This document shows positions 1 to 64,000 of a DNA stretch of 64,000 nucleotides, one piece after another. The stretch is from a virus (taxonomy: Duplodnaviria > Caudoviricetes): IMG/VR virus record IMGVR_UViG_2974799246_000001, positions 128,001-192,000 of that record; one strand, given 5' to 3'. The stretch's first letter is position 1; each line of letters begins with the position of its first letter. The notes beneath the pieces are model-generated. The model worked only from the letters and a program-made list of their open reading frames with translations. It was not told the origin of the DNA and searched no databases. A program made the translations under genes and the position numbers.

Positions 1-2862
1 ACCTTGAGGCAATGACCAAGTAGGCAGAGAAGTGTACTCAACCTGCGAACCAGACAGACGAGTAATACGCACCAGATAGTCACCAGATGCAGTACCTTCG
101 GTGATGCTGTCTGCGCCGATGATTTCTACAGTGCTCACGTCATCCGTAGGACCAGTGACAGTGAACTGAACGCTACCAGTCTTCGTTACGCTGCCAACAG
201 TAGCGACAACGTTAAGCTGGAAGGTCAGAGTACCGAAGAAGCCAGTCAGAGCAGCTTTCGTACGGATGCGCCATCCTGTTGTTCCACCAGCAACAATCTC
301 AAAGTAAGTTTGTGCATTAGAGGACAACGTATAGCTAAGTTCGCCGCTTGTACCCTCACGAGTAGAAGAATCAGAGAACGTCAGAGTGCTATGCAGGTCA
401 CGGGTCACAGCCGCAGCGGTACCGTAATCAAACGCAGGCGATGGAGCCAGAGGTTGAACGGACAGCAGACTGATCACGATGATGTTTTTAACCAGCACAG
501 ACTTCTGCGCGTTACGACCATCGTAAGTAGCACGAATCAGAACAGTGGTGTCCTGAGTCACTTCACCTGCCGACAGGATGCCCGTCTGCGCGATGCTTGC
601 GATTGCGCTACCCTGAATGACAGACCACGTTGGCGCAGATACCTGACGCTCTGTACCGTTTGAAAGAATCTCCCACGCTGTAAACTGCGACGTGGTGTTT
701 TCGTTCATCTGGTCAGCACCGCGAACTTCCAGTGAGGTCACAACCGGTGGATTACCAACGATAGTTACGCCCAGAGTCGCAGTCTTAGTGATACCGTTTT
801 CAGTGTACGATGCGTAGATCGTTACGCTGGTATTTGCAATGTCTACTGCACCAGCAACAAGGTTGGAGTTGGTGAACGTTGCATAGTTCGACGGCTGCTG
901 CAAGCGGAACTCGTTAGGAGTAATCGTCGCAGTGTGACCATCAGAGTAAGTAGCCAGCACGGTGTACGGTGTGGTGGTCTTCTCTTGTACGGACGACGGC
1001 CCAACAATCTTGATGCTCGACAGGTCAACAACAGGCACAACGTTCACGATAAGAATATCGAGTGTCGCGCTCTTAGTGATGCCGTTTTCCGTGTACGTTG
1101 CAGACAGCTTCACAGGAATGTCAGAAGACACTTTGCCTGCGTTAACGGTCTTGTTCACGATAGTCACAACATCCAGACGGTCGGCAGTGAAGGTCGTCGG
1201 GTCAATCAGCTTCGTGCTTCCGTCAGAGTAGGTAGCGAGGAACGTATAGTTCGCGCTTTCCTCGCTGCGGATTGTGTTCGCACCCTGGATTGCCAGAGAG
1301 GACAGCACAACAGCTTCTGTCTCTTTCAGAATCGTAACGTTCTTCGTGCCAGTCACTGTCTGGTCGGCAGTGATGTACGTTGCAGTCAACACAATCTGAC
1401 GGTCAGAGACAGTCTCTTTACGAGCCGTGACCACGTTGCCACTGATAGTGGTGTACGTTGTAGGTGCAGCCGTGAAGGAGTTCTGCGTAACCATTTCGGT
1501 ATCGCCGTTCGACCACGTAATACGGAACGTGTATGTCGCGCTCTGCTGAGAAACGATGGTAGAAGCACCAAGCACCTCAAGCTGAGTAATCAACTGCGCT
1601 TTAACCGTCACGTTCTTATTCGCCGTGAAGGTAACGCCGTTGTACACGTAGGTCGCAGTCAGTTTGACGACGGTATCGACAGAGACTTTCTTCGCAGTAC
1701 CCTGCAGGCCAACGAGGTCCAGAGCGTTTGCGTTATCAACCACGAAGTTCGTAGGCATGATAGTCGCAACGTTACCAGACTTGTAGCGAGCAGTGACGGT
1801 GTAGGTCTCTTTCTGTTTGTAGAACAGAGTGCCTGTGCCAACGATTGCGATAGACACCAGCTCATCGTCGATGATGAAGGTATTCTTGATCAGCAAGTTG
1901 TAGGTGGCTGTTACCCAGTTACCGTAAACAGGGTCACGCTTACGTGCAGTCACTTTCAACACAACGTCAGCAGCGAGGTCAGGAGCAGTAACAGTACCGT
2001 CCTGAGAGATAGTCACACCGATAACGTTTTCTTCGATAGACCACTCAACACCGTCAGGCTGGTGCTCGATACGATCAGACCATTCAGCGTCGATGTTCAG
2101 TTTGACGCTACTGTTATCCGACATGTAGCTCGCGTTACCCGGCAGGCTGATACGCAAGTTCATCAGGTGAGGAGATTCCCACTCGACGTTATCAGCAGTA
2201 GGCTTAACCCACTTACCGATGTACTTGTTCGGATTCGTTGGGTCTTGATCAACGATAGCCAGCACGTAGCCTTCTTGCGGTTCGTTAGAGCTTGAGACTT
2301 CAACGAATGCAGTGGCGTTCAGACGAATCATGGTACGAGCATAATCAGGATGATCGTGATTAGTCGGATAACGTGCGTTAGACATGCGCGGGTCAGAGCT
2401 GGACACAGCAACAGTCTCGTCCGAAGAAGCAGGTTCGTCTTTAGTGACGACACTACCCAAACGGTTAGTAGTTGCGTGTGGTACTTCCAGTTCACCTACG
2501 TCAATGCCGAGGTCGCCAGCGTTCTCCACAACAAAGCGGAAGAACTGTTTCTGGCTAAACAACTGCGCGTAGTCATTTACGGTGACCCATGAGCCACGGT
2601 GATTACCATCAGACACGCTACTGGTACGGCGCAGCACATACATATACTGCGGGCTACCAGAGTTGGCATCAATCCAAATCAGGTTGTACGGCTTTTCAGA
2701 AAACGACGGCTCGGTCATAGACACGACAACCTGATGCACTTCCGTTTGATCGTTCGCGTTAGGTCGGAACAAGAAAGTGATTGGGTTACGTGGCGTCAGA
2801 CCGCGAGTGCGAGCCAGGCCGATATACTGTTTAGCAAAGCCGTCGATCGTGGTTACGCTCAT
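1..2862 (-). CDS. Ig-like (Big_2-type) repeat tail/fibre protein, 3' end runs off the window
   Basis: Not in the ORF track because it is truncated. Manual translation from ATG at 2862 (MSVTTIDGFAKQYIGLARTRG...) gives an open frame with ~90-aa beta-rich repeats (e.g. LSSLAIQGANTI...ATYSDGS...SATYTENGITKSATL; SIKIVGPSSVQE...ATYSDGH...ASYTENGITKTATL). Confidence 0.85.
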   Translation of the reverse strand, partial: MSVTTIDGFAKQYIGLARTRGLTPRNPITFLFRPNANDQTEVHQVVVSMTEPSFSEKPYNLIWIDANSGSPQYMYVLRRTSSVSDGNHRGSWVTVNDYAQLFSQKQFFRFVVENAGDLGIDVGELEVPHATTNRLGSVVTKDEPASSDETVAVSSSDPRMSNARYPTNHDHPDYARTMIRLNATAFVEVSSSNEPQEGYVLAIVDQDPTNPNKYIGKWVKPTADNVEWESPHLMNLRISLPGNASYMSDNSSVKLNIDAEWSDRIEHQPDGVEWSIEENVIGVTISQDGTVTAPDLAADVVLKVTARKRDPVYGNWVTATYNLLIKNTFIIDDELVSIAIVGTGTLFYKQKETYTVTARYKSGNVATIMPTNFVVDNANALDLVGLQGTAKKVSVDTVVKLTATYVYNGVTFTANKNVTVKAQLITQLEVLGASTIVSQQSATYTFRITWSNGDTEMVTQNSFTAAPTTYTTISGNVVTARKETVSDRQIVLTATYITADQTVTGTKNVTILKETEAVVLSSLAIQGANTIRSEESANYTFLATYSDGSTKLIDPTTFTADRLDVVTIVNKTVNAGKVSSDIPVKLSATYTENGITKSATLDILIVNVVPVVDLSSIKIVGPSSVQEKTTTPYTVLATYSDGHTATITPNEFRLQQPSNYATFTNSNLVAGAVDIANTSVTIYASYTENGITKTATLGVTIVGNPPVVTSLEVRGADQMNENTTSQFTAWEILSNGTERQVSAPTWSVIQGSAIASIAQTGILSAGEVTQDTTVLIRATYDGRNAQKSVLVKNIIVISLLSVQPLAPSPAFDYGTAAAVTRDLHSTLTFSDSSTREGTSGELSYTLSSNAQTYFEIVAGGTTGWRIRTKAALTGFFGTLTFQLNVVATVGSVTKTGSVQFTVTGPTDDVSTVEIIGADSITEGTASGDYLVRITRLSGSQVEYTSLPTWSLPQG

Positions 2863-2865
2863 TCA

Positions 2866-3492
2866 TTATTCTCCAAGAATGTCGGTCGCAATCAGATGGC
2901 CGTATGATGCTTTCACGTTAGTGTCAGCAATGAACGTAGAACCGTTGTCGCCAACGTCTGCATCCATGTTCACTTTGTCCTGCACGGTCTTCACTTCAAC
3001 CAGCGGCTTCTCTGGGTGCATTTCATCATGCGGCAGAGGAGTACGCTTGTCGGTGTTACGTGGGTCCGTTGTGGACACGAACGTAGGACGACCAACAGCA
3101 GCAGGCTCAGTAGTCAGACGCGCAATACCGTATTCGTCCACAGACGCGTTCGGGATGTTATCGCTACCACTGATATCAGACGGATCGTAATACTGCGGTG
3201 CCCAGAACGAGTTGAAGTTCTTCACTTCTTCCCAGGTATTCTGGAAGCCACCAGCAGGCGTCTTAGACTTACGTGCAAGGAACTTACGATAGTAAATGCT
3301 ATCGCGTACCATGCACAGCCAGACGACGTTCATTGGCAGCACGATGCCTACAGGCTCTTCCTGCGCAATGATGTGCGTACAACTGATGTTGAGTGTCGGG
3401 TTAATCTGACGAACAACTTGCTCTTTAGCAGTGTCGTCCATGAATCCCGTTACAGCCAACAGAGCAGCAGCGATATCGTTCAGTGTAGTCAT
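2866..3492 (-). CDS. virion structural protein, paralogue of the fibre N-terminal domain
   Basis: ORF with AAGGAG SD. Shares P-x-N-x-[VI]W, A[ST]xxxxG and DPR..R.P..H..HP motifs with both neighbours. Confidence 0.65.
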   Translation of the reverse strand: MTTLNDIAAALLAVTGFMDDTAKEQVVRQINPTLNISCTHIIAQEEPVGIVLPMNVVWLCMVRDSIYYRKFLARKSKTPAGGFQNTWEEVKNFNSFWAPQYYDPSDISGSDNIPNASVDEYGIARLTTEPAAVGRPTFVSTTDPRNTDKRTPLPHDEMHPEKPLVEVKTVQDKVNMDADVGDNGSTFIADTNVKASYGHLIATDILGE

Positions 3493-3501
3493 AACCGCTC
3501 C

Positions 3502-4140
3502 TTAATCAGTAGGCTGGCCGAGTTCAGATTCACGCACCTTACGCCATTGAAGCGTAGAGTCTTCAAGCACCATGACCTGATTCACAGCAGGAACCAGCTG
3601 GTCTTTAATCGGTACGTGTTCTTCGCCATAACTACCGTTGATGCTGATCATGGTAGCAGGCTTCTCAGGGTGCGTGTGGTCAAGCGGGTCACGATTGTTA
3701 GTGAGTGTTTCATCACCTTCAATCAGAACGCGAGACTCTGCTTCGGGATAAGACAGATATCCCACACCACGAGTGATTGAAGTCGCAAGTGGTGGCAGCG
3801 CACGGTTGATGATTTGCAGATCGTTCGGGTCATACGTCTGTTCCATCATGGCATCATCATAGAAATACAGCGCAGTCCAAACATCCTGATACGGGTCTGA
3901 ATTGTTCTTGGCAGTACGTTTGAACGCAGTACCATACGTGGACGATTCAGGGTTGTAGTCAATCCAGATCGCATTGATCGGAAGGACCACGAAACGCGGA
4001 ACTGCATACGAGCAGTAGAACAACAGGCCCAACTGCGAACCATCTTTGGGAAGACGGAACATGATTGGGTTTTTGTTCTGCTGGTGGATATTCGTAAGCA
4101 ACTCAACGTTACTGATGAACTGTTCAAGTTTCAGTTCCAT
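3502..4140 (-). CDS. virion structural protein, paralogue of the fibre N-terminal domain
   Basis: ORF with GGAG SD; motifs PINAIWID, ATSITRG, RDPLDHTHPEKP. Confidence 0.65.
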   Translation of the reverse strand: MELKLEQFISNVELLTNIHQQNKNPIMFRLPKDGSQLGLLFYCSYAVPRFVVLPINAIWIDYNPESSTYGTAFKRTAKNNSDPYQDVWTALYFYDDAMMEQTYDPNDLQIINRALPPLATSITRGVGYLSYPEAESRVLIEGDETLTNNRDPLDHTHPEKPATMISINGSYGEEHVPIKDQLVPAVNQVMVLEDSTLQWRKVRESELGQPTD

Positions 4141-4174
4141 TGTGTTCTCCGTTTACCAGAAGCGGTGGTTAAAA

Positions 4175-4870
4175 TTATACAGGGTCACCGGACTTAGGAC
4201 TGGTGGAACCGTATTTAATGCGGAACACATAGTCGAGACTATCGAACGGGAAATCGTTCCTGTACACGACATAATCAAAGCCACCAAGTGATACTTCCGC
4301 TGCGCCTACAAAGTTGAAGTCGTTAAACTCCATGGCGCCATCCCACGAACCAGAGAAGCCCTGTACCGTCTCTTGGAAATACCCATAGAGCAGTCGCTTA
4401 GGCCAGGCCACGTAGAAGAAGCGGTTGTTATCAGAAGTAGATTGGTTCGGTGGGCAAGTGATTTGTTGCGGACTAGTCTCACCCAAAATGGTAGGGAGAG
4501 AACGGAAGAAGGTGTCGTTGTAATCAAGTATCGACAACACTTTATCGTGAACGCCGAAGCGTGGACCGTACTCACCACTGAACGGCACAGACACTCTTAC
4601 TTTGTTTGACGTAGCGTTGAGCGTCGTGCTGACGTTATACGCCTTAGCAACAAGGTCGTGTTCACCAGTATCGAATGGCAAAGTGAAGTCAAAGTAGGCA
4701 GTCGAACCTGACGTCGGCATATCAAGTTTCTTGAGCACCGTACCCGCAGCGTTTTCAATCTGGAGTGTACCACGCAGTGGTGGGTTGTCCATACTTACCA
4801 AGAAGCGGAGCTCCTTGTTACGCAGCGAGAAGCAGTATTCCAAGTTACCTTGAATGGTCAAAGTAAGCAT
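4175..4870 (-). CDS. hypothetical virion (tail-associated) protein
   Basis: 231-aa beta-rich ORF with GAGG SD, between the sheath and fibre genes. Confidence 0.55.
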   Translation of the reverse strand: MLTLTIQGNLEYCFSLRNKELRFLVSMDNPPLRGTLQIENAAGTVLKKLDMPTSGSTAYFDFTLPFDTGEHDLVAKAYNVSTTLNATSNKVRVSVPFSGEYGPRFGVHDKVLSILDYNDTFFRSLPTILGETSPQQITCPPNQSTSDNNRFFYVAWPKRLLYGYFQETVQGFSGSWDGAMEFNDFNFVGAAEVSLGGFDYVVYRNDFPFDSLDYVFRIKYGSTSPKSGDPV

Positions 4871-4886
4871 AGAACCTCACAATACG

Positions 4887-4912
4887 AAAAAAGGAGGACC
4901 GAAGCCCTCCTT
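4887..4912 (-). terminator. intrinsic terminator after sheath gene
   Basis: GGAGGG-CTTCGG-TCCTCC hairpin followed by a T-tract on the minus strand. Confidence 0.75.
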
Positions 4913-4916
4913 AGTG

Positions 4917-6593
4917 TTACAGACTCAGACTTGTGGAGGTACTGCCTGACGGGTTGATGTTGAAGCGATAGATCAGACGCTTGGTAGTGCGCGTCGGGTC
5001 TAACACGATATCCAGAATCAAATCGCCGTTAGCGATAGTCTGGTTCGTGTTGTTGTTCTCATCACACACAACCTGATAGCCTTGAGAGCCAGAGCTACCG
5101 CCACGAAGACCGCGAGCGAGTTTAATCTCCTCGAGGAACTTCTCAACAATACCCTTCAGGTAACCACGAAGGATGTTGTCGTTCGGGTCGAACAGGCCGA
5201 CTTTACAGGTGCGATGACACACCTCAAGCACGTAGCCAACCATACGCTGAATCTGAATCTGCTGGAAGGCAGAGTTCATGTTATACTGCGTACTCGCTTC
5301 CCAAACTGCGTAGCCACCACCAGAGATATCTGGCAGCTTACGGATGTAGTTGACCTGCTCACGGGTCATAGCATCACGGTCGTCCTGATCATACTTCTGC
5401 GCGATAGCGAGGAAGTCGAGAGGGCTAGATGCAGTGATACCTGCAGGTGCGAACCACGTACCGCGGTTGTTGTCAGTGTACGCAAACACAGCACAGATCT
5501 GACCGACACAGGCTGTCCACAGGTAGCGGCCAGTATCTTCATCGAAGATTTTAATGTCAGGCGTATACAGTGCCATGTTGGTGTCGTTCACGTTCAACGT
5601 CTGGCGACGATAGCGAATCGCTTTAGACACAGACTGCTCGGCAGAAGGGATGCCGCAGATAACGAAGCAGTTGATGTGCGCAGCAGCCGCAGCTTTCATA
5701 CCACGGTGGATGATGTAGTCCTGAGTAGGGCTAATCAGCAGAGTCACACGAACTTCTTCTGGATCACCGAAGTAATCCTGATACGCTTGCGCCAGTTGGT
5801 CAGAACCAACAGTATCACCGTCTGAGCCACCTTGGAAGAAGATGAAGTCAGTGGTGAAGAAGTCGATATCAGTCGTGAAATATTCGTTACGGATGAAACG
5901 GAAGTTTGAACTCTCGTTCTCCATAGCGTGATCAACACGATACTGACGGTCGAACTCATCGGCATAGTCAAACAGACTGCACTGATAAGAGTTTACTGGC
6001 GCACTGCCGTTCTGGTAGTTCTCGAACTCGTCGATGTAGAACAGCTTCGTGTTGTACGATTTGCGGTCGTCGAACGGGTCGAGGCCACGTGGCGTAGCAG
6101 GACGAATCTGCAACGACATTGCGTTGTTCCAGTCACCTGGGTTTTCCAGAATGATGTAACCGATGATGTTTTCATTCAGCGGGTCATCAGGCAGGAAGCC
6201 TAGCTGGTCTGGAGAATCTACGCCAACGATATTACCTTCATCGTCAGTGTATGGAGTCAGGCGAAGTACAGGCTGTACAGCCGACGCGTCATCCACAGTC
6301 AGAACACCAACAGCGTACTTCGCGTTTTTAGTCACACGAACGTATTTAAGCTGATTGGTCTGTTTGGCTACAGGCAACGCTAAATATAAGCCGAGGCCAT
6401 ACTTGGGATCTTTTGCACCGAAGATGTTTTTCAAATCATCTTTATTACGCACATCAACACGCTGATTAACAGGACCTCGACGGGCCTGACCAACGATGCC
6501 TACGACGGACGTAGATAAAGACGTTGCACCAACGGAGAGATCCCGTACACCGGTGTAAACACCAGCAGAGGAATGCGTTGAGTTAACGGGCAT
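4917..6593 (-). CDS. contractile tail sheath protein
   Basis: N-terminal SAGVY...GQARRGPVN, WFAPAG motif, C-terminal FDPND...YQVVCDENNNT...NG, typical of myovirus sheath. Confidence 0.9.
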   Translation of the reverse strand: MPVNSTHSSAGVYTGVRDLSVGATSLSTSVVGIVGQARRGPVNQRVDVRNKDDLKNIFGAKDPKYGLGLYLALPVAKQTNQLKYVRVTKNAKYAVGVLTVDDASAVQPVLRLTPYTDDEGNIVGVDSPDQLGFLPDDPLNENIIGYIILENPGDWNNAMSLQIRPATPRGLDPFDDRKSYNTKLFYIDEFENYQNGSAPVNSYQCSLFDYADEFDRQYRVDHAMENESSNFRFIRNEYFTTDIDFFTTDFIFFQGGSDGDTVGSDQLAQAYQDYFGDPEEVRVTLLISPTQDYIIHRGMKAAAAAHINCFVICGIPSAEQSVSKAIRYRRQTLNVNDTNMALYTPDIKIFDEDTGRYLWTACVGQICAVFAYTDNNRGTWFAPAGITASSPLDFLAIAQKYDQDDRDAMTREQVNYIRKLPDISGGGYAVWEASTQYNMNSAFQQIQIQRMVGYVLEVCHRTCKVGLFDPNDNILRGYLKGIVEKFLEEIKLARGLRGGSSGSQGYQVVCDENNNTNQTIANGDLILDIVLDPTRTTKRLIYRFNINPSGSTSTSLSL

Positions 6594-6677
6594 GTTTCGT
6601 CTCCTTATATGACTGTCTGAAATTATTGAATGGACGGCCTAGAACAAGGAGAAGGGTGCTATTTGGGTTAGAAATGC

Positions 6678-6705
6678 AAAAAGGGCAGCCGAAGCCACCC
6701 TTTTT
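6678..6705. terminator. bidirectional-type intrinsic terminator
   Basis: AAAAAGGGCAGCCGAAGCCACCCTTTTT; cUUCGg loop on the minus strand. Confidence 0.8.
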
Positions 6706-6707
6706 GA

Positions 6708-7790
6708 TTAGCAATCACAACCTACTGAGTCAAAATCCAGTTTCAGGCCAGGATAAAGTTGGTTAAACTCCTCCAGAGGCATATTGAAACCAGCAGCACT
6801 AACATGTCCATCACCACCGCGCGAACGTGCAATGAAACGAGCACTACCCGCATGACCTTCAGGATAACCTTTAGAACGGCAGCTAACGTAAACCTTTGTA
6901 GGGTCACGATGGCCCTTACGTACCAGCATCACTGTTTGGAAGTGAGCATAGTTGTCATAGACGTAAGTACCAGTCTCGGATGCAATGCCCTTATCGCAAG
7001 GCACCACTGCATGTTTCACACCAATCAGGTGATTGGGTTCCGAGAAGTAGCTGTTCGTTTCAATCAGACCGCGAATTACTTCGTTGCGTTCTTCGATAGC
7101 GACAAAACCTTGTGCGATGATCTGTTCGATATCACCAGACAGGATAATCTTGTACGCAGCGCGAACGGTAGGAGGCATATCCGTGTAGAAACGACCACAC
7201 TTCTCAACTTCCTTGAACACGTCCTTAACGTAGCCTTCATAGAAAGCGAAAGCACGTTCATTGGTACGAATCCACAGGTCACGGTCAGACACCAGTTGCG
7301 CCATGCGAATGATGTTATCAGTGCAGGCATATTGGTGTTGCTGGAAGTCAGATACGTGCGCCATGTAGGCAAGCAGAGTACCACTACCACCAGCTTTGAA
7401 CGTCAGGTCTAGAGGCGATACACCCAGCGCAGCACATTCTTTGGCGTACAGCTCTGGGTCACGGCAATCATGGTGGTCAAGCACCTTGAAGTTACCGCCG
7501 AAGCGTTTTGTCATGACTGCCATCTGGCGCTCAGTCAGAGAGAAGTCAACAACGACAACGCGCGTGTAGCCTGTTGGGTTTTTAATGAAATCGCCTTTAT
7601 CGTCTTTGATACCTTCGAGACCCTTCATGTCTTCGAACTTAGTACCTTCGGCGTCAACGATATCTCCCTGGTCGTTCGCGTAGACAGCAGGGAAGAAGTG
7701 GAGAGTATCGTTCGGGTACGCAAGTGCTGTAATGGCAGCGGCGAAACTACCATCAGCACATCCTTGATGATAGACAACAAGTGTAGTCAT
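6708..7790 (-). CDS. DHH/DHHA1 family phosphoesterase
   Basis: Motifs YHxxCADG, VVDFS, LDHH, DRDLW and C-terminal GGDGHVSAAG. Confidence 0.85.
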   Translation of the reverse strand: MTTLVVYHQGCADGSFAAAITALAYPNDTLHFFPAVYANDQGDIVDAEGTKFEDMKGLEGIKDDKGDFIKNPTGYTRVVVVDFSLTERQMAVMTKRFGGNFKVLDHHDCRDPELYAKECAALGVSPLDLTFKAGGSGTLLAYMAHVSDFQQHQYACTDNIIRMAQLVSDRDLWIRTNERAFAFYEGYVKDVFKEVEKCGRFYTDMPPTVRAAYKIILSGDIEQIIAQGFVAIEERNEVIRGLIETNSYFSEPNHLIGVKHAVVPCDKGIASETGTYVYDNYAHFQTVMLVRKGHRDPTKVYVSCRSKGYPEGHAGSARFIARSRGGDGHVSAAGFNMPLEEFNQLYPGLKLDFDSVGCDC

Positions 7791-7792
7791 TG

Positions 7793-8653
7793 TTAAACCC
7801 AGTGGTTATTGTGATTTGCTCCAGATTGGACGCTACGCATATGCTCAAGCATTTGGCGCAGGCCCGCCAGCGTCTGTTCTAACGACATGCGGTATTGGTC
7901 AGAGGCAACGTTCTCTCCGTAATGCAGTGAGAGAACGTACAGCGACCATTCTTCGGACTGGCGCAGGCGCTCCATTTTCTTATAGAGGTCTTGACGGCGT
8001 TCACGCGCACGTAACAGACGCTCCATTAAATTAAGTGAATCGTGAGATTTTTTCAGCAACTCGATATGAATCGCGTCGAGTCCCTCATAGTCCAAACGAA
8101 TCACTGCCTCTTTTGCCTTAAGGAACAACTCGCGGCGGCGCTTCTGTTCTTCGGCAGGAAGATTACGGCATTTGTCTGGATGCGTAATACGTGCGATGAT
8201 CTTATAGAGCGCTTTGCACTTCTTACGCAGGAGGGCCTTGGAGATTATCGCGTTAGACGCCTCACGGTCCGCTGCTTCTTCGTTGTCTTCCGTTTCGTGC
8301 TCGGTGTCCTGAACGAAGTTATCATCCATGAGCTTTTTCAGATCTTCTGCATTCGCCTGGTCTTCGAGATCGTCAGAGTCAGCCATCTGCAACATCAAGG
8401 CTTGAATCTGATTGTTAGTGATCTCAATCTCGGCGATGATTGGACGGTGTGTTGCATTGAGTCCGTCCACCAGCTTTGTAACACGTTCGCAGTCTGCGCC
8501 GTAACGCAGTTCAAGCGCGGCAACTTCTTCGAGAATCTCATCGAGAGTTTCGCCTGTCGCTTCTTCAAACTGCTGTACTTCTTCCGCCAGGTCCATGTTT
8601 GGTGGAACTGGTACTGGGAGTTGAGGGATAACCATCAACTGTGTATTTGTCAT
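7793..8653 (-). CDS. J-domain (DnaJ-like) coiled-coil protein
   Basis: KALYKIIARITHPDK (HPD motif in a J-domain helix context) after an acidic coiled coil. Confidence 0.7.
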   Translation of the reverse strand: MTNTQLMVIPQLPVPVPPNMDLAEEVQQFEEATGETLDEILEEVAALELRYGADCERVTKLVDGLNATHRPIIAEIEITNNQIQALMLQMADSDDLEDQANAEDLKKLMDDNFVQDTEHETEDNEEAADREASNAIISKALLRKKCKALYKIIARITHPDKCRNLPAEEQKRRRELFLKAKEAVIRLDYEGLDAIHIELLKKSHDSLNLMERLLRARERRQDLYKKMERLRQSEEWSLYVLSLHYGENVASDQYRMSLEQTLAGLRQMLEHMRSVQSGANHNNHWV

Positions 8654-8844
8654 GGGCGCACAAGCTCCGAAATAGGTTTAGCTACCAGCTCTGCAATGCG
8701 CTGTGGACATTGCGGGTTGCGCTTCAAGTTCTTGTGCAACCACTGCAAGTTGTTACCTGACGTAGACACCTCAGCACGGAAGCTGGGCAGTTTAAGCTCG
8801 TCACGGTGTTTGTTTAACAGCGCATTCAGTTCGTTCAGTAACAT
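8650..8844 (-). CDS. hypothetical protein
   Basis: 64-aa ORF with AAGGA SD, translationally coupled to the next gene. Confidence 0.6.
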   Translation of the reverse strand: MLLNELNALLNKHRDELKLPSFRAEVSTSGNNLQWLHKNLKRNPQCPQRIAELVAKPISELVRP

Positions 8845-8853
8845 CGTTTTTCC

Positions 8854-9474
8854 TTAAAGAGATGAGGTCATTAATTCGAGAACGTTTGATACCACATGCG
8901 CAGGACCGATTGAAATACCAGTGTGCGCCTGCAGGTGAATACGTTTAGTGAATAGCTCTAACGGGTCTGGCCCGCCGCCAGTCACTACGATGCGAGGTAT
9001 CTTCGGGAACATCTCAAGGATATCGCGCAGTCGTTCAATCTTATAACTGGTGCTGTCCATTGTTACGTTTGTCAGCACCAACAACGATGGTCGTTTCTGT
9101 TTGAGTTGTTCGTAGTCGAAACGATCACCATACAACGTTACCCAGCGTGGCTTTAACGCAGTTGCCTCACTATCCTCTACTGCTGCATTGAAGATAGACA
9201 ACGCAGCCATCTTCGCACGATAATCATTTGGGAAACTACTGATCACCGTGATACGCGGGTCAAACGAGAAAGGGTTTTGAATCATCTTCGCAAGATGCGT
9301 AAGCTGTTTGGTCTTACTTACTACCTTACCTTTAAAGTAAGGCGACAGTGGCTTATAGTCCTGTGCGGCTTCGGCCACATCGAACTGTTCACGCTTACCG
9401 AATAATAGCTGTGGGTCAACGCCCAGAGTCTGCATCTGCTTTGCTACAGCAGGTTCAAAGTCAAATGTTAGCAC
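8854..9474 (-). CDS. hypothetical protein, possibly a degenerate DnaC-like/P-loop fold
   Basis: GGAGG SD and upstream CTGTAAATA. Walker-B-like LLVLTN but no intact Walker A. Confidence 0.5.
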   Translation of the reverse strand: MLTFDFEPAVAKQMQTLGVDPQLLFGKREQFDVAEAAQDYKPLSPYFKGKVVSKTKQLTHLAKMIQNPFSFDPRITVISSFPNDYRAKMAALSIFNAAVEDSEATALKPRWVTLYGDRFDYEQLKQKRPSLLVLTNVTMDSTSYKIERLRDILEMFPKIPRIVVTGGGPDPLELFTKRIHLQAHTGISIGPAHVVSNVLELMTSSL

Positions 9475-9502
9475 AATACCCTCCGTTATTCATGTTAGGT
9501 AT

Positions 9503-9856
9503 TTACAGATTCTGTAAGCGCTGCCACACAACGAATTTGACGTTTAGGGCATGTTCTTCACTCTCGGCAGCACGTCGGGGTTCATACTTAGGAGCGTACT
9601 GACGCAGATGGTCCTGACGGACTGCGAGTTGCGCTTCAATTTTGTGGATTGGATTCAGCACTTGACTGTACGAATGGTCTTCGATGATAACAAGGTTATC
9701 AATACGGAGAACACCAGGAACTTCAAACACTGTGGGCAGTACGCCGGGTTTGAATGCTGAACCCATAACTGTCTCATGGTATTCAACAAGCGCTTTAACC
9801 AACAAGCGGCCTGCGGATTGACTCAGTGTAAGATTGTACTCAGTACGGAATTCCAT
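9503..9856 (-). CDS. hypothetical protein
   Basis: ORF with AAGGAG SD. Confidence 0.6.
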   Translation of the reverse strand: MEFRTEYNLTLSQSAGRLLVKALVEYHETVMGSAFKPGVLPTVFEVPGVLRIDNLVIIEDHSYSQVLNPIHKIEAQLAVRQDHLRQYAPKYEPRRAAESEEHALNVKFVVWQRLQNL

Positions 9857-9872
9857 GATGTTCTCCTTGATA

Positions 9873-10244
9873 TTACATCAGTGCCAGTTCAGGGTCGATA
9901 TACGTGTACGAGAACACGACGTTCCAACCAGAAGCAGCATCTTTGTTTTGATGATAGCGGAAGCCGTAGATCATCAGCTTGCCTTTGGTATCAGGCTCAA
10001 GCGTAGACTCATATTCAAGCCAAGCCGCCTCCAGCTTCATCTTCTCGGCAATGTCTTTCGACCAGCCATCGAAGTCATACGGACCTTCTGGAACTTCCCA
10101 GGACAGCGAATGCTTAGGCCAGTGTTCGGCTTGCATGTCAGTGTCTTTGGAAATCCAGTCGAGATGGTTAACGCCCATGTGATATGCAATTGCATGGGCA
10201 TAGCCACGCTCTTTCATGTAGCGTTGCAGTTGATCAAGACGCAT
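9873..10244 (-). CDS. hypothetical protein
   Basis: Start re-assigned to ATG 10244 (MRLDQLQ) behind an AAGGAG SD. Confidence 0.55.
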   Translation of the reverse strand: MRLDQLQRYMKERGYAHAIAYHMGVNHLDWISKDTDMQAEHWPKHSLSWEVPEGPYDFDGWSKDIAEKMKLEAAWLEYESTLEPDTKGKLMIYGFRYHQNKDAASGWNVVFSYTYIDPELALM

Positions 10245-10554
10245 TAGGTTGCTCCTTGTAGCGCGGGAATACGGTAACGCTAATGCGCGTAGTGTCCTTA
10301 TGGTGTGGCTGCTCATCATGCGACACAAGCAGGACGTCGGTGACTTCCAGAGTGTTACGAATGAGAATAAGCAACTGACCTACAACGGACAAAGGATGGA
10401 TGAAGTTAGAGACAATCATGTTGATCTCGGTCACCTGAGCATGATCGCCTACGCTAACATCACCATCCCATTCTTCTACGTGCATACACGCACGGACAGC
10501 TTCACTCTTGAGCATATCCATATCGAGAGTGAAGGGTAATCGCTCTTTCATCAT
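10234..10554 (-). CDS. hypothetical protein
   Basis: ORF with AAGGAG SD. Confidence 0.55.
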   Translation of the reverse strand: MMKERLPFTLDMDMLKSEAVRACMHVEEWDGDVSVGDHAQVTEINMIVSNFIHPLSVVGQLLILIRNTLEVTDVLLVSHDEQPHHKDTTRISVTVFPRYKEQPNAS

Positions 10555-10594
10555 AAACTCCTTATAGGCTGCTGAAAAAGAGACAGTCTATAAA

Positions 10595-11059
10595 TTAGAA
10601 AGCGACACCCTTAAGGAACGTCCGGGCGAATTTAATGAAGATCTTTTGCTTGGCTTCGGGCAGCTTACGATAGCGCTGGATAATGTCTTCCAGTGAATCG
10701 TCTTCTGTCAGATCAACAGGTGAGACTACACCCACTTCACCTTTGTGCCAGTTAGCTTTCGTGACAGTCAGCAGGAACGTGCCTCGAACTTCGTCCGCAA
10801 CACGTTCGCCTGGACCGCCTACAGGAACACGCACTTTGGTATGTTCGATATCGGCAATGCGCTGAATAGCAACACCGTCTGGGAACTGAGCGAACACCTC
10901 AGTCAGATCGATATCGGCTTCATTGTTCGGCGCAGGGTTTTTAGCAGTGAACGACACGCGAAACGTAATGCCACCATCAACGTCGTACTGACCGTCGAAG
11001 ATGATCTTTTTGTTTGCGCGTAGAGTGTTGCAGATTAGAGTATGTAAGGGATCGAACAT
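10595..11059 (-). CDS. hypothetical protein
   Basis: ORF within operon, GAGG SD. Confidence 0.6.
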   Translation of the reverse strand: MFDPLHTLICNTLRANKKIIFDGQYDVDGGITFRVSFTAKNPAPNNEADIDLTEVFAQFPDGVAIQRIADIEHTKVRVPVGGPGERVADEVRGTFLLTVTKANWHKGEVGVVSPVDLTEDDSLEDIIQRYRKLPEAKQKIFIKFARTFLKGVAF

Positions 11060-11060
11060 G

Positions 11061-11597
11061 TTACTTCCTCAGATAGTCGGCCAGCATTTCAACATGATTA
11101 CGAATCATCCGCTTCTGGTCGAGTGTGAGTTTACTGAAAGGCGGCAGGTCTGGATAGATTCCCTGCATCGCCAGATACGTTGTCTGGATGTTGCGCTTAG
11201 GTGCAGGCTCTTCCTTTAGACACTTAAACATAACGTTAGTTAGCGTCCACGTATGCGTCTGACCATCAACAAGAATCGTTGAGTCTTCTGCATTTGTGAT
11301 CACAAGGTCGATGGAGTCAATAGCCATGCACACTTCATCAAGGCCAGACACGCTAACATCAAAATCATCATAGACACAGGTGCGTCCTGCACATGCACCA
11401 GTGCGCTGCCAGACGATCTTGATATCTGCCTTGTAGATGCCACGCAATTCACCGAGGTCTTTCTCGTACAGCGAATGTACCTTAATGTTACTGCCTGACT
11501 TCTTCAACAGCGCATTCATTTGCTGAACTACCATCAGCATTTGTTGTTGCAGCACATCCTCTGTGCTGACTACTTCGTTCAATGAAGTTTGCGGCAT
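11061..11597 (-). CDS. hypothetical protein
   Basis: TAATG overlap with the helicase gene. Confidence 0.6.
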   Translation of the reverse strand: MPQTSLNEVVSTEDVLQQQMLMVVQQMNALLKKSGSNIKVHSLYEKDLGELRGIYKADIKIVWQRTGACAGRTCVYDDFDVSVSGLDEVCMAIDSIDLVITNAEDSTILVDGQTHTWTLTNVMFKCLKEEPAPKRNIQTTYLAMQGIYPDLPPFSKLTLDQKRMIRNHVEMLADYLRK

Positions 11598-13198
11598 TAG
11601 AATCGCCTCATACCTAAGTTAGACGGCTGGCCTTTCACACGCGCTTCTGGTTCAAAGAAGTCTGGCAGTTCTCCATCGAGCGCTTCTTCTCTCGACACGA
11701 CTCCCATCCAGTCACGCAGTTTCTTCGGTGTACGCTTCGCTTTCGCGTAACCAAACTTCCAGCACATCTTGAGAACTGAACGAGCACACTGCATCGAGCG
11801 GTCCATCTTAGGATCAATGAACATACGAATAACAGGTGTGCGTTTGTTTTCCATCGGCGTCAGAATACGACACGATTCCTGTTTCCAGTTCGGTTCGTTA
11901 TTCATTGGCATGATGTAGTACAGCGTGTCCCACTTCGGAACGTTCAGGCCGCGCTGCATCAATTTCCTCATACCGACGACACAACGAATCTTACCTTCAC
12001 GCGCTGCATCAATGATTGGCTTACGACGCTTCGCCTCTTTCGCACCGCCGAGGAACACGGCTGCGACTTCTTCCATGTAATGCTCATTGATACGCTGCAC
12101 CAGACGACGAGCCTGATCAGTGAACATAATAGGTATCGCAATGCTTCGACCAGCATCAAGGTCTTTGATAATCCATTCAAAGATTTTGTCGTTACGGTCT
12201 GGATGGTTCGCCAGGAACTTACAGAACCGCACCCAACCACTTTTGTTGTTGTAGTTCGCTTTCGACTGCACACGCGATGAGGTCTTGTGCAACGTTACTT
12301 TCGGCACAAGCTCTTCCACGAATGCTTCGGCAATCACAGGCCCGAAGATAGATTCAATCAGGTAGTGACGTCCGTCTTTACGCTTAGGTGTTGCAGTCAG
12401 GCCGAAACGATACTTCATCTTGAGCGAGGCCAGTACGCGGCTGTAGCAGCTTGCGTTACCAGCGTGACACTCATCGACGAACAACGTACCGTAGTTCTCG
12501 TTCAGCAACTTGAGTCGCTTCTTCGAGTTCTTGCTGTCAGAGATCAACGACTGATAGGTCACCAGAATGATCTGGAAGTTCTTATAGTCATCGAGAGTTT
12601 TAGGGAAGCCATACAGCTTCTTACCTGTCTTCTCCTCCAGCTCTGGCAGGTTCGTCATCTGCTCGATAGTCTCCAAGAAACCATCAAGGAAGTCTTTCTG
12701 GTCAGCCATAATGACTGTACGGAATCCAGAGTGACACGCACCAGCAGTACCGATAACTGTCTTACCAGAACGAGGCGGTGCTTTAAACACACCACACAGT
12801 TCGCCGAACATCTTCTCGAACGGCTCTTCCTGATAATCACGCAGCTTACCAGTGAACTTCACTTTATAGTCGAATGGCACACGGCTCGTACCATTGACGA
12901 ACTTCACTTCTTTCAGGCTTAACCCTGCTGTACGTTCGAAGCGGTGCATCTCGCCGTAAGGAATCGAAACGTAACGCTTACCCTTAATGTCAGAGTATTT
13001 GGCCAGCACGGTTATATCAACCAGTCCACCTTTAGAACACTGACGGCATTCTTCGGATGGACGTATAGAACGAAACTCACAGTTCTTACAAGCGGCGTTG
13101 TCGAACTCGTAGTGAGTCATCTTCTTGATGATGTTGTCAGCGTCTACATGCTTAACAGGAATGTGCAGACGGCTATCGACCAATACTTTGGCAGTCAC
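11597..13198 (-). CDS. superfamily 2 DNA helicase (UvsW-like)
   Basis: LRDYQ Q-motif, APPRSGKT Walker A, DECH, GLTATP, GLNVP, QESCRILT. Confidence 0.88.
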   Translation of the reverse strand: MTAKVLVDSRLHIPVKHVDADNIIKKMTHYEFDNAACKNCEFRSIRPSEECRQCSKGGLVDITVLAKYSDIKGKRYVSIPYGEMHRFERTAGLSLKEVKFVNGTSRVPFDYKVKFTGKLRDYQEEPFEKMFGELCGVFKAPPRSGKTVIGTAGACHSGFRTVIMADQKDFLDGFLETIEQMTNLPELEEKTGKKLYGFPKTLDDYKNFQIILVTYQSLISDSKNSKKRLKLLNENYGTLFVDECHAGNASCYSRVLASLKMKYRFGLTATPKRKDGRHYLIESIFGPVIAEAFVEELVPKVTLHKTSSRVQSKANYNNKSGWVRFCKFLANHPDRNDKIFEWIIKDLDAGRSIAIPIMFTDQARRLVQRINEHYMEEVAAVFLGGAKEAKRRKPIIDAAREGKIRCVVGMRKLMQRGLNVPKWDTLYYIMPMNNEPNWKQESCRILTPMENKRTPVIRMFIDPKMDRSMQCARSVLKMCWKFGYAKAKRTPKKLRDWMGVVSREEALDGELPDFFEPEARVKGQPSNLGMRRF

Positions 13199-13200
13199 AT

Positions 13201-13752
13201 CTATTTCCTTGAGTTCGGCAGACCGTACTCACGCTGATTGATCAGGCTCATCGTATCAACCAGTGCGCGATAAGCAAAGCCACACTTGTCGATATCCTTG
13301 ATATACAAATCAAGTTCCTCTTTGAGCAAATCAAGTTGATCAGCGTAACGGTAATACTCCGCCATAATGTTTCTGACACAACGCTCACGCTCTTTGGCGG
13401 CGCCGACGGCTTTCAGATCTTTTGCATACGTGACCGAAGCGTAATCCTGAAATCGTTCCAACATGTCATTTAACAGTTTCGAGGCTGCGTGAACATGCGT
13501 CATAATCTCAGTCATACGGCTTCGGTACGATTGATCTTGAATTATCGACTCAGCCACCTTGTTGAGAGCGTTAGGGTCACCAGAGACATTCAGCGTTCTG
13601 ACTTTACGAATCTTAAACAACTGCCGAGCTTCATCCTGATACTCTGCTAATGGCAGTTGAAACAGATCGTTGGTCTTATAGATATCGCGCAACTTTTTGT
13701 AGCGCTTATCCTCTTTGACCTTTAATCGTATACGCTTTAGGTCGTCCATCAA
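13201..13752 (-). CDS. UvsY-like recombination mediator (putative)
   Basis: Helical protein next to the UvsW-like helicase. C-terminal IKDIDKCGFAYRALVD resembles the T4 UvsY C-terminus pattern. Confidence 0.45.
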   Translation of the reverse strand: MMDDLKRIRLKVKEDKRYKKLRDIYKTNDLFQLPLAEYQDEARQLFKIRKVRTLNVSGDPNALNKVAESIIQDQSYRSRMTEIMTHVHAASKLLNDMLERFQDYASVTYAKDLKAVGAAKERERCVRNIMAEYYRYADQLDLLKEELDLYIKDIDKCGFAYRALVDTMSLINQREYGLPNSRK

Positions 13753-14183
13753 TCACCTCTATCGGTTACCAGAAGAGGACTGTCTGGAGTCTTGTGCGGC
13801 ATAGCGAAGAAACTACCATGCTCATCACGATACACCAACAGACCTCCAGATGACCCTTCAATCGGGCAGGTAAAGTTAAATATCTTTTCAAGAGGCGGCA
13901 TATAGCTAACAGACACGTCATTAAACGTGCACCACTTGGCAGACACTTCAATCAACGAACCAACGACAGTATCGGCAAGGCGCAGGTAAGACTGCTTGAA
14001 GTGGTAACTATGTTCGATAGGAGCCACACTATCAATCGTCAGCTCATCACCGTACACAGCCTTATAAATTAGGCAGAAGCGGCGACGGCCACGAGGAGCA
14101 TTCGGTATTTCATACAGTACATCATGTATGAGTGAAGAAACGTCCCCACAGAGGACGTTTTTCTTGATCACCAGATTGATCAT
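13749..14183 (-). CDS. hypothetical protein
   Basis: ATGA overlaps on both sides. Confidence 0.55.
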   Translation of the reverse strand: MINLVIKKNVLCGDVSSLIHDVLYEIPNAPRGRRRFCLIYKAVYGDELTIDSVAPIEHSYHFKQSYLRLADTVVGSLIEVSAKWCTFNDVSVSYMPPLEKIFNFTCPIEGSSGGLLVYRDEHGSFFAMPHKTPDSPLLVTDRGD

Positions 14184-15358
14184 GCTGGCAGGTAACCGAA
14201 GTACAACAGCGTGTGCGTGTCGAACTTGTAGTTCAGGCTGAATGCGTTCAGGCTATTGATGCTGCTGCCGTGGAAGCCCATGTTGTGGCGTTCTTCACGA
14301 CCGATGTTACGCAGCAACTCACGGATGATACGCATATCGAGAGCGGTAGTGAATTCCTTCTCGATTGGTTTCGCCAGCTTGAGACTATCCTGTACGCTAC
14401 CGCTATCGTTACCAAACTTGAGTCGAAACTCTTGCTTCTTAACGTGGAGCTTCGCGTTCGTGTTACCCTTCTTCTCAATCAGAGTCGAGATGTTGGCGAA
14501 CGGCGCGGACAGGTCACCTTTGATTACACAACCCAGAATCGGTTTACCGAGTTGCGCAATCATGTTGTCCATGTAGCGATAGTCTTCATCGCTTGCCTGA
14601 ATCGGAGGCAGAGTCAGTACGAACGATTCCGCTTCGGCAGCAAACGAACTGCTATCAACATGGAACGTTACCTTCTCCTCACCGCAGAAGCGATACACCA
14701 GATCGAACATCTCGCCCGTCATACTGAAACGGAATGGCTTCACTTTCTTTTTCAGTTCAGAACGATAACGAGAAGACGTCCAGTGACCAGGACTAACGAG
14801 CGACAGACTTGTACCGTCACAGATAACGCGACACATAACAGTCTGACCTGTGATGGTATCTTTCAAGCGAGTCAGCTTAACGCCTTGAGTCATCGCGTCG
14901 ATTACTTCACGCGTCATCTCATGGCCACCTTCGATATGGTGATGCAGACCCTGTTCAACCATCGGGATTTGTTCGGCAGACACAGGACGCAATTTAAGCT
15001 CGGCCTTGTATTTGCCTTTCTGTTCGCTGATGTGCAGCACCTTACCGTCGAACTCAACGTTCAGTTCCTTACGCTTGTTGATCAAGCCAGTCAACTGAAT
15101 CGGGTCGATGTTCATTACTGTATCGGTGTCAGCAGTTGCGCCAGGTACCAGATACGCAACGAAGGTATCTGGAGTACGGCCCAACACGAACACGTCAGAC
15201 TTGTACGTTACCAACAGATGGATATGCGTCAACTTATCGTCCGACTCGGAGAAGCGCGTTACCAGATCAACACGTTTCAGAATGTCTGACAGGAACGTAC
15301 CATTTAGTGTCAGGTTGCAGCTCTTAGCGGGGTTCTTCGGCAGTCGGCAAGTCTTCAT
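14180..15358 (-). CDS. DNA sliding clamp, Pol III beta-like (putative)
   Basis: About 390 aa with a three-fold repeated helix/beta pattern, next to the DNA polymerase. A DnaX-type loader is in the same window. Confidence 0.6.
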   Translation of the reverse strand: MKTCRLPKNPAKSCNLTLNGTFLSDILKRVDLVTRFSESDDKLTHIHLLVTYKSDVFVLGRTPDTFVAYLVPGATADTDTVMNIDPIQLTGLINKRKELNVEFDGKVLHISEQKGKYKAELKLRPVSAEQIPMVEQGLHHHIEGGHEMTREVIDAMTQGVKLTRLKDTITGQTVMCRVICDGTSLSLVSPGHWTSSRYRSELKKKVKPFRFSMTGEMFDLVYRFCGEEKVTFHVDSSSFAAEAESFVLTLPPIQASDEDYRYMDNMIAQLGKPILGCVIKGDLSAPFANISTLIEKKGNTNAKLHVKKQEFRLKFGNDSGSVQDSLKLAKPIEKEFTTALDMRIIRELLRNIGREERHNMGFHGSSINSLNAFSLNYKFDTHTLLYFGYLPA

Positions 15359-15620
15359 CTCTATCCTCTAAAACAAATTGTAGTGTGCCCTGTATATTTA
15401 CAGCTTCAAGGCGCTTACCTGTAGGCATTAACAGGCCATTCAACACACCCAGCATATCAGCGCTGTGGCAGTCAGGTGCTATCTGGTGAACGTAGATATC
15501 ATCAGGCACATCACCTGGGTTAAGCTGCCAAGCAGTACGCAAGGCAGCACCCATGAATGCCGGGCGCTCTACCAGATGCCTGTTCAAAAATGAACATACG
15601 TCTTCGGCGCTCAACGTCAT
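15324..15620 (-). CDS. hypothetical protein
   Basis: ATGA overlap with the polymerase stop. Confidence 0.5.
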   Translation of the reverse strand: MTLSAEDVCSFLNRHLVERPAFMGAALRTAWQLNPGDVPDDIYVHQIAPDCHSADMLGVLNGLLMPTGKRLEAVNIQGTLQFVLEDRDEDLPTAEEPR

Positions 15621-18600
15621 TTCTTACCAATCCCCTTAAGTGCGGAACGGAGCATCGACTTACTGATTTTGATTTTCTTAGGAGCACCATCACCCATCGC
15701 AGCCGCTGCTTTCTTAGCTTTCTCGTCTGCTTCGTATTTCTCAAAGGTTTTGATGTTCTTCGGAAGTTCAGCAAGCCACTCTTTGATGTTCTTCTTGTCC
15801 TTGTTGGTGAGTGGATTGACCTTGTCCATCGACCGAATCTTAATGTCGTTGGCCCAAAGTTGTTTCTTCATCCAATCGGACATAAGGTGATACTGGTCCT
15901 GCATGATGCTGTCAGTTACTTTGTCAACATCGAGGTCCTTCTCACCCAGCTCATCACGTTTGACGATCAGACCATCACGAATGAGTTTCTTGAGTTGAAC
16001 GTAAGAGAAGTTCCAACCCTGCACGTCTTTCTCCGATGCACCGATTTCAAAGTCAATCTCAGGCACGGATGTGAACGCAAATCCTTCGTGACGTTTCTGT
16101 ACGACTTCGACCACTGCGCTGGTCATCGCACGTTCGATCATATCGAGCGCAAGGAAGATCCATTTATAATCGCAGTCAACGGTCAAGGAGTCGTGTACCG
16201 ATACGTTCATATCGAAGTCAGGGTACTCACCATTCGCTTTGAAGTAGTCATACTTCATGCGGTCCAGAATACGAATCGCACTCATCATCAAGTCAGAACC
16301 GAATCCCTGTACTGGACTGTTTACCGCACGACGGTCACAAGCGGCATGAACCATGTTCGCTTCTTTGTGTGACTCAGGCAGCATCAATCCCCAGAGGTGA
16401 CGACGACGACCAACTGGCGATTCGACATAGAAGTTCTCGTGTGCAAACTTCTTGATCTTGTCGAACCATTTTAAGCCAACAGGGAAACGAGTAAGGAACT
16501 TGCCTTTGATTTCGGCAATCTCTTTCACGTCACGACCAGTAGACTTCGCAAGACCCTTATCGCCCTGCTGATAGATCAGTCCGAAGATTACGGTCTTAAC
16601 CGCGTTACGTACGGACTTGGTTACGTCCATTACGTTTGGAATACCGAAGAAGTATGCGGCGTTGATTTTGTGAACGTCACCTTCTGCTTCGACGCGGTGC
16701 TCGATCCACGGGTCAGGTACTGTACGGAAACGATGACGTAACTTACGGCCTTGCTCGAATACGTCTGCAACGCCTTGGTCACCTGAGATGATCGACCAGC
16801 CCCTTACTTCGTGGGCTGAGTAGTCGACCTTGATTAGTAAACGGTTCTTACGTGCAATCAAGATACGCTTGATCAGTTTACCCATCTCACTACGACTCGG
16901 TACCTGTTGCAAGTTCGGGTCAGACGCCGAGGTACGACCCGTTACAACTCCAAGATAACCATACGTCGGTCGGATTGATCTATCGTGTTTGAAGTCTTCC
17001 GATTCGCCCCAGAGTTTAAGCAGGCTGTTAACGTAGGCGTTCTTGAGCTTGTACGCCTTTCCGAGTTTCGAGTAGAGAGCAACAAGCGGTATATCTGCAT
17101 ACGCCGCTTGGAAGTCCTTGTCCAGCTTGCCTGTCTTCTTACCGTTCTCACGTAGCTGTTCCCCTTCTTTCAGAGGCTTGAGTTTCATCACGTCGAAGAA
17201 CAGGATTTGTTTATGCTCCGACTTCGACATATCGAACTTCGTGACCTCGACTTTGCCCATAAGACCCATCTTAGGAACATTGTCGTCTTTGCAGATCAGT
17301 TTGTTCGCAGCCTTAACTTCAGGGCTGTTCATGAACTCACGCTCTACGTTCCGAATCTCCTCGTTAATAGGAGAGTTCGGCAGGTTGAGCTTAAACAGGT
17401 AGTCTATATCAGCACCAGCACCTGTTGTCTCCAGAATCGAGAACGCATGAATCTGGTCGGAGATTTGCTCACTGACCATAGACTCATACTTGGCGTACTT
17501 GATATCGTTGGCTCGCTTGAGTTGTTGCTCTGCGATTCGGAAAGGAACGATAACGTCAAGCCCTGCGTATTCCTGAACACTCTCGTCCAAGTCAACGTCG
17601 GCAATCGTCGCTCGCATCTCTTTACCGAACGATACTTCATGATACACCTGACAGCCGTACTGCATCGTCAGGTTCGCTAAGTTGTAATAACCAGCGCCCG
17701 TAACGTTAAGCAATGACTTGGCGTTCTCATCGTTCGCAAACTCACCAGCCTGAATATCCCACACGTTCGCGGCGTAACTACGAATGCCGAAGTTGGAACG
17801 CATTACGTTCAGGTCGAACTTCGCGTTGGTGTAGATTTGATACTTGTTCGAGTTCTCCTCAAAGAAGTCTTTGAATAGCTCACGAACCTTGCGTAGTTCT
17901 TTCGGACTGAATGGACTGTCGCGGTGATAAATCGGAATGACATACGCCTTCTGACCGTCGTCCGATAACTGCACCGTTAAGAGTTTATTCTTGATACGGT
18001 TAAGGTTCTCGGTTTCGGTATCGACTGCAACCTTCTTGGCGCGCTTCATACGCTTCAAGATTTTCTCAAGTTGCTTGACCTTCGTTACATACACGAGATC
18101 CCAGTTACGCTTCTTACCACACGTAACCTCTGCGATCTTATAGCGCATCCCCTTGTTAAGCCACGGCAACATCCAGCGAGCCATGTAACCAAGCGTGTAC
18201 GATGAGCCAGCAATGTGCATCGGGTTTAGAACGGTATGATAACTAACGTTCGGCAGATGGACGAAGCTGTGTTTCTTCGAACCGTGTTTGACCTTTGTCG
18301 GTATCTCAACACCGTACCAATGCTCATAGTGATCTTTCGAGAATTGAATCTTCTCGTTGTTCAGCGCTTTGAATGGCGCCTTACCAAACGTCAGCACGTA
18401 ATCAGGTTTGTAATCTACAATGATCTCCCGAATACGGTCAGCGAATGCGGCATCGGCATCTTCCTTAAACTGTTCACCCTTGTCATAGGTCTTGAACATG
18501 TTGTACGAGACAACGAGGAAGTTCCAATCGTCGAGAGTCGTCTTGGTCGGAAACGTATCTTCAAGATACTGAATCTGGTTCAAGAACAACTCACCTTCTG

Positions 18601-18784
18601 TCGAGGTAAAGATTCTGCCGCTACGCAGATCTTCGGTCGGCATATGATCGAGGACGAGAAGTGCTTTGCCACCTTTAGCGCTTTTACTTACGCTTTTCAA
18701 AAGTCGAACGCCATCGTAGGTCTGCATGTCTGCAAACTGTTCAGGCGGTTCGAAGTCGAGGGATATAAACTTTGGTTTTTCCAC
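15617..18784 (-). CDS. polA: family A DNA polymerase with N-terminal UDG-like domain and 3'-5' exonuclease
   Basis: ExoI DTETE, ExoII NAKFD, ExoIII YAGLD, TGRTSASDPNLQQ, motif A DYSAHE, motif B RNAVKTVIFGLIY, motif C VHDS. Confidence 0.93.
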   Translation of the reverse strand: MEKPKFISLDFEPPEQFADMQTYDGVRLLKSVSKSAKGGKALLVLDHMPTEDLRSGRIFTSTEGELFLNQIQYLEDTFPTKTTLDDWNFLVVSYNMFKTYDKGEQFKEDADAAFADRIREIIVDYKPDYVLTFGKAPFKALNNEKIQFSKDHYEHWYGVEIPTKVKHGSKKHSFVHLPNVSYHTVLNPMHIAGSSYTLGYMARWMLPWLNKGMRYKIAEVTCGKKRNWDLVYVTKVKQLEKILKRMKRAKKVAVDTETENLNRIKNKLLTVQLSDDGQKAYVIPIYHRDSPFSPKELRKVRELFKDFFEENSNKYQIYTNAKFDLNVMRSNFGIRSYAANVWDIQAGEFANDENAKSLLNVTGAGYYNLANLTMQYGCQVYHEVSFGKEMRATIADVDLDESVQEYAGLDVIVPFRIAEQQLKRANDIKYAKYESMVSEQISDQIHAFSILETTGAGADIDYLFKLNLPNSPINEEIRNVEREFMNSPEVKAANKLICKDDNVPKMGLMGKVEVTKFDMSKSEHKQILFFDVMKLKPLKEGEQLRENGKKTGKLDKDFQAAYADIPLVALYSKLGKAYKLKNAYVNSLLKLWGESEDFKHDRSIRPTYGYLGVVTGRTSASDPNLQQVPSRSEMGKLIKRILIARKNRLLIKVDYSAHEVRGWSIISGDQGVADVFEQGRKLRHRFRTVPDPWIEHRVEAEGDVHKINAAYFFGIPNVMDVTKSVRNAVKTVIFGLIYQQGDKGLAKSTGRDVKEIAEIKGKFLTRFPVGLKWFDKIKKFAHENFYVESPVGRRRHLWGLMLPESHKEANMVHAACDRRAVNSPVQGFGSDLMMSAIRILDRMKYDYFKANGEYPDFDMNVSVHDSLTVDCDYKWIFLALDMIERAMTSAVVEVVQKRHEGFAFTSVPEIDFEIGASEKDVQGWNFSYVQLKKLIRDGLIVKRDELGEKDLDVDKVTDSIMQDQYHLMSDWMKKQLWANDIKIRSMDKVNPLTNKDKKNIKEWLAELPKNIKTFEKYEADEKAKKAAAAMGDGAPKKIKISKSMLRSALKGIGKK

Positions 18785-18822
18785 CAGCTAGTCCTATCAA
18801 TGTCTCACAATGTGATGGCAGT

Positions 18823-18831
18823 TATTTACAG
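18823..18831 (-). promoter_or_regulatory. CTGTAAATA promoter-like motif (representative copy, upstream of DNA pol)
   Basis: The same motif lies in the correct orientation upstream of about 11 replication/metabolic genes (see findings). Confidence 0.7.
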
Positions 18832-18843
18832 ATTTTAGAAACG

Positions 18844-18870
18844 AAAAAGGGCACCCTAAGGCACCCTTTT
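18844..18870. terminator. intrinsic terminator
   Basis: AAAAAGGGCACC-CTAA-GGCACCCTTTT hairpin. Confidence 0.7.
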
Positions 18871-18873
18871 GTA

Positions 18874-20052
18874 TTAAAGTTTACGCAGACCTTTCTTAAT
18901 AGCCGCTTGCGCTTGGGCCGCAGTAGGGTCTTTCGTCGCAAACAGTTCGATAACGTTCTTGATTGATTCCAGCTCGCCCAAATGAATCTGAACGTTTTGC
19001 ACTTTCTTCAAATGGTCACCGATAAAGGTCATCAGCCAACCCTTCTGCTTCATAACGACAGAAACTTCCAGTCCCTTATATTCGAAGGAGAACTGGTTGC
19101 CCGTAGTGCGAAGCAGTTTAGCAGCGCCTGGGGTAGGCTCAACAGCACGGATGAACTTCGGCGCGTACTTGCTGGCCGTCTGAGTACGCAATACTGAGTA
19201 CGCAGGGTCGAATGTCACAGCACCCGCGGCCACAGTCGCAGCTTTCTTGCTCGGCGTACCGACCTTGCCGACCAGCTTAGTGATTGCAGCAGCGAATGCA
19301 GCAGGCGTAGGACGACGCAATTCCTGACCGATCACAATACCACCAGTGTTGGTAGTAGCGCCGATATGCCATGAAGTCGAACGCTCGTACTCATGGAACT
19401 CATACGGTGGGTCGATATGAATCTCACGGTAGCGGGCGTTAGGGTTTGCAGCACTGAACGTCCAGTCAGACGACTGACCATTGCTTGGTGTGTGCTCGCC
19501 AACAAACGTCAGGCCTGTTGCTTCTGACAACGCGGCAGCAATAGAATCAATCTGCGTCTGCGTCACGTTGTTCATGAATTTAGGACCAATACGTGCGAGA
19601 TCGATCTTAGGCAGAGTGGCGTTCTGGTTCACGCGTTGCGCTACGACTTTAGCAGGCTTGATGCCTGTATCACCCTTAGTCTTAGCGACACGCTGAGGTT
19701 TGACCGCAGCTTTTGCAGTATCGTTCGGCGCAGTCACTTTGATCTTGACCGCACGAAGGCCGTTGATAGTAGCCACCAGCGTCTTCGCCTTGTACAGGTT
19801 CTTGATCGCAGTGACTGCATTCTTACCGGCAGCCTTCTTCGCAAAGGTAGTGGTCGCTTCGGTATCTTTCAGGATATCGAGAATGGCTTCGAGCTTGGCG
19901 GTGTCCAGCTCTTTGATTTTTACCAGCTCGTCGATACGCTTGATCAGCACTTTGGCATTCTTACCAAAGAGAATCTCTGCGTTAGCGACTTGAGCTTTGG
20001 TAGCAGCAGAGATAGACACCACTGCACCGCTGTTCATTGTCATTTCGTACAT
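18874..20052 (-). CDS. Lys/Ala-rich putative internal head protein
   Basis: AAGGA SD; basic composition; N-terminal VSISAA leader. Confidence 0.6.
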   Translation of the reverse strand: MYEMTMNSGAVVSISAATKAQVANAEILFGKNAKVLIKRIDELVKIKELDTAKLEAILDILKDTEATTTFAKKAAGKNAVTAIKNLYKAKTLVATINGLRAVKIKVTAPNDTAKAAVKPQRVAKTKGDTGIKPAKVVAQRVNQNATLPKIDLARIGPKFMNNVTQTQIDSIAAALSEATGLTFVGEHTPSNGQSSDWTFSAANPNARYREIHIDPPYEFHEYERSTSWHIGATTNTGGIVIGQELRRPTPAAFAAAITKLVGKVGTPSKKAATVAAGAVTFDPAYSVLRTQTASKYAPKFIRAVEPTPGAAKLLRTTGNQFSFEYKGLEVSVVMKQKGWLMTFIGDHLKKVQNVQIHLGELESIKNVIELFATKDPTAAQAQAAIKKGLRKL

Positions 20053-20061
20053 TGCTGTTCC

Positions 20062-20613
20062 TTATCGCTTCTTGGTCCAGTTGGAGTTCTGCTTAGGCTG
20101 CTGGTTATGTGCAGGTGCAGGCGTGTTGTCGTCCTCAATGTCATCTTCTTCATCGTCGATGACTTCTTCTTCCTTTTCAGGCTCAGGCGCTTTCACCTGA
20201 GTATTAAGGACAGAGGCTGCGAGTGGGGTCTGCTGCACAGTATTTACAGTAGCAACAGGCTCTTGCACTGCGGCAGCACGCGCAGCAGCAACTTCACCAA
20301 CAGCGTGTTCGTGGACCATAGCAACAGTAACCAATTGACCTTTCTCTTTCAAGATCTCATCGGCGCGAGCTTGATCCCACTTGTCCCAAAGAATATCGAG
20401 GCCCTTGTGCATATAGTTCATGCCAGCAGGGAGCTTGCCACGACCATTGAACGGCAGACCGTTCGAAGGAGTAGCTGGCTCGAACTCGTCCATCATCTCC
20501 CACTTACGTTTTGCTTCAATACACTTAGGGCCCCAGACGCCGTCACACAAACCATCATAGAGTCCCATCATGGTCATGATAAGCTGGAGCTTCTGGTAGA
20601 ATTTATTGAGCAT
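20062..20613 (-). CDS. peptidoglycan-binding domain protein with acidic/disordered tail
   Basis: LQLIMTMMGLY...DGVWGPKC...RKWE matches the PG_binding_1 pattern (DGxxGxxT). Confidence 0.65.
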   Translation of the reverse strand: MLNKFYQKLQLIMTMMGLYDGLCDGVWGPKCIEAKRKWEMMDEFEPATPSNGLPFNGRGKLPAGMNYMHKGLDILWDKWDQARADEILKEKGQLVTVAMVHEHAVGEVAAARAAAVQEPVATVNTVQQTPLAASVLNTQVKAPEPEKEEEVIDDEEDDIEDDNTPAPAHNQQPKQNSNWTKKR

Positions 20614-20635
20614 TATGTTTTCCTTGCGGCAAATG

Positions 20636-20654
20636 AAAGGGGCCGAAGCCCCTT
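20636..20654 (-). terminator. intrinsic terminator
   Basis: AAGGGG-CTTCGG-CCCCTTT on the minus strand. Confidence 0.7.
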
Positions 20655-20660
20655 ATCTGA

Positions 20661-23600
20661 TTACACTGCCTTGTTCTTGGTAGTGGTCAGTTTCAGACGA
20701 TCAAGAGCCGTCGTCAACTTCTTGATGTTCGTGATGTTGTAGCCTGCTTTCACGATCTTGTTGATACGTGCTTTCGCAGTAGCGACATTCTTCACGAAGC
20801 CAATCCACATACCTGGAGAAACATCGAAGGTACCAAACTTACGAGTGTTCGGAATCTTCGTACCGACGAAACGTTTCATCTGCGGGTTAGTGTTCAGGTC
20901 GAACATGATACGCAGACGATCTTCCATTACCATCGGGTATGCCTTGACGTGTTTCTTATCAGAGGCTGCCTTGTGGCGAATCAGGAAGAACTGTTTCAAC
21001 TGCTCCTGAGCTTTCAACGCCAGTTTGATGTTGAAGCCCATACGCGGCGTAGACTCATCGAAGAAGTCCAGCACGAACTCCAAGCGCTTCTCGGAAGGCT
21101 TGTCGAATGCCAGTTTCTTCTTAACCTCAATGAAATCGAGCATCTTCTCGAAGTCTTCATAGTAGGCACAGTCGTAATACACGTAGTCACCGAACTCCAC
21201 GAAGTCGAATGCCTTGAGGGCTTTCGCATCAGGGTCGGTAGCGTTCGCGTAAATAGCCACGAAGCCGTTGTACACGGTAGGCGTCAGTTCGAGCGCCATG
21301 TCTGCACCAGTCGCTTCTTCAACAGCGGCAGCAACAGGTTTCTTACGACGAGTCGTGTTATCCAACACAGGCAGGTCAGCAGGCTTACGACGACGAACAC
21401 GGCCAGCAGCCTCAGCAACACCTTCGTTGATTGGCTTACCTTCTGCTTTGTTCGTAGCACGTTGTTTGGCGCGAGCGGTCTTACGCGCTACAGCCACAAC
21501 CTTCTTCTCTGTCTCAACGGTATCGGCAGTTTCTGTCTCGTCCTTAATCGTATCTTCAATTTCAATACGATTCGCTTCGGCCGTAGCACGTTTGCGATCT
21601 TTCTCGTTCGCCCACGGTTTACGCGCTTCGAAGAACTTCTTGAGATCAGCCTTGTCGACCTTAGTTGCGATGTGGACTTTGTTGGCAGAAATGCTAACAG
21701 TCTCACCTGTACCAGCCAGACGCACACGCACCGTACTGATAGGACTATCTGCACGGAGTTTGCCGTCAACTGTACGCGCAGTCACAGACACGATAACACC
21801 ATTGCCGTACTCAGTAACGACAGGTGCACGGTTCAGAGAATCTTTCAGGTTCTCACCGTTCGTGAAGTTGCGGTTACGTGTCCAGTCCAGCAGACGCTCC
21901 AGACCCCAGCCGTAGCGATCAGGAATCTTCTGGTTGGCAACAAACGGAGTCTGCTCCATAACACGGAAGTCGTTCAGCGCTGGCGTAGCTGGCAGTGCCT
22001 GCATAGCCGCAACAGTCGTCTTACGCATCTCATGGAATTCCTGAGACTCGATTTCGTTCAGGTCGCGCTTGGCAAAGAAGTACTGGGCGAAGTCTTCCAT
22101 CGTGTTGTTGTCGATGAGCAGTTTCGCACTCATCTTGATCGGGTCCAGTTTGTACTGGTCGAGTGCTTCGTAACGCTGGTTGCCCTTCTCATCGAAGCGC
22201 GTTTTCTCCAGTGTCTTCCACATCAGACGAGCGACCTTACCAACTTCAAGGGTCTTGTTCGTCATTACCCAGTCAATGAACACAACTTCACGAGCCATGT
22301 CGCCTGGCTTACCGTTCTCATCCAGTTTTGCAGCAGCAACGTCAGGACGGAAGATACGCGCAGTAGACTGATCGTAAGTACCTGGTGACCACGGAGTATC
22401 GCAGCGGATGATACGGCTACCCATCTGCATGTTGTGGCCTTCGGAGATTGCCTGTTCGTTCGCAATCAGAATCTGGACATTGTTGTCAGTTTTGAATGCG
22501 TCGAGGTTAGCGTCTTTGTTCTGGCCCAGCTTACCAACTTCACCGTGATACACTACAGCAACTTTCTTGTAGTTCTCAGGCAGAGCGTTGTAGATAGCGT
22601 TAGCCGCACGAACGTAGCGCGTAAAGACAATCAGCTTGCCCTGCACCTCTGGTTTCCAGTAGTCCGGATCGTCCGGAGGCGGAACCATTGAAGGCGGTAA
22701 GGCTTGACGTTTGTACTCTTCGGACTGCTTACGTGCCAGATACTTCTGACCGTTGTAGACAGCAATGTCCAGTTCACGAGGAGTAACGCCTGGCTTCCAG
22801 TCGAAGATCTGCTGTTCACCAACCATCGGGTCACGTTCAGGCTGCACTTCGAAGTGCTTCTTGATACGGTCGATAATGGTCAGCACTTTCGCAGATACGA
22901 AGTTGGTAACACCAGCGGCTTCAAACGTCAGACGTGCAACGTCATCACCCATCGGGTCAGTCAACATCATTTCCATACGCTGGAAGTACATGTTCAGGTC
23001 GGCGTTACCTGCGAGCAGTGCGCCCAGGTCATCACCTTCCTCGATATCGTCTTCGTCAATGTCGGAAGCGTTATCATCAGCGCCACCAGCATCATCGTCT
23101 TCGTCATCGTTACCAGCAGAGGCTTTGCGCTTCGCAGCGTTGGCCGCGTCCTGCAATTTCTCCAGCACCTGTTCGTACATCGCGTTATACACCTCTTGGT
23201 GCAGCGCGGAGTTAGGAACAGACGGGTCATCGATCTCAACCTGAATGAAGGTATCAATCGGGTTAGGCAGCATGAACGCCCAGTGCTTACGCTTGAACGA
23301 GATGAACGCAGTGTGGTTCGCCATACGAGAGTGAGCACGACGAATCATTTCGATATCGTCTTTCGCACCATCATACGCAACGTCCAGTGAATCACCGAAC
23401 ATCGCAGGCGTCATCAGCGCAGCCTGGCCAACGATATCACGCACACGGTCAGTCACCAGCGTACCAGTAGCGATACGAGCATAGCGAACGGACGGAGCAG
23501 TGAATACCGCTTTGGTGTTGAAGTGCACCTGAGAGCCCGCCTGACCACCAGAGAAGTTCTTCACTTTATGCGACTCATCGAGCAGCACATAGCTGAAACG

Positions 23601-26510
23601 GAAGCGGTTAACGAACTCCACAGCACCACGCACACGAACACGCACACCGCCGATATCAACGTTGAACGTACCAGTCTGGAGGAAGCTCAGGCCAACGATA
23701 TAGATCGTGTTGCGCGGAGCCTGCTGGATAACGTCATACATGCGGTCTTCGCCCCACGTATTAACAGTGTCAGCAGTGATAGGCACTGCGTTCCAACCAT
23801 CAACAACTTTGTGGAGGTCATCACACCAGTTCGCTACGAGGTTAGACGGACAGATGATCAGAGGACGAATCGTTTCTTCGCCAAGGTCATCCAGCTCTTT
23901 GATTAGAGCAGCAACGTCGGTCAGACCGATGATTGTCTTACCGCCGCCAGGTGCGATAAAGATTGTTGCGAAGCGTGGACGACGACGCAGAGTTTTGTGC
24001 GCTTCAACCTGATGCGGTAGTAACGCTGCACCTGCTTTCAGACCAGGGATACGGATATCTTCAATCGTGATACCGCTGTCCGGTTTCAGCTTCTCAATCT
24101 CCACTTCGGCCTGTTCGAAGTATTCGAGTGATTTAGGAATCACATCGCTGTACATCGTGGCGAACGGCAGAATGATTTGTTGCAGACGGTCAGAGCCTGG
24201 GGCCTGTTCGTCTTCAATCAGAGAGCTGAACAACTTCTTACGATCACTACGCGCCAGAGCCTGAGTCACCTCACGATACAACGCACCACCGAAGTAGTTA
24301 TTCAGTCGCGCCATGTCAGACAGCTTGGAGCTTTCACCCATCACGAAGTAGTGAGTGTGGTTCGGCAGAGATTCGGTTGCAGCCTGAATGCTACCCATCT
24401 CATTGAGAGAGGTCATAATCAGGTTAGACCCACGCAGACCAGCAGCATCGTTCAGCACACGAAGCATCACGCGCATCATCGTCATTGCAGGGCGTTCGTT
24501 AGCGAGGTCTGGAATTGAGAAGTCGTTCTCAATCAGGTTCTGATACAGGTTCTGGTCCATCGGGCTTTCGGCCAATGAAGCATTCTCTGCGTCCATACCG
24601 ACAGCAACACGCGCCTGCTGCACCAGAGTTTTCAGATCAGGAACTTGTTTGTTCTTGAGCATGAACTCATAGGTCTGACAGGTAGATGCGATAATCTGCA
24701 CCAGCTCATGGAGGTTAGAACCTTCGGTGCTGTTATACTTGATGGTACTGTCTGAGACAGCTTCCACCAGACGGCCAGCGCCAGATTCTGCTTTCGCCGC
24801 TTCGATCATCATGTCGTTAGACACGCGATATGCAGCCATACCACCAGAAGACTGATTGTGGTGGATGTTACCGATTACGTTAGATGCAGAACGGAAGTTA
24901 GGTGCTTCACCAGGCTCTGCGAAGTCGTAGCCAAGTGAGTCAGCAACGTCCAGAGAGTTCGGCGCTTTCATGCCTACGGTACGTGTCTCTTTAACATCGA
25001 GACCGCCACCATTGGACGTGTTCACGATCAGCGCGAAGTCAGGGTCAATGCCGATGCACACGTTACTGAAACGAGAGAGCGACTTGGCCTTGGTCTGCAC
25101 TTCACGGTCGAAGTCCAGATTGCCGTTCTGAATTGCGAACATGTTGGTACGCAGGGTATCGTGCTCGGTAGACAGAGGCACACCCTTTTCGAACAGGTCT
25201 TCGAGTACGCTGTTGAGAGAAGACTCGTAGGTCTTAACCATCTCAATGTCGATATCTTCACGACGAGGCAGCACTGCGAGAGTACCGTTCGGCATGATCG
25301 TCAGACCGTTATCGTCTGCAACCACATCGTTTACCACATAGCCAAACTTCTCACGGAGTTTCTTCAACTCAGGCAGAGTGGTGGCCGAGGTAACGTAGCG
25401 TGGAATACGCGCAGCACGAGTGATACCAGTACGAGTAGAGCCAGCAACACGGAAGTAGTAGCTCGCCCAACCCTGGAACCAACGATACAGACACATGGTC
25501 TGCGTGTCAGCACCCTGAGAGATGTACTCGACCATTTCTTTTTCGAAGTTAACGATCAGGCCGCCTTCAACGCGAACGTCAGTAGCGAGAGCGACAGGGT
25601 TAAAATCGACAGGCGTATCGTGGCTGATTTTCATCGCTTGAATCTTGCGATCAATCATCGCCTTGCCTGGGATAGGACGAATACCGATCGTCATGAAATC
25701 GCCCAGCGCTTCGGCAGCACCTTTGTCCAGATTACGGAACAGGTCGATATCCATGTTGTGCATCAGCGGGTGAATGGAGCGCAGAGCCGCGTTATACACA
25801 GTCCAGTCTTTATCGAGAGGAATGCGGACCATCTTCGTTTCGAATGCGTTGGAGTTGGTGCGCTCAACGCCGAAGATATCTTTGTACAGAGTCTTCGCCA
25901 CACGAATCGCAGCCTGTGCGATATCAGAACTGTAGGTCTGAATGTTGGCGCGTTCGAAGTTGGCGTCATTGTCCACACGAGGACGGTCGCTACCCTGATT
26001 GTTCAGGACGTTGAAGTTACCGTTCGAGGCCAGAGGACTTGTCGGGCATGGCGTACCAGACATGATAATGTCACGACCGCCTGGGAAGCGCGTACTATTT
26101 TCAATCACGGCACCAGATGCTGCGGACAGGTGTTCAGCCAGAGAGGTCTTAATCTCACGACTCAACTTGTCGCCGTTCAGTGACATATTGATACGCATGA
26201 TGGACAGATCGATGTTGTTCTTAACACGCTTAACAAAATCGTCTGGCGCTACTTCCAGCATGTCTTCGAACTCTGCACCGTTGGTAACGATGTAGTTGAT
26301 CAAATCGAATGCGGCGTAGATGCGAGCAACGGTAGATGCGGTGAACACTGCAAGGGTTTCGTAGTTACGACGAGACTTCCCTGTAGCGTACATTTTCGAC
26401 ATTTTACCATCGAACTCGGGCGGCAACGTCTTCACAGCCAGAGCCTGATTAAACGTATCGGCGATCTGCTGGGTTGCGGTTGCTGAGGTACTGATCATTT
26501 GATTCATCAT
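20661..26510 (-). CDS. giant SNF2/SWI2-family helicase/translocase (~1950 aa)
   Basis: LLPHQ, APGGGKT, LIICP...NW, DESH, ATGT, EGHNMQ, PWSP...QSTARIFR. Confidence 0.85.
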   Translation of the reverse strand: MMNQMISTSATATQQIADTFNQALAVKTLPPEFDGKMSKMYATGKSRRNYETLAVFTASTVARIYAAFDLINYIVTNGAEFEDMLEVAPDDFVKRVKNNIDLSIMRINMSLNGDKLSREIKTSLAEHLSAASGAVIENSTRFPGGRDIIMSGTPCPTSPLASNGNFNVLNNQGSDRPRVDNDANFERANIQTYSSDIAQAAIRVAKTLYKDIFGVERTNSNAFETKMVRIPLDKDWTVYNAALRSIHPLMHNMDIDLFRNLDKGAAEALGDFMTIGIRPIPGKAMIDRKIQAMKISHDTPVDFNPVALATDVRVEGGLIVNFEKEMVEYISQGADTQTMCLYRWFQGWASYYFRVAGSTRTGITRAARIPRYVTSATTLPELKKLREKFGYVVNDVVADDNGLTIMPNGTLAVLPRREDIDIEMVKTYESSLNSVLEDLFEKGVPLSTEHDTLRTNMFAIQNGNLDFDREVQTKAKSLSRFSNVCIGIDPDFALIVNTSNGGGLDVKETRTVGMKAPNSLDVADSLGYDFAEPGEAPNFRSASNVIGNIHHNQSSGGMAAYRVSNDMMIEAAKAESGAGRLVEAVSDSTIKYNSTEGSNLHELVQIIASTCQTYEFMLKNKQVPDLKTLVQQARVAVGMDAENASLAESPMDQNLYQNLIENDFSIPDLANERPAMTMMRVMLRVLNDAAGLRGSNLIMTSLNEMGSIQAATESLPNHTHYFVMGESSKLSDMARLNNYFGGALYREVTQALARSDRKKLFSSLIEDEQAPGSDRLQQIILPFATMYSDVIPKSLEYFEQAEVEIEKLKPDSGITIEDIRIPGLKAGAALLPHQVEAHKTLRRRPRFATIFIAPGGGKTIIGLTDVAALIKELDDLGEETIRPLIICPSNLVANWCDDLHKVVDGWNAVPITADTVNTWGEDRMYDVIQQAPRNTIYIVGLSFLQTGTFNVDIGGVRVRVRGAVEFVNRFRFSYVLLDESHKVKNFSGGQAGSQVHFNTKAVFTAPSVRYARIATGTLVTDRVRDIVGQAALMTPAMFGDSLDVAYDGAKDDIEMIRRAHSRMANHTAFISFKRKHWAFMLPNPIDTFIQVEIDDPSVPNSALHQEVYNAMYEQVLEKLQDAANAAKRKASAGNDDEDDDAGGADDNASDIDEDDIEEGDDLGALLAGNADLNMYFQRMEMMLTDPMGDDVARLTFEAAGVTNFVSAKVLTIIDRIKKHFEVQPERDPMVGEQQIFDWKPGVTPRELDIAVYNGQKYLARKQSEEYKRQALPPSMVPPPDDPDYWKPEVQGKLIVFTRYVRAANAIYNALPENYKKVAVVYHGEVGKLGQNKDANLDAFKTDNNVQILIANEQAISEGHNMQMGSRIIRCDTPWSPGTYDQSTARIFRPDVAAAKLDENGKPGDMAREVVFIDWVMTNKTLEVGKVARLMWKTLEKTRFDEKGNQRYEALDQYKLDPIKMSAKLLIDNNTMEDFAQYFFAKRDLNEIESQEFHEMRKTTVAAMQALPATPALNDFRVMEQTPFVANQKIPDRYGWGLERLLDWTRNRNFTNGENLKDSLNRAPVVTEYGNGVIVSVTARTVDGKLRADSPISTVRVRLAGTGETVSISANKVHIATKVDKADLKKFFEARKPWANEKDRKRATAEANRIEIEDTIKDETETADTVETEKKVVAVARKTARAKQRATNKAEGKPINEGVAEAAGRVRRRKPADLPVLDNTTRRKKPVAAAVEEATGADMALELTPTVYNGFVAIYANATDPDAKALKAFDFVEFGDYVYYDCAYYEDFEKMLDFIEVKKKLAFDKPSEKRLEFVLDFFDESTPRMGFNIKLALKAQEQLKQFFLIRHKAASDKKHVKAYPMVMEDRLRIMFDLNTNPQMKRFVGTKIPNTRKFGTFDVSPGMWIGFVKNVATAKARINKIVKAGYNITNIKKLTTALDRLKLTTTKNKAV

Positions 26511-27004
26511 TCACCCAGTTTAATATAGTTGTCGATTACAGACGTCCACACTCCAGGTACAGGCAGGTTTCGGTCAGCAGCGATATCAGAAAGCACGATA
26601 GCCAGTGCGTAAGCACGAAGCGGTTCGAGGCCTTCAAACTTATCACGCGTAAACACAGACGTGAGTTGTTCGTTGGTCAGCGTCTGATACTGCGCACGGT
26701 ACTCCGTCAAGTACAGGCGATACTTGCCGTCATCAACAGGAGTAGTGTCTGGTGTGCTCTGCACATACAGCAGTGCTTTACCCAGCGCGTCCAGAAGCAG
26801 CAGCAGATCGTTTTGATCGTACGGCGTAATTTCTGGAACGTTGGAACTGCCCATCAGTTCGAGGACCGAGTCAGGCAGTTGAATAGGCTCTTTCGCCTCA
26901 GAGATGGACTCGATAATCCCTTGAGCCGCATTTGCGTAGCGCTTATCGCTCGTCGCAATGCCAGACAGCAAGGAATGGAGCCGCGTATTTACGTCGTGCG
27001 TCAC
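26507..27004 (-). CDS. hypothetical protein
   Basis: Start re-assigned to GTG 27004 behind AGGAG SD; the track start overlaps the upstream gene. Confidence 0.55.
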   Translation of the reverse strand: MTHDVNTRLHSLLSGIATSDKRYANAAQGIIESISEAKEPIQLPDSVLELMGSSNVPEITPYDQNDLLLLLDALGKALLYVQSTPDTTPVDDGKYRLYLTEYRAQYQTLTNEQLTSVFTRDKFEGLEPLRAYALAIVLSDIAADRNLPVPGVWTSVIDNYIKLGE

Positions 27005-27014
27005 GGTTCTTCTC

Positions 27015-27797
27015 CTAGATAAAAATGCTCTTGACCAGAGAGTTGAGTCGCTTTTCCACGGCGTGTCGTTTGTGTGTCGAAAGGAAACAACACATACGGC
27101 GCGACTGTAGATGCAGCGCAATGGCATTGCCCTTGACGCGAGCGCAGTCAATCCCAAGGTCAATGTTCCACGGATGCCAAGCACGAGGTGCAAGCATCAC
27201 CTGTTGGATGTTCGGATAAGTGTCCATCAATACAGGAATCGCAGACTTTGCCAGTTTCTTGGTCAAATTATCAGTTTTGAACAAAGCCTTAGGCTGTTTG
27301 TTCGAAAACCAGTACGGAACCTGCTTGTGGAGTATCTCCCCGACTTTAGGAATGCCACCACGAGTAGTCTGAGGCACATACACCAGATAGATATCGATCG
27401 TGGTGTTGATGCAGTTCGCTACGCGGTTGTAATCGCTGTTAGTACGCGAATGCACCTCGGCCAGTCTGAACTTATTGCTGAACTCGATACGCTGCAACCA
27501 CTGGCGCAAGTCCTGATGCTGCAACTTGAGAAGGACACGGGCCTGCTCAAGAGAATGCTTAGTCACAGACGGGACTGGACGTATCAGATACTTCGTGGTA
27601 GTCTTAGACAGCGAGGACATGAAGCCTTCAACAACACGCTGCATACCAAGAGGCTGCGGCAGTGAGTGAAAGAGATCGACTGCGGTTTGGGTTGTGATGT
27701 ACGAACCCCACGCCTCAATATACTCAGGGTCAATGCAGTCTGGGAAAGCACGTAGGTTCAATCCTACTTCGGAGCCATATGTTTTCAAACGACTCAC
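27015..27797 (-). CDS. hypothetical protein
   Basis: GTG start with GGAGGT SD, overlapping the HNH stop. Confidence 0.6.
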   Translation of the reverse strand: MSRLKTYGSEVGLNLRAFPDCIDPEYIEAWGSYITTQTAVDLFHSLPQPLGMQRVVEGFMSSLSKTTTKYLIRPVPSVTKHSLEQARVLLKLQHQDLRQWLQRIEFSNKFRLAEVHSRTNSDYNRVANCINTTIDIYLVYVPQTTRGGIPKVGEILHKQVPYWFSNKQPKALFKTDNLTKKLAKSAIPVLMDTYPNIQQVMLAPRAWHPWNIDLGIDCARVKGNAIALHLQSRRMCCFLSTHKRHAVEKRLNSLVKSIFI

Positions 27798-28159
27798 TTT
27801 CTACCTCCGTGAAGCAATCGAGAGCCGCGTCGGTTTGCAGTACCGATTTGGTTATTGTCGCACGTATAGCAAAGCAGTTCAAGGTTATGCTTCATGTTCG
27901 AACCACCATTGGCATGTGCAACTTTATGGTTGAGAATCAATTCGCGTGTGGGCTTACCACAGCGCTCGCAGTAGTAACCACGCTCGTCGATGATGCTCAT
28001 CTTGAGTTTGGTCCAGTCTGCTCTGTCCATGCGAACGTGTGTACCTGCACGGGCACGTTCAAATCCCGTTACGCCAGCAAGACGTTGGGAAGTAGACAGA
28101 GTACGTCCACGCCCACCTTGCGTTCGAGCGGCGATGCCGCCTCTTGGTCTGTATGCCAT
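27794..28159 (-). CDS. HNH endonuclease
   Basis: CERC...NHKVAHANGGSNMKHNLELLCYTCDN; AGGAG SD. Confidence 0.8.
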   Translation of the reverse strand: MAYRPRGGIAARTQGGRGRTLSTSQRLAGVTGFERARAGTHVRMDRADWTKLKMSIIDERGYYCERCGKPTRELILNHKVAHANGGSNMKHNLELLCYTCDNNQIGTANRRGSRLLHGGRK

Positions 28160-28192
28160 GATGTTCTCCTAAATACAATGATATTTACAGAC

Positions 28193-29005
28193 TTATGCAG
28201 AGGCGGAGAAGATCTGTACCGTCTTATCCAGACCAGCTTGATAGGACTGTTCGATATCTTTGGCCGAACGGCTGATAATCTGCTTAGTTGAGTTAGACGC
28301 AGCAGCAATCAATTCAACAGGCAGGTTCTTTTTGTTCCATGCGTTAATCTGGTGGAATACTGAAACGAGAACGGTACCAGCAGACTCGGCAAACGGACCA
28401 AGCACCTCAGCATTGAGGATTTCAGCCAACTGACCAACATCGCGCAGCGCACGAAGGTCAGCAATGATTTCGCGCATCTGGTCATAGAGTTTCATCAGCG
28501 CATAAATATCACGACTCTGTTTCTTTTGCAGATACAGGTTTTCACACTCACGCGCCATAGCCTGACACTGCTTGAACATGGTCATGTATTCTTGAATCTG
28601 GTCATTCTCCTGCTTGATGGCGTCAGGGATATCAGCCATGACCTCCATCAATTGACCTTCAAGCACGGCAACATCAGTGCCAAGCGCTTTCCTGTCTTTC
28701 TTTTTCTTCTTCTTGATGACCTCGACGGCGTTCTCTTTTTTCTTTTTCTTCTTCGCTTTCGGTTTGTCTTCAATGGAAGCGATTGCCTTTTGGGTACTGG
28801 CGATATCAGCGTAAAGTTCTTCTGGGTTAAGCACACCAGGCATGATATCACTCGAAGGGTCTTTCTTTTTCTTCTTTTTGACCTTCACGCCTTTGCTAAC
28901 TGTCTTAGCTTTAACGGCGGTGGTCTTAGCTTTCACTTTCGCTTTGCCTTTCTTTTTAGCAGGCTGTGCGTAAGAGCCAATGTCATCCAAGCTTATGGCC
29001 GCCAT
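28193..29005 (-). CDS. hypothetical protein with poly-Lys N-terminal half and helical C-terminus
   Basis: GAGG SD; multiple K5-K7 runs. Confidence 0.65.
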   Translation of the reverse strand: MAAISLDDIGSYAQPAKKKGKAKVKAKTTAVKAKTVSKGVKVKKKKKKDPSSDIMPGVLNPEELYADIASTQKAIASIEDKPKAKKKKKKENAVEVIKKKKKKDRKALGTDVAVLEGQLMEVMADIPDAIKQENDQIQEYMTMFKQCQAMARECENLYLQKKQSRDIYALMKLYDQMREIIADLRALRDVGQLAEILNAEVLGPFAESAGTVLVSVFHQINAWNKKNLPVELIAAASNSTKQIISRSAKDIEQSYQAGLDKTVQIFSASA

Positions 29006-29027
29006 GTGAAAATCCTCTGTAGAAACG

Positions 29028-29055
29028 AAAAAGGGAACCCCGCGAGGCTCCCTTT
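29028..29055. terminator. intrinsic terminator
   Basis: AAAAAGGGAACC-CGCG-AGGCTCCCTTT hairpin. Confidence 0.65.
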
Positions 29056-29064
29056 AGGGTTTGA

Positions 29065-29871
29065 TTAGAAGCTGTGACCTTTGATGATACCAGCAATCTT
29101 GCTGTAGTAGTCCGGGCTGTAACGGAATACCTGAGCGTAGTAGCTCAACAGCTTAGGCACGTCAACGCCAGCAGCGGCAGACACGCTATCGACAGCAGGG
29201 AACTGGTTAGGGTCCAGCTCGTCACCAGACAGTACAGCAACCATAGACATGGAGCTGATCTGTTCTTCGTTACCCTGCTCGTCAACCACCAGCATGGTGT
29301 TGTCGTCGGTAACGTTAGCAGCAACGAAGCCAACTTTCAGGTCACCGCTGTTTGATACGAAGCTGACCATATCGCCACCAACAGCAGCGGCCAGAATCGC
29401 TTCATTGCGCAGGATAGCCTGAGCCAGTTCAGGACGCTGGGCAGCAAAGTTAACGCCCTGTGCGCCACTGACAGAACGAATCATATCGATCAGTTCGGCG
29501 TTATCGTTAGCAGAGCTATCGCGTACCAGAACGTCTTCGCCAGATTCAGAACGACGGACATGCCACATGCGCTCGCTCTTGTCCATGTACATGTTCTTAG
29601 ACAGTGCCTGGAACTGGTCGCCCATCTGAGACACAGGAATGATATCCTGCATACGGTTCATGATGGTGCGCACGAAGCTGGTGGTCTTGCCGCCTTCGAT
29701 CAGAGTCGAAGCGCCTTCAACTGGCAGGAACTCGCGGTCGCAGGAAGCGCTCACGATTGCGCCGAAGTTGTCAGCGATGTTCTCACCGTGTGAGTGAGTT
29801 AATTGCACGATAGCCACGCTCTGGTTGTCGTTGAGCTGGTCAATCTGTTTGATGAAAGCCTTCATTGTCAT
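29065..29871 (-). CDS. putative virion (head/core) protein
   Basis: AGGAG SD (start possibly 29865); CTAATTT motif upstream; internal SVSG/SVSA motifs. Confidence 0.6.
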   Translation of the reverse strand: MTMKAFIKQIDQLNDNQSVAIVQLTHSHGENIADNFGAIVSASCDREFLPVEGASTLIEGGKTTSFVRTIMNRMQDIIPVSQMGDQFQALSKNMYMDKSERMWHVRRSESGEDVLVRDSSANDNAELIDMIRSVSGAQGVNFAAQRPELAQAILRNEAILAAAVGGDMVSFVSNSGDLKVGFVAANVTDDNTMLVVDEQGNEEQISSMSMVAVLSGDELDPNQFPAVDSVSAAAGVDVPKLLSYYAQVFRYSPDYYSKIAGIIKGHSF

Positions 29872-29912
29872 CTCCTGAATAGTTCGACAATATGAAATTA
29901 GTATTTCGAGGG

Positions 29913-31076
29913 TTAGCCAGTGACGCGATAACGTGCATTGACCCAGATACTGCGGTTACCAACAGTAGCCCATTTGGTGGTTGGGCTGTTTGTGATGCCG
30001 AGCTTGCCGAGTGAACGTGCACCGTCAATCGCATTGGCACCCTGAGAACCATCACCGTCGTTTATTCCGGCTTTAGACAGCTTGTTCTTCAAGTTCGTAA
30101 CAGGACCTTGTATCTCTGTCTCAAGTCTGCCTAACGCAGATTCAATTGACGGAGTACGGTCCATGTTTAAGTTAACGACCTGACCTGTGAAGTCAAACGC
30201 TAACTGGCCCTCTGCCTGTAGTTGCGCGGCGAGAGCATAATACGAAGCGCAGATAACCCAACCGTTAAGAATGGTTCCCTGCATGTTCGTACCGTTGAAG
30301 CCTGTAACACGAGGACCAATCGTGTTGAACAACGCAAGTCCACGATACAAGTAGTTCATGATATCAGCCTGAGTGTATTCCAACTCAGGGATAACGTTCA
30401 TTGCTCGGGCTTTGTTGATGTGGTCTTCAACCATTGACGCTGCGATAAGAATCTGCGGCGTTACAACCCAGAGCTTGTACGTGAACATCTTCGTGGTCTT
30501 GCGTGTGTTCGAAGTATGCTGTGCGATTAAGCTGATAGGCTCCAATCGACGAACAGCAACCCAGACAGGAATCTGGAACACGCAGGTCTTGGCGCGGTTC
30601 ACAACCATCTTCACACCAGAATCGCCAGAGTCGATATCAGATGCGATGATTTGGTTGTTGAGTGCCAGTTGGAATTTCAGCTTATCGCCTCGCGTGTCGT
30701 AGTGAAACGGTAACGTCATCTCAAACGTTTCGTCATCACCGAACAGGCATACGATATCTGTCACACGGTTTTCAGTCAGTGGCTCAACGATGAGTTCCTG
30801 ACGGGACTGCATGATTCCTTCTTCGGACTCATAGCGCCATGAAAGCAGCAGACGCTTATCGTCCACCAGCCCCATGTTCGGCACGGCAACATCAGCGGTC
30901 CAGGCGCCAGGAATTTCACCAGGCGTTGCAACCACTTGAGCCAGTACCGATCTATCTTCGGGATCAATGAGGCTTACTACAGGCCCCATGTCATCCGATA
31001 GTGGGTACAGAGGTTCGTCGAGGTCGTTATAGAAACTTTCCTCGACTACCAGTACGTTACCTTCTGTTGTGCGCAT
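29913..31076 (-). CDS. putative neck/head-tail adaptor protein
   Basis: Start re-assigned to ATG 31076. The C-terminal helical domain followed by FDFTGQVVNLNMDR resembles head-completion proteins. Confidence 0.45.
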   Translation of the reverse strand: MRTTEGNVLVVEESFYNDLDEPLYPLSDDMGPVVSLIDPEDRSVLAQVVATPGEIPGAWTADVAVPNMGLVDDKRLLLSWRYESEEGIMQSRQELIVEPLTENRVTDIVCLFGDDETFEMTLPFHYDTRGDKLKFQLALNNQIIASDIDSGDSGVKMVVNRAKTCVFQIPVWVAVRRLEPISLIAQHTSNTRKTTKMFTYKLWVVTPQILIAASMVEDHINKARAMNVIPELEYTQADIMNYLYRGLALFNTIGPRVTGFNGTNMQGTILNGWVICASYYALAAQLQAEGQLAFDFTGQVVNLNMDRTPSIESALGRLETEIQGPVTNLKNKLSKAGINDGDGSQGANAIDGARSLGKLGITNSPTTKWATVGNRSIWVNARYRVTG

Positions 31077-31077
31077 A

Positions 31078-32184
31078 TCAGTCTGCCTTAGTGAGTCCCA
31101 GATACTCAATCAGATTGCGTAGCTGGTCGTTATACCCACCTTCGATTAGCGCTCTCGCCATTGACACGTGGTTGGAGTTCGCTGTACGCACTACCTTAGC
31201 CTGATAGTCAGGAACGTTTTGCATGTTCTGATTCAGGTTGTAGAAGTAGCTACGCACGAAGTTCGTTCGTTCCACGTTACTCGCTTCCATATCGCTGGTG
31301 TCCTGTGTAGGAGTCAGCAACAGGTAGAGGGCAGCAAGCAGTTCAGGACTCTGATCAACAATCGGCGAGGCGAGCGAAGCAGCAATCTTCATCAGGCCTT
31401 TTGCAACGAAGTCAACCACAGTCTTCTCGATGTACGCCGTGCCAGCTTTGCCCACGTTAGGCAGATACAGGCCAGGCAGAATGAAGATACAGAAGTACAG
31501 CGGAAAGTCTTTACGCATCACGTCGGGGATAAGCATCTCCGAGTAATCTTTCCAGATGTTCACGTTGAAGTGCCACTCATCGTATGGCACTGTACGCATC
31601 AGGTTCGATACCGATAGGTCTTTCACTTGGTTCGCCTGCGATGCAAGATCGCGAGCGCTCTGCGAAGGAGCAAGGTTCGAACTCGATACCAGTTGAACGT
31701 AGTTGCGGGTGACAACACCCACAGTGTTATACGTCACATTCAACATCTCAACGCCGTTACCGTTCAGGCCGAAGATAACAGAACGAGGAAGACCGATAGT
31801 GATGTACTCGTTGTTATTGTCCACGCCCCACAAGCGCCAGTAACGCCCGCGACCAAGTTGAGTCATAGGCTGCGGGAGAATACGGTTGGCGCGAGCTTTC
31901 AGGCAGAACGTGAAACAGATACCGCTGTCAATCATAATCACCGAATCATCTGGACGATTCGAATAACCCATCGACATATCGTTATCGGTACTGTACACGT
32001 TTACCAGAGTGAAGTTCTGAGCCTTAGTGAAAGGCATCTGCGCTTCAATCAAATAGCCGAGGACTTGTCGCAGGATAGTATCGAGCACATAAGGAGAAGC
32101 AGAACGCATTTGCTGTGGACGATACTGACCACTATACGTGTTCTCCTTGAATGTGCGATCTACCTTGAAGTGCGTCAACGCCAT
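31078..32184 (-). CDS. hypothetical (probable virion) protein
   Basis: 368-aa ORF, TAATG-coupled within a late-type operon. Confidence 0.6.
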   Translation of the reverse strand: MALTHFKVDRTFKENTYSGQYRPQQMRSASPYVLDTILRQVLGYLIEAQMPFTKAQNFTLVNVYSTDNDMSMGYSNRPDDSVIMIDSGICFTFCLKARANRILPQPMTQLGRGRYWRLWGVDNNNEYITIGLPRSVIFGLNGNGVEMLNVTYNTVGVVTRNYVQLVSSSNLAPSQSARDLASQANQVKDLSVSNLMRTVPYDEWHFNVNIWKDYSEMLIPDVMRKDFPLYFCIFILPGLYLPNVGKAGTAYIEKTVVDFVAKGLMKIAASLASPIVDQSPELLAALYLLLTPTQDTSDMEASNVERTNFVRSYFYNLNQNMQNVPDYQAKVVRTANSNHVSMARALIEGGYNDQLRNLIEYLGLTKAD

Positions 32185-33479
32185 TACTTAACCGACTGCT
32201 TGAGCAAACGTTTCTGCTGCGGGTTCAGGCCCATAACGTCTGCGATCTCATCGATCTTACGCAGCGTCAACACGCCTTTAGCAGTACCGCCAGAACCTGT
32301 CAGGCTGACCTTAACGAACTCGCGTCCGTTACGACCGTTAACGATCTGGTGAATGATACTGTTCTTACCGCCGCGGCCAGCGCGAAGTGCGGTGCTCGCC
32401 ATGCCCAGAATTTCGGTGATAGCTTCTTTCTTCTCGGTCGGGCTGAGGCCCTGCACCAGACGAACATACAGGCTATCATTCTGCACACGCACGTTGTCGA
32501 AGATCTCTTTCTTACGACCACGAATATCGTGTTGAGCATTACCCAGCTGAGTTGTATCCCGCAGGTTCTGAGTAGAGCGGTTGATTGGCTTACGTTCGCT
32601 GTAGTTCAGGAAGCCGTCAACAGCCATGAGCTGGTTGATAGTACGCTTCATTTCTGGAGCAGTAGCAATCAGACGACCCATAGGGAATGACCCAGGAACT
32701 TTCTCGTCAACGAGTGACGTCAGGAAGTTCTCACTGATACCGCTTGCAACCGCGATCGTGGTAGACAGCACCAGAGCGTAGTTCGGATAATGCAGGCCTT
32801 CTGAGTTCACGAAGTTATCAATGAACACATAGGTCTGGAAGCAGATAGGGTCAGTACCCGACGCGATGAAGGTACGTGTACGAATCTTCGAATAGTCTTC
32901 TTTATTCAGAATCTTCGACAGGTAGTTAGCGATAGTCGCAGCCAGCTTGGTGTGTTCTTTCGGAGCGCCATTCTTAACGTCGATGCTCATCAGTTTGACC
33001 AGCTTCTGCTGTTGGTTCTTCGCTTGCTCGATGACGCTCAACAGGCTCTTGGCAGCGGCATTCTGATCTTTGAACGCGCTGAAAGTTTTGCTGCTGAGAA
33101 TCTGGTAGGCAACAGACAGTTCACCGATTGCCTGAGAGAGATTGCTCACCTGTTGGTTGTACTGTGCTTTAGAACGCACGTCAGTGATATCAATCTTCGT
33201 CAGGTCAATAACCTGGTTGAGGTCAATCGCTTTAGCCTGTTTGCCTTTGATTTTACCTTCGAGATCTGCCAGCTCAACAGCCTTAGGGCTAGCGCTGACA
33301 GACAGGAGTTTCTTCGGAATAGTGACTGAGGTGGCATTAGCGATTACTTTATCAAGTACATTACGGAATTCTTTCGCTGTGCGAGCACCACGCAGGGCAG
33401 CCATATTCCCAGAGTTATAGTCAACAGATGCGCTGATACTGCTAACTTCATTGTTTTTGGCAGTCTTAGCCATGATCAT
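32184..33479 (-). CDS. putative virion head protein
   Basis: GAGG SD; CTAATTT upstream; SSISAS and SVSAS motifs. Confidence 0.6.
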   Translation of the reverse strand: MIMAKTAKNNEVSSISASVDYNSGNMAALRGARTAKEFRNVLDKVIANATSVTIPKKLLSVSASPKAVELADLEGKIKGKQAKAIDLNQVIDLTKIDITDVRSKAQYNQQVSNLSQAIGELSVAYQILSSKTFSAFKDQNAAAKSLLSVIEQAKNQQQKLVKLMSIDVKNGAPKEHTKLAATIANYLSKILNKEDYSKIRTRTFIASGTDPICFQTYVFIDNFVNSEGLHYPNYALVLSTTIAVASGISENFLTSLVDEKVPGSFPMGRLIATAPEMKRTINQLMAVDGFLNYSERKPINRSTQNLRDTTQLGNAQHDIRGRKKEIFDNVRVQNDSLYVRLVQGLSPTEKKEAITEILGMASTALRAGRGGKNSIIHQIVNGRNGREFVKVSLTGSGGTAKGVLTLRKIDEIADVMGLNPQQKRLLKQSVK

Positions 33480-33586
33480 CCTCTACTGGGTCTATTATTC
33501 ATGTCGAGTAAAAATTAGCGACTAAGGTCAGTTTTACCCAACATAGTATACTCGAACACTTTACAAATTTTGGGTGCAGAAACGAC

Positions 33587-33614
33587 AAAAGGGGCAGCCG
33601 AAGCCACCCCTTTT
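33587..33614. terminator. bidirectional-type intrinsic terminator
   Basis: AAAAGGGGCAGCCGAAGCCACCCCTTTT. Confidence 0.8.
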
Positions 33615-33644
33615 GTTTTTGTAACGTCATACCGACCAGGTCGA

Positions 33645-34316
33645 TTAAACGACTACTTTACCTTTTGCTTTGGTCTTAGCGGCTTTCTTGCCACCAGCTT
33701 TTTGCGCTGCGGTACCTTTGTGCTTAACCTGTTTAGCGGTAGTTTCTTTACCACCTTTCAGACGCGGCAGAGGTTTCAGCTTAGGCTTGACCAGAGTTAC
33801 GGCTTTCGGTGCTACTTTCGGAGTCACCAGTTTGCCGTCTTTGATGCTTGGCTTACGTGCTTTGCGCGCGGCCAGACGGGCTTTCTGTTTCAGGATCAGG
33901 TTTTTGTAACCAGCTTTCTGTTTAGCAGCCAGGTTGCTCTTAGCAACAGCCTGACGTTTCAGCAGGAGCTTACGCACTTTACCCTGGGAAACAGCGGTCG
34001 CTTTCAGGCCAGCCTGGTATTTAGCCAGACGTTCCTTCAGGCGCTGCTCGATGGATTTCGCTTTGCCTTTCTTAGCCTGCTTACGCAGGTGAGTTGCACG
34101 TTCGTTGTCGTACTTCTTCTCGGAAGCGGTACGCTTAGGTGCAGCTTTCTTAGGCTTAGCAGCCTTAGGCGCAGCGGTTTTCTTCGCAGCTTTCGGCTTA
34201 GCAGCCTTAGGAGCAGCGGCTTTCTTAGCAGCAGGTTTTTTACCAGCGGCTTTCTTAGCCTTGGAGCCGCCTTTAACCGGGTCGGTCGGGGAAGTGGTTT
34301 TGCGTTTTACGGCCAT
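33645..34316 (-). CDS. histone H1-like (PAAKK/APKAAKP repeat) DNA-condensing protein
   Basis: Extremely Lys/Ala/Pro-rich with tandem KKAAAPKAAKPK repeats; GAGG SD; has its own promoter motif and terminator. Confidence 0.75.
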   Translation of the reverse strand: MAVKRKTTSPTDPVKGGSKAKKAAGKKPAAKKAAAPKAAKPKAAKKTAAPKAAKPKKAAPKRTASEKKYDNERATHLRKQAKKGKAKSIEQRLKERLAKYQAGLKATAVSQGKVRKLLLKRQAVAKSNLAAKQKAGYKNLILKQKARLAARKARKPSIKDGKLVTPKVAPKAVTLVKPKLKPLPRLKGGKETTAKQVKHKGTAAQKAGGKKAAKTKAKGKVVV

Positions 34317-34436
34317 GATTATATCCTCAAGTTACAATTGAACTTTCGTCCTTCGGGACATTAAAGTTTTTGAAATCAGCATGTAAAAATTAGTATAATC
34401 TCTCCAGGATTCCTGAGGAAATTTCCTAAAAACTTT

Positions 34437-35510
34437 TTACATAGCAGTATACCCTATTTCAGATAACACCGCGTTAAGTTCCTTGCGAGCACTAACCCGC
34501 AAAGACTTTTTAATTCCAGAAGCCTTCAGGTATTCCTTTAGGCCATCACGTGGGTCAATATCCGCAAGCGCCAGCTCGCTAACATCAACTGTATCTATAT
34601 TATCGAGATCGACACGTTTATTCGTGGAATTTATTTGGGAAATATTTGGAACGCGAGTACGAATATCTGCTGGGATTGACACCGTATCTTTGACGACAAC
34701 ACGATATCGAATCGCAGGGTTTACCTCAAGGCGTGACCAATCCTTTTGGTTTTCAATCACAACTGTTTCGAGTCTAAAGCCTGGCTTACTATCGACAAAC
34801 TTACGCTTAACCACCAGCTCTTTGTTCTTGTACTGCGCACGGATATGAATGAATCCTTTCGGTAATGCTTCTCCAAACGTTTTCTGATACGGCGAACCAC
34901 AATACTCGAAGCGTTTCTTCTCCAGCACCTGAGCCAAGTGGATGTGCCCACTGATTGTGTAATCGCGTGGGTCTACTTTGATATCGTGTTTCGTCTTGAG
35001 TGGACGACCGTTATCGCCAAGAGCGCCAACAGCTTCAACGTGGCAGAAGTTAAGGCATGGCTTCTTGTGCTTGATACTTTCTCTTGCAGGGTGAGCCAAG
35101 AAGTTAACCACGATACCGTCAATCTCTACCTGCTCTGGACGAAGATATATGTGCAGAGACTTGAGGAAGTCCCATTCACAAAACGTTTTGATAAGGTCCA
35201 CACTGGTGCTCGTCATATCCGCCCAGTCATGGTTGCCACCACAATACCACGTATCAATGATGCCGTCATACTTCAAGAAGAACTGGAGCAGCTTACGCTT
35301 CGTATCATCGTCCATCTTGAACTTGTCAGTGATATCACCAGGAACAAAGATGTGTTTGATGCCGTGCTCCAGTGCGTACTGATAGATACGGTCGATCGTT
35401 TCAAGCTGACGGTCAATGTGATCAACAGGGAAGTGACTCGACAGGCCTTCTAAGTGCCAGTCAGAAGTTACAAGCGCTTCAAGGAAAGCCGCTACTTTGT
35501 TCTTTTTCAT
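34437..35510 (-). CDS. sbcD: SbcD/Mre11-like metallophosphoesterase nuclease
   Basis: SDWH, GDITD, GNHD, GHIH, YCGSP motifs. Confidence 0.88.
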   Translation of the reverse strand: MKKNKVAAFLEALVTSDWHLEGLSSHFPVDHIDRQLETIDRIYQYALEHGIKHIFVPGDITDKFKMDDDTKRKLLQFFLKYDGIIDTWYCGGNHDWADMTSTSVDLIKTFCEWDFLKSLHIYLRPEQVEIDGIVVNFLAHPARESIKHKKPCLNFCHVEAVGALGDNGRPLKTKHDIKVDPRDYTISGHIHLAQVLEKKRFEYCGSPYQKTFGEALPKGFIHIRAQYKNKELVVKRKFVDSKPGFRLETVVIENQKDWSRLEVNPAIRYRVVVKDTVSIPADIRTRVPNISQINSTNKRVDLDNIDTVDVSELALADIDPRDGLKEYLKASGIKKSLRVSARKELNAVLSEIGYTAM

Positions 35511-35538
35511 TGGTGTAATCCACAGGTTTCAATGTCGT

Positions 35539-36054
35539 CTATTTACAGAATCGGCTCTGGAATTTCTGCCAATCTTTCCACCAGTACTCTACGCGCCTTC
35601 CGTTTCGAAGCGCATAGTCGATGCAGTTCTGTGTGCCAGACGGTGCACCACAACATAGAGCGATCAGACGGTCTGTGTTGTCTACCATGAAATGGTTCCG
35701 CTTGTTTAGCGCAAACACCTCTTGCCCATCCATATGTACCCAGTCCTCTTTGGACGTCACGATATGAACTTCGTGGCTTTTATTCAACAGACCGTCAAGC
35801 TCAAACACACTAGACATATTCCAGCGGTTATTAAATCCGATATAAGGGATACATGACACAACACGGTGTCCTTGCTCGATAGCAGCAGTGGCGATTGCCA
35901 TGTCAAAGCCGAGAGCGCAACCAACCCAAATTTCAGTGTCGTTCTCGATACGCAGCAATCTTCTATGAGCAAAAGTATAGAGGCGGCGTTTTGCCTCAGG
36001 GCCGAAGCCACCCAGATACTGTGGGCGATGACCGGTGAAGGATAGTTTTTCCAT
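35539..36054 (-). CDS. SLOG-superfamily YspA/DUF1273-like protein
   Basis: FTGHRP, GCALGFD, IPY, RNHFMVD, SGTxNCxxYA. Confidence 0.8.
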   Translation of the reverse strand: MEKLSFTGHRPQYLGGFGPEAKRRLYTFAHRRLLRIENDTEIWVGCALGFDMAIATAAIEQGHRVVSCIPYIGFNNRWNMSSVFELDGLLNKSHEVHIVTSKEDWVHMDGQEVFALNKRNHFMVDNTDRLIALCCGAPSGTQNCIDYALRNGRRVEYWWKDWQKFQSRFCK

Positions 36055-36072
36055 GCTCTGTATTTACAGAAC

Positions 36073-36963
36073 TTACATGTCAATATCAAACGATTTTATG
36101 CTGATACCGACGTCGATTGGATATCGTTTCCCTGGAGTACAGGCTGCACCTGCATTAACTGAAAAGTCAGCACTGGTTAGCGTCAGCACTCTGTCACCAG
36201 CAATGAAAGCCATGAGATTGGGTTTCACTTGTTCCGTGTTAGGGTAAGGAGTCAGGCCACCCCTGCCTAAGTACAGTTTAGGGCGTGTGCCTTTGAGATC
36301 AGGAGGATCTGTTAGGCCACCAGATCTACTGAATGAACGTACAGTCAGAATGAATGGTTTGGTCATGTATGTAGGAGTGTCTTTGTACTCCATACGACAA
36401 TCCCACGTAGTGGCAATCGATCCTATTGCGGCATTGGTTGAACCGAAGTTCATCTCCGCTCCGAATGCAACGGCACTCTGCATAGTGAGACTACACAATG
36501 TAGCATCGTATCGAGGACGACAGTTCATATTGTTGTTAGCGATCTGGCTACGCACGTACATACCAAGATAGCCGTCACCTCCATTATATCCTTGAATGAA
36601 TCTAGGTGTCCATTCAGGGATTATCCACGACATACGATTGTTTTCTTCGCCTACTGAGTAATCCGTGTATGAGACAGGAGTACCCGATTTAGCCAACAGC
36701 AAATCATTGAATGTGTAGGGCAGATCAGGAGCAGAGAACTTCAAGTTCGTGTAGTACCTGATATAAGTTTCGTTGCCTGCAACAATCGTTGTATTGCCGT
36801 CACTGTCTAAGCAGCATCGCGCCTTTGATACGTTCGCTATCAAATCAGAAACAGAATTGAACGACGAAGGTACGCCAGAGTCTAACACGGTATCAAACAG
36901 AAATATCTCAGGAAGGTTTTGCGCTTCACTGAAATCAAAGTTGTTTCCATTAACGTATTGCAT
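36073..36963 (-). CDS. paralogous 'MQY' family fibre/virion protein 1
   Basis: Start re-assigned to ATG 36963 behind AAGGAGG. Shares N- and C-terminal motifs with 37379-38206 and 41456-42313. Confidence 0.6.
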   Translation of the reverse strand: MQYVNGNNFDFSEAQNLPEIFLFDTVLDSGVPSSFNSVSDLIANVSKARCCLDSDGNTTIVAGNETYIRYYTNLKFSAPDLPYTFNDLLLAKSGTPVSYTDYSVGEENNRMSWIIPEWTPRFIQGYNGGDGYLGMYVRSQIANNNMNCRPRYDATLCSLTMQSAVAFGAEMNFGSTNAAIGSIATTWDCRMEYKDTPTYMTKPFILTVRSFSRSGGLTDPPDLKGTRPKLYLGRGGLTPYPNTEQVKPNLMAFIAGDRVLTLTSADFSVNAGAACTPGKRYPIDVGISIKSFDIDM

Positions 36964-37003
36964 GTGAGTCCTCCTTGAGACACGTCCTTGTGTCACATAG
37001 CGA

Positions 37004-37369
37004 TTATGCCACTACTTCAAGGTCATGATCACCAGAGTTCCACACAAGCTCACGAATGTTGCGTGGCATGATGATGCAACCAGACGATGCAGTCCCCGGT
37101 GCTTTGATACTATCACCGTGCATCTGGAACGCAGAGCGGCCGAACATCACGTTCTCTTTTGCTGGAGTCAAATCCATAGCATACGGACCAGTCTTCTGAC
37201 TTTGGCGTGGAGCATTCAGTGTGTAATGCCCTACAGGCAGAGGTCCCATACCCACGATGTTCTGACTATCGTGTTTGTTCTTGTGCTCGCCTTTACCGGC
37301 ATAGCCGGTAGCGACAAGTTTATTAGCCGAGTTATACAGACGGCCTGTTGTTTGCTCATACTTCCACAT
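37004..37369 (-). CDS. Tlde1/DUF2778-like L,D-transpeptidase-fold protein
   Basis: GPLPVGHY and GRSAFQMHGD...ASSGCI (His...SxGC catalytic motif). Confidence 0.8.
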   Translation of the reverse strand: MWKYEQTTGRLYNSANKLVATGYAGKGEHKNKHDSQNIVGMGPLPVGHYTLNAPRQSQKTGPYAMDLTPAKENVMFGRSAFQMHGDSIKAPGTASSGCIIMPRNIRELVWNSGDHDLEVVA

Positions 37370-37378
37370 ATACGCTCC

Positions 37379-38206
37379 TTATAGCTCTGTGTGGTTTTTA
37401 GGGAAATCAATGTACGGGCGTGTGCCCGGTTCAAGATTCGCATCAGTTATAAAATCTACACCTGCGGTCAATCGCATAAAGACATTATCTGCCATGGCCA
37501 TTATTGCATGACTCAGATTGATGGCCTCATCCACTTGCGTGAGGTTCTCACCGAGTGCAGTGTAAGGAGTAGGTCCAGAGTTTTGATACGGACGGTTTGT
37601 ACCATTGGACGACTCGCTGGATATCTGTGTCATGCAGTCGATGAATCGCACGTCAGGAGTGATGCCAGCAAATGCAGGACTGATTGTATTGTATCTGGAC
37701 ACGTATGTAGTAGACCACGACTTGCCTGTAAGTGTCTGACCGTCAGACAGCAGATAACTGACATAGATGGATCGTCCCATGGAGGTTTCTACCTGCCATG
37801 AAGGATAGTTAAGAGTCTCAACGTCACCAGGATTTAAAACAGATACTCGGTCTTGAGGCTGATTGGTCCAATATCGAGTAGGCCCTTGTCTATAGTCTTC
37901 TCCTCCATTAGATGTATGATGGTGGATGGTACCAACATTGCGCGAAGCCGTTGTGATAGTTGGGGCATCAGCGTAAGCACCAGTACCGTTCTTGGCGTAC
38001 TTCAAAAATGTGAGGAAGTAGTTTTCGCCTAAACGGCCTCGGACAGGATTGAGTTGATTGGCTGTACCTAAGACCGTACGCGCTTGACGCAACGTATCGT
38101 CGATGGTGTCTAAGGTAAATTCAGGAAGGTCGTCTTGGTCATCAAAGAACAGGACGGCTGGATGCACCGCTTCGTTTAGAGGTGCGAAACTGGATAAATA
38201 TTGCAT
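37379..38206 (-). CDS. paralogous 'MQY' family fibre/virion protein 2
   Basis: ARTVLG...LNPVRGR...YFLTFLKY and C-terminal DF...PGTRP shared with its paralogues. Confidence 0.6.
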   Translation of the reverse strand: MQYLSSFAPLNEAVHPAVLFFDDQDDLPEFTLDTIDDTLRQARTVLGTANQLNPVRGRLGENYFLTFLKYAKNGTGAYADAPTITTASRNVGTIHHHTSNGGEDYRQGPTRYWTNQPQDRVSVLNPGDVETLNYPSWQVETSMGRSIYVSYLLSDGQTLTGKSWSTTYVSRYNTISPAFAGITPDVRFIDCMTQISSESSNGTNRPYQNSGPTPYTALGENLTQVDEAINLSHAIMAMADNVFMRLTAGVDFITDANLEPGTRPYIDFPKNHTEL

Positions 38207-38249
38207 GTTATATACCTTGGTTTTTTATTGATGTACCACGGCATAGCAC

Positions 38250-38282
38250 AAAAGGGCCTACACCTTTCGATGCAAGCCCTTT
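38250..38282 (-). terminator. intrinsic terminator
   Basis: AAAGGGC...GCCCTTT hairpin with a T-tract on the minus strand. Confidence 0.55.
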
Positions 38283-38287
38283 GGGTG

Positions 38288-38425
38288 TCAGACTATGACT
38301 GTCTTGATCACATTACGGTTCTTCTTTGGGTCGAACCATACTTCTTCAATAATCTTGCCCATGCCGAAGTTGATCATCTGCACCGTGCGTCGTGAAACGA
38401 GTTGCAGACGTTTTGACTGGAACAT
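38288..38425 (-). CDS. small hypothetical protein (45 aa)
   Basis: Below the track cutoff; AAGGAG SD; MFQSKRLQLVSRRTVQMINFGMGKIIEEVWFDPKKNRNVIKTVIV. Confidence 0.55.
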   Translation of the reverse strand: MFQSKRLQLVSRRTVQMINFGMGKIIEEVWFDPKKNRNVIKTVIV

Positions 38426-38427
38426 GA

Positions 38428-38937
38428 TTACTCCTTAATCATTTTGACACGCGTGTGGTCGAAGATACCAAACGTAGGCACATCATTGTGCTCACCTTCG
38501 TTACCTTTGATTGAGTCGTACCCAGCAAGTTTGAGTATCTTGCTAATCTCGGTGTACTCATCCCACCACATGTAGACTCGCTTATACTGAGATGCAGGTA
38601 TAAGTTTGTTTAGCGCGTCTAACCTTTTAACGAGAGTCATAGCTTCATCTTTGCCCACCATATGTAACTGGAAGGCTTCCATGATAAGCTGTTTCACTCG
38701 TCTATGAATCTCAGCGAACTTTACTTCCGTCCACAGAGAACGGAACTTCAGGCTGGCGTATCGGCCTGGGTCCGCATGAAATTTGTAGAGGCGCCCACCT
38801 TCCGCATACTTATCGGCATACGCACGATCAGGAGTTACCCAAGTCATGTGTTGCTTTTTAGCATGTTCATCTGACCAGTCTTCTGCAAGACCGCGATAGT
38901 AGATTGTGGGCGCACTCAGGCTGACGAAGACCTGCAA
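38428..38937 (-). CDS. ADP-ribosyltransferase-fold protein (ART-PolyVal-like)
   Basis: YYRG...WVTPDRAYADKYA...LY...GYDSI...FGIFD..RVK pattern typical of ART-like domains of phage polyvalent proteins; TTG start. Confidence 0.55.
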   Translation of the reverse strand: MQVFVSLSAPTIYYRGLAEDWSDEHAKKQHMTWVTPDRAYADKYAEGGRLYKFHADPGRYASLKFRSLWTEVKFAEIHRRVKQLIMEAFQLHMVGKDEAMTLVKRLDALNKLIPASQYKRVYMWWDEYTEISKILKLAGYDSIKGNEGEHNDVPTFGIFDHTRVKMIKE

Positions 38938-39894
38938 TTACTTGTCCAGACGCTCGAACTTAACGCCATCGTCACTCTGGGTAAAGCGAATGACGCCAGG
39001 GATTTCGAAGCCATCGCGGTTCTTCTGCACAGGAATCTTTTTGTCTTCCAGGTGCATACGCAGTTCGGTCATGACGATGTTGTTCTTACCGATTGCTTTG
39101 CCTTTCAGGCCTTTCGCGTTGTAAGTCACATCACCAGATTTCGTCTTCGTATTGAACTTGATGCCGACAGTATCGAGCAGGTCAGGCAGCGCTTTATGGA
39201 CTTTAGCAGACAGTTCGCCTGGGTCCATCTTCGCAGCTTTGGCGCGGGCTGGTGACTTAGCGCCCGCCACAACGCCTTTACGTGCTTTGTTAGGAGCAGC
39301 TTTCTGCGTTTTCTTAACAGCAGCGCGAGGTCCCATGCCAGGTTTAGCCGTAGACTTCTTCTGACCGATAGCGTCGAAAGCAGCTTCTTTCAAGAACTTC
39401 GGTTTGAAGGTACCACGCTTACCTGTAACGCCGAACTCAGTCAATTTGGTAGAGCGGATTGCTTTCAGTGCCTTGTCAGCACCTACACCAGTTTTGATAT
39501 CAGCAGCAGACAGAGGTAGATTCAGACCACCCAGACCGTGAGCTTTAGCAACCTTGTTCGCTTCCCGCAGAGCAGCCTTAGCCGTTTTGATTTCGGCAGT
39601 AGCTTTCGCCTTCTCAGTTTTACGAGTGGCCATCAGCTTGGTGCGCTTATCACCACGAGGCAGTTGGCGAGCCTTTGTCGCAGCAGTGTTGGACTTGATT
39701 GAGGCAGTAATGCCGGCAACAGCAGCAGTCTTAGCTTTTTTCAAATGACCAACAACAGCCTGTAATTCTGCTTTCTTGGCAGAGTTGACAAGCAGCGTAG
39801 TAACGCCACCGAACTTATGCACACGGTATGCAGGTTTCTTTGCAGCGGATTCTGACACCAGAGAGTCAGCAATATTGATACGAATGAGAGCCAT
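38938..39894 (-). CDS. Lys/Ala-rich putative internal head protein
   Basis: Start re-assigned to ATG 39894 (MALIRINIADSLVSESAA) behind AAGGA. Confidence 0.65.
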   Translation of the reverse strand: MALIRINIADSLVSESAAKKPAYRVHKFGGVTTLLVNSAKKAELQAVVGHLKKAKTAAVAGITASIKSNTAATKARQLPRGDKRTKLMATRKTEKAKATAEIKTAKAALREANKVAKAHGLGGLNLPLSAADIKTGVGADKALKAIRSTKLTEFGVTGKRGTFKPKFLKEAAFDAIGQKKSTAKPGMGPRAAVKKTQKAAPNKARKGVVAGAKSPARAKAAKMDPGELSAKVHKALPDLLDTVGIKFNTKTKSGDVTYNAKGLKGKAIGKNNIVMTELRMHLEDKKIPVQKNRDGFEIPGVIRFTQSDDGVKFERLDK

Positions 39895-39904
39895 TTTGTT
39901 TTCC

Positions 39905-40510
39905 TTATACCAGCGCACGGCCGGGAAGATCGAAGTTTTTACCAGCGGAGTAATCACCCAGCGCTTGGTAGAGAGAGTTACGCAACATCTGTTCGATGAT
40001 ATCGGAGTTATGAGCCGATGCGTCTTTGAATGCGACTTCAATCGAATCAGTTCTCGGATTTACGACAGCGTAACGCAGCGGGCAGATCGTTTGTGCTTCA
40101 CACCAGGCATCAATACGCGGCTGTAAGTCAGGCGTGATTGGGATCTGGAAGTCGGCTAGCGTAAACACTACGCTTTGAATAGGCGGTGGTGCAGACAGCG
40201 AATTGTATTTACCTTTCGTGTCGAGTCGCTCCATGGCCATAGAGGCATCATAGACAGACTGATAACCTTCGCCAACGGTTTTGATATCAGCCATCTTGAA
40301 GCTATGCGTTGACAAGCCTTTGCGAATCAGCTTGGCGATCTTGAGATCGTAATCACCAGAATCGTCAGTAGCAAAGGCAACGAACGCGTAGAAGGAGATC
40401 CCATCAGTTTCGCGCAGCAGACGATGGTCCAACACACGAAAGCCCACGACACTCGAAAGTGCCTGGGCTGTTACCTGAGGCCCCTTAGATAAGGAGACGA
40501 AGATTTGCAT
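39905..40510 (-). CDS. hypothetical protein with MQIFVSLSK leader
   Basis: TAATG-coupled ORF. Confidence 0.6.
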   Translation of the reverse strand: MQIFVSLSKGPQVTAQALSSVVGFRVLDHRLLRETDGISFYAFVAFATDDSGDYDLKIAKLIRKGLSTHSFKMADIKTVGEGYQSVYDASMAMERLDTKGKYNSLSAPPPIQSVVFTLADFQIPITPDLQPRIDAWCEAQTICPLRYAVVNPRTDSIEVAFKDASAHNSDIIEQMLRNSLYQALGDYSAGKNFDLPGRALV

Positions 40511-40848
40511 TAACGCAGAGTCTTCAACGCCTGTTTAGCTTTCGCCAAATCAGTGAAGTATTTGGCATCGTCATCGAACTCTGGTTCCATGCGAATCTCG
40601 ATGCCAGATACGTTGAAGCCAATATCTTCATCTTCATCTTTGGTGACCATGCCGAAACGAGCTACGCCTTCTTTGTAGCTAATGAAACGGAAGTCGATGA
40701 TATCTTCCGGACCGCTCAGGTCAGAAGGCATACCATCGTCCAGCAGATCGAAGAACTCTTTCTTCGTCAGCTTAGTGAACACGCTTGCCATAGCGTTGGC
40801 AGAAGTAGACGCTACAGATTCGTCCAGATTCAGTTTGATAAGAGTCAT
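40510..40848 (-). CDS. hypothetical protein with ASTSAN leader
   Basis: ORF directly after the endolysin. Confidence 0.6.
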   Translation of the reverse strand: MTLIKLNLDESVASTSANAMASVFTKLTKKEFFDLLDDGMPSDLSGPEDIIDFRFISYKEGVARFGMVTKDEDEDIGFNVSGIEIRMEPEFDDDAKYFTDLAKAKQALKTLR

Positions 40849-40850
40849 AG

Positions 40851-41420
40851 TTAAATTCCAACCTGTTTAGTGATTGTGATAACACGCTGGTACCAACCAT
40901 AAATGTTATCTTCCTGGGTTTCATCTGCCTTAGCGATGTTCTTCAACTTCGCAATACGACAGCCGTTGTAGGCATAAGCCAATACTTTGATATCGCGTAC
41001 CTTGACATAGGCGTCGAGTGCAGCGATAGTCTTAGGTCCGATATTTGCAGCAGGGGCAAAATCTGGGTAGAGTTTACCGCGCTGGTTCAGGATATTCAAC
41101 TGGTCTTGCAGTTCAGCAATCGCAGCCGGTGGTCCTGAGTTAACTGCATAGTCAAATACCCACAACGCCAGTTCTTGGCTGTACTTAGCAAGCTGATCGC
41201 ATTTGCAGAAGTCCCAGAAATTAGCGCTGTAGATAGCGTATGCGATTTCGTACGGCAGATTTTGCATATCGCCTTTATAGCCATATGCACGAGCATTCTT
41301 CTCCGTGACACCCCAACGTGTAGGGCCACCACGATCCGCCGCGCGATTTGTATACTTCTCACCACCTTCTCGGTCAATGACCTCGGCAATGGCTTTCTTA
41401 CGAAACGTCAGAGCGTCCAT
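40851..41420 (-). CDS. glycoside hydrolase family 108 lysozyme/endolysin with PG-binding domain
   Basis: EGG...DRGGPTRWGVT, FDYAVNSG, IGPKT, GWYQR. Confidence 0.88.
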   Translation of the reverse strand: MDALTFRKKAIAEVIDREGGEKYTNRAADRGGPTRWGVTEKNARAYGYKGDMQNLPYEIAYAIYSANFWDFCKCDQLAKYSQELALWVFDYAVNSGPPAAIAELQDQLNILNQRGKLYPDFAPAANIGPKTIAALDAYVKVRDIKVLAYAYNGCRIAKLKNIAKADETQEDNIYGWYQRVITITKQVGI

Positions 41421-41455
41421 AATGAGTCCTCTTATTCGACGTATCGAAATTAGCG

Positions 41456-42313
41456 TCAGACAGATAAGTTTGAAGATTTGAAGCGCATTCTAGGGCGCGT
41501 TCCAGGCACAGCGTCGAAAGATGCAAAATCAGTGCTATCGAACTTAACGAAACCGCCAAACTCATTCAGATAGCAGAACGCTTTATCCAGATGGACTGTT
41601 TCGTCCACACCCGTTTGCGTCTGATAGAGAAGGCCATCACCAGTAGTTTGCGTTAGATTGGGATATCCGCTGGAGCCACCTGTCACGCCCGCCGATGTGG
41701 CGACTTGCAACAACTGAAAAGGCAGACCAACTGACGCATACGAAGGCCTAACTTCTATGAACTTACAGGCAGGCACGCTTGTATATTGTGCTGCGATACC
41801 GATCATTTGGTTGCCGCCCTCATGAACGTATCTGATTCCTATCTGAGGAGAGCCTGATTGACCGTACGGACAGTTAGCGTCCGATAGTCGCACAGGAGGG
41901 AACACGAGAGTTCCCTGTCCATCCTGCGTGAAGGAAATTGAGCCTTCACCTATGTGCAGAGTTGTATTTGCGTCCAGACCAAGAGCGTAGGACTGAGACT
42001 CTGCAATGGAGCTAATTCCTGACAGAGTTCCGCTACCTATCTGCTTGACTATATCAGTTGTCCGCTCGATCAGAGAAGATCGTGGCTGGGTATACTTCAA
42101 ATTAGGTAGATAGTATTTGTTGTCCTTTCTACCTCGTACAGGATTGAGAAAGCCATTGAATGCCAATACTGCTCGGGCTTTACGTGCGACAGCATTCGCA
42201 GTAGTGAGGTTCGTCAGGTCGATCGTCTGACTTTCGGAGCTGTCATACAGAAATACGTTTGGATTCTGGGCGGACGGTCCCGCCAGTCCGAAAAAAGAAT
42301 GGATGTATTGCAT
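41456..42313 (-). CDS. paralogous 'MQY' family fibre/virion protein 3
   Basis: ARAVLA...LNPVRGR...YYLPNLKY and C-terminal DF...PGTRP; CTAATTT upstream. Confidence 0.6.
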   Translation of the reverse strand: MQYIHSFFGLAGPSAQNPNVFLYDSSESQTIDLTNLTTANAVARKARAVLAFNGFLNPVRGRKDNKYYLPNLKYTQPRSSLIERTTDIVKQIGSGTLSGISSIAESQSYALGLDANTTLHIGEGSISFTQDGQGTLVFPPVRLSDANCPYGQSGSPQIGIRYVHEGGNQMIGIAAQYTSVPACKFIEVRPSYASVGLPFQLLQVATSAGVTGGSSGYPNLTQTTGDGLLYQTQTGVDETVHLDKAFCYLNEFGGFVKFDSTDFASFDAVPGTRPRMRFKSSNLSV

Positions 42314-42378
42314 GAGAATTACCTCAGTAGAAAGCGGAAGGTGCTACGCGTTTAGATAAAATTAGCTCCAAGATCGAC

Positions 42379-42398
42379 AAAAGGGGCCGAAGCCCCTT
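42379..42398 (-). terminator. intrinsic terminator
   Basis: AAGGGG-CTTCGG-CCCCTTTT on the minus strand. Confidence 0.7.
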
Positions 42399-42738
42399 AG
42401 AATGTCCAACGCGTTGACCAAGCGATCAATCCTGAGATAATACCGATGTGTGACAGGTACCCGTACTGCAACACATAGCCTCTGACATAGTGCTTCATGC
42501 CGCCCTCATACGCACCATCATACACAGCAGAGATCATCGTGAACGACATAACGTAGGTGAACACATGCCACGTTGTCATCTCCATCACTTCGTTGCAGAA
42601 CACTATTAGGAATAATGAAACTGCCATGATGTACACTGTGCGTTTGGTCTCGGTTAGATTGATACCAAGCACAACAGGACGCATCAAAAAGGATGCGAGT
42701 ATCGAAACCAGCATTAGCGTTTCATAGTCGGCTGACAT
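42397..42738 (-). CDS. small multi-pass membrane protein
   Basis: Three to four hydrophobic segments in 113 aa. Confidence 0.55.
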   Translation of the reverse strand: MSADYETLMLVSILASFLMRPVVLGINLTETKRTVYIMAVSLFLIVFCNEVMEMTTWHVFTYVMSFTMISAVYDGAYEGGMKHYVRGYVLQYGYLSHIGIISGLIAWSTRWTF

Positions 42739-43043
42739 GCTGCGTCCACCTGATCAGGAGTGATGTGTGCTTTTCTACGCAGGTCGAGTGCCAGTTGCGC
42801 CTTACGTCCTATGCGGGCATACGACTCAAGATCGTCGTCGGAGTAACCGCTCATGCTTTCGCGTACATGAGACAGCTCGGCCATTTGGCGTGGACTCAGT
42901 TCGTTCGACGACTCGTAAAGAGAGGCGTGTTCGATGCGACCTAATCCCATTCCAGGGCAGATGTTCCAGATAGGCTCGGCATTAGGGTCCGTCTGCACCA
43001 TCAACGTACCGTGACGCTCAACGTCATGAATGTTACGACTCAT
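42714..43043 (-). CDS. hypothetical protein
   Basis: Start re-assigned to ATG 43043 (MSRNIHD) behind GGAG. Confidence 0.5.
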   Translation of the reverse strand: MSRNIHDVERHGTLMVQTDPNAEPIWNICPGMGLGRIEHASLYESSNELSPRQMAELSHVRESMSGYSDDDLESYARIGRKAQLALDLRRKAHITPDQVDAACQPTMKR

Positions 43044-43044
43044 A

Positions 43045-43758
43045 TCAAACTCCCTGGTTAGAAACGTAGGTGTCGGTGATGTTCGCAGTCTTCTCCACGT
43101 TACCGCGAATGTACCCAAGTTCAAACACCTGCACGTTATGTTTGACGACTGCTTCACCTGCTGTCTCACAGGCACCGCTGTGGAGATCAAGGAAGGCCTG
43201 ACACAAACGGTCTGCAACAGGCTTTGCCAAAATCTTCATCAGTGTGTGCCTCTGCATCGCAGTGAGCTTGATAGGCATCGCGTCGATCTCGCGCTCGATG
43301 TTCTTACGACCACCGTTGAATATCCACTTACAGATCGTCGCAGTCAAAGGCTTCTGGTGTGTCTTAGACGGCAAGGTGTAGATGAATGTCATCAGGCTAT
43401 AGAACAGGCTGCCGTCGATAGCGCGTTTCTTTAGGTCATCAAGGTACTGACCAACAGGCTGCAACTTACCACGCTGAGGCTGCATCTCATCCAGCTTGAG
43501 ATCAACGTCGAGGCCGAAACGCTTCAACGACTCGGAATGCCCAAACACATAGACAATATGATTAGGCATATCACGAATGGCAACGGCGTTACGGCTATAC
43601 TCCCGTGCACCAACGACAAACAAATACTTGCGATATTTCTTCGACGGGTCAATGGTGCCGCCGATAGGAACAAACGTTACTCGGTCGGCATGACCTTTCT
43701 TTTTCAGCCAGCCCATAACCTGCTCTGGGCTTTGACGTGTTACCGCGATTACAGGCAT
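43045..43758 (-). CDS. hypothetical protein
   Basis: GGAG SD; in the sbcC operon. Confidence 0.6.
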   Translation of the reverse strand: MPVIAVTRQSPEQVMGWLKKKGHADRVTFVPIGGTIDPSKKYRKYLFVVGAREYSRNAVAIRDMPNHIVYVFGHSESLKRFGLDVDLKLDEMQPQRGKLQPVGQYLDDLKKRAIDGSLFYSLMTFIYTLPSKTHQKPLTATICKWIFNGGRKNIEREIDAMPIKLTAMQRHTLMKILAKPVADRLCQAFLDLHSGACETAGEAVVKHNVQVFELGYIRGNVEKTANITDTYVSNQGV

Positions 43759-43760
43759 CG

Positions 43761-44084
43761 TTACTCCACAGTGTTGAGCGCTTTAGCCGTGTACTCACGC
43801 AGAGTACGTTCGATGTTTTCTGCCAGAGTAGGATGACAGATGAGCTGGTGGTCTTTCATGAAGACACGCAGCGACGGACGCATTACTTTGCGCGTCTGCA
43901 TCTTCATGCGCAGCGCACGGTGCATAGCGGTAGCGTAATATTCTTCCTCACGCTCCTCCATGCAGTTCGCATCTGCCACTACTTCGTACTTGGCGAAAAT
44001 GTGTGGATTACGATTGATGTACGCCGGGTCCATCGGCACACTATTCTTTTCGTGATCACGATTGAGTTGACCGAAGATCATCAT
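43761..44084 (-). CDS. hypothetical protein
   Basis: Overlaps the sbcC stop. Confidence 0.55.
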   Translation of the reverse strand: MMIFGQLNRDHEKNSVPMDPAYINRNPHIFAKYEVVADANCMEEREEEYYATAMHRALRMKMQTRKVMRPSLRVFMKDHQLICHPTLAENIERTLREYTAKALNTVE

Positions 44085-46414
44085 ATCACCTTACGGGACA
44101 GACTGGACGTTCCACCTTTCTTGGTGACTGTCCATTGATTGTTAGAGAAGTGCTCGACGTCATTCGGAGTTATCCAGTAGATGTTCGGGATAATCTGTTT
44201 GAGAATCGGCAGGAAGTTTTCAACGATGTGATTACTCACCGCAGGGCTGCAACTATTATCAGGTTCATCGAGGATGATAAAGTTCGTTCGACGGTTCGCT
44301 GGGATAAACGGCATGATCGCTACAGCGAACAGCAGTCTAAAGCAGTTAGTCTCCGCGCCGCTCATGATACCAATGTCCGTAGTCTTTTTCGAGATCATAC
44401 GGGTCACGGTAGCACCAACACCTTGCTTGGTCGTAAACAGTTCGAATCGCATAGGCTCAGGGAAGACGAGGCCAGAGTATTCGTTCAGCTTGGCTTCGAT
44501 TTGTTTCAATCGACTTTCAACGGCTTTCAATTTGAGCGCGTTGTTGCTGTATGCCTTATACAGGACTTCGAACACCTTGCGCTTATCAATCAACGGCTGG
44601 AGCTTGGCGAGCTTAGTACGGAGTTCACGTAATGTTTCCTCGTAGTGCTCATGCTCCTGCACACGCATCTGGATGCCTTGTGCCTTGCGCTCTTTCTTGT
44701 CGATATCGTTACGCAGAGATTCAGCTTCCTGTTCAATCTTTTTGTAACGTCCGTCAAGAATGTAGAACGGATCTTCTGGCTCACCGATAGCTTTCATTGC
44801 AGCGCGAAGGTCTTTCAGAATCTCAAGGTCCTTGATTCGGTTCTTGATTGTCTTACGGGCTTTCTTAGGCTGCTTGACCGCTTTAGGTTTCTTGAGCGCT
44901 GCCTTACGTGCTTGCAGCTTCTCCAGCTTCTTGGCCTGTTCGAATTGTTCTTCGATCTGGTCAAGCTGTTTGCCTGCTGCCTTGAGTTTCTTCTCAAGCG
45001 CTTTGCGATCATGCTTCGGCTTCTTCACTTTGTCTGACTGCAACGCGGTGAGTTCGGCATTCAGCTTGTGGTAGTCGATATCAGTAATGCACTCGTCAAT
45101 GATAGCCTGCGCTTTGGTTGCTGCGCGTGACATGGCTTTGATATCAACGTCCTGACCGCAAGTAGGACAAGAGTTACCATCGTGCTCATGCTCCTCAAAA
45201 GCACGATACGCCTGAACTATTGCTTTGGATTCTGCTCTGGCATCCTGTGCCTCTTCCTGAGTTCGTTTAGGACTTTTGAGCTTAGACAACCGTTTGGTGA
45301 GCTTTTCACAGGCTTCTCGCCAGTCGTCGTATTCTTCTTGTTGCTCATCTACCTTCTCCAGTAGCTCTTGGAGTTCTTCTTCCTCTTTAACTAGCTTGCC
45401 GTGTTTCTTACGCAACTTCTTGTTATCGAGGTCAGCAACATCACCAAGTGCCTTGATGCGTTTCTTAACTTCGGCCAGCTCCGCTTCATACTCCTCCAGA
45501 GCTTCCACGTAATCTTCGTAACGGTCATGCTCGATAAGCTGGCCACGCAGGTCATTCAGTTCGCCTTTGAGATCAGTAGTCTCAATGCCAAGAGTGTCCA
45601 GTTGGTGTTTCAGCTTCTCGTACTTACGCGCATTGCTACGCGCCGTACTGAGTTCTACCAGTTTACCATTCAGATCATTACGTCGGGCTTTCATCTTATC
45701 GAGATGCTTGATGATAGCAGCCAGAGTATTCTTTTCTTCGGCGTGAATGTTTAGCGCGTTTTGTTTACGCTGCGTCACGTCGAACATATCAGCCAGTCCC
45801 TTCGATTCTGTCTCGGCATCTTTGGCCAAGTCCAGCTTCTTCTTCAACGCCATACGAATGTTGTCGAAGATATCGAGGTTGAATAGCGAGGTCAGATACT
45901 TGAGGCGATCAGCAGGTGCAGCGCGTTGGAACGGATGCGAGATCTGCGACTGAATATAGCAGTAGCTGTAGAACTCATCTTTGGACAGAGGCCAGTGCTT
46001 CTGTACCCAACCACGCGCAACGTCCTGACGACCAACCTTCTGGTCTTCACCATTGAAGAACACTTGATACTTCGTGGCCGACTGTACGATACGCACAATG
46101 CCACCAAGCGGAGATTCCCACGACAGGTCGATTGAGCTACCTTTGCCGAGCATGTTCCCCTTGTCTTTCTTTTTCATCGCAAGAGGGTCAGCTTCATACA
46201 GCAAGGTAGGTATCGCAGCGAACAGCATACTTTTGCCTACGCCGTTCGTGTTGTCTTTAACGTTCGTACTATCGAGGTTCTTTCCGCAGATTGTTGCGAA
46301 GCCCTCGTTGTCAAGGCCGTCAATATCGAGTTCCTTGTACACGCCAACATCGCGCAAGTGAATCTCTTTCAGGCCGATACCGTGCTGCTGTTTCTGCTTT
46401 TGCTTCTTGGCCAT
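44081..46414 (-). CDS. sbcC: SbcC/Rad50-like ABC ATPase
   Basis: Walker A NGVGKS, coiled coil with CPTC zinc hook, signature MSGAE, Walker B IILDEPD. Confidence 0.9.
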   Translation of the reverse strand: MAKKQKQKQQHGIGLKEIHLRDVGVYKELDIDGLDNEGFATICGKNLDSTNVKDNTNGVGKSMLFAAIPTLLYEADPLAMKKKDKGNMLGKGSSIDLSWESPLGGIVRIVQSATKYQVFFNGEDQKVGRQDVARGWVQKHWPLSKDEFYSYCYIQSQISHPFQRAAPADRLKYLTSLFNLDIFDNIRMALKKKLDLAKDAETESKGLADMFDVTQRKQNALNIHAEEKNTLAAIIKHLDKMKARRNDLNGKLVELSTARSNARKYEKLKHQLDTLGIETTDLKGELNDLRGQLIEHDRYEDYVEALEEYEAELAEVKKRIKALGDVADLDNKKLRKKHGKLVKEEEELQELLEKVDEQQEEYDDWREACEKLTKRLSKLKSPKRTQEEAQDARAESKAIVQAYRAFEEHEHDGNSCPTCGQDVDIKAMSRAATKAQAIIDECITDIDYHKLNAELTALQSDKVKKPKHDRKALEKKLKAAGKQLDQIEEQFEQAKKLEKLQARKAALKKPKAVKQPKKARKTIKNRIKDLEILKDLRAAMKAIGEPEDPFYILDGRYKKIEQEAESLRNDIDKKERKAQGIQMRVQEHEHYEETLRELRTKLAKLQPLIDKRKVFEVLYKAYSNNALKLKAVESRLKQIEAKLNEYSGLVFPEPMRFELFTTKQGVGATVTRMISKKTTDIGIMSGAETNCFRLLFAVAIMPFIPANRRTNFIILDEPDNSCSPAVSNHIVENFLPILKQIIPNIYWITPNDVEHFSNNQWTVTKKGGTSSLSRKVI

Positions 46415-46626
46415 TAGAAATACTCGACAGTTTCTTCCTGTATCAGACCTTTACCATGCGTCTGCTCAAACACTTCGATTTCGTCCTGCGTGTACTCTGA
46501 GGACGATTCGGCGATCACATCATACGAGATGGATTCTTCGCGTGTGTCAGAAATGATTGGCTTGAGAATACGCCACAGAGGCAGAGCGATTGTTTCGCGC
46601 TTCAAGATTTTTGCTACGACAACCAT
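46414..46626 (-). CDS. hypothetical protein
   Basis: TAATG-coupled; start re-assigned to 46626. Confidence 0.45.
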   Translation of the reverse strand: MVVVAKILKRETIALPLWRILKPIISDTREESISYDVIAESSSEYTQDEIEVFEQTHGKGLIQEETVEYF

Positions 46627-46841
46627 TAGTGAAATACTCCAGCTGGTTCTACCCACAGTTCAGGCGCGTTGTACTGCGCACGTAATTCGTTCAGGCGATC
46701 ATCGGTCAGTGGACGATCGGAGACTAAGATGCACTGCGGCACCTTTTCTTCTTTGCCTGTTACAGGATGAATGTCGCGGTCGTGGCGCATGACATTCCAA
46801 CGTTTTGATACGGAGATATTGATTAAGGTATTGCGTTCCAT
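46626..46841 (-). CDS. hypothetical protein
   Basis: Start re-assigned to 46841, downstream of CTGTAAATA at 46880-46888. Confidence 0.45.
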   Translation of the reverse strand: MERNTLINISVSKRWNVMRHDRDIHPVTGKEEKVPQCILVSDRPLTDDRLNELRAQYNAPELWVEPAGVFH

Positions 46842-46922
46842 AGTCAAGGACCTATGTATAGTGTATGAATGATACTCGCTATTTACAGTTTTTGAGGGTA
46901 TAGACAAAAAGAAGGGCCACCA

Positions 46923-47207
46923 TTAGGCAGCCCCTGCGAATACTTTGCGCACCCCGTTATCCAGATAGTGATCTGCGTAGAAGGGTCCATTTTCGTTTTC
47001 AATACCAATGCGCCGACATAGCTGACGACGTAAGCGCCTAGGCCATACCAGCTCATCTTCAATCAGATGAATGACGGCAGGTAGTGCTTCCAGCTGCGTC
47101 ATAGTTAGGTCACGAATCTTGTCGTCAATGCGACACAGCTCCGCATAGTCCTGTTCAGGTGTTGGTACGTTGCGCACAGGCTTAGAAAGATCTACGGTGA
47201 GTTCCAT
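46923..47207 (-). CDS. hypothetical protein
   Basis: TGATG-coupled, GGAG SD. Confidence 0.55.
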   Translation of the reverse strand: MELTVDLSKPVRNVPTPEQDYAELCRIDDKIRDLTMTQLEALPAVIHLIEDELVWPRRLRRQLCRRIGIENENGPFYADHYLDNGVRKVFAGAA

Positions 47208-47653
47208 CAGTATCTCCGTGGCTTCTTAGGTTTCTTGATAGTGGATTTAGGACGCTTGATTGCTCTCAGAGCTTTACGCGCCTCAATAATCTGCTTGGAC
47301 AATTCAGAGCGACGAGCCTTAATCTGGTCCGTGTCCTGCTCAGTGCCTTTGAGTTTATCAAGGCGATTCCATTCTTTGACCAGACGATCAACTACACCAG
47401 CACGAGACACCCGCTGCTGATTGGTACGCACAATGTCCTGCTGCGTCTTCACCGAATCGCGTGTACGATTAACTTCTTCACGCGCTGACTTAACGCCTTT
47501 GGTATCACCCTCAGATTGTTTGTCGTTCAGCTTCTTACGCGCTAACTGCGAGCGGCGTTGTGCTCCCTTGAGATCATCTTTCGAATTGTCCAAGGAGACT
47601 TGAGTATCTTCGAGCGGGCTGGTACGCGCACTCAAACTGATAAGTATCTTCAT
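47207..47653 (-). CDS. basic coiled-coil protein with MKILISLSA leader
   Basis: GAGG SD; Lys-rich C-terminal tail. Confidence 0.6.
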   Translation of the reverse strand: MKILISLSARTSPLEDTQVSLDNSKDDLKGAQRRSQLARKKLNDKQSEGDTKGVKSAREEVNRTRDSVKTQQDIVRTNQQRVSRAGVVDRLVKEWNRLDKLKGTEQDTDQIKARRSELSKQIIEARKALRAIKRPKSTIKKPKKPRRY

Positions 47654-47667
47654 AAGACCTCAAAACG

Positions 47668-47693
47668 AAAAAGGGCGACCCGAAGGCCACCCT
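47668..47693 (-). terminator. intrinsic terminator
   Basis: AGGGTGGC-CTTCGG-GTCGCCCTTTTT on the minus strand. Confidence 0.75.
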
Positions 47694-47784
47694 GTGTAGA
47701 ATGGCGCGCTATGCACCCGACTGGTTAGGTCTACTACGATTATTTAACCTCGCAGTAGTGAGCGAGGAGATGGGGATCACCTCC

Positions 47785-48321
47785 TCATGCGGATTGAAGT
47801 TGAAGAATTTCTTCGTCTTCTATATCCGCGCCAGACCACGAACGAATCACGGATGCGTTTCCACGATTGCCTGTCAGCATCATCTTAACTGATGGCTTGG
47901 CATCGCGTTCTGCGTAATAGTCGGCGAGAGCTTTCTCTGTACCGAACCATAAAATGGAGTGACCACCCTTAGGGCAGATCAAGAATTGAGTAGGACGTTG
48001 TGGAACGTTCAACGTCAGATAGAAGTCACCAGCGCCAGTAGGACCAAGCATTGGCATAGGCTTCATGATCTGCTGAAAGTCTCCAGCATCTTTAAGACGT
48101 GTATCGCCCAGCAACCAGATAGCACCTTCTTCTCCCTCACGCACAGCACTCAAGGTACCTTTACGTGTTGTGATAGAGCCAAAAGTGTCTTGATCGAAAC
48201 GGGCTAGACCGAAGATGAGTGATGCGAGTTTCTTCAGGTCAGGGGTCGTGCATGGACTATCAATTTTTGCCATGCCCTCGGACCCTACTGTAATCTTCGA
48301 GAGTGATACAAAGATTTCCAT
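47785..48321 (-). CDS. hypothetical protein with MEIFVSLSK leader
   Basis: CTAATTT motif upstream. Confidence 0.6.
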   Translation of the reverse strand: MEIFVSLSKITVGSEGMAKIDSPCTTPDLKKLASLIFGLARFDQDTFGSITTRKGTLSAVREGEEGAIWLLGDTRLKDAGDFQQIMKPMPMLGPTGAGDFYLTLNVPQRPTQFLICPKGGHSILWFGTEKALADYYAERDAKPSVKMMLTGNRGNASVIRSWSGADIEDEEILQLQSA

Positions 48322-48388
48322 ATTGTCTTCCAGAGCTGTATGATTAATTGTGATATAAAATTAGTGTTTGATCAGACAATTCTGAAAC

Positions 48389-48420
48389 AAAAATGGGCAG
48401 CACAAAGGCCACCCATTTTT
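48389..48420. terminator. intrinsic terminator
   Basis: AAAAATGGG...CCCATTTTT. Confidence 0.65.
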
Positions 48421-48427
48421 CACTTAT

Positions 48428-49711
48428 TTACTTCTTCTTCTTTTTCTTTTCTTTCTTCGGCTTGTCGTCTTCGTCGTCTTCGCCCATCTTGACTGCCAGC
48501 TTACCTTCATAGATATCAGCCATGAGAGTAAGCACTTTGGACTCCAACATAATGTCTGCTGGTACGGACGTTGAGTTGAATGCTACTTCGGATTCAGCCA
48601 ATGCAGATTGCAGATACACCATACTAACCAGATTGACTTTGATGTTGTCTTTCTTGGTCATGTTCATGAACATCTTGAGGCCAGCCGACTGCCACTTATT
48701 CGTTTCGGCGTAATGGCCTAACACGCCGTGAATAATCCAACGAGCTTTCGCAACGATTGCACGTGGGTTGTTCGATTCACGCAGGAACTGAATAACACCA
48801 ATCAGGTCCATCGCCAGATACGCACCGATCATCTGGACAGCTTTCGCTTCCATATCGATCTCTGGGTCTGCTGCTGCGAGTTCGGCAACGAGGTTCTTAT
48901 CGAAGTCCTCACCACCTTTCACGGACGCATAGATATTCTGCAACATCGTGATTGCGCCACGCATCTGACCACCAGCATAATCCGCTACCTGATGCAGTGC
49001 TGCTTCTGCTTTCTCACGCGCCTTGTCTTTCTTCGGCATGATCTCAAGTGCCGTACCGATTTCAATCAGTCGCTTGTGAATCACATCAGTTGGAATAGGT
49101 CTGATAGGCAGTTGCGTCATGCGACTGATCATCGTGCCCTTCATCTTCTCCGGGTTGGTAGTTACGAAGATGAATACAACGTGCGCTGGAGGCTGCTCTG
49201 CAATTTTGAGCAACTTGGATTCGGCTGCGCTTGACATGAGGTGCGATTCGTCGAAGATGAATACGCGACGTTTGAACATCGGACTCAGCGGTGCGCTGTC
49301 CACGATCTTCTGGCTGCCTTCAACTTTACCAGCATCGCCACCCATATCGAACTCTTGCTCATCGGGGTGTGCGCCACGGTCGTGCATTTCACACGAACGA
49401 CATTTGCCACAGGCCGAGAACGTGTCGCAGTTGATATACTTCGCAACCAGACGCGCAAACGTTGTTTTACCTGAACCCAAATGACCAGTAATGATCATTG
49501 TCGATGGAATCGTTTTCGACTTCTGCCAACCCTTCATGATCTTAACGATGTGGTCTTGACCAACATAGTCTTCGATACGTTTCGGTCTAAACTGATCAGC
49601 AAAGTTAATCGTTGTCAGTTCAACAGACTCGGAAGAATCGCCTTTCTTTTTCTTTGGCGTATCACCACCAAAGGAACGCGACTTCTTCTTTTTCTTTTCT
49701 TCTTTAGCCAT
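48428..49711 (-). CDS. dnaX: clamp loader, DNA Pol III gamma/tau-like
   Basis: RPKRIEDYVGQDH, GHLGSGKTT, CGKCRSC zinc motif, DESH, LLKIAEQPP, SR, GQMR. Confidence 0.9.
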   Translation of the reverse strand: MAKEEKKKKKSRSFGGDTPKKKKGDSSESVELTTINFADQFRPKRIEDYVGQDHIVKIMKGWQKSKTIPSTMIITGHLGSGKTTFARLVAKYINCDTFSACGKCRSCEMHDRGAHPDEQEFDMGGDAGKVEGSQKIVDSAPLSPMFKRRVFIFDESHLMSSAAESKLLKIAEQPPAHVVFIFVTTNPEKMKGTMISRMTQLPIRPIPTDVIHKRLIEIGTALEIMPKKDKAREKAEAALHQVADYAGGQMRGAITMLQNIYASVKGGEDFDKNLVAELAAADPEIDMEAKAVQMIGAYLAMDLIGVIQFLRESNNPRAIVAKARWIIHGVLGHYAETNKWQSAGLKMFMNMTKKDNIKVNLVSMVYLQSALAESEVAFNSTSVPADIMLESKVLTLMADIYEGKLAVKMGEDDEDDKPKKEKKKKKK

Positions 49712-49852
49712 TTTCAATTCGCCCTTAGTTCTAATGCGTTACACCAGTTATTTACAGATTTTAGACAAAAAGAAAGGACCACATCCAAAACGGAGGGTCC
49801 TTACGTGTTACAATGGTTTGAATGATAACGCATCGGCAGTGGGCGCTGTCGA

Positions 49853-50050
49853 TTAGGCAAAGCTCATCTCCCAACGCGGTACAACGCGGAAGAATTGCTT
49901 AAAGTGGGACGGTGGGTTCTGCTTGATGGACTCAAGTTTCTTTTCCACAACGTCATAATCTTTTATGCCACTCTCAACGCAGTGAGTGGTGAATGTACCG
50001 TCAGCCTCAATCAAATCGGCGACAACACGGTAGCTTGGTTTTCTCAGCAT
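49853..50050 (-). CDS. hypothetical protein
   Basis: AGGAG SD; CTGTAAACA upstream. Confidence 0.55.
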   Translation of the reverse strand: MLRKPSYRVVADLIEADGTFTTHCVESGIKDYDVVEKKLESIKQNPPSHFKQFFRVVPRWEMSFA

Positions 50051-50141
50051 CTAGTCTCCTGAAAACGAAATTCTCATTGCTCTGAATTATGTTTACAGAT
50101 TACTGGAGTAGTCACAAAAGAATAAAGTAAGACAAATCTTA

Positions 50142-50477
50142 AACTCCAATAGGTACTCGCTGGAATTCCTATTGGAGTTCACCCTCAACCGATGACGGTC
50201 GGCAGAAGGTGTTCTCCCCGTGCTTTTCGATTGCACCAGCACGGTAGCGCTTGCGGTCTTACGCTCTTGTCATGCAGCGGGCCGGCAGGGATGGTAGCAT
50301 TTCCCGCCGCAAAGAGCAGCCGCTTTCGGCCATTAGCGATAACGCGGTGTTACGCTTAACGGCCCGACTCTGTGGCCGAGTCTGTACAAAAAAGAGTTCG
50401 GCCTATTCCCCAATTCGGCAAAAAGAAATAAGCCGAACTAAACAGTCAACGCACACTCCATATGCGCTGTTTTGTAC
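50142..50477 (-). ncRNA. candidate structured non-coding RNA (~340 nt)
   Basis: At least 8 consecutive stems filling an intergenic gap. G-U pairs form only on the minus strand. CTAATTT motif 6 nt upstream. Confidence 0.55.
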
Positions 50478-50517
50478 TGTAACAAATTAGAAACATCCTG
50501 CAATATTCAGACAATTC

Positions 50518-51105
50518 TTAGTTCAACATCGGAACGAGATTTTGCAAGAAATGTTTGCGATCAAACGAACTGATTCGGTGCGGATGATCGACGTGCATGT
50601 TCCATCCTTTGTTGAACAGCAGCACGTTCTTCGGCAGGACAACGTTAATGCCAACGCGAGTGAACGAATCACGAACGGCAGTCACTGGATTGTCGTCAAC
50701 CAGAATCCAAGTACCTTCACCGTACTTCTCGTTCAGGTAAGCAATCTTATCAGGATGCTGGCGTGAGTCCAGACAGTCGATGTGGTCAAACAACGACAGG
50801 TGCTTCTCCAACACCTTGCGTGTGTAGCGTTCACCTTTGGCGTGATAGCCACGATGCGTACAAATACCGACACTGAAACCGTCGCGCACCAGCATTGCAA
50901 CCGTTTGGATGAAGTAGTCACGCATGTTAGCTTCGAGCATGAAGCGACCGTCAGCCAGCATCTCCACGAAAGGTTCGTGACCATTCTCTGGCGTAATGTA
51001 CGTGTCGGTACCTGGGTAGATTCCCCAGTTCATCAGATAGCACAGCATGAAGTTATGCGTATCGAATGCCGTGTCGTCCATGTCGAAGAAAATATATTTA
51101 ATCAT
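50518..51105 (-). CDS. HAD-superfamily 5'(3')-deoxyribonucleotidase-like phosphatase
   Basis: FDMDDT motif I, THR, K, LVDDNP, WN. Start re-assigned to 51105 (TAATG). Confidence 0.8.
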   Translation of the reverse strand: MIKYIFFDMDDTAFDTHNFMLCYLMNWGIYPGTDTYITPENGHEPFVEMLADGRFMLEANMRDYFIQTVAMLVRDGFSVGICTHRGYHAKGERYTRKVLEKHLSLFDHIDCLDSRQHPDKIAYLNEKYGEGTWILVDDNPVTAVRDSFTRVGINVVLPKNVLLFNKGWNMHVDHPHRISSFDRKHFLQNLVPMLN

Positions 51106-51443
51106 TAATGCCTCGTGCTGTTGCACAGAAAAGGTGTATCGTTGATGAAGCCGAGATTCAACTGACAAGCAAGGTGAGTCAGGCGCATCTCATCTGCGTT
51201 GGTTACGATCATAACGTTAGCATACGGGTCGAGTCGGAAGTTTGGAACTTCGATCAACTCAACGTTGAACGGACCAGACTCGTTCTCATTAATGAAGTAC
51301 GCGCCAAGCATCCACGTTGTACCGTTATCATCTGGAAGTAGGTGACCGATGATGCAATCCTCGTCCTGCATAACAATATGCAGTGGTCTATCGAAGTCCA
51401 TATCTTCTGCACCAAATTCAAAATGGAAATCATCATCGCTCAT
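51105..51443 (-). CDS. acidic hypothetical protein
   Basis: GAGG SD, within operon. Confidence 0.55.
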   Translation of the reverse strand: MSDDDFHFEFGAEDMDFDRPLHIVMQDEDCIIGHLLPDDNGTTWMLGAYFINENESGPFNVELIEVPNFRLDPYANVMIVTNADEMRLTHLACQLNLGFINDTPFLCNSTRH

Positions 51444-51445
51444 GG

Positions 51446-52021
51446 TTACGCCCTCAGATCAACAAGTATCGACGCACTCAAATCTCGAAGCATGTCACGG
51501 CCGAGAGAGGTGTACATCGTTTGAGAAACAACTATACGTTCAAGGAACAGGCGAGAACCAATGACGTCCCTGCCTAACTTCTGCTGAACGAACTCAATGA
51601 TTGAAGACGGAGGCTGAATGAGGAACGTGAGTATCTCAGCATCGTGGAGAACGTTGCCCATCGCTGTCACAGGTCGCATTTCTGTTTCCTGATCGAGGAT
51701 GTATGAGATGACTCGGTCTGCATTGCCTATGTTTGGATAGCGCTTGAAGAATCTACGCACCGCTTCTACGGTGTGCATGAAATCGTAGTCCGGTCGGGTC
51801 GGCATACGAAGAAAGAGTGAAGCGAGCAACAGGTTTATTTCTAACTGCGGACCTTGTTCAATGTTCAACATCGCATGTGCGGTCAGCACAACATTCAACG
51901 AGAAGTCACGAGTATAGAGCGGGTGAGAGGTCGCTGTCTGATCGAAATAGTCAAGGGCCTGACGCAACCCTTGACGTATTAACAGGTGCTCTGCTTTAAT
52001 GCGGGACAGGCGTTGCATCAC
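51446..52021 (-). CDS. degenerate HD-domain-like protein
   Basis: Overall HD-fold pattern ending LHDAEIL, but the HD dyad and first His appear absent. Confidence 0.4.
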   Translation of the reverse strand: MMQRLSRIKAEHLLIRQGLRQALDYFDQTATSHPLYTRDFSLNVVLTAHAMLNIEQGPQLEINLLLASLFLRMPTRPDYDFMHTVEAVRRFFKRYPNIGNADRVISYILDQETEMRPVTAMGNVLHDAEILTFLIQPPSSIIEFVQQKLGRDVIGSRLFLERIVVSQTMYTSLGRDMLRDLSASILVDLRA

Positions 52022-52992
52022 TCAGCGCCGCGAATCTCTTTCAGGCTATTCTTGATCGCTTTGCGCAGTGTCTTGCCTACGTCAATGCCGTCAATGTGAC
52101 GAGCAAACACGTTGGCGAATAGCGTGGTTGGATTCTTCATGATCGCTTTGTCGAGGTCAGGACGACCTTCTGCGATCTGCAACTCACCAGGCCAGAGTTC
52201 TGCAACCGCCGCGCTATCGTTAGCAGCAATCAGTTCCAGTTCACGGACCGAGATAGAGTTCTGTCGAGCAATCGTACGGAAGATTATGTCAACGAAAGGC
52301 AGCATGTCTTCGCTAACAACGTTCTTCACGTCTTTGGCATCACCAGCACGTTGGAAATCTTCCAACAGACCTTCGAGATGCGTCTGCGTGATCTTCTGGA
52401 CGTTACGCAGTTTCTTGAACAGCATCATCCAGCGAACTTTACGCTTAGAACTTAGCAGGTGCGTCCACACTGATTCACCGAGTGCGATCATCAGGCGGTT
52501 GTACACGTCAACGCTCAGGCTGTCACGATCAACGAAGACCGTGATCTCATCGTGCCATTCATCTTTACGGAATTTGCTGCGGAACGCATGAGTCTTCGAA
52601 CCTGACTGCTGGACGAAGTTGATTTGTTTGCAGCGGCGTACAGCTTCCGCCAGATGATATTTCTCAATCACCTTAGGAAGTTTCTTAACGCCAACACGAC
52701 ACGCTTTTGCAACTTCGGCCTCACGACCGAAAAGAGATAAACGAGGCAGTCCGCCGTAGACAGGCATCGAAGCGTATGGTCTGACAGTCACGCCACACAC
52801 TGACATACCTGGCTCAGGGTCTGGTCCGAGAACACACAACACATCACCAGACTTCGGACTGAACTTGATCGTCTCAGGATCTGGCGTACTCAGCGTGTTG
52901 GCCAAAAGACCAACAGTGTTGCCGGTAGCCAGTACCAAATGGTTTTTGTTACCCTGCCTTACAACAAGGTAATCTTTTTCACTATGTTTCAT
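52018..52992 (-). CDS. hypothetical protein
   Basis: 324-aa ORF with AAGG SD. Confidence 0.6.
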   Translation of the reverse strand: MKHSEKDYLVVRQGNKNHLVLATGNTVGLLANTLSTPDPETIKFSPKSGDVLCVLGPDPEPGMSVCGVTVRPYASMPVYGGLPRLSLFGREAEVAKACRVGVKKLPKVIEKYHLAEAVRRCKQINFVQQSGSKTHAFRSKFRKDEWHDEITVFVDRDSLSVDVYNRLMIALGESVWTHLLSSKRKVRWMMLFKKLRNVQKITQTHLEGLLEDFQRAGDAKDVKNVVSEDMLPFVDIIFRTIARQNSISVRELELIAANDSAAVAELWPGELQIAEGRPDLDKAIMKNPTTLFANVFARHIDGIDVGKTLRKAIKNSLKEIRGAE

Positions 52993-53000
52993 AACGACCT

Positions 53001-53531
53001 TTATAGTTGATCAACGATGTTCATCGTGTGAACTTCCGCTGTGTAGCCCTGACGGAAGATGCGACCTTCGGCTCGGCCTGTTGCCTGCTCTGCGGAAGGG
53101 ACGCCCCAGCTTGTTGCAGGCTCAATCGAGATAAGGGCCTGCTCATCCCACATGTCACCGTCTTCGAGATAGTCTGCAATCATTTGGAGAGCAGCAGGAC
53201 GATCGAGGCCCAAGTGCGCAAGCTCGGCGATAATGAGTTTCGGCGCAGTGGCGTCTTTCATTTCGTCGAGTTCGTATTGCAGATCGGAAAGCGAGTTAAC
53301 CTGATGGCAGTCAGCGCTAGTCAGGCCTGCATACTCGTCTTGTCCGAAATAAGCAATTGCAAAGTCAGGAACATCAAGTTGACTGGAAAAGAAATGAGGA
53401 GCGTCCACCAGAATAGAAGGCACGGCGCTCATCTGGAGAAAACTCATGTAGGGGCGTTGCATCTCATGAGCTTCTACCGAACAGGACTTCCCAGCAAGAT
53501 CTTTCATTATGCTGTGTGCGAGATTATTCAT
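53001..53531 (-). CDS. hypothetical protein
   Basis: GAGG SD. Confidence 0.55.
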   Translation of the reverse strand: MNNLAHSIMKDLAGKSCSVEAHEMQRPYMSFLQMSAVPSILVDAPHFFSSQLDVPDFAIAYFGQDEYAGLTSADCHQVNSLSDLQYELDEMKDATAPKLIIAELAHLGLDRPAALQMIADYLEDGDMWDEQALISIEPATSWGVPSAEQATGRAEGRIFRQGYTAEVHTMNIVDQL

Positions 53532-53538
53532 TGTAACC

Positions 53539-53754
53539 TCAGTTCTCAGGAGTAGGAGTAAAAGGGCTGTGGGTGTACGGAGTTAACTTATCCACGTACA
53601 GGAAACGAGATGAAGCACTACTGTAACCAGAGCGTGGTGCCGATTGCTTTTTCTTGGCTTCGGCCTCACGTTTATCCAGCTCGTCAAAGATACCTACGCG
53701 ACGGGCGTACTTAAACTTCGGGTGTACGGAGATATGTTTGACGATAGCTGTCAT
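53539..53754 (-). CDS. hypothetical protein
   Basis: AAGGA SD. Confidence 0.5.
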   Translation of the reverse strand: MTAIVKHISVHPKFKYARRVGIFDELDKREAEAKKKQSAPRSGYSSASSRFLYVDKLTPYTHSPFTPTPEN

Positions 53755-53764
53755 ACGTTATTCC

Positions 53765-54241
53765 TTAATCAGGTTCATCGAGGACATGATAGAACATGGC
53801 CCATACTTCGTCATCGTCCTCTTCGACATCTGGATCACGTATCTCCAGTTTAGGAAAAGGCAGACTGACTTCTCGATCATAGGCTTGATTGGCAAACATT
53901 ATAGCCACGCACAACTCCGAGCAATAGAAGTTGCGCAGGTATGGAAACGCGAGACCGAGATTTACTTTTGGTCTATCTCCAGCTTTTGCCGTTTGTGCCA
54001 TTGCATGTATTTCGCGTAGATATTCATCCAGCAAATCTTTGTTACCATGCTCAGGCCAATCCACCAGAAGAAGATTTTTGATATACTTCCTTTGGTTACT
54101 ACGCAGAGCCTTGTATTCTTCCTGAAAGAATTTCTCCAACCCTTTCTTAGGGACGGACTTCATCTTTGCTCGAAGTACAATCTCAAGTTTGGCAGCAATT
54201 CGCAATCGCAGCCTAGGGTTGTATTTAAGTTTCTGCATCAA
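53765..54241 (-). CDS. hypothetical protein
   Basis: Coupled to the upstream polymerase-like gene. Confidence 0.55.
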   Translation of the reverse strand: MMQKLKYNPRLRLRIAAKLEIVLRAKMKSVPKKGLEKFFQEEYKALRSNQRKYIKNLLLVDWPEHGNKDLLDEYLREIHAMAQTAKAGDRPKVNLGLAFPYLRNFYCSELCVAIMFANQAYDREVSLPFPKLEIRDPDVEEDDDEVWAMFYHVLDEPD

Positions 54242-55869
54242 TCGTCACCCATAAAATCAAGGGTATCAGAAAATTTCTTAATGACGAACGTGGCCTTCGC
54301 AGATTTGATCTCACCCTTAGTTTTCAGCAGGGCGCCATCGTGCTCCAACGAATAAACGAGTTCGACATTACCATTCAGGATCGCCTCGAACAAATGACTC
54401 GACTCAATGCCCGAGATACAATGACTCATGGTTCGTCGTCGCACCTTGCGAGATGAAACACACTGGTCATGTTCGAGAACATACTTGGCTCCTGTATCGC
54501 ACGTTAGCATCATGCCTTCGGTTGTGTAACGGAAACGTTTCGAATAGACCTCGCATAATTGCTGCAACGCAGTTATGAAAGTTTTGCAGTCTATGTTCCA
54601 CGACTCCACGAAGTCATACACCTCACTCAGACTTTTGAAGTGAGGGCGCAATGCCATGACAGCGCTTGACCGAGGGGTCTTCGTCAAATAGTCAGCGCTG
54701 AACAGCGTACCATAGAAACAAATCTTCACCAGCTTTTTAGATAGGCGGGTGTTGTTTGGATTTGCTTTCTGGAGCTTGTCCACTATGTCATTTACAGAAT
54801 GTATGTCGTCAAGGAAAGGACATACGATACCGTTGTCTGCGAACTCTTTGCGGATGATGTTGAGTTGGCTACTCGCCATATCCCAGTTATCGCCGACAAC
54901 ACTACATGCCTGTTTAAGAACCGCAGGGAAGGATTGGAACCCACCACCCTGCTCAAACAGACGACCACCAACTTTAGCGATTGTGTACGCTGGGTAGTAA
55001 CGAATAATTAACGGCTCTTCCGAAACAATCTGAATTGGCCCCGATAGAATAGCCTGTAGACAACTCATCACCTGATGGTACTGCTTGAGTGCCCGACGTG
55101 TGCCGCGGAAACTCTTAACCGTTAGGTAATCAAGAATTGGGTCGATTGCAATTTCATTCGGACCTATCTTCTTTAGTACCGCAGTATAAAGTTTACGGGC
55201 AGCGCGATCTCGATTAGACCGCAACCCATACCGAGCGTTATCACCGGCAAGGTCATGCTTACGAGGCTTAAACGTTTTGTTGGCGCTCGCGCTTATCATC
55301 TCCAGAATCGTTTGACCGAACCGTTCTTGCACAGCCTTGAGTGGACTATAGAAGCGAGTAAGCTCTAACAGTTCACGACTGGACTTAGGACGATTTGGGT
55401 ACATAGCATCCAAGCACTTACGCTTAATCCTGAACTCACGACAACGACCAGGAGTAGCGGCCGTTTTCTTGATATGCTTTTTGTAATCCATCACGTTAGC
55501 AATAAGCCACTCAAGGGCCCGACTAAAATGCTTCTCAGTCCGTTCCCACCGCGGCCCTACAGGACCTCTTAGCGCATTTTCACACCCGAATACCATCGGA
55601 AGCTCTTTGACACCAAGTTTTCTGCTAAACGGCACCCAGACAGTACCGAACTTCTCAAATTTCTTTCTTTTCGTCGGATAGATAGACGATTGAAGCACAT
55701 GCCAGAAGAACAGGTTGATTTGACGGCGAAACTCCTGTTCTTGCTTCTTCGGGCCGTCGTACGGACATTTGTCTACGACGTTATCACGTACCCACACCAG
55801 AGGTGCTAGTTCTTGGTGCGTTGGGTTCGTAATCAGGCGTGCTTCACCCTTTTTCATAAAAGAAGACAT
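54238..55869 (-). CDS. divergent superfamily-A polymerase-like protein (TV-Pol-like)
   Basis: GGRLF...FQS, NWDMASSQ (motif A Asp), KICFYG (motif B), LEHDG (motif C); no exonuclease domain. Start re-assigned to ATG 55869 behind AGGAG. Confidence 0.6.
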   Translation of the reverse strand: MSSFMKKGEARLITNPTHQELAPLVWVRDNVVDKCPYDGPKKQEQEFRRQINLFFWHVLQSSIYPTKRKKFEKFGTVWVPFSRKLGVKELPMVFGCENALRGPVGPRWERTEKHFSRALEWLIANVMDYKKHIKKTAATPGRCREFRIKRKCLDAMYPNRPKSSRELLELTRFYSPLKAVQERFGQTILEMISASANKTFKPRKHDLAGDNARYGLRSNRDRAARKLYTAVLKKIGPNEIAIDPILDYLTVKSFRGTRRALKQYHQVMSCLQAILSGPIQIVSEEPLIIRYYPAYTIAKVGGRLFEQGGGFQSFPAVLKQACSVVGDNWDMASSQLNIIRKEFADNGIVCPFLDDIHSVNDIVDKLQKANPNNTRLSKKLVKICFYGTLFSADYLTKTPRSSAVMALRPHFKSLSEVYDFVESWNIDCKTFITALQQLCEVYSKRFRYTTEGMMLTCDTGAKYVLEHDQCVSSRKVRRRTMSHCISGIESSHLFEAILNGNVELVYSLEHDGALLKTKGEIKSAKATFVIKKFSDTLDFMGDD

Positions 55870-56273
55870 TCGGATCTCCTGAATCACTTCTTTTGCTCGT
55901 TTTCTTCTTGTTGTTTACAGAAACCGCTTGCAAAGCAAGGGAGCAGAAGCACGTACAGAAGAGGTACGACAGATAAGCAACGCTGGGCGATCGAGCGGCG
56001 CGCTCAAGGCACGGGATATACAGATATACATGAGGGCTTTAGGCGCACTCCGTTTTTGTACCAGTAAAAATCTAGATCGCATCAAACAGCAGCTATAACC
56101 ACCCTTCTATACGCTTAAACATACGCCCTGGGACGATCTCGATTTTCAAAAAGATCTCCCTGAAACCATGTAAATTTTTTTCAAATTTGGCGCGATTTCT
56201 GTTCATTTTTTAACCAAAGGGGATAAAAACAGAGGAAAACCCGAATAAAATCAAGGACTTTCCTCCGCGATTA

Positions 56274-56933
56274 TCACTTTTTCTGCGAAACGCGCTTCCC
56301 GAGCTTGACGCCTATTTGCGTCAGAATGCGTTTCACTGTTTCGCCGTCGTGTTCCTGCATTGCAGTCGCTAAACGTTCGCCCTGTTCACGCGATAGCTCA
56401 GGCATAACCATTTTAAGCATCTGCGAGCGCATTTTGGCTGATTTAGACTTGCCGCGAGACAGAGATTGTGTGTCCATTTCGTTTGCAACACGGCTCATGG
56501 TGCGCTGCACACGACGATCTGCGAAGATATCAGCAAAGATATTGCCAAACAGGTCCTGGAACGAACGTCCACCGCCCATAATGTCGTCTTTTGTGAAACG
56601 AACAGGCTGTCCAAGCGCATTCTGCTTATTGCAGTGCGTGGATTCCACTTCGTTTTGAGTACGTCCACCAGCACGGAAGTTCTCGTCAGGGCGTGACGCT
56701 TTACCCTCTGCGCCCGGCTTAGTGTTGCCGTTACGCAGGTCTGCATCGCCTTCAACAGCCTTATCAGGGTCGAACATGTCGTCCGCTGTCTCGCTTTGGT
56801 TAGCGTCAAACGGAATCTTGCCCGTCAGCTTATTCTGGTCAGGCCAGCTCTTTGGAATATCAGAAGCAGGTTGCGCCTTGTTCGTCATATCGCCGTTAGC
56901 TTCGCTATTCAGGCTGATCATAATGCGTGTCAT
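56274..56933 (-). CDS. hypothetical (probable virion) protein
   Basis: AGGAG SD; N-terminus MTRIMISLNS. Confidence 0.6.
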   Translation of the reverse strand: MTRIMISLNSEANGDMTNKAQPASDIPKSWPDQNKLTGKIPFDANQSETADDMFDPDKAVEGDADLRNGNTKPGAEGKASRPDENFRAGGRTQNEVESTHCNKQNALGQPVRFTKDDIMGGGRSFQDLFGNIFADIFADRRVQRTMSRVANEMDTQSLSRGKSKSAKMRSQMLKMVMPELSREQGERLATAMQEHDGETVKRILTQIGVKLGKRVSQKK

Positions 56934-56942
56934 TCGAATCTC

Positions 56943-58049
56943 CTATCGGATTTTATAGCCTTTGAAAATGTTGTACGCAACTTCTTTGCGCTGTACAGGA
57001 CGAGTGGTACACACCCATTCCCACTGATCGTTCTTGGCCGTGCGTTTCTTCGGTGCTTCCATTACTTTCAGCACGTAGTTTTTGAAAGGCACAACAAGAA
57101 TGTCCTCGGGCTCCAGAGGTCCACAACGTGCAGGCAGAACGACTGTAAGGTTGCCGACAGTCAGTTCCTGATCGTAGTTCAACACGTTGGCCTCTTCGCT
57201 GAGGTTGCCTTTGACCGCAGGTACACCTAAATCGAAGATGATTGTGGCGTGTGTGAAAGCCTCAACGCCTTTGACGCGCACAATCACATGCTTACCACGC
57301 CACGGCTCCAGATTCGCAGCAGTCAACTCCTGTTCTACACCGTTAACGACCAGTACAGGGCGCGGGAATGCAGGCAGCAACTGTTCATTCAATCGTACCG
57401 AATAAGTCGCCTGCGTAAAGTATTTTGGAATAAGCTGATCAAAATCAACGTGTCCGTCTTTACGTACCTGCCTGAATGTCGCAGGGCTGGTGGATTGATC
57501 GAGCGTATACGCTGTCAGTGTTTTAGCGTGATGGTGCGTCATGACGTTGTACACGAAGCCTGTGCTGATAAAGCCAGGCACAATGCCTTGACGGAAGCAG
57601 ATGCCGCAGTTCGCAACGTTACCTGCATCCCATCCGTTCGACACTTCCTCGTCGCCGTTGCCCATGAGATCGGCAGCGCCCATTACAGCGTTCATGCCGT
57701 CGTCGATATCATCAAGGCTTACTGTTTGGCGTCCACCACCAAACATGCCTTTCGATACTGGTGCGATCTTAACGTTCGCGTCCATTACAGATGATTCGCG
57801 GCCAATCGACTTCATGCCGCCCACCTGTTCGTCGAAGATATCGTTGTCCACTTTGTTGCAGCTACAGGTTAGACCCATCTTCGCTTTCTTGAAGATGACG
57901 ATATCGGTCGCATCAACCTGTAACGCCTGTTCAACTTTCGACTGCACAACCTTCTGCACCGAGTCGAGGCGTTGCTGGACGCGTTCGGTTTCGTAGGTCT
58001 TATGGCGGTCGTAAGCAGTTCGCGGTCTTCCGCGTTCAATCCAGCTCAT
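56943..58049 (-). CDS. putative head-completion/neck protein with CxC...CxxCxxxG motif
   Basis: CSC...CGICFRQG; CTAATTT upstream; GAGGAG SD. Confidence 0.45.
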   Translation of the reverse strand: MSWIERGRPRTAYDRHKTYETERVQQRLDSVQKVVQSKVEQALQVDATDIVIFKKAKMGLTCSCNKVDNDIFDEQVGGMKSIGRESSVMDANVKIAPVSKGMFGGGRQTVSLDDIDDGMNAVMGAADLMGNGDEEVSNGWDAGNVANCGICFRQGIVPGFISTGFVYNVMTHHHAKTLTAYTLDQSTSPATFRQVRKDGHVDFDQLIPKYFTQATYSVRLNEQLLPAFPRPVLVVNGVEQELTAANLEPWRGKHVIVRVKGVEAFTHATIIFDLGVPAVKGNLSEEANVLNYDQELTVGNLTVVLPARCGPLEPEDILVVPFKNYVLKVMEAPKKRTAKNDQWEWVCTTRPVQRKEVAYNIFKGYKIR

Positions 58050-58072
58050 AATCGTTCTCCTCTGTGTGGCTT

Positions 58073-58079
58073 AAATTAG
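58073..58079 (-). promoter_or_regulatory. CTAATTT late-promoter-like motif (representative copy)
   Basis: Recurs 24-71 nt upstream of structural/lysis genes (see findings). Confidence 0.6.
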
Positions 58080-58147
58080 TGTACAAAATTTAGGACCTTG
58101 CCCCTAGTAAATACTTATTTAGAGTACGTTAAAACACGGAGCCTTTT

Positions 58148-58696
58148 ATGCGTATTCTTTCAGGCGACCCGGGCAAGGTTAACTTCGCGTTGTCTGTTCA
58201 GGAGTTTAAGGACAAGCGCATTACAGTGCTCGGCACGCGGATGTTTAAGAAACCCATCCAGAATCTGCACCACGACATGCGACAGCCCACCAAGGAGTTT
58301 TTGGCAGAGCTAGAACTGATGTGGAAGCTATACGGACCATTCGATGCTATGTGCTTCGAGCGCTTTCAGTCGCGTGGTCTAGGTGGTAACACGATTGAGG
58401 CTATCAGTCTCATGCTTGGTGTTATCTCGTTCTTCGCACTCAAAAAGAAATGCCCACTCGATTTGATTACGGCTAGCCAGTGGAAGAACGCATTCAACCG
58501 CACAATGGACCTCAAAGGTTATTACGCACACTATAACCTGACGTCTAAAAAGAGTCGCAAAGCGATTCACGAATTTGATGCCAGTCTTATAGGCGTCTAC
58601 ACCTTCTATCGTCACTCAGGAATCAAACCGTTCGCTGGCTTCAATCGCGTTGTCGATGTGTACGTACCACGATTCCTGGGCGCACCTGTGTTGTGA
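58148..58696 (+). CDS. ruvC: RuvC-like Holliday junction resolvase
   Basis: RILSGDPG, ERFQ, SQWK, HEFDA (RNase H fold acidic residues). Confidence 0.75.
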   Translation: MRILSGDPGKVNFALSVQEFKDKRITVLGTRMFKKPIQNLHHDMRQPTKEFLAELELMWKLYGPFDAMCFERFQSRGLGGNTIEAISLMLGVISFFALKKKCPLDLITASQWKNAFNRTMDLKGYYAHYNLTSKKSRKAIHEFDASLIGVYTFYRHSGIKPFAGFNRVVDVYVPRFLGAPVL

Positions 58697-58702
58697 GGAC
58701 AT

Positions 58703-59068
58703 ATGGAACAAATTGAACTGTTACGCGTAGTGAAAGAGATCCTCAGCGAATACGGCAAAGTTGAGTTTCTGGCGCAAGGTCATGTTGGTGTGAACACCGA
58801 GCACCGTGCGACCTATGAAACGTTAATCACTGTGACTTCTGATAGCGACACAACTTTCCCCGAAGCAGATTTCCGCGCTAAGATTGCGGCGCAGATTGAC
58901 GAGTATCGTGTGGTTGGATTCAAGCGCACCTACAACGAGCAGACCAGAGAGTTTGTGCTGCAACTGACCGACCCAATATTCACCTACCGTGACCCATTGG
59001 TGTGTCCAGCAAACGGCAAAACTCTGTACTCGGTTTCCGTAGGTTTCCCGTTCGTGTCCACCAATTAA
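58703..59068 (+). CDS. hypothetical protein
   Basis: GAGG SD. Confidence 0.6.
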   Translation: MEQIELLRVVKEILSEYGKVEFLAQGHVGVNTEHRATYETLITVTSDSDTTFPEADFRAKIAAQIDEYRVVGFKRTYNEQTREFVLQLTDPIFTYRDPLVCPANGKTLYSVSVGFPFVSTN

Positions 59069-59114
59069 TCTGTAAATATCCTTACTTGGTTAACGCGCGT
59101 GTGGGATATTGAAA

Positions 59115-59798
59115 ATGGCGAAGTTGAAGAAAGAACGATCGGTCAAAGTCAGTGCTAAAAAGACTGTTGCCGTAAAAACAAAGAAAGCAAAAGCTAAGGC
59201 TATTCCTGTTCGTGTCGTTCAGGACACACGGCCTATTATCAATTGCCCTGAGATGGAAGAGAAGCCTCAACCATTTCGTTTTCGTGGTCAGTGCCCGATA
59301 GTGACCTGTCAGTATTGCACACGCGAAACTCCGACAGGCTGCATGGCGCTTGACCGTAAAGAATCGGCCGACCGTTCAATCTCTAACAAGGAGATCGCTT
59401 ATTATAAACGTGGCCTCTTTCCTGAACTTAAAGACATGGATCAGAAGCAACTGGACAGTACGATTCGACGCGCACAAAATCGTACCCGCAATGCTATCTG
59501 CCTTACTATGTTTATTGCCGGGATTGATGATTCTGATTGCGATAGGTCTTTTCAATATGTAGAAGGCCGCAGTCGTCTGGTCGATCAGGTACATAACTAT
59601 CTGGTCCAAACGTTCAATGATTACCGTCCGTGGATGCTCGCATACCTCGACGACGAAAAACGATTCGGCGACATGGTGGGTAAAATAACCAATTCCGACT
59701 TTAATTTAAAAGACGCATTGCGTTTGACTCCTCGCAAGTATCAAATGTTCTGCCAGTCGCTACAAAATCTTAAACAATCTGGAGACTCTCATGAGTAA
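59115..59798 (+). CDS. hypothetical Cys-rich protein with basic N-terminus
   Basis: CPxxxCxYC...GC; CTGTAAATA at 59070-59078. Confidence 0.6.
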   Translation: MAKLKKERSVKVSAKKTVAVKTKKAKAKAIPVRVVQDTRPIINCPEMEEKPQPFRFRGQCPIVTCQYCTRETPTGCMALDRKESADRSISNKEIAYYKRGLFPELKDMDQKQLDSTIRRAQNRTRNAICLTMFIAGIDDSDCDRSFQYVEGRSRLVDQVHNYLVQTFNDYRPWMLAYLDDEKRFGDMVGKITNSDFNLKDALRLTPRKYQMFCQSLQNLKQSGDSHE

Positions 59799-61563
59799 CT
59801 TTATCTCCCTCGATCAGTATCGCGCGATCATTCGTCGCAACGTTCTGAAAGAGCCTCAGATGCTGGTGGTCAATCAGACGCAGCCACTGGGTCAAATCTT
59901 TTTCCAATGCCCAGGCGATAACTTCCAGATGAAGGATATCATTGTCCCGCCATCTCGTAACGCTATCGACCTGACGCAGCAAGCACCGCTGGAAAATCTG
60001 CTGGCCTGTAGCCAACTGAAAGCGCTGCTGCAAACGCAACGTCTGGTGTTGTTGAACCCAGAAGAAATGCCAAACCCAGGTGACGGCATTCAGATGCCTC
60101 AGCTTTCTGTTCCGCCAGTTGCTGGTGCCGTGTCGGTTGACGGCGTAACTATTCCTAACGCTACTGTGATTGTCGAGCAAAACGGTAACGTCTGGACTGG
60201 TACTTCTAACGGCAGCGGTGTGTTCACTGTTGACGTATCTGGCCTGCAGGAAGGTGTGTTCTCAATCACCATTACTGCTGATGGTTTCGTGCCTGCTCGT
60301 TACAACTTCAATGCTGGTGCGCAACCTCTGCAACCAATGCCTGCGCCTACCGTACACGCTGTCTTTAAAGAGACAACTGTATCGGGAACCACTGTTGCGA
60401 ATGCTAATATCATCGTATCGGTGCAGAGCAAAGAGTTTACTGGTCAGGCTGATGGTCAGGGTGCGTTTAGCATTAACGTTGACCCACTGCCGTTTGACAT
60501 TATTCACCTGACGATCACTGCTGCTGATTATCTGGATAACGTTGTCAATCACATGGTTGACTCTGTTCCTGGTCTGGCTCAGATTAACAGCGCACCGTTC
60601 CTGTCTACTGCGCTGGCAGGTAAGGCAAGTCCAGAAGCTGAAATCGAAATCATCATCACTGGCCAGTCCAATCAGTTCGTTACTGCTGCTGCAAACGGCG
60701 ATTGGACTGCTGTTGTTGGTGCTGTTAAAGGTGAAGTCTCTATTCGTGTGCTGGAAAAAGACGGCTACGACGAAGCGACTGCTACCATGCAGCCTACCAA
60801 ACTGCCTGCTCCTGTACTGGCTGTCGATAACGCTGATAGCATCGGTGAGAATCAGACAGCATTCGGCGGCGCAATCACTGGCCTGAGCGCAGAAGCGAAT
60901 GACGTAGCGGTAACGCTGACTGTGCAAGCAGGTCTGTACGAAGGTACTGTTGACCTGCAATCAAGTCACTGGTCTGTGACTGGTGTTGATGCGAAAGCGG
61001 GTGTGGGTTCTGTAGGTGTTGTGAATCTGACGTCGGCCTTCTATGAAGATGCCTCAACGTCGTTCAACATTCTGGAAGAGTTCGCGCAGCCTACTCTGCA
61101 ACAAGCGCAAGATGGTCAGACTGCGGTAGTTGGTGATACTGTGGCTAGCGCTACAGTTAAGATCACAATGAACGGCGAAACCAAAACTGCGTCTTCAAAC
61201 CCGCAGGGTGCGTTCTCTGTTGATGGATTTACTAACGTTGTGCCTGGTCAGATTCGTATCGAACTGTCACGCAACGGTTACCTGCCTGCGGTCTTCAATG
61301 TCGCTCTGGCAGTACAGGCTCTCGGCCAGCTTGATGCAGATCTGGCTGTCGGTGAAGACACAGTTGCTGGACAAGCGACTCCTGGTTCTACTGTCACCTT
61401 GACGCAGGGTAGCGTTGTTGGTGATGCTGTGGCTGACGCGTCAACGGGTGACTTCATCATCACTCTGTCTGGACCGCTGGTAGAAGGTACACCAGTAGAG
61501 TTGAAAGTACAACACGCGGGCTATGTTGATTACGTTGAAACGTTAACTGTTTCTGCACCTTAA
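59791..61563 (+). CDS. Ig-like repeat virion decoration protein
   Basis: About six 75-90-aa repeats (VSGTT..A.I...A..xGxF); N-terminal domain paralogous to 61616-62269. Confidence 0.75.
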   Translation: MSNFISLDQYRAIIRRNVLKEPQMLVVNQTQPLGQIFFQCPGDNFQMKDIIVPPSRNAIDLTQQAPLENLLACSQLKALLQTQRLVLLNPEEMPNPGDGIQMPQLSVPPVAGAVSVDGVTIPNATVIVEQNGNVWTGTSNGSGVFTVDVSGLQEGVFSITITADGFVPARYNFNAGAQPLQPMPAPTVHAVFKETTVSGTTVANANIIVSVQSKEFTGQADGQGAFSINVDPLPFDIIHLTITAADYLDNVVNHMVDSVPGLAQINSAPFLSTALAGKASPEAEIEIIITGQSNQFVTAAANGDWTAVVGAVKGEVSIRVLEKDGYDEATATMQPTKLPAPVLAVDNADSIGENQTAFGGAITGLSAEANDVAVTLTVQAGLYEGTVDLQSSHWSVTGVDAKAGVGSVGVVNLTSAFYEDASTSFNILEEFAQPTLQQAQDGQTAVVGDTVASATVKITMNGETKTASSNPQGAFSVDGFTNVVPGQIRIELSRNGYLPAVFNVALAVQALGQLDADLAVGEDTVAGQATPGSTVTLTQGSVVGDAVADASTGDFIITLSGPLVEGTPVELKVQHAGYVDYVETLTVSAP

Positions 61564-61571
61564 TCTTACCT

Positions 61572-61589
61572 GAGGGGCTTCGGCCCCTT
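61572..61589 (+). terminator. hairpin/terminator
   Basis: GAGGGG-CTTCGG-CCCCTT, weak T-tract. Confidence 0.5.
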
Positions 61590-61615
61590 AATGAAATGCA
61601 ATTCGGAGATTTACC

Positions 61616-62269
61616 ATGTCAGATAAAGCAAGCACCAAAGTACAACCTATTACGCTCACCACTTACAACGAGCGTTACGGCCAGAACCCTGTCGCACCTA
61701 TGTACGTTGCTAACCGTACCGATCCTCGCGGCAACGTAATGTTCAGCGCACAGGACGACATGGGACAGCCTGTTCCAGTCCTCGTACCTGCTACCTTCAT
61801 CCCGATCGACCTGACTCAGCAAGCTACCAAAGAGAGCCTGTTGAAATCTACGCACCTGCGCCGCGCACTGCAACGTAACCAGCTGGTCATCATCGACACT
61901 GAAAGCGCTGAAAACTATCTGCGCACCAGTTCTCTGGCTAAAGCGGAAATGCGTAACCTGAACAAAATGGGTAGCGCAATCGCTGCTGACCTGGGCGAAG
62001 AAGGTGGCGAGCTGGCTGCTATCGATCTGGGCGGCGCGGCTAAGCGTAACGTGCAGTTTGAAGGCGGTACCCAGTATTCTGAAAACCAGTTTGTTAACGC
62101 ATTCATCGTTCGTGCTGCCGAAGACAGCGAAGAATCTGACGACAACCTGCAACGTGAATTCCTGTCTCGCGGTATCAACCTGCCGGTTTCTGAGCTGAAC
62201 ATTCTGCGTGAGCACATCACTCGCCCAGCAATCGTTGAGCTGATCATGCAGGCTCTGGAAGACGCGTAA
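61616..62269 (+). CDS. putative virion protein (shares domain with the Ig decoration protein)
   Basis: NRTDPRG...VP...IDLTQQA..E.LL motif; GGAG SD. Confidence 0.6.
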   Translation: MSDKASTKVQPITLTTYNERYGQNPVAPMYVANRTDPRGNVMFSAQDDMGQPVPVLVPATFIPIDLTQQATKESLLKSTHLRRALQRNQLVIIDTESAENYLRTSSLAKAEMRNLNKMGSAIAADLGEEGGELAAIDLGGAAKRNVQFEGGTQYSENQFVNAFIVRAAEDSEESDDNLQREFLSRGINLPVSELNILREHITRPAIVELIMQALEDA

Positions 62270-62285
62270 TTTTAGTGCTACAGAC

Positions 62286-62323
62286 AAAAAAATGGGAGGC
62301 CCCGAAAGGAGTCTCCCATTTTT
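62286..62323. terminator. bidirectional terminator between convergent genes
   Basis: AAAAAAATGGGAG...CTCCCATTTTT. Confidence 0.8.
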
Positions 62324-62324
62324 G

Positions 62325-62504
62325 TTACTGCTGCTTTTCCGCTTGCTGTCTTAAACGATCAAGGAATGCCGAACTTTCACCTGGCTTAATGTGTCGCGGT
62401 TCAACTTTGATGCGATTGATCATACGCTGCATACGACGAATGCTTCGGCTACGCAGGTCTTCAATCGAGTGCTGCTTAAACTGCTTTCTGAATTTCAGAG
62501 CCAT
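62325..62504 (-). CDS. small basic hypothetical protein (59 aa)
   Basis: Below the track cutoff; AAGGA SD; MALKFRKQFKQHSIEDLRSRSIRRMQRM... Confidence 0.55.
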   Translation of the reverse strand: MALKFRKQFKQHSIEDLRSRSIRRMQRMINRIKVEPRHIKPGESSAFLDRLRQQAEKQQ

Positions 62505-62505
62505 C

Positions 62506-63564
62506 TTACTTTCCTTTCTGTGTTATCGCTTTAGGTCTATTCCAGCCTAACGCTTTTGCTGGCATGATACACTTCTTACCGTGTATGTCTTTCAGCGTCA
62601 TGCGAACTTCTTTGATCAAGTTCATCGGTGCATTGTCTGGATCGAGCTTAATCAGCTTACCGTCTTCATCATACTCACGCGGTAGCTTGAAATGTTTGAC
62701 AGGCACTGGCGAGTTCTTTTCAAACTCCGCCTTTATTTTATTGCGCAGTAGCTTCCCACCACCATCGTTATCCGTCATCGTGTAGACAACACTCACGCCT
62801 AACATCTCAAGCGTTCTGCGTTTCGTTTCCCCAAACTGTTCGGCGCCGAGTACGGCCAACGCAGGAATCCCATACGACAACAACGCCAGAGCATCACGTG
62901 GACCTTCGACGAGAACAACATAGCGCAACTTGTATTTCTTTAAACACTCTTTGACTAACGGCAGAGGGAACAGGCCTTTCTCTTTCGCCCAATCACCATT
63001 CGAGTTCACATAGCTTGTGCCGTTCATCTGTTTGCGCAGATACGCAGCGATACCACCTATGTATTTCGAACCATGCTTACACGGGAAGAAGCAGACGTTA
63101 CTGCCTGTACGTTGCGCGTTAAGCAGACCACCAGCAGCCTGAACGAGCGCTCCTGGATATCCACGCCATTCAACATCGAGAGGCCATTCCATGTAGCTGT
63201 TACGTCCGAGTGCTTTCATCAATAAACCGACAGAAGCATACGTGCCAATCTTATTGCCTATCTGCTCATACGTTTTGAACAACGCACTTAGGCTGTTTGT
63301 GTTCGCGTCTTTCAGCGCCCAGCCTTTGATCTCTTGCAGCTTCGCGTGTGCTGCTAACTTGTTCCAGCCACCCTTCTCACCGCAACCGAAGCAGTGAAAG
63401 AATCCTAAAGGAATCTCCATCCCAACAGAAGTGTAAATACCACAACTAGGCGTCTTATCACTATGAAACGGACAGCACACCATAACAGTGTCACCGTTAT
63501 ATTTCTTGTCGCCTGGCAATTTGCCAATCTCGTCAAGTATTATCTGATGAACGTCTTCTGCCAT
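62506..63564 (-). CDS. dnaG: DnaG-type primase
   Basis: CPFH...CFGC zinc finger, TOPRIM VEGPRDAL and DND. Confidence 0.88.
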   Translation of the reverse strand: MAEDVHQIILDEIGKLPGDKKYNGDTVMVCCPFHSDKTPSCGIYTSVGMEIPLGFFHCFGCGEKGGWNKLAAHAKLQEIKGWALKDANTNSLSALFKTYEQIGNKIGTYASVGLLMKALGRNSYMEWPLDVEWRGYPGALVQAAGGLLNAQRTGSNVCFFPCKHGSKYIGGIAAYLRKQMNGTSYVNSNGDWAKEKGLFPLPLVKECLKKYKLRYVVLVEGPRDALALLSYGIPALAVLGAEQFGETKRRTLEMLGVSVVYTMTDNDGGGKLLRNKIKAEFEKNSPVPVKHFKLPREYDEDGKLIKLDPDNAPMNLIKEVRMTLKDIHGKKCIMPAKALGWNRPKAITQKGK

Positions 63565-63628
63565 ACCATCCTCTATTCGTATCGTAATTTCAGCATATAC
63601 GCATATTTACAGATTAAGGACAGCCAGA

Positions 63629-63964
63629 ATGGGTAATCCACATCGCTATGTGCATACGGCACAGCGCCGCTTCTATGGCAAACACTGGGTTAGCTTTTGT
63701 GATCTGATTCGTGTTGAACCGCAAAAGTACGGCGCATTCAATAGTCAGGATGATATGATCGGGCTGACGCTGCCGAAAGATTTTGATGTGGCTGAGGCAA
63801 CAAAGAGCCTACGCCAGATTTATGTGACGACTGACGAGAACGTAGAAGTACGCTGCTACCTGTTTGGTACTCGCTACTATAAGTTCGTATTCTTCGAGCA
63901 AACAATTGCCGTGAGCGAGGACTCTGATGAGAACGTTAGCAAATATACCCGCCCGAGTGAATGA
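63629..63964 (+). CDS. hypothetical protein
   Basis: AAGGA SD. Confidence 0.55.
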   Translation: MGNPHRYVHTAQRRFYGKHWVSFCDLIRVEPQKYGAFNSQDDMIGLTLPKDFDVAEATKSLRQIYVTTDENVEVRCYLFGTRYYKFVFFEQTIAVSEDSDENVSKYTRPSE

Positions 63965-64000
63965 TACTCGCGGCCTGTCTCGCATCGGAAAAATGATTGA

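Follow-up and report, generated by a model that had tools for sequence, protein, structure and literature searches.

The window analysed here, a 64,000-nt stretch of a 265,146-bp phage genome, contains a 467-nt gap between two genes on the minus strand, a HAD-like gene (50518-51105, with the stop codon at 50518) and an ORF of 65 amino acids (49853-50050). For the product of the HAD-like gene, there is a match to PHROG 415 (polynucleotide kinase/phosphatase-like, E 1.9e-13) and none in Pfam. This protein was considered as an RNA-binding partner and rejected, given that its weak match to SRP19 (E 0.025) overlaps with the region of the HAD DD motif and is in all likelihood spurious. The gap includes three ORFs of 49-79 amino acids that are broken by frameshifts or stops in relatives, in agreement with the sequence-only reading of this DNA, which had seen no credible ORF here and had proposed a highly structured non-coding RNA driven by a late-type promoter. 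Almost all genes from ~46 kb to 184 kb of the 265-kb genome are on the minus strand, and crude gene calling yields a second gap of the same size (468 nt) at 40042-40509 of the window.

Folded as a minus-strand RNA, the segment 50142-50477 reaches -153.4 kcal/mol (z -6.50 against dinucleotide shuffles, with none of 100 shuffles equally good), compared to -120.9 kcal/mol and z -3.01 for the plus strand of the same region, so that the shuffle comparison on both strands proposed in the sequence-only reading comes out on the side of the minus strand. All nine stems that had been claimed on this strand were found where that reading had placed them. The argument that G-U pairs point to a minus-strand RNA is also borne out: in an alignment of 18 sequences, 155 cells of the paired positions are G-U and 21 are A-C, which favours a minus-strand RNA over a DNA structure. 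The RNA is encoded by a single-copy locus in the phage genome.

The gap is matched by blastn in 44 phage records at 69-99.6% identity, which belong to Alexandravirus, Sasquatchvirus Y3 and the SNUABM_7/13/34/45 group, and in all of these, it is unannotated and flanked by the same two genes. From the 18-sequence alignment, RNAalifold derives 92 pairs, of which 28 show compensatory changes. The curated structure comprises 104 pairs, with 90.4% of the cells paired; read on the opposite strand, it is 83% paired. Two-sided changes are present in 32 of the 104 curated pairs, compared to 15.4 +/- 2.3 in column shuffles (none of 500 reaching the observed number) and to 3-12 pairs in slid controls, where the partners were moved by 1-3 columns, all these counts resting on related sequences. 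An all-against-all covariation scan was set aside as dominated by phylogenetic signal. In total, the structure consists of eleven helices and an H-type pseudoknot that are maintained by compensatory changes.

The 5' domain (P1-P3; 50384-50477, minus strand, like all features of the RNA below) is closed by P1 (50477-50470/50391-50384; GUACAAAA/UUUUGUAC), which is invariant and encloses two hairpins. The loop of P2 (50469-50463/50453-50447; three pairs with two-sided changes) contains a GGAG motif that is invariant in the 18-sequence alignment and in a 7-sequence alignment, Yoloswag and SNUABM_5 included. P3 (50439-50425/50409-50395) is a 15-bp hairpin with two-sided changes in six pairs that is followed by a C and a U run; it looks like an intrinsic terminator because the U run behind it is 6 to 12 long among relatives. 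In Yoloswag, the sequence of P3 is unrelated and its shape is preserved. P3 with its U run may attenuate transcription or may be no more than a structural arm that P1 closes. The next region (50328-50382), delineated from the curated structure of the 18-sequence alignment, consists of P4 (50382-50378/50370-50366), a hairpin with the loop GGCC, the low covariation counts of which are due only to misalignment of the window row, and P5 (50364-50358/50334-50328), a three-part hairpin with the invariant loop GUAACACCGCGU. The base of P5 covaries, with AGCG/CGCU in the window and CAGUG/CACUG in Y3.

Further downstream, P6a (within 50253-50323) is GCGG/CCGC in the window and GCGAGG/CCUCGC in the SNUABM_34 group, and P6b/P7 (50317-50303/50281-50263) shows two-sided changes in four and five pairs, respectively, with the conserved motif GCUACCU in the loop of P7. 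The following UAAGAC (50261-50256) is invariant in all 21 sequences aligned across genera. A closing helix between UAAGAC and a downstream GUCUUAC was considered and rejected, given that full pairing occurs in only three of the 18 sequences (the window, SNUABM_35 and Y3), the remaining 15 carrying a G at the downstream site that would give an A-G mismatch. After the pseudoknot comes the purine stretch GGGGAGAA (50212-50219), which is conserved and varies little or not at all across genera (GGGGAG, GGGGGAG or GGGGGU), and then P10 (50211-50199/50192-50180), a hairpin with the hexaloop CCGUCA and two-sided changes across genera in 9 of 12 pairs. Within P10, GACCGUCAUC is invariant in Alexandravirus, Y3 and the SNUABM_34 group but not in the Yoloswag/SNUABM_5 group, where CCGUCA sits in the loop of a P5-like hairpin instead.

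The last helix, P11 (50179-50168/50153-50142), is a 12-bp hairpin with a variable loop and the universal stem ACUCCAA/UUGGAGU, which is invariant in sequence as well as in pairing. P11 is 95.6% paired, with two-sided changes in four distal pairs and either G-U or A-U as the basal pair; the JA29 group has AAG/CUU in place of the AUA/UAU found elsewhere. It is followed by the U-rich tail UUUAAGAUUUGUCUUACUUUA (50121-50141), where UUUAAGA and UCUKACUUUA are invariant in the 18 sequences. Judging from its similarity to the tails of the other terminators of this phage (UUUUUGUCU), this tail is probably the 3' end region of the RNA. The invariant nucleotides of the RNA are located in loops and junctions (GUAACACCGCGU, GCUACCU, CCGUCA, GGAG and UAAGAC) and, together with the sequence-invariant stem of P11, make up a pattern that is typical of RNAs that contact proteins or adopt a defined tertiary form. 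The sequence-only reading also suggested a switch, with two alternative partners for AGTTCGGC. The alternative partner, GCCGAA, is present in the window and is absent from the Y3 (Sasquatchvirus) and SNUABM_34 lineages; within Alexandravirus, this second partner does not vary at all and is therefore uninformative as to covariation. With the alternative pairing conserved only within Alexandravirus, the putative switch is not supported.

The pseudoknot (50218-50250) is an addition to the earlier reading. In its stem S1 (50250-50247 with 50236-50233), the strand that follows UAAGAC pairs with the loop of P9, and P9 itself is stem S2 (50244-50238/50224-50218), the two being joined by an A-rich loop 3. 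The strands come in the order S1-5', S2-5', S1-3', S2-3' that defines the H-type, and both stems covary: two-sided changes are found in 6 of the 7 pairs of S2 and in two pairs of S1, which is 100% paired in the 18 sequences. The position of S1 is fixed across genera and is occupied by eight different helix sequences, namely GCGCU/GGYGC in Alexandravirus, ACGUU/GACGU in Y3, AGCGC/GCGCU in SNUABM_34, GGGCGCG/CGCGCCU in Yoloswag, GGGCGCC/GGCGCCU in SNUABM_5, GGUGCG/CGCACU in JA29, GGUGUG/CGCACC in the metagenome contig L073 and AAGUGCCU/AGGCACUU in the metagenome contig L111.

Relatives were traced by synteny from the HAD-like gene to the clamp-loader gene. Homologues of the RNA are present in Yoloswagvirus and Rivsvirus (nhmmer E 4e-10 and 5e-14, respectively, for the 3' half), and a shorter form, 230-290 nt as opposed to ~340 nt, is found in Salmondvirus JA29 and in contigs L073 and L111. 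The short form lacks P1-P5, has the P10 loop CCGACA and, in JA29 only, retains GGAG in the corresponding loop. The common 3' core consists of UAAGAC, the pseudoknot, GGGGAG, the hairpin with the CCGNCA loop (in most lineages) and the long hairpin with the ACUCCAA/UUGGAGU stem. This core is shared by six lineages of Erwinia and Dickeya jumbo phages and always lies between the genes for a HAD-type nucleotidase and the clamp loader, which are the only neighbours common to all lineages. A covariance model of the core scores 46-143 bits on 21 members, and in the alignment across genera, 90.1% of the cells are paired and 19 of 31 pairs show two-sided changes, the 21-member alignment having been fitted to the model, which favours the structure.

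A first pattern scan of viral contigs returned mostly chance matches. A second one, with nhmmer and a covariance model as filters, added L073, L111 and L113 as the only new members, and a scan of metagenomes added L171 and L158, the other matches, L183 and L127, being L038 and L113 that had been found already. The pattern scan of bacterial genomes with the same filter yielded no member. As judged from these scans, the family is restricted to jumbo phages of Erwinia and Dickeya and to a small number of metagenome contigs. The Pseudomonas relatives PaBG and Lu11 lack the RNA together with the HAD-like gene and have no gap at this place. In Alcaligenes phage Afa-NA1, a 483-nt gap lies in front of the clamp-loader gene in place of the RNA (L233:2020-2400) and contains about eight direct repeats of CAACTGATACATGAG and its variants that resemble iterons or a promoter array.

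Three short-form loci contain long open frames (L049:2709-3392, L073:574-1071 and L111:8825-9412) that start inside the HAD gene, in another frame, and cross the RNA. The register in L111 differs from that in L049 and L073, which identifies these frames as by-products of a stop-poor structured sequence; such frames could mislead gene callers. Small hypothetical ORFs are annotated over the homologous RNA in Yoloswag (gp204, L047:3271-3435) and pEa_SNUABM_5 (gp214, L048:3286-3411), one on each strand, and both are probably false gene calls.

Comparison with the known RNA families did not place this element in any of them. None of the 4227 covariance models of Rfam 15 matches the whole window at the gathering score, and at E up to 10, the region 49950-50650 yields three chance-level matches only (E 0.19-6.1; two miRNAs and a lncRNA). 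Six homologous loci produced no recurrent family, and neither in these six nor in the region itself is there a match to GOLLD (RF01998) or ROOL (RF03087), even at E up to 10. ARAGORN detects no tRNA or tmRNA genes, either in the window or in the 265-kb genome, in line with the earlier reading, which had recognised no tRNA or tmRNA hallmarks, and no description of this RNA was found in the literature searched. Taken together, the fold, covariation, ORF and Rfam results support the central claim of that reading, a non-coding, structured, minus-strand element absent from the catalogues: the gap ahead of the clamp-loader gene holds a real, conserved, folded RNA gene of ~340 bases with a pseudoknot that is present in no RNA catalogue. 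It is also the only large non-coding gene found in these tRNA-free 260-kb genomes. Complex-folded, covarying RNAs that span several phage genera are rare and have repeatedly proved to be ribozymes, riboswitches or the cores of RNPs.

The motif CTAATTT lies at 50484-50490, 6 nt before P1, exactly where it had been noticed from the sequence. Genome-wide, 20 copies of the motif are located on the minus strand as opposed to 3 on the plus strand, a total no higher than expected by chance, and 15 of the 23 copies are intergenic. It is located 24-46 nt before the genes for the tail sheath, the endolysin and several products without assigned function. The flank of the copy in front of the RNA (CTAATTTGTTACAGT) is nearly identical to the tail-sheath promoter (CTAATTTGTTATAGT), and ACGCTAATTT is found upstream of the tail sheath gene in JA29 and Yoloswag as well. 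Before the RNA, CTAATTT is kept in every genus and, in JA29, L073 and L111, overlaps the end or the stop codon of the HAD gene. Given that it is intergenic and strand-biased, we take CTAATTT to be a genuine promoter class for structural and lysis genes, and the late-type promoter postulated for the RNA is a reasonable reading of these patterns. The start of transcription is predicted at 50477-50478, that is, an A or G at +12/+13 of the motif and the first base of P1, because the aligned CTAATTT sites share a conserved AGT at +12 to +14.

The stop codon of the HAD-like gene is immediately followed by the 11-mer GAATTGTCTGA (50507-50517), of which the 265-kb genome contains just two copies (0.06 expected per strand). 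Each copy is on the minus strand and precedes a CTAATTT motif by 7 or 16 nt, the two motifs being 2.1 kb apart (48354-48382 and 50484-50517). The second copy precedes a gene for a 178-aa protein (47785-48321). The 11-mer does not vary among the Alexandravirus and Y3 rows, and the three rows of the SNUABM_34 group have a single base changed (GAATTTTCTGA). It may represent a shared upstream promoter element or a factor-binding site.

At the other end, in the short-form loci, the RNA is followed by a stem and U7-9, a canonical terminator, and then by the clamp-loader promoter CTGTAAAT; with a promoter upstream and a terminator downstream, the RNA in these loci appears as an ORF-free bounded unit. 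Some lineages present a clean promoter-to-terminator unit, and the hosts, Erwinia amylovora and Dickeya solani, are amenable to laboratory culture and infection, which makes the function of the RNA directly testable.

As a whole, these observations are best explained, in our assessment with moderate confidence, by a stable, complex-folded minus-strand ncRNA gene of ~340 nt that would form a late-class unit of its own and possibly act in trans. By the logic of the motifs, the RNA would be transcribed as a separate unit starting ~12 nt after CTAATTT and would end at or shortly after P11 or, in the short-form phages, at the canonical terminator. Within this explanation, and as a part of the confidence placed in it, we tentatively propose that, late in infection, the RNA acts in trans as a scaffold or decoy that binds protein. 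Its partner would then be a factor conserved among these phages or among their hosts, and contact would be made by the invariant stem of P11, the GGAG loop and the ACCG-type loops that recur in the RNA. The recurring elements within the RNA are short loop motifs only (ACCG-type and GCUACC), with 2-3 copies per RNA, which are few for a sponge. A type III antitoxin (ToxI-like) or another repeat-array decoy can be rejected, there being no tandem repeat in the alignment or the fold, where a ToxI-like RNA would have a repeated unit of 34-45 nt, and no match in Rfam. An antisense target in the phage genome receives no support either, the reverse complements of all 10-mers of the RNA occurring in the phage genome at chance level, with the longest antisense run at ~13 nt and ~3 such runs expected by chance.

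The packaging RNA (pRNA) of phi29 is similarly a phage-encoded structured RNA of a few hundred nucleotides, and it works within a protein machine; the present RNA shows no similarity to pRNA in sequence or fold and no match to it in Rfam, and pRNA is not known from phages other than phi29-like podoviruses. A bolder and somewhat unlikely extension is that the RNA is the core of a new late-phase phage RNP or RNA machine that, for example, captures a conserved host or phage factor, such as the RNA polymerase holoenzyme, the ribosome, a nuclease or a defence protein. If this were the case, the capture would enforce the switch from middle to late expression or would disarm defence, and the pseudoknot, GGGGAG, P10 and P11 would constitute the active module, with the 5' domain as a lineage-specific add-on.

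Two features run against a separate trans-acting unit and bring in a different reading, which we consider unlikely, namely, that the RNA is the cis-acting leader of a late transcript that continues into the 65-aa ORF and the clamp-loader gene. P3 and its U run, ~105 nt downstream of the promoter, could keep most transcripts from extending into the conserved core, and in Yoloswag, the stretch from the RNA to the next ORF shows neither a terminator nor a promoter motif, an arrangement that would suit a 5' leader in that phage. As a leader, the RNA could be an attenuator based on P3 and the U run, a processive antiterminator like HK022 put, or an operator titrated by a protein like the pseudoknot leader of T4 gene 32. 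The late promoter followed by a terminator-like hairpin recalls lambda PR'-tR' with its '6S' RNA and HK022 put, promoter-proximal RNAs of late or early transcription with a link to antitermination, where a phage promoter, a structured RNA and a terminator-like hairpin likewise fall within ~100 nt. A put RNA of HK022 consists of two stem-loops with ~70 nt, and a conserved complex fold is lacking in the lambda transcript. In the present RNA, most of the conserved part comes after the terminator-like hairpin, and an internal terminator is missing from the short form. A fixed position ahead of replication genes would suit a leader as well, and an H-type pseudoknot in a replication-gene region, followed by a conserved unstructured U/A-rich tail, is reminiscent of the gene 32 leader. 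That leader, however, is a short operator within an mRNA, whereas the present RNA is a 340-nt multi-domain molecule with a promoter motif to itself and, in three lineages, a terminator as well.

Several further observations weigh against a leader. In JA29, L073 and L111, the terminator and the CTGTAAAT promoter separate the RNA from the clamp-loader gene, and the 65-aa ORF of Alexandravirus has its own CTGTAAACATAA motif. Where other CTAATTT sites fall within 100 nt of a gene, the gene follows after 5-46 nt, and there is no leader of this kind. The downstream gene is not conserved and varies between genera (the 65-aa ORF, other ORFs or the clamp loader), and the most conserved helix, the last hairpin P11, is found where a riboswitch would have its variable expression platform, so that the RNA does not have the layout of a riboswitch or cis-regulatory leader in which a conserved aptamer and a variable platform directly control one conserved class of downstream genes. 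An intrinsic terminator alone can be dismissed as well: P3 fits the shape, but ten more helices and the pseudoknot covary around it.

Less probable still is a self-contained RNA machine, that is, a ribozyme or a self-assembling 'ornate' RNA that would function through its own three-dimensional form, of the ROOL and GOLLD kind, which are roughly 580-800 nt in size and usually neighbour tRNA genes. The multi-helix junctions, the pseudoknot and the invariant loops and junctions (UAAGAC, GUAACACCGCGU, GCUACCU and CCGUCA) would suit such an RNA, and the palindromic loops GGCC in L4 and CGCG in L5 could make kissing contacts. The parallel extends to the way in which these RNAs became known, as orphan, pseudoknotted ncRNAs with many helices that were found by covariation and have no assigned function; like the present RNA, ROOL and GOLLD are carried by phages (PMC12286853), and they also occur in prophages. 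The palindromic loops are, however, missing from the short form, none of the present results points to catalysis, the RNA is far smaller than ROOL or GOLLD in either of its forms and matches neither them nor any ribozyme model, and it belongs to phages of Enterobacterales that have no tRNA genes near it or elsewhere in the genome.

We find it highly improbable that two unrelated elements are juxtaposed in the gap, with P1-P3 being the terminator region of the HAD operon and the functional RNA starting only at P4 or at the 3' core, produced by read-through or from an unrecognised start. The stem of P3 with U6-12, the retention of its shape in the unrelated Yoloswag sequence and the complete lack of P1-P5 in the short form are compatible with such a division. 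CTAATTT, however, is upstream of P1-P3 rather than after it, no promoter motif is present between P3 and P4 in the window, the bases that come first after the predicted start are paired with the U run in the invariant P1, and in P2, the GGAG loop does not vary in either alignment. Finally, the idea that the gap is an overlooked protein gene or acts at the level of DNA, as an origin of replication or a structure of single-stranded DNA, has a negligible probability and is already largely refuted: the replication-gene neighbourhood, the iteron-like repeats in the equivalent gap of Afa-NA1 and the long open frames across the short-form loci speak for it, but the G-U cells would become A-C mismatches if read on the other strand or as duplex DNA, the RNA gap has no repeats, the ORFs of the window are broken in relatives, the short-form frames are in different registers, and an origin at the RNA (178.3 kb) was rejected with the cumulative GC-skew minimum 7-17 kb away, at 185-195 kb, where the direction of transcription switches.

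Two short motifs divide the genes between them, the second one being CTGTAAATA. It occurs 28 times in the genome and 11 times in the window (0.5 expected), with copies on the minus strand at 9500-9508, 15395-15403, 18823-18831, 28182-28190, 35540-35548, 36061-36069, 46880-46888, 49749-49757 and 63604-63612 and on the plus strand at 59070-59078. It is located 4-65 nt before the genes for DNA polymerase, the sliding clamp, the clamp loader, primase, ligase, SbcD and HNH proteins, often directly after a terminator. From this placement, CTGTAAATA probably serves this clade as its middle or replication-class promoter, so that two separable promoter classes, CTGTAAATA for replication and CTAATTT for structural and lysis genes, are available for annotation. 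In the Lu11 record, the CTGTAAATA motif is annotated as a putative middle/late promoter.
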